In this document: piece after piece, positions 1 through 22,489 of the stretch
How the letters are laid out: every line of letters begins with the position of its first letter
Numbering within the stretch: position 1 is the first letter of the stretch
Source of the DNA: Desulfobacterales bacterium
GTDB lineage: Bacteria > Desulfobacterota > Desulfobacteria > Desulfobacterales > UBA5616
Reading direction: 5' to 3'
DNA: 22,489 nucleotides
Assembly (NCBI GenBank): GCA_046483495.1
Contig: JAWODC010000032.1
Span: 1 to 22,489 of the forward strand
Position numbers and translations under genes: made by a program
Notes under the pieces: generated by a model
Database searches by the model: none
What the model saw: the letters and a program-made list of their open reading frames with translations, nothing else
What the model was told of the DNA's origin: nothing

Positions 1-20
1 CTTGGATCAACACTACTCAT
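1..20 (-). CDS. Start of a gene running off the window (MSSVDP...), probably the HEPN/DUF86 toxin partner of the upstream nucleotidyltransferase
   Basis: On the minus strand the ATG (20-18) overlaps the TGA of the MNT gene (ATGA) and follows GGAGGA. Identity is inferred only from the usual MNT-HEPN gene pairing; just 6 codons are visible. Confidence 0.35.
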
Positions 21-335
21 TTAAAATCCTCCATCATTCCAGCGTCAAAATCTTTCACAATCTCCCTATAGTCTACCGAGAAATCACAGTAGCGTTTGGT
101 GACGTGCTCAACAAAATCGGCGTAGAGAATTTCATTCCGGCAGTATATCAGGCGGCCGGTTTTGAGTACTTCCATCTGAAGAATGATTGAAGACTTTCGC
201 AGATTGAGAATCTGTATACTTTCAGTTCCTGCGGCAGCGTTCAACGCTGCGGAGATCTTCAACTCCCGCATCAACTCCCAGTCTGATGCAGTTGGCATGG
301 GTAAAACCGCCACATCAATATCAGACATAGGGGGG
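17..335 (-). pseudogene. 5'-truncated minimal nucleotidyltransferase (MntA-type type VII TA antitoxin)
   Basis: Translation has SDIDVAVL (DxD) and ILNLRKSSIILQMEVLKTGRLIYCRNE, typical of MNT. The upstream FGS motif and N-terminus are missing, and the sequence switches to unrelated AtuA-like DNA at ~331-335. Confidence 0.7.
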
Positions 336-600
336 AAAAACGCCGCTCTCCTATGCATTTTTAGAGGCGTTTCTCACAGCAGACAAGCTCAAGGCCCTGT
401 TGCCGGATACAGCCCCATTTGCCATCGAGCGGTACGAACTGCCGAACCTCTTTGCCCTGAACTTCTATATCAAGGGCATACTGGGCGACGGCGTTTCCGC
501 CTCTCCGAGAATGGATCCTCAAGCGAAAACGCTGGGGGAATATTTAAGGGCCAAGGTTGTTGAAATGCCCGAGGTGCTGGTCTCCGCAAATATGACCTGA
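331..600 (+). pseudogene. 3' fragment of an AtuA (acyclic terpene utilisation, DUF1446) family gene
   Basis: Frame 1 reads GKTPLSYAFLEAFLTADKLKALLP...IERYELPNLFALNFYIKGILGDGVSASPRMDPQAKTLGEYLR, matching the AtuA C-terminal domain. There is an in-frame TAG at 328-330 and no proper N-terminus. Confidence 0.75.
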
Positions 601-681
601 ATCCGGATGCCGGTATTCAACCGAACCTACATGGTGGTTTCCGTGTCCGCGCAATTTGAACGTGATTTATTTCCTCATTAA

Positions 682-708
682 TGGCATAATAACGGCACCT
701 TTTCAGCA
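682..708 (+). promoter_or_regulatory. Possible sigma-54 (-24/-12) promoter upstream of the AOR gene
   Basis: Two overlapping GG-N10-GC matches: TGGCATAATAACGGCA (682-697) and CGGCACCTTTTCAGCA (693-708). Both lack the TT of the TTGC consensus. Confidence 0.25.
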
Positions 709-742
709 TCGCCGTTTGAAAAACTATGCCTGGAGGAAGCCC

Positions 743-2614
743 GTGAACGGATACCACGACAAAATCGCATGGATTGATCTCACCCGACAAACCGTTGACA
801 TAAAGCCCTTAGGCGATCGGGACGCCCGGAAATTTATCGGCGGCGGCGCACTCGGCGCCGCGTATCTCGCCCGCCTCACCGGGCCCCGAACCGATCCACT
901 GGCGGCGGAAAACCCGCTGATATTTATGACCGGCCCGTTTACGGCAACGCGGGTTCCGGCCTCTTCCCGCCACCAGGTGATCAGCCTGTCACCCCTGACC
1001 GGCATCTTTGCGGAAAGCAACTGCGGCGGTGATTTGGGATGGCTCCTCAAGCGATCCGGTTTCGACGGCATTGTCATCACGGGAGCCGCCCAACAGCCCG
1101 TCTCCATCATCATCGACGGCGACAGCATTCATTTCAGAGAAAGCCGGGACCTCTGGGGAAAGGATGCTTTTACGGTCGACGGGCTTCTGAAAGAAGAAAT
1201 CGATACCGGGGCGGTTACCGCCATTGTGGGACCTGCGGGCGAAAAGCAGGTAAAATTCGCTTCCATTTCCCACAACGGCCGCCATACCCGGGCTGCCGGG
1301 CGCTGTGGCCTCGGCGCTGTGATGGGCGCCAAAAAACTGAAATCATTAGTGGTTACGGCAAAAGGCGGCGCCGACGTTCCGGTGGCGGATGCTCAGGGCC
1401 TCAAACAGTCGGTAGCCGACGTGCTGAAGATCATCCGGGAGCGTTTGGGCGATTTCGGCAAAATGGGCACACCGGGCGGTGTGATCAACTATAATCGATT
1501 GGGAAACCTGCCGATCAACAACTGGCGAACGGCCCAGCACACCGCCATAGCGGAAAAAACAACCGGCGCCCGCCTAAAGGATACGCTCACGATCAAGCGG
1601 TCTGGTTGCCGTTTTTGTCCCATTCACTGCGGCCGGCTCGTTCAAAATGAACGGGGACCGTTTGCCCTGGACGGCATCCAGGAGGGGCCGGAATACGAAA
1701 CGCTGGCCGCGTTCGGCAGCTTGTGCATGATCGATGATCTTGAAGCCATCGCAAAGGCGAACGAGATCTGCAATCGGATGGGAATGGACACGATCAGCAC
1801 GGGCAGCGTGCTGGCATTTGCCATGGAGTGCGTTGAAAACGGCGTCATTTCCGAAAAAGATCTGGACGGCGTGGATCTGGCCTTCGGCAGGCCTGAAGGC
1901 ATGGTGGCGATGGTTGAGCGCATCGCACACCGAAAAGGCGAACTTGCCGCACTGCTCGGAGAGGGCCTGCGAAAGGCAAGCCGGATACTCGGCCGTGGCA
2001 GTGACGCCTATGCCATGCATGTGAAGGGGCTGGAGTTTCCCATGCATGATCCCCGATTTTCCTGGGGTCACGCCATTTCCTATGCCACCAGCAACCGCGG
2101 CGCCTGTCACTTGAGCAGCCTTTCCCATCCCTTCGAACTTGCCGTTGCCCTTCCGGAACTGGGATACGAAACACCCAGGCCGGGGCGCGACGCAGCCGGA
2201 AAGGCCCAATGGACCATACACCTGCAGCACCTGATGAATATCCTGGATGCGCTGTGCATCTGCAAATTTTCCATGCTCAACAATGCCGTGACGCTGACGC
2301 ACATCAAGCAGTGGTACGCCGCGATCACCGGCATCGACCCGCCGCTCGATGACTTTATGGCATCGGGGGAAAGGTCATTCACCCTGAAGCGGATGATCAA
2401 CAACCGGCGGGGTATCCGCCGAAAGGACGACAGGCTGCCCCCGCGTATGCTGACGTTGAAAAAGCAGGGGGGAGACATCGATTTCGATGTCCCTCCGGTT
2501 TTCAGCATGCTCGATGAATATTATAAAATTCGGGGGTGGACGGAAGAGGGGTGCCCAACGCCCGAGGTGATCCGGCGCCTTGGGCTGGATGAATTTCTCG
2601 AAACGGAGAGCTGA
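743..2614 (+). CDS. aor: Aldehyde:ferredoxin oxidoreductase family protein (tungstopterin, 4Fe-4S)
   Basis: Motifs AAGRCGLGAVMGAKKLK, CRFCPIHC, GPEYET, DTISTG and SNRGACHL. GTG at 743 follows GGAGG (732-736), giving MNGYHDKIAWIDL; this start is preferred over TTG 656. Confidence 0.92.
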   Translation: MNGYHDKIAWIDLTRQTVDIKPLGDRDARKFIGGGALGAAYLARLTGPRTDPLAAENPLIFMTGPFTATRVPASSRHQVISLSPLTGIFAESNCGGDLGWLLKRSGFDGIVITGAAQQPVSIIIDGDSIHFRESRDLWGKDAFTVDGLLKEEIDTGAVTAIVGPAGEKQVKFASISHNGRHTRAAGRCGLGAVMGAKKLKSLVVTAKGGADVPVADAQGLKQSVADVLKIIRERLGDFGKMGTPGGVINYNRLGNLPINNWRTAQHTAIAEKTTGARLKDTLTIKRSGCRFCPIHCGRLVQNERGPFALDGIQEGPEYETLAAFGSLCMIDDLEAIAKANEICNRMGMDTISTGSVLAFAMECVENGVISEKDLDGVDLAFGRPEGMVAMVERIAHRKGELAALLGEGLRKASRILGRGSDAYAMHVKGLEFPMHDPRFSWGHAISYATSNRGACHLSSLSHPFELAVALPELGYETPRPGRDAAGKAQWTIHLQHLMNILDALCICKFSMLNNAVTLTHIKQWYAAITGIDPPLDDFMASGERSFTLKRMINNRRGIRRKDDRLPPRMLTLKKQGGDIDFDVPPVFSMLDEYYKIRGWTEEGCPTPEVIRRLGLDEFLETES

Positions 2615-2694
2615 AATAAAACGTATGAACGGATAATTGATGAACCAAAACCAATACAGTTATAAAAAGACTCGACACTATCGGGAGAAGGGCT

Positions 2695-3360
2695 ATGAAG
2701 CCTCTGTATTTCCTTGGCAAAATGGTGCTTGTTACATTTATTTTAGTATCCCTTCAAGGTGGAATAAAAGGCCGTTCGGATGATAGCCCATCGGAGCGGT
2801 CCGGGAATAGAGAACTAAAACGGGCGGTTTTGGCAGGGGGATGCTTCTGGTGTATGGAAGCTGATTTTGAAAAACGTAAAGGCGTTCGATCTGTAGTGTC
2901 CGGTTATGCCGGTGGAACAGGTGAAAATCCAACTTATGAAAATTATGCTGAAAAGGGATACATCGAAGCGGTCAGAATAACCTATGATCCTGCCACGGTC
3001 ACTTATGAAGAGCTGTTGGATTTTTTCTGGGTGCGGATCGATCCGGTGGATGATAAAGGCCAATTTTGCGATCGAGGCCATGAATATACCTCCGCCGTAT
3101 TTTATGTAAACAACCGACAGAAACAGCTTGCGGAAGAATCGAAAACCGTTTTGGCAAATTCCGGTGTTCTCAAGAGGCCTGTCGCCACTAAAATTCTTCC
3201 CTCGGATAACTTTTTCCCGGCCGAAAAATACCACCAGCAATATTACGAGAAGCATTGGATCAGGTACAAATTTTATCGATTGACCTGCGGCAGGGATAGC
3301 CGATTGGATGAGCTATGGGGGGGTGCTGAAATGTTAAAAGATGTTCTTAAGAAGAAGTGA
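2695..3360 (+). CDS. msrA: Peptide-methionine (S)-S-oxide reductase with N-terminal signal/anchor
   Basis: AGGCFWCME catalytic motif, SGYAGG, GQFCDRG, FFPAEKYHQQYY; hydrophobic N-terminal segment. Confidence 0.93.
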   Translation: MKPLYFLGKMVLVTFILVSLQGGIKGRSDDSPSERSGNRELKRAVLAGGCFWCMEADFEKRKGVRSVVSGYAGGTGENPTYENYAEKGYIEAVRITYDPATVTYEELLDFFWVRIDPVDDKGQFCDRGHEYTSAVFYVNNRQKQLAEESKTVLANSGVLKRPVATKILPSDNFFPAEKYHQQYYEKHWIRYKFYRLTCGRDSRLDELWGGAEMLKDVLKKK

Positions 3361-3478
3361 TCCTGAGTAGAATCAGGGACGGCAACAGCTTGGAAAATGA
3401 CTTGGCGAGGTCCGACACATTCCAGAAGGTCGCCGATGCATGCTTCTCCGGCTTTCCGGCATGAAATCGGGCCGCATC

Positions 3479-4177
3479 TTAATGGATGGCCTGCGGCATT
3501 CGGATATTTCGAAGGCGCGAAAGCATTGATTCGATGCGGCCCCGATGTTCCGGCGGCACCAGCAAAACGGGAATAGGGCGGTTCGTGATAAGAAAACCAC
3601 CGGGTTTTAAATCGTGCGCCATCGCATTTACATGGCGGTTGTGCGCCGATGCCAGGTGCGTCATCATATCGGATAAGTTGCCGAAAAGTCCGCCGGTATC
3701 GATATGCTCGATTAGCTGCAAAAAAACCGTGTTAACCGTCACCACATAGGGATCGATATCGGCAAATCCGGTTTTCCGGCAATCTTGCCGCGAAAAAAAG
3801 CACCGGCAGCCAAAGGGCCTGGCCGGGTAGATCATGCACAGATCATCCGATAAAAAGGGGCACGGGGCTCCGGGTGTGATTGTCCCCTCATCGGGAGGGT
3901 CTTCACCCATTGCGCATAGAGCTGCCAGACCGTTGGTGGAGACGGCGGGCCGGAACCGGTGTTGGTGTTCATCGCGGCCGATACGATCAAGACAATCCAA
4001 CCGCCCTTCCGTCGACAAATACCGGTAAATGCGAATGCCTTCGAGGGTCGTCATGGTAACGTTTCGCGTGCAGCAGTCGGCACAGCGGCGTGTGCATGCG
4101 ACGTCAAGCGTTGCTGCAAAGTCGTCATAAATGTGCAATACTTGCTCGAGAGCGTGATTTCTTGAATCGTCGTCCAT
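3479..4177 (-). CDS. YkgJ-family (CxxxCxxCC) Zn/Fe-S cluster protein
   Basis: ACTRRCADCC, CPFL, CMIYPARPFGCRCF. Confidence 0.85.
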   Translation of the reverse strand: MDDDSRNHALEQVLHIYDDFAATLDVACTRRCADCCTRNVTMTTLEGIRIYRYLSTEGRLDCLDRIGRDEHQHRFRPAVSTNGLAALCAMGEDPPDEGTITPGAPCPFLSDDLCMIYPARPFGCRCFFSRQDCRKTGFADIDPYVVTVNTVFLQLIEHIDTGGLFGNLSDMMTHLASAHNRHVNAMAHDLKPGGFLITNRPIPVLLVPPEHRGRIESMLSRLRNIRMPQAIH

Positions 4178-4210
4178 TCAATTCCAATCTTTGTAACATT
4201 AACCCATACT

Positions 4211-4693
4211 TTACTGCTTGTAGCCGATGGCCCGCAAAAAACCTTTCCGTTTTTCGATATCATCCTCCGATTCAATTCCCTTGGATTTGAATCCGTCGAC
4301 TACTCCCAGAATGCCGTTTCCCTGATCGGTTTGGGCGAGAATGACCTCTACCGGATTTGCCGTGGCGCAATAAATGCGGCAGACTTCCGGGACGTTTTTA
4401 ACGGCATTCAACACGTTGATGGGAAAGGCGTCTTTCATGAATATGATGAATGTGTGCCCGGCCGACAGTGTATAGGCGTTCTTTTTTGCCAGCTCGATGA
4501 GGGCGTCATCGGTTCCCGCATAACGCACCAGGCAATCCTGGGATGCTTCGCAAAATGCCAGGCCGAATGGGATGCCCGGAACGCCGGTGACCATGACCTC
4601 GTAAAGGTCTTCCACCGTCTTGATAAAATGAGAATGCCCCAGAATGATATTCAATTCATCCGGATTTTCAATTTTGACGGTCTTGATCTCCAT
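4211..4693 (-). CDS. Adenosine-specific kinase family protein (DUF355/PAE2307-like)
   Basis: NIILGHSHFIKTVEDLYE, FGLAFCEAS, AGHTF, PEVCRIYCATANP, GILGVVDG; RBS GGAGG-like upstream. Confidence 0.88.
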   Translation of the reverse strand: MEIKTVKIENPDELNIILGHSHFIKTVEDLYEVMVTGVPGIPFGLAFCEASQDCLVRYAGTDDALIELAKKNAYTLSAGHTFIIFMKDAFPINVLNAVKNVPEVCRIYCATANPVEVILAQTDQGNGILGVVDGFKSKGIESEDDIEKRKGFLRAIGYKQ

Positions 4694-7600
4694 GGTTCTC
4701 CTCCTTGGTCTTATCGATAATCGGTTGTATTACTTTGACGGGCAGTTTGAGTGTATTCTCCAGGATTTTAAGAAATCCCCCACCGATGGCAGACGGCGGC
4801 AGCGGAATGATTTCCGGGTCGGCGATGTCGCCCTTGATGTCGATGGCAATGGTGACGAGATTGCCTTCGAGAATTTCATTTACAATGGGTGTTTTCTGCA
4901 CGATGAAATCCACTGTCTTAAGCGGGGCCACCAACAGGGTGATGTCCAGAATACCCGACCTGATATTCAGGTTGCCTCGAAACAGCATGTTCATGGCATC
5001 GGCATCGATCAGGGCCTTGGAGATCGTCAACGTTTCACCGGCAATTGTCCCTGAAATATCGATGCTTTGGTACTGAAAGCCCTCCCGGGTAAGGTCCGGA
5101 AGGGTGCCCCTGAAGATTTCGGTGATATTTAAAATGGAAAACAGCTTGGCCAAAAGGCCGAACCGGTATATGCGGCCTTTGCCGGCGGTCAACTCAAAAT
5201 CGCCGGCCATCGCCGGCCATAACGCATCATAAGGCCCTTGTGCGGTAACGGTTCCGGAGATGTCGACGTTTCCCCGGATTAAGCCGTCTTTGCCGCCCAA
5301 GCAGGGAATCATGTCTGCCAGAGGCTGCTTTTCCGCAATGGGAAGAAGACTCATGTGAATGCTCTTGGGGGTTAAATGAATTTCCCCGGAGGTGGTGATG
5401 CCACACAAATCGGAATGGTTGATCTCAACGTCGATGTGTTCGGGCAAAACGGCGACATTTGCATGAACCGGCATCCAGGAGTATGCGCCGAAATCCATTC
5501 GGGGTGCGGTGACGGTCAGATTCCATGCAACCTCGGCATCGTAGAAACGTTCGCGCCCGTCGGGTCCTTTTTCCGGGGGTAAACGGCGTATGTGGTCGAT
5601 AAGCCGGTTTACGTCCAGAAGGTCGTCAAAAGAAATATCGAACCGGCCGAGCATGCCGCTGCCGTGGGGCAGGATCGTGCCGTCCAGGAGAAATGTCTCC
5701 CCGCTGTTTAATGTGCATTGCGCCCGGATCACGGGGTCGCCGTTTTGACCGGTAATAAGAGCCTTTTTGACAACAGCGGGAAAATGAAGGCGGTCCGTTG
5801 CATCGAAATCGGCAAATTCCGCCCGCCCAATAAATACGGGTTTTTTGGAAAAATCGGAGGTGAAATTCACTTGAAAATCGCCGTCCACCAAAAACGGGCG
5901 GTCCAGAAAGCCCTCCAGGCAACCGGGTGTCAATCGGCCGTTGAATTGCATTTCGTGCAGGCTGTTTTTTCGGTGGAAGGTTATGGCGGCATCGGAATCC
6001 CCGGCTTTTATCACCAGGTTTTTAATGGACAACGCTTCGTTCGTATGGAGAAGATCGATCGACAGTTCCGGTCCGTGCGGGGCTGATGCAGAGGCCTTGA
6101 CATGCAGCATTTCACCGGGATTCCACACGATGGACGATTGGTGAAGGCGCCATTTTCCGGGAGGAATGTTTATGGGCCCAAACCCGTCCGACGCATTCGG
6201 CATAAGTGTTTCCGGACGGATTTCTCCGGCGAGTTCGGCATTAACCTTTTCAAAGTGCCCCAATCGGCCGATCGCCTCGCATGATCCGGTCAAAGCGGTG
6301 CCGGAAGAGGAATACGTAAGGGAAGAAAATGACATGCGGTCATGGGCCGCCTCTATCCGGCCACGAACCCGAAGCTGCGAACGGGAATGATTCCAGCCGA
6401 TTTCCAGGTCATTTGTACTTCCTGATGTAGTGAAATGCCACTGATGCGGATGAAAAAGCGGACCGCCGAATTCGGTGCGGGAAAGAAAGAGGCTTCCTTC
6501 TGCATCGTTAATCGTGGAAAATGCATGCGGAACAGTGGAAAACGTTTTTATCCAATTCCATATTTCACGGGCGGAAACAGACAACTCGTCCGCCGATCCG
6601 CTGAAAGAGGGGAGGTCTTTCCATGCAAAGGCGACATCGAGATTCGAGATGGTGTTCGCTCCCATTTTACCGCTGATGCCGGTTAACCGGAGGCGGCGGT
6701 TTTCGTACCATAATTTTCCCCCTTTCACCATAAGGGGTAAAGGAGCTCTGCCGTAATCCACGTTCACTGCGAAATCATCGACCATCACGCGGGGTTTAAC
6801 CGAATGCCGCCGGCCTTCCAGCACCAGAGTTCCTGATGCCTTACCCGAGGTGGACGTAATCCGATTCATCTCCCTCCGGAAAGCGGCGTTTTTTATCAAA
6901 TCGGTGAGAATCGGAGGGATCTGGGAGGCATCTGTCGCTAGGCGGGTTTCAACGTATACCTCCGGGTCGTAACCGGCCATGCCGATGGAAAAACGTCCTT
7001 CCCACCCTGTAGCGCTTTTAAGGCTGCATTGAATATTTTTACCATGCAGAATACCGTTTTTCAGCTCCACATCACCGGAAACGTTCTCGAGATTTCGGTT
7101 TAAGCCCGGCGGTACAATCGTGCCGGAGATCATGTTGCCCTTCAGGCTGATATTTTCCACTTTCTTGAAATTTTCCGGACAATCGGCCGAGGCCCTGAAC
7201 GCAATAGTGGGAATGGCGCCGTCACGGATAATCGTAAATAACCGCTGAGTGGTTCTATACCGCCCTGCCAAAAGAAGGGCGGCTTCACGCATCCCGGAAA
7301 CATCGCTGATGGATCCGTCGATTTGCAGCAGGGCCATGGATGTCTTCCTGTCCCAGTTGAATCTGCCGGACAACAATGCATTCGGCTGTTTCAAAGCCAG
7401 ACGGTCTACGGTGATCCGGACCCGATCTGCGGTTTGCTGAAAATCACCATGAAACCGGCTGCAGGACAGGGATATGCGTTTTCCGCCGTCCGTTGCAAGC
7501 GTCAGTTCAGGGATCGTTCCTTTTATTTTCCCCCATACGTCCCTCCCTTTTCGTTGCTTGATCAGCAACTGGAAGTCTGAACGCAACCGGGAAACACGTG

Positions 7601-8315
7601 CATCGGAAAGGGGAATGACCTGATGGGGCGCATGGTCCAACCTGAAACCTTCGATATCGATCAGGGCTTGATCGATGCCGGCCCGCGAATTCATGGTGAT
7701 GTAAAAACGGGCGGTTTGCCAAAAACCGGATCGGCAGTTAACAGCGATTTTCAAATAACGGTCCGAGATTTTGATGTCTGCATCGATGGGAGACACCCGG
7801 TATATAGGCCGATTGCCGTCGGTGATCTCGATTTCGCCGCGGCTGAATGTGATGCGCATATCCGGAAGCTTCGACAAAGCGCTTTCACGCAGCCCTTGAA
7901 TGCGGGAAATGACTGCTTTCACCGAACGATCGTCCGGGTTTTTATCGGCCAACCAGTCGGCGGCCACTGTTGAGCGGAAACCCTCCAGTTTGATGACGCC
8001 GGCAATGAATTTACCCCTGAGCAGGGCCGTAATTTTCGGATACAGGCGAATGCCGGGCATCTGGATTTCCGCCTTTTCAGGAAGGGAAATGTTCACACCG
8101 CGAAGCGACAGATACGGTCGTGGAAACAACTGCAGGTCTACGGATTGGTAGGTGATATCACCGTCGATTTTCTTTTCAAGCGCTTCGACATACCCACCGG
8201 CCCGGGTGTCCATCCATATGGATCCGGCAGCGAGGACCAGCAGCAAAAATCCGAGGCCTGCAAGCACAACGAACCCGAAGATCCCGATAACGATATGTTT
8301 TCTGCTGAATCGCAT
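4668..8315 (-). CDS. AsmA/YhdP-like large envelope protein (probable bridge-like lipid transfer protein)
   Basis: 1215 aa with a single N-terminal TM helix and a long beta-rich body. AsmA-like C-terminus: GRIYRFGLLAKLFSILN...APLKTVDFIVQKTPIV...IKGDIADPEI. Confidence 0.8.
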   Translation of the reverse strand: MRFSRKHIVIGIFGFVVLAGLGFLLLVLAAGSIWMDTRAGGYVEALEKKIDGDITYQSVDLQLFPRPYLSLRGVNISLPEKAEIQMPGIRLYPKITALLRGKFIAGVIKLEGFRSTVAADWLADKNPDDRSVKAVISRIQGLRESALSKLPDMRITFSRGEIEITDGNRPIYRVSPIDADIKISDRYLKIAVNCRSGFWQTARFYITMNSRAGIDQALIDIEGFRLDHAPHQVIPLSDARVSRLRSDFQLLIKQRKGRDVWGKIKGTIPELTLATDGGKRISLSCSRFHGDFQQTADRVRITVDRLALKQPNALLSGRFNWDRKTSMALLQIDGSISDVSGMREAALLLAGRYRTTQRLFTIIRDGAIPTIAFRASADCPENFKKVENISLKGNMISGTIVPPGLNRNLENVSGDVELKNGILHGKNIQCSLKSATGWEGRFSIGMAGYDPEVYVETRLATDASQIPPILTDLIKNAAFRREMNRITSTSGKASGTLVLEGRRHSVKPRVMVDDFAVNVDYGRAPLPLMVKGGKLWYENRRLRLTGISGKMGANTISNLDVAFAWKDLPSFSGSADELSVSAREIWNWIKTFSTVPHAFSTINDAEGSLFLSRTEFGGPLFHPHQWHFTTSGSTNDLEIGWNHSRSQLRVRGRIEAAHDRMSFSSLTYSSSGTALTGSCEAIGRLGHFEKVNAELAGEIRPETLMPNASDGFGPINIPPGKWRLHQSSIVWNPGEMLHVKASASAPHGPELSIDLLHTNEALSIKNLVIKAGDSDAAITFHRKNSLHEMQFNGRLTPGCLEGFLDRPFLVDGDFQVNFTSDFSKKPVFIGRAEFADFDATDRLHFPAVVKKALITGQNGDPVIRAQCTLNSGETFLLDGTILPHGSGMLGRFDISFDDLLDVNRLIDHIRRLPPEKGPDGRERFYDAEVAWNLTVTAPRMDFGAYSWMPVHANVAVLPEHIDVEINHSDLCGITTSGEIHLTPKSIHMSLLPIAEKQPLADMIPCLGGKDGLIRGNVDISGTVTAQGPYDALWPAMAGDFELTAGKGRIYRFGLLAKLFSILNITEIFRGTLPDLTREGFQYQSIDISGTIAGETLTISKALIDADAMNMLFRGNLNIRSGILDITLLVAPLKTVDFIVQKTPIVNEILEGNLVTIAIDIKGDIADPEIIPLPPSAIGGGFLKILENTLKLPVKVIQPIIDKTKEENHGDQDRQN

Positions 8316-8486
8316 GGGTTCTTACTAATGGAAAAAAATAAAAAGTTCAACATACTTGACTTGTCCGCAAGGAATACTTAGATAAGGTAATGTAAATGAT
8401 GACAGCATGTCGGGCTGCCGGTAAGGTAACCGGTTTTGTCGGTGTGTCTGACGCTTTACCGCTTGGAATTTAAAGGAGAATAGCTG

Positions 8487-8696
8487 ATGCCGATTCATGA
8501 ATTTTCATGTACCCAGTGTGGCCGCGTATTTGAATATTTGATACTTTCCCCGAAAGACCCGGATCCCTGCTGCCCGGATTGCGGCAATACCGAGCTGAAA
8601 AGGCTCATGTCCGCCGGCAATGTGAGAGCCCATGGCATTCCGTCGGGATCCGGCGGGTTTACGCCCCCCAAATGCACCCCGGCCGGGGGCACCTGA
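8487..8696 (+). CDS. FmdB-family zinc-ribbon protein
   Basis: MPIHEFSCTQCGRVFE...CPDCG...LKRLMS; RBS AAGGAG upstream. Confidence 0.88.
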   Translation: MPIHEFSCTQCGRVFEYLILSPKDPDPCCPDCGNTELKRLMSAGNVRAHGIPSGSGGFTPPKCTPAGGT

Positions 8697-8843
8697 GGCA
8701 TTTAGACCTTAACCGGTCAGGATGACCTGTCATATCCATACAGCATAACGTTTCATTGCGTTTAGCATGACATAACGGAGTTTTCCTTTTTTTTTCCACG
8801 GGAATCACTGATGATGCGACTTGTCGGAGTCGAGGAGAAAGCG

Positions 8844-9779
8844 ATGAAAATATTTATATCGGGTTCATTGGCATATGACCGTATTATGGATTTTCCCGGA
8901 AAATTCGAAGATCATATTCTACCGGACAAAATTCATGTGTTGAACGTTTCATTCGAAGTCAACGGGTTAACGGAAAATTTCGGCGGGACCGCCGGCAATA
9001 TTGCGTATTCGCTTGCTCTACTCGGAGAAAAACCCACGATATTGGCAGCCGTTGGGAAAGACTTTGACCGGTATGGTGAATGGCTGATGCAAAACGGAAT
9101 CGATCTGTCCGGCATTGCACGGCGACCGGATGAATTTACATCGGGGGCGTATATCACGACCGATCTGTCCGACAACCAAATTACCGGGTTCAATCCCGGC
9201 GCCATGAAGTTCCCGTCCAAATATGCGTTCGATGGTGTCGATCCCCGAAACACACTGGCGATCGTATCCCCGGGCAATGCGGAGGACATGCTGGTTTACA
9301 GCCGGACCTATAAACAAATGGGGATTGGCTTTATCTTCGATCCGGGGCAGCAGATCCCGGTCCTGCCTGCAGAAGAGATTGCTGAAATGATCGATGGATC
9401 ACGGGTGCTGATTACCAATGATTATGAATTGGATATGATAAAAAAGATGACCGGGCTCACGATAGAGGGGCTTTTAGGCCGAACACGGGCGATCATAACG
9501 ACATTGGGGGAGAAGGGATCCGTCATACTGGACAGCCGGGGAGAAGAGCGCATACCTGTCGTAAAGACGGATAATGTGGTGGATCCCACCGGTGCCGGTG
9601 ACGCCTACCGATCAGGGCTGATTAAAGGAATGGTCATGGGAAAAACGCTTTCGGAATCCGCCCGCATCGGCGCTGCCTGCGCGGCCTACGCGGTGGAGTG
9701 CTACGGCACTCAGGAGCATCGGTTTACACCGGAAGAATTTTGGAACCGGTACCGTGAGTATTTTAACCTCATAAGATAA
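8844..9779 (+). CDS. PfkB/ribokinase-family kinase, adenosine/nucleoside kinase type
   Basis: SGSLAYDRIM, FGGTAGNIAY, NQITGFNPGAM, NDYE, VDPTGAGDAYR. ATG 8844 follows GAGGAG. Confidence 0.9.
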   Translation: MKIFISGSLAYDRIMDFPGKFEDHILPDKIHVLNVSFEVNGLTENFGGTAGNIAYSLALLGEKPTILAAVGKDFDRYGEWLMQNGIDLSGIARRPDEFTSGAYITTDLSDNQITGFNPGAMKFPSKYAFDGVDPRNTLAIVSPGNAEDMLVYSRTYKQMGIGFIFDPGQQIPVLPAEEIAEMIDGSRVLITNDYELDMIKKMTGLTIEGLLGRTRAIITTLGEKGSVILDSRGEERIPVVKTDNVVDPTGAGDAYRSGLIKGMVMGKTLSESARIGAACAAYAVECYGTQEHRFTPEEFWNRYREYFNLIR

Positions 9780-9840
9780 ATCACATTCAACCGGAGGGAA
9801 TTGAATAAAAACAATGCCCTCGGGATTAGAAAGGGAAAAC

Positions 9841-10077
9841 GTGAGCGACATTCGAATGACCGGCGAGATGAGAACCGATTACGAGTGCGAAGTCACCGGT
9901 CTCCCGGCGGAAAGATGGGGGGAAGCGCTTTTTAACATCGGCGATGAGGAGCTGGTAATCGAGGTAAGCGTGGAGAAAGATGTGACCATCGGCATCATGG
10001 CGGGCGAGGATGCCGTGTGGAAAGGCACGCTTGCGGGGCTGAAAACGCTGCTCAGAGACGCCGTTAAAGGTTCCTGA
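9841..10077 (+). CDS. Small acidic hypothetical protein
   Basis: Co-oriented with the kinase and coding-like (MSDIRMTGEMRTDYECEVTGLPAERWGEALF...). Start uncertain (9814, 9841 or 9856). Confidence 0.65.
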   Translation: MSDIRMTGEMRTDYECEVTGLPAERWGEALFNIGDEELVIEVSVEKDVTIGIMAGEDAVWKGTLAGLKTLLRDAVKGS

Positions 10078-10135
10078 TCCACCCGCATGATGTGAACCGT
10101 GCAACAGGGCCCGTTTGCAGAAACCGCTTTTCCTC

Positions 10136-10756
10136 TTATGGATTGGTTTTTCGCTCGATATGCGTTTTGATCAGGTTTTCCAACCGATAATGGAATCCGC
10201 CGTAAAAATGATCAGCCCCTTGGATGATTTCGAGCACAGCCTTGGATTGCCACTGATCCAGCTTTTTACGGATTTCGTCCGGGGGAGCGAAATCGTCCAG
10301 GCTTCCCGTGACCACAAGTTTCAGGTGACGCGAGAGGGCATCTCCTTCAAATGCCATCAGCCCCATCGGCGGCGATACGAACACGATGTTTTGAATGCCT
10401 AAGGCGTCGGCAATTGCCCGAGAAATAACCCAGGTTCCGAATGAGTACCCGGCAAGATCGATATGTTCAATGCCGATCCCGCTCAAAAAATTTACAGCCG
10501 AAATGAGGTCCCGCTGTTCGCCCCCGCCATTTTCGTAATGCCCCTGGCTTTTCCCAACGCCTCTGAAATTGAACTTCAGTGTACTGTATCCGTTTTCCCA
10601 ATAGGCATTGGCAATGGATTCCACAACGAAATCAAACATGTTTCCCCCATACAGCGGATGGGGATGAGCCACGACCACACCGTTATCCGAGGTATTCTGT
10701 TTGACAACTCCTTCAATCTGCAGTCCATCCGCATCGAAGGTCACGCGTTCTTCCAT
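10136..10756 (-). CDS. Alpha/beta hydrolase
   Basis: HPHPLYGGNM, FNFRGVGKSQG, nucleophile elbow GYSFG, GSLDDF, GADHF. Confidence 0.9.
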   Translation of the reverse strand: MEERVTFDADGLQIEGVVKQNTSDNGVVVAHPHPLYGGNMFDFVVESIANAYWENGYSTLKFNFRGVGKSQGHYENGGGEQRDLISAVNFLSGIGIEHIDLAGYSFGTWVISRAIADALGIQNIVFVSPPMGLMAFEGDALSRHLKLVVTGSLDDFAPPDEIRKKLDQWQSKAVLEIIQGADHFYGGFHYRLENLIKTHIERKTNP

Positions 10757-10796
10757 AGTTGGTTTCCATCCATTTCGAACGTTTTATTCCGATAAC

Positions 10797-11930
10797 TTAT
10801 GCCGTTTTTAATGCAGACAGCAGTTCTTTGCCGAATGCCTTTACCTGCCATTCTTTCAATGCATCGATTTTTTTCAAATCATTGATCGTTTCCGGCATGT
10901 TCAGGGCTATTGCGGTGACGGAAGGTTTTGCCAGGATCAATGCCGGTTCGATGCCAAGCTCACCGGATTTTTGCTCCTTCCATTTTTTCAATGCTTTAAT
11001 GCGCTCCTGGTCTCTTACTCTGAATGAGGGGCTTCGCCGCCTGGGATAGACCGGAAGATGCCTCGGGGCGATCGTTAAAGCGTCTTTGACGGCGCAAATG
11101 ACCGCATCGCCGTACATGTCGATCTGAGTCTGACTCAATATCCCGAGCTTCGCAAGCTGTTTTTTGCTGGGGGGCGCATGGCGGACGATTTTTGTGATTG
11201 CTGAATTTTGAAGCACCTTGAAGAGGGGCTTGTCTTTTCTTTCCGCAATGTGTCGGCGCATTTGAAGAAGGCTTTCAAGAACCGCCAGGTTTCTAGGTTT
11301 TAGCGATCCGGCTCCCTTAAAATTTAAGTAAAGAGGACCTTGGTTGTTGGAGGACGGCCGCACCCGGCTTAAAAGCCGGCATTCCTCTTTCACCCACTGA
11401 AGGCGGTTTTTTTCGCGCAGCTTTTTTTCCAGGATACGGGCGAGGGGAATCAGGTAAAGGGTGTCATTCGCTGCATAATTCAGCATTGTCATCGGCAGGG
11501 GGCGCTTTGACCAATCCTTTTTCTGGAATCGTTTATCCAGGGAAATGTTAAAAAAGCGCTGCAGCAGAGCTTCCAACCCGGTTTCTTCGAAACCGAGAAA
11601 CCGGGAGGCCAGCTGCGTGTCGAACAGCGTATGTACATCGAACTGAAAGTCTCTGGCAAGGGATCTGATGTCATAATCCGCCCCGTGGAAAATCTTTCGA
11701 ATGGCCTCGTCGGCAAATACGTCTTTCAAAGGCGACAGATCGGGGATTTTCAAGGGATCGATAATAAAATTTGCGGAATTGGAGGTTATCTGCAGCAGGC
11801 AGACTTTTTCTTTAAAATGATACATGGAATCCGATTCCAGGTCCACGGCTATATTTTTCTCCCGCAGCAAAGAGACGGCCGCTTTATCGAGGTCGGCGGG
11901 CTTTTCGATGAGATAATATTCGTTTTTCAT
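10797..11930 (-). CDS. rnd: Ribonuclease D (3'-5' exonuclease with HRDC domains)
   Basis: AVDLE, KIFHGADYD, FDTQLA, DWSKRPL, YAANDT; HRDC-like C-terminal region. Confidence 0.9.
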   Translation of the reverse strand: MKNEYYLIEKPADLDKAAVSLLREKNIAVDLESDSMYHFKEKVCLLQITSNSANFIIDPLKIPDLSPLKDVFADEAIRKIFHGADYDIRSLARDFQFDVHTLFDTQLASRFLGFEETGLEALLQRFFNISLDKRFQKKDWSKRPLPMTMLNYAANDTLYLIPLARILEKKLREKNRLQWVKEECRLLSRVRPSSNNQGPLYLNFKGAGSLKPRNLAVLESLLQMRRHIAERKDKPLFKVLQNSAITKIVRHAPPSKKQLAKLGILSQTQIDMYGDAVICAVKDALTIAPRHLPVYPRRRSPSFRVRDQERIKALKKWKEQKSGELGIEPALILAKPSVTAIALNMPETINDLKKIDALKEWQVKAFGKELLSALKTA

Positions 11931-12017
11931 TTTATGGTAAACGGTATCCTGTATCTGAATCGTATCTTCAGGGCGGAGAGGGTGCCGTTTTAAGCATCCA
12001 GATTTTTCTTGACCCGA

Positions 12018-12092
12018 ATCCCTAATTCACATAGGGATATGGTTTTTCAGGCGCATGTCAAGCGCCCCGGAATCCCTCCGGAATGTTACATT
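12018..12092 (+). promoter_or_regulatory. Cluster of inverted repeats in the rnd/thrS divergent intergenic region
   Basis: ATCCCTA-N7-TAGGGAT (12018-12038), GGCGC-ATGTCAA-GCGCC (12050-12066), CCGGA-N5-TCCGG (12067-12081), AATGT-T-ACATT (12082-12092); TTGACC at 12009-12014. Confidence 0.4.
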
Positions 12093-12135
12093 TTTTATCG
12101 GATAAATGCAGTGATCACATTTTAACGGGTACGCC

Positions 12136-14061
12136 ATGGTAGACATTACATTTCCAGATGGTCACGTGAAGCACTTCGAAGGCAATCCCACGGGATTTGA
12201 CGTCGCTAAAAGTGTTTCTGAAGGGCTGGCAAGAAACTGTGTCGCAATGGAAATCGATTCTACGCCGGTTGACTTGAATACCGAAATAAAGCGCGATGCA
12301 AAAATTCGCCTGCTTACCACCAAGGATCCTGAATCGCTGGAAGTTCTGCGCCACAGTGCGGCGCACGTTATGGCTCATGCTATACAGAATCTTTATAAAA
12401 ATGTCAAGCTTACCATCGGTCCGGTGGTGGAGGACGGATTTTACTACGATATCGATATGGAGCCGGTTTCGGAAGAGGACTTCGAAAAAATCGAAGCTGA
12501 AATGAAGCGCATTATCAAGGCGAAGATGCCGTTTAGGCGCGAGGTTGTTTCAAAAGAAGAGGCCCTTAAGCACTACGAAGGTGAACCGTACAAGACGGAA
12601 ATGATCGAGGAATTGGAGGACGGGACGATTTCATTTTATACGGAAGGGGATTTTACGGATCTCTGCCGCGGCCCCCATATTCCTCACACGGGCTTTATCA
12701 AGGCGTTCAAGCTGATGAAGGTTTCCGGGGCCTACTGGCGTGCGGATCCGAAAAACCCTCAGCTTCAGCGGATATACGGGACCGCTTTTTTCGACAAGAA
12801 AGAACTGAACACATATCTGGCATATCTCGAGGAGGCGAAAAAGCGGAACCACCGGAGAATCGGAACGGCGCTCGACCTGTTTTCATTCCACGAAGAGGCC
12901 CCGGGCATGGCCTTTTTTCACGCCAACGGCATGGCCGTTTGGAATGCCCTGCTGGCGTATTGGCGTGAAGAGCACAAAAAAGCGGGGTATGTGGAGACAA
13001 AGACCCCGATTTTGCTGCACCGTAAATTATGGGAGCGGAGCGGACACTGGGAAAACTACCGGGAAAACATGTATACCGCCGTTATCGATGAAGAGGAGTA
13101 CGCCATCAAGCCGATGAACTGCCCCGGCGGGATGCTGCTGTTCGGGTCCACCCACCATTCCTACAAGGACCTGCCCATGCGCGTGGCGGAAATCGGATTG
13201 GTTCACCGGCACGAATTGAGCGGGGTGCTGTCCGGTCTGTTCCGGGTCCGTGCGTTTCATCAGGATGATGCCCATATTTTCATGACGCCCGATCAAATTC
13301 AGGATGAAATTCTGGGAGTGTTGAAGCTTGTGGATCGCATGTACAGCACCCTGGATTTGGATTTTCACCTCGAGCTGTCAACCCGGCCGGAAAAATCCAT
13401 CGGCACGGACGAGCAGTGGGAGACGGCGACCAATGGACTTCAATCCGCGCTTGAGGTTTACGGGCGAGGGTATAAAATCAACGAGGGCGACGGCGCATTC
13501 TACGGCCCTAAAATCGACATTCACATCAGGGACGCCCTCGGCCGCACGTGGCAGTGCGGCACCATTCAACTGGACATGAATATGCCGGAGCGGTTTGATT
13601 TGTCTTACGTGGGTCCGGATAATGAAAAACATCGTCCCGTCATGATCCACCGGGTGGTGCTTGGATCCATCGAGCGGTTTTTCGGCATCCTGGTTGAGCA
13701 TTTCGCAGGAAAATTTCCGTTGTGGCTGACGCCGGTTCAGGTGATCGTATTGCCGATCAACGATGATCTGACCCCCTATGCCGGTGAAGTGCACCGAACT
13801 ATGGAAGAGGCCGGCCTTCGTTCCGAACTGGACAGCCGCACAGAAAGTCTGAACAAAAAAGTACGGGAGGCCCAGCTCAGGCATATACCGCTGATTCTGA
13901 CCATCGGAGCCAAAGAAAAAGAATCCGGAAATCTGGCCGTGAGAACATTGGATGGAAAGGTAAGATACGATATTCCCACAAAGACTTTCCTCGAAAAGGT
14001 AAAGCGGCATATTTCCCAGCGCAAACCGGACTTCACGATGTTCGAGGAGCGAGTTCGATGA
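12136..14061 (+). CDS. thrS: Threonine--tRNA ligase
   Basis: TGS domain, LRHSAAHVMA, DLCRGPH, KPMNCP, FYGPKID, WQCGTIQLD, PVMIHR, GSIERF and anticodon-binding domain. Confidence 0.98.
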   Translation: MVDITFPDGHVKHFEGNPTGFDVAKSVSEGLARNCVAMEIDSTPVDLNTEIKRDAKIRLLTTKDPESLEVLRHSAAHVMAHAIQNLYKNVKLTIGPVVEDGFYYDIDMEPVSEEDFEKIEAEMKRIIKAKMPFRREVVSKEEALKHYEGEPYKTEMIEELEDGTISFYTEGDFTDLCRGPHIPHTGFIKAFKLMKVSGAYWRADPKNPQLQRIYGTAFFDKKELNTYLAYLEEAKKRNHRRIGTALDLFSFHEEAPGMAFFHANGMAVWNALLAYWREEHKKAGYVETKTPILLHRKLWERSGHWENYRENMYTAVIDEEEYAIKPMNCPGGMLLFGSTHHSYKDLPMRVAEIGLVHRHELSGVLSGLFRVRAFHQDDAHIFMTPDQIQDEILGVLKLVDRMYSTLDLDFHLELSTRPEKSIGTDEQWETATNGLQSALEVYGRGYKINEGDGAFYGPKIDIHIRDALGRTWQCGTIQLDMNMPERFDLSYVGPDNEKHRPVMIHRVVLGSIERFFGILVEHFAGKFPLWLTPVQVIVLPINDDLTPYAGEVHRTMEEAGLRSELDSRTESLNKKVREAQLRHIPLILTIGAKEKESGNLAVRTLDGKVRYDIPTKTFLEKVKRHISQRKPDFTMFEERVR

Positions 14062-14264
14062 AAAAAAACGCCGGTGTCACCACATCCGCTATCACATGGT
14101 GCGATTTGCGATGCCCGCATGCCGATTTTGCCAGAACCGATGCGCTGGACGGCAGCTGCCGGACGTTTCAGTCCCTGTGGTGTAAAAAGCTTGAAAAACA
14201 TGTAACGAAAAATGCACCCTGCGAAGTCGAATTCGGCAGTCGGCGTCCTACGACCGGATGGTGA
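14058..14264 (+). CDS. Small Cys-rich hypothetical protein translationally coupled to thrS
   Basis: ATGA overlap with the thrS stop, GAGGAG upstream; 5 Cys (WCDLRC...GSCRTF...LWC...APC). Confidence 0.7.
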   Translation: MKKNAGVTTSAITWCDLRCPHADFARTDALDGSCRTFQSLWCKKLEKHVTKNAPCEVEFGSRRPTTGW

Positions 14265-14299
14265 AGCCGTATCCTGCAGGTGGTCGCATTCAGCGCCTG

Positions 14300-14713
14300 A
14301 TGACACAAAATAAAACCCGCATACTGGTGAATTGGTTTTTAGTGCTGGCCTACTGTAGTGCTGTTTTTTTTCTTTCTTCGTCCGCATCGCCCCAAGCGCT
14401 TCCAAGTTTTGCCAATGCCGACAAAATAATGCATTTTATCGCCTTTTTTATTTTGGGGATCTTGTTTTTCCGGGCTTATCGGGCCTGGAAAATGAAGCCT
14501 TTATATCTGGTGGTGCTAACCTTGATTTCTTCAACCCTGTTTGGTGCTTTAATTGAAATCCGCCAGTATTATCTGCCTTACAGGAGTGCGGAAATAAACG
14601 ACATCTTCGCCGATGTGGTCGGATGCCTGGCCGGCATAGCGGTTTATCTTGTGTTCATCCGCATCAATCATCTGTTCGCGGCGGAAAAGAAACGAACCTC
14701 AACCACAATCTGA
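14300..14713 (+). CDS. VanZ-family membrane protein
   Basis: LSS, DKIMHFIAFFILG, IEIRQYYLPYRSA, DIFADVVG; about 4 TM segments. Start may be 14258 or 14300. Confidence 0.88.
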   Translation: MTQNKTRILVNWFLVLAYCSAVFFLSSSASPQALPSFANADKIMHFIAFFILGILFFRAYRAWKMKPLYLVVLTLISSTLFGALIEIRQYYLPYRSAEINDIFADVVGCLAGIAVYLVFIRINHLFAAEKKRTSTTI

Positions 14714-14773
14714 CGGCGGTCACCTGTTTTATACCGCATGCGCCCGCATGGAAGCAAATGCCGAGAGGTGGGG

Positions 14774-15508
14774 ATGGATAAACAGTTGAATATTTATGAT
14801 CATGTAAAACAAAAGGCTGCGCGTATCTTCGAAGACCACGGGCTTCTCAGTCAAACCGTTCGCATCAAGGCACGGGCCCTCAGCCCGGAAGAGGCCATCG
14901 GCAATCCTGAAGGGGACGATTTTCCGATTCAAAAGGGCAAGGAGCGCCTGATGCAGGCGGACATTCGCGGTTCCCTGGGACAGGCGTTTACCGACCGATT
15001 CGGCGATTATGAAGGCACCTTGGCGGATATTCTGTCCGTCGAACCGACCAACAACTACCGCAGGGCCGTTTTTGCCGCCGCAATCAATGCCGCGCTGAGG
15101 TATCTCGGGCGCATCGAAAGCACGGTGCACTGTCGGGACGCCGAACCTGCACATTGTGCCGAGGCTCTTGCCGAACATATTCAACAGCGGTATGGACGTG
15201 TACGAATCACTCAAGTCGGATATCAGCCCAAAATGGTGGAAACCCTGGGCGACCGATTCGAACTCCGGGTTCTGGACATGGACCCGGACAATCTTGGCGT
15301 TCGCAAACACGGCGTTTTGATCGAACCCCCTGAAAACACCGATGCGGCCGTGGAATGGGCCGACCTGCTTGTCGTCACGGGAACGGTTCTGGTAAACGGC
15401 ACGCTTCCGAATTTCCTGGTGGATAAGCCGGTGATTTTTTACGGCACCACGATTGCGGGAGCGGCATGGTTGATGGGATGGAACCGATTTTGCGCCTGCG
15501 GGAAATAA
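14774..15508 (+). CDS. DUF364 / Rossmann-like domain protein
   Basis: EEAIGNP..DDFPIQKGKERLMQA, GQAFTD, AAINA, ADLLVVTGTVLVNGT, FYGTTIAG. ATG 14774 follows GAGGTG. Confidence 0.8.
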   Translation: MDKQLNIYDHVKQKAARIFEDHGLLSQTVRIKARALSPEEAIGNPEGDDFPIQKGKERLMQADIRGSLGQAFTDRFGDYEGTLADILSVEPTNNYRRAVFAAAINAALRYLGRIESTVHCRDAEPAHCAEALAEHIQQRYGRVRITQVGYQPKMVETLGDRFELRVLDMDPDNLGVRKHGVLIEPPENTDAAVEWADLLVVTGTVLVNGTLPNFLVDKPVIFYGTTIAGAAWLMGWNRFCACGK

Positions 15509-15625
15509 ATCACCGGTTGTCGGCGGCTTGACTTGTATTCCCTCGTCGTCAGCTGACGGCATCGGCCGGGCAGTAAGGGATGCGCTGCATCTTATTTGCA
15601 CCTCCGGCCTTCTCGAATTGCCTTG

Positions 15626-16057
15626 TCAGGATTTCAGCGGTTCGAATACGGCGTTTTCGGTGGTCACGGCGATCAGCCGGGAGTCGGACAATGCCGCGGT
15701 GCGGTGGACGGCCGCTTTCAGGTATTCGGAATCTGTGGCCATCTTGAAAAACGCCTTGCGCGAGGGGTATTCCACCAAGAGGGCCTCATCCCAGGATTCG
15801 GCCGATGGGCCGATGACCACGTTCTGGACACTTCCCTGCCATATCAGCCGTCCGCCCACTGCCGCCACTTTCTCTCCGGCCAGGGCGCCGTAGCGCTCGT
15901 AGGCCTCACGGCCGGAACACGGCTCGACATCCATGCCCTCCGGATAATTGGCACGTTCTCGGAACTTCAGCAGGTTGATCATCAGGATAGGAGTTTCATC
16001 GTCGGCTTTTTTCATGAGGGCTTCCATTTGTTCGGGAAGGGGATGAATGTTTTCCAT
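15626..16057 (-). CDS. DUF1330 domain protein
   Basis: PILMINLLKFRERA, SGREAYERYG, WDEALLVEYPSRKAF, HRTAAL; RBS AAGGA upstream. Confidence 0.85.
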   Translation of the reverse strand: MENIHPLPEQMEALMKKADDETPILMINLLKFRERANYPEGMDVEPCSGREAYERYGALAGEKVAAVGGRLIWQGSVQNVVIGPSAESWDEALLVEYPSRKAFFKMATDSEYLKAAVHRTAALSDSRLIAVTTENAVFEPLKS

Positions 16058-16300
16058 CGGTTTTTCCTTTCTTTATTTGAAGCGTGATCCGTTCCGATGT
16101 GGGATACGGTATTTTCCTCACTGCCGGCGTTGAAATCGGGCGGCGTTACACGTTTTAACTTGCCGTAACTGCGATTGCAAGGGCTTTATCCTTAAAATAA
16201 TGGGTTGACGAAAACGGCTTTTTTCCTGAATATGATCTTCACAGATTCATGGTATTTCATGCGATACCCGCAAAAACCCGGACCGAAAAGGACTTATCCA

Positions 16301-18418
16301 ATGCCCATCGAAAAAATACCCACGTTCTGCCGCGTCTGCGAAGCCTCGTGCGGACTCGTAGCTGAGCGGGAAAATAACACCATTTTATCCCTTCGACCGG
16401 ATAAAACCCATCCCGTAACGCAAGGCTATGCGTGTCCTAAAGGGATTCTGGCCCTTGACATGCACCGGGACGAAGACCGTTTGAATGTTCCATGGAAACG
16501 GACCAACAGCCGGAAAGAGGAATTGGGTGATTTCGACGGAATCGACTGGGATGCGGCGGCACAGGATATCGGTCTTCGGCTGCAGCACATTATCGACACC
16601 TATGGAACCGACGCCGTGGGGATGTACATCGGCAATCCCACCGCATTCAACTCCCTTCTGGGCCCGGCTATCGGCTTGTTTGCCCGAAAAATCGGCTGCA
16701 GCCGGACATTCAGCTCCGGGACACAGGACTGCACCAATAAATTCGCTGCGACAGAGGCGGTTTTCGGTACGGCCACGCTGCATCCCATTCCGGACATCGA
16801 AAACACCGACTACCTGTTGATCATCGGCGAGAACCCCAAAATTTCGCGCATGAGTTTTATTGCCGTATCGGATCCCATGGCCAAAATTCGGGCGGCCAAA
16901 AAACGGGGCGCCGTTATTCGTTACATTAATCCGCGAAAGATCGAATCCGCCGACGATATGGGAGAGGTTATCCGGATCAAACCGGACACCGATCTGTATT
17001 TTCTTGCCGCCGTGCTGTTCGAGATTGAACGACTGGGGGGCTTCAAAGACGATGAGATCGCGGTACACGGGAAGCACATCGATGGTCTGAAAGGGTTTAT
17101 CCGCCGATATTCGCCCGAACGGGTGGAGAAGATCGTTGGGATTCCGGCGGAGGTGATCCGTGGTATCGCGCGGGAATTCTCCAGCGCGAAAAAAGCGGCC
17201 GTCCACATGTCCACCGGCGTCAACATGGGGCGGCAGGGGACTCTGACCTACTGGCTGGTCCAGATGCTGAGCTTCGCCACCGGAAACCTGGACGCGGAAG
17301 GCGGAAACTACTATGCCCTGGGGTTTTATCCGGCGGCCAAATCCGGCCGCACGAAAACCCATGATCCGTATTTCGAATCCCCCTTCGGCCCGGTGAGGAC
17401 CATCATGGGCAATCTCCCCGGAAACCTGATGGCCGACATGATCGACATGGAAAAAGACCCCATTCGCGCGCTGTTTGTGATATCGGGCAATCCCGTACTG
17501 GCCATTGCCGGGGAGGAAACGATCCGTAAAGCCTTTACAAAACTGGAACTGCTCGTGGTCCTGGATATTTATCGGAATGCCACCGCCGAGATGGCCGATT
17601 TTATCCTGCCCTGCGCGGACATGCTGGAGCGGGCGGATGTGAACACCTGCGGCATCGGCCTTCAATATCGTCCATACGCGCAGTTTACGGAAGCCGTGGT
17701 TCCGCCGCGGTTCGAACGCAAAGAGCAGTGGTGGATCCTGTCCCGGATCGAACAGGCGATGGGCCTTTCGTCCGTACTGGACGATCCGGATTACGACCCA
17801 TGGGGGCGGCTGAATAAAATGCTCTCCCACGTGGATCTATCCACCGAAACGCTGAAAAGTCTTCCGCATGGGACGGCGCTTCTGCCCGAATCCGGCAGGG
17901 GCCGCTTCTACAGCGACTGGCTGCAAACGCCGGACAAAAAGGTGGACTGCCGGCCGGTGGCTTTCGATGAAACGATCCAGACGGCGGAAGTAATCTTCCG
18001 TGAGCTCGAAAACGAGCCCGAAGATCAGTTGAAGCTGATCACATTGAGAAATGCTTTTATGCACAACTCCTGGTATCACAACCTGGAAAAACTCAAAAAG
18101 GGCGAACATCTGTCCAACCCGCTGTATATCAGCCCGGCGGACGCCGAACGCAAAAGGATCCAAAACGGCGGCAAGGTCCGCATGTACAACCAATGGGGCA
18201 GCATCGAAGCAGTCGTAAGAATTGACGACCGTCTTCGAGAGGGCGTTGTCTGCATGGCCCACGGCTGGGGAAACCAGAAAACCCCGGGCATGCAAGTCGC
18301 CCGAAAATACCCGGGGGTAAATGTCAACCGCCTGCTCCCCCACGGGCCGGGCAGCTACGAAAAGATCAGCAACCAGGCCCACATGACCGGCATCCCGGTA
18401 TGGATCGATAAAATTTAA
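16301..18418 (+). CDS. Molybdopterin-dependent oxidoreductase (DMSO reductase superfamily, uncharacterised subfamily)
   Basis: N-terminal CRVCEASCG...ACPKG 4Fe-4S motif, YIGNP, IIGENP, GNP, DIYRNATAEMADFILP, and C-terminal MGD-binding domain (HNSW, HGWG). No twin-arginine signal. Confidence 0.92.
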   Translation: MPIEKIPTFCRVCEASCGLVAERENNTILSLRPDKTHPVTQGYACPKGILALDMHRDEDRLNVPWKRTNSRKEELGDFDGIDWDAAAQDIGLRLQHIIDTYGTDAVGMYIGNPTAFNSLLGPAIGLFARKIGCSRTFSSGTQDCTNKFAATEAVFGTATLHPIPDIENTDYLLIIGENPKISRMSFIAVSDPMAKIRAAKKRGAVIRYINPRKIESADDMGEVIRIKPDTDLYFLAAVLFEIERLGGFKDDEIAVHGKHIDGLKGFIRRYSPERVEKIVGIPAEVIRGIAREFSSAKKAAVHMSTGVNMGRQGTLTYWLVQMLSFATGNLDAEGGNYYALGFYPAAKSGRTKTHDPYFESPFGPVRTIMGNLPGNLMADMIDMEKDPIRALFVISGNPVLAIAGEETIRKAFTKLELLVVLDIYRNATAEMADFILPCADMLERADVNTCGIGLQYRPYAQFTEAVVPPRFERKEQWWILSRIEQAMGLSSVLDDPDYDPWGRLNKMLSHVDLSTETLKSLPHGTALLPESGRGRFYSDWLQTPDKKVDCRPVAFDETIQTAEVIFRELENEPEDQLKLITLRNAFMHNSWYHNLEKLKKGEHLSNPLYISPADAERKRIQNGGKVRMYNQWGSIEAVVRIDDRLREGVVCMAHGWGNQKTPGMQVARKYPGVNVNRLLPHGPGSYEKISNQAHMTGIPVWIDKI

Positions 18419-18419
18419 A

Positions 18420-18568
18420 ATCGAAATCGAAACGGAAATCGAAATCGCTATCGGGATCGGGTATTGATATTACGTAAACGAGTAGTAATAATCAGCCGCC
18501 GAAATCGAAACAGAAGCATAGCAATCGAAAGTAAAAATAAAGAAAAAAAATTCGATACCGATCCCGAT
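18420..18568. repeat. Degenerate ATCGNN hexamer tandem repeat with an inverted arm
   Basis: ATCGAA ATCGAA ACGGAA ATCGAA ATCGCT ATCGGG ATCGGG (18420-18461) and the reverse-oriented TTCGAT ACCGAT CCCGAT (18551-18568). Confidence 0.8.
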
Positions 18569-18644
18569 GGAAAACCGAAAAGATGGAAGAGAGAAGATTT
18601 GTACGAGAAAAACGTTCAATAAAACCGTGAAAAAGGAATCGAAT

Positions 18645-19742
18645 ATGGAAAAACTGACACGAATCGTATTGGAATATCCTATTCTGGAAGGCGCCTTCAA
18701 ATCCGGCATTGCAACCAAAAGAACGCTTGCCGGGGGGCCGCCATCGGCGGATTTATCGTCTGTGATGCCCGGCGCCCGATCCGCGGTTGTCTTTGCCGTT
18801 GCCCTTGACCAGAAGACCATCCCCGGATACCTGGGTAAAAAAGACCGCCTCTCCTATGAGCGCGAGTATAACAAAGTGAACAGTATCGCAAGCGGCATCG
18901 CTGTAAAAATCGCCAACAACCTGTCACAGCGCGGATACCCTGCCGTTCCGCTTGCAGCCAACGATGTGTACCGGGATGATACCCCGAATGGACGGTTCGA
19001 CATGCTTCCACCGATCAGTCTTCGATACCTGGCGGTCGCTTCCGGTGTTGCCTCTTTCGGGTGGTCCGGCAATGTCATCGACCGGGAATACGGCGCATGC
19101 ATTATTCTCGGCGGCGTGGTGACCCATGCTGAACTCGTGCCGACGGATCCATTGGACCCGGATGAAAATTACTGTGACGAATGCCGGTTGTGTTCCGGCG
19201 TATGCGCGTCGGGTCTGATGCATCCCACGAAAATGACCGGGGTGAGATTAGGAAATAAGGATTTTACCTATGCTGCCCGGCGGACCTACATGAGATGCCA
19301 ATATGTGTGCGGGGGTTATGCGGGACTTCATCGGTCCGGAAAATGGTCGACCTGGTCGCCGTCGCGATTTCCGATTCCGGATGACGATGAAGCATTTCTG
19401 CCGCTCTTGATGGCCGCAGGCGCTCTATACGGACGGCGTCCCGAAGGGGAGGGGGGACGGTACCACTCCATGATGGACGACAAATTGTACACCACCTGCG
19501 GCAATTGCCAGATCGTCTGTGTCCCGGATAAAGATGAGCGCAAACGCCGCTACAATCTTCTGGCCAAAGGGGGTCTGGTACTGCAGCACCCGGACGGGTC
19601 GCTGGAAGTGGTTCCCCCGGACGAAGCCGAAGAAAAGCTGTCCGCCATGCCGCCGGAGCATCGGGCTTTGTATGATGGAGATCTTGCCGATGCCCCAATC
19701 CCGGCCGAAATTCAGGAAGCGGCCGGCCGTTATGTGAAATAA
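18645..19742 (+). CDS. QueG/reductive-dehalogenase-like Fe-S protein (probably cobalamin-dependent)
   Basis: MPGARSAVVFAV, ISLRYLAVASGVASFGWSGN, YCDECRLCSGVCASG, RCQYVC, TCGNCQIVC. ATG 18645 follows AAGGA. Confidence 0.8.
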   Translation: MEKLTRIVLEYPILEGAFKSGIATKRTLAGGPPSADLSSVMPGARSAVVFAVALDQKTIPGYLGKKDRLSYEREYNKVNSIASGIAVKIANNLSQRGYPAVPLAANDVYRDDTPNGRFDMLPPISLRYLAVASGVASFGWSGNVIDREYGACIILGGVVTHAELVPTDPLDPDENYCDECRLCSGVCASGLMHPTKMTGVRLGNKDFTYAARRTYMRCQYVCGGYAGLHRSGKWSTWSPSRFPIPDDDEAFLPLLMAAGALYGRRPEGEGGRYHSMMDDKLYTTCGNCQIVCVPDKDERKRRYNLLAKGGLVLQHPDGSLEVVPPDEAEEKLSAMPPEHRALYDGDLADAPIPAEIQEAAGRYVK

Positions 19743-19761
19743 GGATGATCTCGAACAGGGA

Positions 19762-19780
19762 CGCAGAGGCGCAGAGAGCG
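19762..19780 (+). repeat. Short CGCAGAG tandem repeat element
   Basis: CGCAGAG-G-CGCAGAG-AGCG directly after the QueG-like gene; degenerate relative at 22003-22030. Confidence 0.5.
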
Positions 19781-19880
19781 ACGGAAAAACGCAGCCGGAA
19801 TGATTGATACCCTGCATTCCAGTGAGTCGATTCCCAGGTTGCGAGTCGTCCTTTATTGGGCGACCCTCAGCGGAAAAAAT

Positions 19881-20684
19881 ATGAAATTCAACATCTATAA
19901 CAGGTTCGCAATAAAAATAATCCGCAAAGATAACCGTTGGCTTGCATTTCGCACAGGCGTCGGGGCCCGTGTACCGGTCGAGGATCTGGTTGTCCCCGCC
20001 GAGCTTTCGGAATCCGAATTGATCCCTTTTCTCGATGATATGTATCACGAGTTGGCGATCCCCGGCCGATCGATTGAACAGTTGGACGATAACGGCACGG
20101 ATTCGGATCTGAACGGGTTGATCCGCCTTGCCCTCTCATCCGGAGCAAGTGAGGCAAAGATCATTTCCCCGTATGATATTCCGGTCGATGAGCGTCTGGC
20201 GGAATTTTGCAATCCGTCTCAATGCGAAAGTTACGGCCTGTCTCCGAGCTGCCCCCCGCACGTTTCCGGCCCGTCCGGGTTTCGCATACTGCAGCAAAAT
20301 GCCTTGTTTGCCCTGGTCTTGCGAATAGCGGTCCCCTCGTCGGCTCTGTTTTCCGCTGAACGCAGAGAAGTATTCAGTCTGCTGCATGAATCCACGGCGG
20401 GAATCGAACAGACCGCCGCAGAAATGGGCTATCCCGCGTCAAAGGCCTTTGCCGGTGGTTCGTGCAAGAAGATTTTCTGCAATGATCATCCTGTCTGCCG
20501 CGTATTGTCGGAAGGCGGACGATGCCGCTATTCACAGCACGCCCGGCCTTCCATGTCCGGTTTCGGTATCGATGTTTCCGAACTGATGACGATTTGCGGT
20601 TGGCCTTCGAATATCGATATCCATGCGCCGGAAGCAAAATCCGATCCCATGTCATGGGTGGCGGGGCTCGTTCTTATCGGATGA
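19881..20684 (+). CDS. DUF2284 metal-binding protein with an extra ~70-aa N-terminal domain
   Basis: C-terminal part: C...CESYGLSPSCPPH, AGGSCKKIFC...C...CRY...ARPSMSGFGIDV. N-terminal part MKFNIYNRFAIKIIRKDNRWLAFR...FLDDMYHE looks like a separate small domain. Confidence 0.8.
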   Translation: MKFNIYNRFAIKIIRKDNRWLAFRTGVGARVPVEDLVVPAELSESELIPFLDDMYHELAIPGRSIEQLDDNGTDSDLNGLIRLALSSGASEAKIISPYDIPVDERLAEFCNPSQCESYGLSPSCPPHVSGPSGFRILQQNALFALVLRIAVPSSALFSAERREVFSLLHESTAGIEQTAAEMGYPASKAFAGGSCKKIFCNDHPVCRVLSEGGRCRYSQHARPSMSGFGIDVSELMTICGWPSNIDIHAPEAKSDPMSWVAGLVLIG

Positions 20685-20743
20685 ACCTTGCCCATGGCCG
20701 CTATCGTGTAAAGGAAGACTGCTTAGCCTACGGAAATAAGGGA

Positions 20744-20765
20744 ATCGATTTCGATACCGATAGCG
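20744..20765 (-). repeat. Second copy of the ATCGNN hexamer repeat family
   Basis: ATCGAT TTCGAT ACCGAT AGCG; its end CGATAGCG is the reverse complement of CGCTATCG at 20699-20706. Confidence 0.6.
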
Positions 20766-20819
20766 TTTTTTGATCCTGTAACTACCCAAGATAAAGGTGT
20801 TTTAGCACCGGAGGAAAAC

Positions 20820-21851
20820 ATGCCGCACATCCAAATCACTGAACACGAGTTGAAAACGGATCGCCATACGACCTTCTACCTGGCGGCCGGGCCCGAAGAC
20901 GGGCCGCTAATCATTTTTACCCATGGCTGGCCGGAACTCTCATTGAGCTGGCGGCATCAGTTGCCGTTTTTTGCAGCCATGGGCTTTTGCGCCGTGGCCC
21001 CGGACATGCGCGGCTACGGCCGATCTTCAGTGTATGATTCACATGACGATTACCGCCTGGAGCGGGTCGTCGAAGATATGCTGGAGCTCATCGACAGCCT
21101 GAAGCGGGATAGGGCCCTGTGGGTGGGACACGACTGGGGAAGCCCCGTGGCCTGGAGCATGGCGGCCCACCACCCGGACCGCTGCTTCGGTGTGGCGAGC
21201 CTGTGCGTGCCTTACGGGACGGTGGAACGGGGCCTGAACGAAATCATAAAAACCGTGGATCGAAATATTTATCCGGAGAATATGTATCCGGCCGGTCAAT
21301 GGGAGTATATGCGGTACTATGAGGAAAATTTCTCCCGGGCAACGGCCGTTATGAATGCAAACCCGCGAAATTTTATCCGGCTGATTTTTCAAAAAGGCGA
21401 CCCCGGCGGCGCCGGGCAACCCTCTCCAACCGCCATGGTCAGGATAATGGGCGGGTGGTTCGGGGAAGCCTCCGAGGCACCGGAAGTCCCCCGAGACGCG
21501 GATATTATCACTGACGAAGAGTTGGATGTTTATGCCGGTGCGCTGTCGCGCAACGGCTTTTTCGGCCCGAATTCCTGGTATATGAACCACGAGGCCAATG
21601 CCCGCTATTTCGAAACGACCCCCAACGACGGCGTCATCGACATGCCTGCGCTCTTTCTTGCCGCCGCCTATGATTATACCTGTGAATCGATCACATCCGA
21701 TCTGCCCGAATTAATGCGAAACAAATGCAAAAACTTACATGAGGTCGTCATTCAATCCGGGCACTGGATGGCCCAGGAAAAACCATTTGATGTCAATCGA
21801 GAACTGGTAAAATGGATGGTCCAAAAAAAGATGTTGGAAAATATGGAATAA
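20820..21851 (+). CDS. Alpha/beta-fold hydrolase, soluble epoxide hydrolase type
   Basis: HGWPE, PDMRGYGRSS, nucleophile GHDWG, cap Tyr residues (WEYMRYY, NSWY), acid D (AAYD), GHWMAQEKP; RBS GGAGG. Confidence 0.9.
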   Translation: MPHIQITEHELKTDRHTTFYLAAGPEDGPLIIFTHGWPELSLSWRHQLPFFAAMGFCAVAPDMRGYGRSSVYDSHDDYRLERVVEDMLELIDSLKRDRALWVGHDWGSPVAWSMAAHHPDRCFGVASLCVPYGTVERGLNEIIKTVDRNIYPENMYPAGQWEYMRYYEENFSRATAVMNANPRNFIRLIFQKGDPGGAGQPSPTAMVRIMGGWFGEASEAPEVPRDADIITDEELDVYAGALSRNGFFGPNSWYMNHEANARYFETTPNDGVIDMPALFLAAAYDYTCESITSDLPELMRNKCKNLHEVVIQSGHWMAQEKPFDVNRELVKWMVQKKMLENME

Positions 21852-21911
21852 GGCATGAGCCTGTCGTCGTACTGTAGTGGATCGCCCATTAAAGGGAGAC
21901 CCCAAGTCCGG

Positions 21912-21984
21912 ATATCAATGTCCATTCCCCGGAAGCAAAAGCCTGCCCTATGTCATGGGCAGCGGGTCTGATTCTTATCGTTGA
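21912..21984 (+). pseudogene. Remnant duplicate of the last ~23 codons of the DUF2284 gene
   Basis: Ungapped hand alignment of 21912-21980 to 20611-20679 gives 55/69 identities. Translation DINVHSPEAKACPMSWAAGLILI versus NIDIHAPEAKSDPMSWVAGLVLI. Confidence 0.85.
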
Positions 21985-22002
21985 AAATCGGCCGATGATG
22001 CT

Positions 22003-22030
22003 CTCGCGCTAAGGCGTAGAGGTCGCGGAG
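22003..22030 (+). repeat. Degenerate CGCAGAG-type repeat
   Basis: CGCTAAG-G-CGTAGAG-GT-CGCGGAG: three imperfect heptamers with spacing like the 19762 element. Confidence 0.4.
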
Positions 22031-22105
22031 AATGAAGGCAGTTGAACATGTACAGAACCGCGAGAAAAAAATTCTTTCCAATAAAGCCTGTCGAGAGAGG
22101 AAGAT

Positions 22106-22258
22106 ATGGGAAAACGCCCTTCCATTAGTGATTTCCTGACGAATCTAAACCAGCCAATGCCGATGAGAGAGAAATCGAGGAAATTGGTTACAAACCTTTG
22201 GCGGCGGGTGGTATTGAGGCAGAATTGCTGCGGAAATCCAGGAGAGCCGGGGTGTTGA
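22106..22258 (+). CDS. Small Cys-rich protein (50 aa) missed by the ORF track; possible selenoprotein
   Basis: GAGAGGAAG RBS, then MGKRPSISDFLTNLNQPMPMREKSRKLVTNLWRRVVLRQNCCGNPGEPGC followed by TGA. Confidence 0.75.
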   Translation: MGKRPSISDFLTNLNQPMPMREKSRKLVTNLWRRVVLRQNCCGNPGEPGC

Positions 22259-22271
22259 AAATCGGAGACGG

Positions 22272-22286
22272 CATCCGGGTCGGATG
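22272..22286 (+). promoter_or_regulatory. SECIS-like hairpin downstream of the TGA
   Basis: CATCCG-GGT-CGGATG. GGUC lies at +23..+26 counting the U of UGA as +1; E. coli fdhF has GGUC at +22..+25. Confidence 0.35.
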
Positions 22287-22331
22287 AAGAGGGTCATCGG
22301 CACGATTAAACCCCATCACCCCGATGGTTCT

Positions 22332-22353
22332 CGTAGGGGCGAAAAATTTTTCG
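22332..22353 (+). repeat. Truncated GTAG-type REP palindrome
   Basis: CGTAGGGGCGAAAAATTTTTCG; the closing arm CCCCTACG needed to complete the palindrome is absent. Confidence 0.65.
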
Positions 22354-22354
22354 G

Positions 22355-22489
22355 TACAGTGAAGAGCTCACTGGCACTTCATCTGATGATACTATTGATG
22401 GTAAAGGTGGTAGTGATAAAATTGATGGACAAGGTGGAACTGATACTGCTGTTTTCTTTGACTCTAAGAGTTATTTTAATGTAATGACC
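22355..22489 (+). pseudogene. Internal fragment of an RTX-type Ca2+-binding repeat protein, running off the window
   Basis: Frame of 22361 reads EELTGTSSDDTIDGKGGSDKIDGQGGTDTAVFFDS. AT-rich codons, in-frame TAG at 22334-22336, no ATG/GTG start. Confidence 0.7.

Follow-up and report, generated by a model that had tools for sequence, protein, structure and literature searches.

Several described selenoproteins, some with selenocysteine (Sec) directly after cysteine, provide the closest points of reference for the gene considered here. The KCU-star/DUF466 (YbdD/YjiX) selenoprotein (NF033934) is very small, carries a C-terminal or near-terminal Cys-Sec (CU) pair and has Cys-Cys counterparts. SaoC, SaoL, SaoB and HgcA, in the available part of the account by Haft and Gwadz (bioRxiv 10.1101/2022.07.06.499078), combine a vicinal CU and a Cys-packed site, proposed as a heavy-metal ligand, with truncation in databases; the same part of that account describes CU dipeptides as rare and as concentrated in proteins linked to heavy metals, a point its authors offer as speculation. 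Mammalian thioredoxin reductase bears a Gly-Cys-Sec-Gly arm on a flexible C-terminal segment (PMC10779653, available part), and the accessible portion of a 2026 catalogue (PMC13188914) lists predicted bacterial selenoproteins with Gly/Pro-rich or CC motifs, among them TsoC (NEPxGxxU, NF045708), TsoX (HSGNPxU, NF045809) and a CC/Se motif protein (NF041239). Against this background we describe what is very probably, judging from comparative sequence evidence, a new family of micro-selenoproteins from bacteria, decoded through the SECIS mechanism already known.

The gene and its locus

The window, meaning the whole stretch of DNA analysed (22,489 nucleotides), is the entire contig C1 of host genome G000, which is 96.7% complete. 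A preliminary description of this DNA had reported a 50-codon open reading frame (ORF) from an ATG at 22106 behind a ribosome-binding site (RBS), a C-terminal CCGNPGEPGC followed by TGA at 22256-22258, a perfect 6-bp hairpin with a GGU loop beginning 13 nt past that TGA, and a frame open to a TAA at 22307-22309 (KSETASGSDEEGHRHD); all are present as claimed, the hairpin stem being CATCCG/CGGATG around GGT. The features are:

22096-22100, forward strand: Shine-Dalgarno-like AGAGG, from the sequence, 5 nt upstream of the ATG at 22106
22106-22309, forward strand: full coding sequence, 67 aa if the TGA is Sec (Sec51); database versions end at residue 50
22124-22216, forward strand: predicted two-helix body, residues 7-14 and 20-37 (AlphaFold2 model, charge, hydrophobic moment)
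22226-22258, forward strand: motif CCG[HN]xG[EQ]PGC-U, vicinal Cys-Cys and Cys-Sec pairs with a fixed 7-residue Gly/Pro loop between them
22256-22258, forward strand: in-frame TGA, probable selenocysteine codon (homolog codon counts, Cys homologs)
22259-22309, forward strand: 16-residue post-Sec tail carrying the SECIS and, in the window copy, two His; true stop TAA 22307-22309
22272-22286, forward strand: hairpin resembling a bacterial SECIS, with a stem of 6 bp and its GGU loop 19 nt past the UGA

A promoter and terminator scan returned signals at shuffle level only, and an Rfam search chance matches only. A 158-nt contig from one metatranscriptome (depth 3.8) matches 22088-22226 exactly; it ends short of the TGA and could be DNA carry-over, and is therefore not counted as RNA evidence. 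The contig-end stretch 22355-22489, at 37% GC in a window of 53%, encodes serralysin/RTX-type Gly-Asp repeats. Run X1 has these 135 bases with another sequence on their 5' side, so the stretch probably comes from a different organism and was joined on as a chimera; the suspected join begins 46 nt past the true stop of the gene and leaves the finding unaffected. Positions 22333-22353 hold one arm of a REP-like inverted repeat, the second arm being cut at the suspected join, and three further exact-core copies, each with both arms, lie in the genome (C3, C29, C45).

A conserved and widespread family

A search with the 50-aa peptide returned 63 homologs at 66-81% identity, and a family profile search returned 254 clusters at 50% identity with E values up to 0.001, 150 of them itemised. 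Mean variability at codon positions 1, 2 and 3 is 0.17, 0.09 and 0.45, and sequence comparison shows the ORF to be a real conserved gene. C41, C42, G49 and C50 are invariant in 103 diverse members, the 10-residue motif spacing is kept in 128 of the 128 members matching the search pattern, and N13, P19, K23 and N30 are conserved on the helices. The named database entries are all 'hypothetical protein', except for two automatic JGI labels.

The family occurs, one copy each, in 35 of 301 genomes from the window's phylum, in 29 of 301 Chloroflexota genomes and in 64 of 301 Actinomycetota genomes, where two weak matches lacked a stop; it is not specific to sulfate reducers and is common in Chloroflexota and Actinomycetota. 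The gene was not found in the five closest relatives, G001-G005 (75-98% complete), of which G002 has the upstream hydrolase followed by a different gene. A weak match in G003 (L201) was rejected as an off-frame chance match, and viral contigs gave 3 pattern matches, 1 relative and no locus.

Among the distant members (P0064-P0207), 27 of 128 start with Met-Cys, a possible extra ligand, and some carry a His-rich stretch N-terminally instead. A further group (P0003, P0004, P0056, P0058-P0062, P0064, P0131, P0136) reads past the motif with Gly or Trp, or has a frameshift inside the CC codons; these aberrant forms probably reflect errors in sequencing or gene calls made under the wrong code.

The codon after the motif

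With search patterns that excluded the stop codon, the codon following GEPGC was TGA in all 137 close loci (55 from genomes, the best 80 of 244 from metagenomes, the window itself and one relative; L057 has an upstream frameshift). The 56 more distant loci gave TGA in 53 and TGC in 3, all three of the latter genome loci, and the 29 actinobacterial loci gave TGA throughout, so that among loci read as DNA the CC-x7-C motif is followed by TGA in 219 of 222, by TGC in 3 and by TAA or TAG in none, counts that are not independent since the loci are related. Ordinary long ORFs stop at TGA in 1220 of 2910 cases (42%) in G000 and in 205 of 472 from the homolog loci. Redundancy among the close loci leaves 93 of the 133 with enough flank below 90% identity, and the structure tests used those 93. 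The base 3' of the TGA is never T in these 93, in the 53 or in the 29, as against 371 of the 1220 ordinary TGA stops of the genome; UGA followed by U is a strong termination context.

Eight homologs carry Cys at the Sec position (P0085, P0135, P0145, P0148, P0188, L145, L146 and L164). Only 9 of 128 distant database representatives continue past PGC, with Cys in 5, Trp in 3 and Gln in 1, and the three Trp readings at the motif codon are probably gene calls under code 4. A tree of 113 rows, built on only 46 columns, requires 7 changes to account for the eight Cys forms, and well-supported branches force at least 5 of these; the distribution indicates repeated Sec/Cys exchange, most simply as Sec-to-Cys change. 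A reading of the TGA as Trp or Gly is excluded, since these genomes use TGA as a normal stop. Were the TGA instead an ordinary stop, the product would be a 50-residue peptide with three Cys, and the hairpin a terminator or stability element. The database entries agree with such a reading, 119 of the 128 distant representatives with the motif terminating exactly at PGC; the want of any TAA or TAG in 222 loci and the Cys substitutions in several lineages speak against it.

The downstream hairpin

By itself the window hairpin is unremarkable, and the case for a SECIS therefore rests on the homologs: its folding energy is -12.4 kcal/mol for 22259-22300, its folding z-scores over five windows run from +0.4 to -1.95, within chance, and 201 of the 1220 ordinary TGA stops in G000 pass a loose SECIS test. 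In the homologs five core pairs are retained in 86-90 of 93 sequences, and double-sided changes number 31 at one stem pair (GC, AU, CG) and 41 at the next outer one. The covariation that a genuine element had been expected to display is found in the 93-sequence alignment, with a score of 0.338 against 0.136 ± 0.011 for shuffled alignments (0 of 500); slid partners do not exceed 0.162. The shuffle values are not p-values, because kinship is left out of account in the control and the window sequence itself supplied the structure. RNAalifold independently places the stem at the same site, with the innermost pair in another register. A stem with a G loop at 16-21 nt is found in 81 of 93 homologs and at 60 of 1220 ordinary TGA stops; at 12-25 nt it is found in 43 of 53 and 28 of 29 distant members against a background of 140 of 1220, and in 1 of the 3 TGC forms. 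The hairpin fits the bacterial SECIS consensus in the available part of PMC13188914. Its fixed spacing, its G/GU loop and its lack of a U-tract argue against a terminator and an ordinary stop.

In many members from the window's phylum (several within L173-L198) the true stop is a second TGA inside the SECIS hairpin, about 9 codons past Sec.

The read-through tail

Past the hairpin, the read-through frame of the 93 close homologs is 38% His, compared with 3.0% and 2.4% in the other two frames; the tail has a median length of 18 aa, at least two His occur in 87 of 93, and the true stops are TGA in 38, TAG in 28 and TAA in 26. Composition of this kind shows the tail to be coding, and an in-frame His-rich tail whose true stops vary freely is at odds with termination at the motif. 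In distant members tails with at least two His are fewer (8 of 53 and 13 of 29), and in 4 of 29 actinobacterial members the tail is only 1-2 residues, the hairpin then lying beyond the true stop; given this variability the tail is optional, and the conserved unit ends at Sec. The His-rich tail is kept in the Cys forms P0085, P0145 and P0188. Four actinobacterial members read PGC-U-M or PGC-U-K and then stop, and two Cys forms read PGC-C-E and then stop.

Selenocysteine machinery in the hosts

The host genome G000 encodes the full set of selA, selB, selC (tRNA-Sec) and selD, the last of which itself contains an in-frame TGA. Across 51 host genomes (those of 49 of the 55 genome loci, G000 and G029), selA is found in 48 and selB over the cut-off in 45. 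The background of Sec machinery is high (228 of 301 and 202 of 301 genomes); TGA-form genomes are enriched over it, 25 of 26 against 203 of 275 and 55 of 62 against 147 of 239, tallies in which kin are not independent and which take in up to four unpublished genomes (G773, G686, G733, G805) on which the result does not depend. Eleven TGA-form genomes are without selA; in eight of them selB or an unambiguous tRNA-Sec is present, another is borderline and the remaining two have nothing. Searches of the TGA-form genomes G734, G076 and G082, which may be incomplete, detected no clear selA, selB or tRNA-Sec, a point in favour of an ordinary stop. Among the Cys-form genomes, G223 has no detectable selA, selB or tRNA-Sec, and the other two have selA.

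In view of the codon, hairpin, tail and machinery evidence, an ordinary stop is exceedingly improbable. The in-frame UGA would instead be recoded, Sec51 being inserted by SelB and Sec-tRNA bound to the hairpin, a reading to which we attach a probability of about 0.97. The proposal of a Cys-Sec mini-protein (...PGCU...), originally made from the window alone, has gained support from the TGA-only stops, the covarying hairpin, the Cys homologs and the host Sec machinery.

Gene neighbourhood and regulation

Among 1275 flanking ORFs no conserved neighbourhood was found: the best real cluster, a molybdopterin oxidoreductase, occurs in 11 of 137 loci, and the top neighbour-ORF cluster is the gene's own antisense ORF. 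Pfam scans of the nearest neighbours (109 of 115 and 92 of 117 scanned) are heterogeneous. Within the window, 16205-20684 encodes an uncharacterised molybdopterin oxidoreductase, an Fe-S protein of QueG/reductive-dehalogenase type and a DUF7661-DUF2284 fusion, none of which reaches an NCBIfam cut-off, and 21911-21979 is a remnant of a DUF2284 gene 3' end (65% identity over 23 aa to the C-terminus of gene 19800-20684); the molybdoenzyme, Fe-S protein, DUF2284 protein and hydrolase are incidental neighbours of the selenoprotein gene.

The preliminary description had offered, as its other branch, a RiPP-like precursor lying next to metalloenzymes. On such a reading the C-terminal Cys/Sec core would be modified by a maturase encoded elsewhere; the helical, leader-like N-terminus before a compact invariant Cys-rich core would suit it, and selenocysteine-containing precursors (selenobacteriocin) are catalogued in the available part of PMC13188914. 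Of the two sets of neighbours scanned, 109 and 92 in number, only 1 and 2 respectively are radical SAM genes, and no maturase, protease or exporter is conserved among them. The gene is single-copy, and its core is invariant while the tail beyond the core varies; typical precursor families are unlike that. Neighbours not being conserved, both the RiPP and the local-metalloenzyme ideas found no support, and we consider a RiPP-like precursor very unlikely.

Many family members have their own RBS and a -10-like box by comparison of upstream sequences, the RBS words AGGAGG and GGAGAA being enriched 5' of homologs, and an upstream k-mer search of about 120 loci recovered RBS and -10-like words only, with no shared operator. 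Leader-peptide control of a fixed gene is not indicated, since downstream genes are often convergent.

Other features of individual loci deserve record. In L150 and L151 the gene begins about 25 nt past an apparent tRNA gene (identified by eye), a typical insertion site, and a heliorhodopsin gene (two loci) or a bacteriorhodopsin-like gene directly adjoins it at L012:8281-9084, L047:7027-7965 and L099:709-1323. A link to mercury methylation was considered and rejected, hgcA being in only 9 of 69 hosts and absent from G000.

Structure and proposed function

The basic and probably helical body described from the window is matched by prediction. An AlphaFold2 model (mean pLDDT 68.7; 74-83 over residues 11-40) has helices at residues 7-14 and 20-37 and an irregular C-terminus, its confidence over the motif being weak (pLDDT about 70, then 55); the second predicted helix is basic (net +5) and moderately amphipathic. 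A first structure model was poor (pLDDT 58.7), and homodimer prediction scored 0.02. With the low-confidence two-helix model the best fold match had Z 3.1, rmsd 2.5 and 38 aligned residues, and Foldseek gave no match at E 0.001; fold searches with so weak a model show neither a known nor a new fold. The PDB sequence search yielded one chance match (E 0.79) and no relative, a search of the ESM Atlas with homolog P0006 found unnamed clusters only, and neither a thioredoxin fold nor a CxxC/CxxU motif was found in the family.

We favour, at a probability of about 0.5 and on the strength of the ligand set, a 67-residue stand-alone protein whose CC-x7-CU loop is a soft-metal binding site. SelB with Sec-tRNA would bind the hairpin and insert Sec at codon 51, and the fixed Gly/Pro loop would then gather three thiolates and one selenolate to chelate a thiophilic ion, for example Cu(I), Hg(II), Cd(II) or Zn(II). 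The protein might serve as a small metal sink or chaperone, with the optional His-rich tail adding low-affinity metal sites and the basic helix docking it on a membrane or a partner; when selenium runs short, translation would end at the UGA and yield a 50-residue form with three Cys. Four points favour soft-metal chelation: the set of ligands stays the same, no catalytic fold was found, tails rich in His turn up repeatedly, and CU motifs, according to Haft and Gwadz, tend to occur in proteins linked to heavy metals. Several points tell against a metal role: metal-resistance neighbours are few and sporadic among 201 (cation efflux in L086, MerR-family in L053, ArsR in L155, heavy-metal ATPase in L156), there is no shared upstream regulator site and no hgcA link, and His tails are not universal.

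The main rival to metal binding is a redox function, in which Cys50-Sec51 would cycle between selenolthiol and selenylsulfide by analogy with the mammalian thioredoxin reductase arm, be recharged by Cys41-Cys42 or a cellular reductase, and reduce peroxides, disulfides or a partner enzyme. The motif ends Gly-Cys-Sec, Sec is retained in nearly all members, and the majority of characterised selenoproteins, according to the available part of PMC13188914, are oxidoreductases. The members ending PGC-U-M or PGC-U-K, with the Cys forms ending PGC-C-E, indicate that Sec can be penultimate, as it is in thioredoxin reductase according to the available part of PMC10779653. In the near-identical loci L147 and L149 the gene lies 63-64 nt upstream, counted from the TGA, of a 488-aa ORF (L147:1702-3165, L149:2-1465), which in L147 is a pyridine nucleotide-disulfide oxidoreductase and a candidate reductase partner in one clade. 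Among the neighbours scanned, however, no reductase is conserved, no catalytic fold was found and the repeated His-rich tails are left unexplained; on balance the redox reading seems rather unlikely.

A small subunit or sensor is less probable still, and we hold it to be unlikely. Its basic helix would bind a partner protein or nucleic acid, the Sec/Cys loop would switch that binding by metal, Fe-S or redox state, and the efficiency of UGA read-through could itself report selenium supply. The conserved helix residues suggest a specific surface, the occurrence of only one copy in each genome across the three phylum samples is consistent with such a role, and the two JGI members are labelled, automatically, 'predicted transcriptional regulator'. 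Against it, no partner gene is conserved, and a fusion search found 4 longer matches among 6663 candidates, none a credible domain fusion and all looking like upstream over-extensions or chimeras.

Returning to soft-metal binding, a more specific version may be put forward tentatively, with rather more doubt than assent: an unrecognised, Sec-dominant micro-selenoprotein in roughly 10-20% of sampled genomes from three phyla could be a bacterial 'seleno-metallothionein' for Cu, Hg or Cd, dedicated as a selenolate-thiolate sink or chaperone, with a fixed three-Cys-one-Sec cage and a full-length form only where selenium is available.

Significance

The recoding mechanism is known; the usual pattern of numerous Cys homologs is reversed here, about 99% of the loci read carrying TGA. 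According to the available part of its description, a deep-Sep call depends on two of the ten best hits being Cys homologs, and with Cys homologs so scarce the family may have been missed for that reason. Its recognition would add selenium use to aerobic soil Actinomycetota and Chloroflexota, besides anaerobes, and would put right the C-termini given in hundreds of database entries. The proteins, with their 51-70 residues, are short enough for synthesis to be feasible, which would permit a direct test of Sec versus Cys in a vicinal CC/CU site, with the natural Cys variants as controls.

Comparison with known selenoproteins

Table 1 of PMC13188914, in the part of that 2026 catalogue available, contains no such family or motif among its 119 prokaryotic selenoprotein families, its HMM-less entries being compared by name and motif only. 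When 66 and 103 members were searched against Pfam and NCBIfam 20.0, no family drew matches from more than 2 of them, the best E value being 0.003 for one member. The families of Haft and Tolstoy 2025 appear in the same table with NCBIfam models, none of which matched. The motif is not in four deep-Sep supplement files, and BSepDB, as far as its available description goes, covers only previously reported families. A literature search produced no description of the family; the supplements of Haft and Tolstoy 2025 and of Deng et al. 2026 could list it.

Mammalian thioredoxin reductase shares with the family a Gly-Cys-Sec motif and, for some members, a penultimate Sec. The resemblance is of motif only, without homology: the family has no FAD or NADPH domain, whereas the reductase is decoded through a eukaryotic SECIS in the 3' UTR and other factors. 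TsoC, TsoX and the CC/Se motif protein are predicted bacterial selenoproteins likewise, but their listed motifs differ, and 0 of 66 and 103 family members match such NCBIfam models. With SaoC, SaoL, SaoB and HgcA the family has in common the vicinal CU; these, in the available part of the published account, are larger domains in conserved operons (SAO, hgcAB), and there is no HMM match between them and the family. The nearest likeness in size and in C-terminal Cys-Sec is KCU-star, to whose DUF466 HMM no family member matched; no CstA was present among the 201 neighbours scanned. KCU-star adjoins CstA-type transporters and ends at CU (K/R-C-U/C), whereas the family described here carries a further CC pair 7 residues before its CU, in most cases extends into a tail, and lacks a fixed neighbour.
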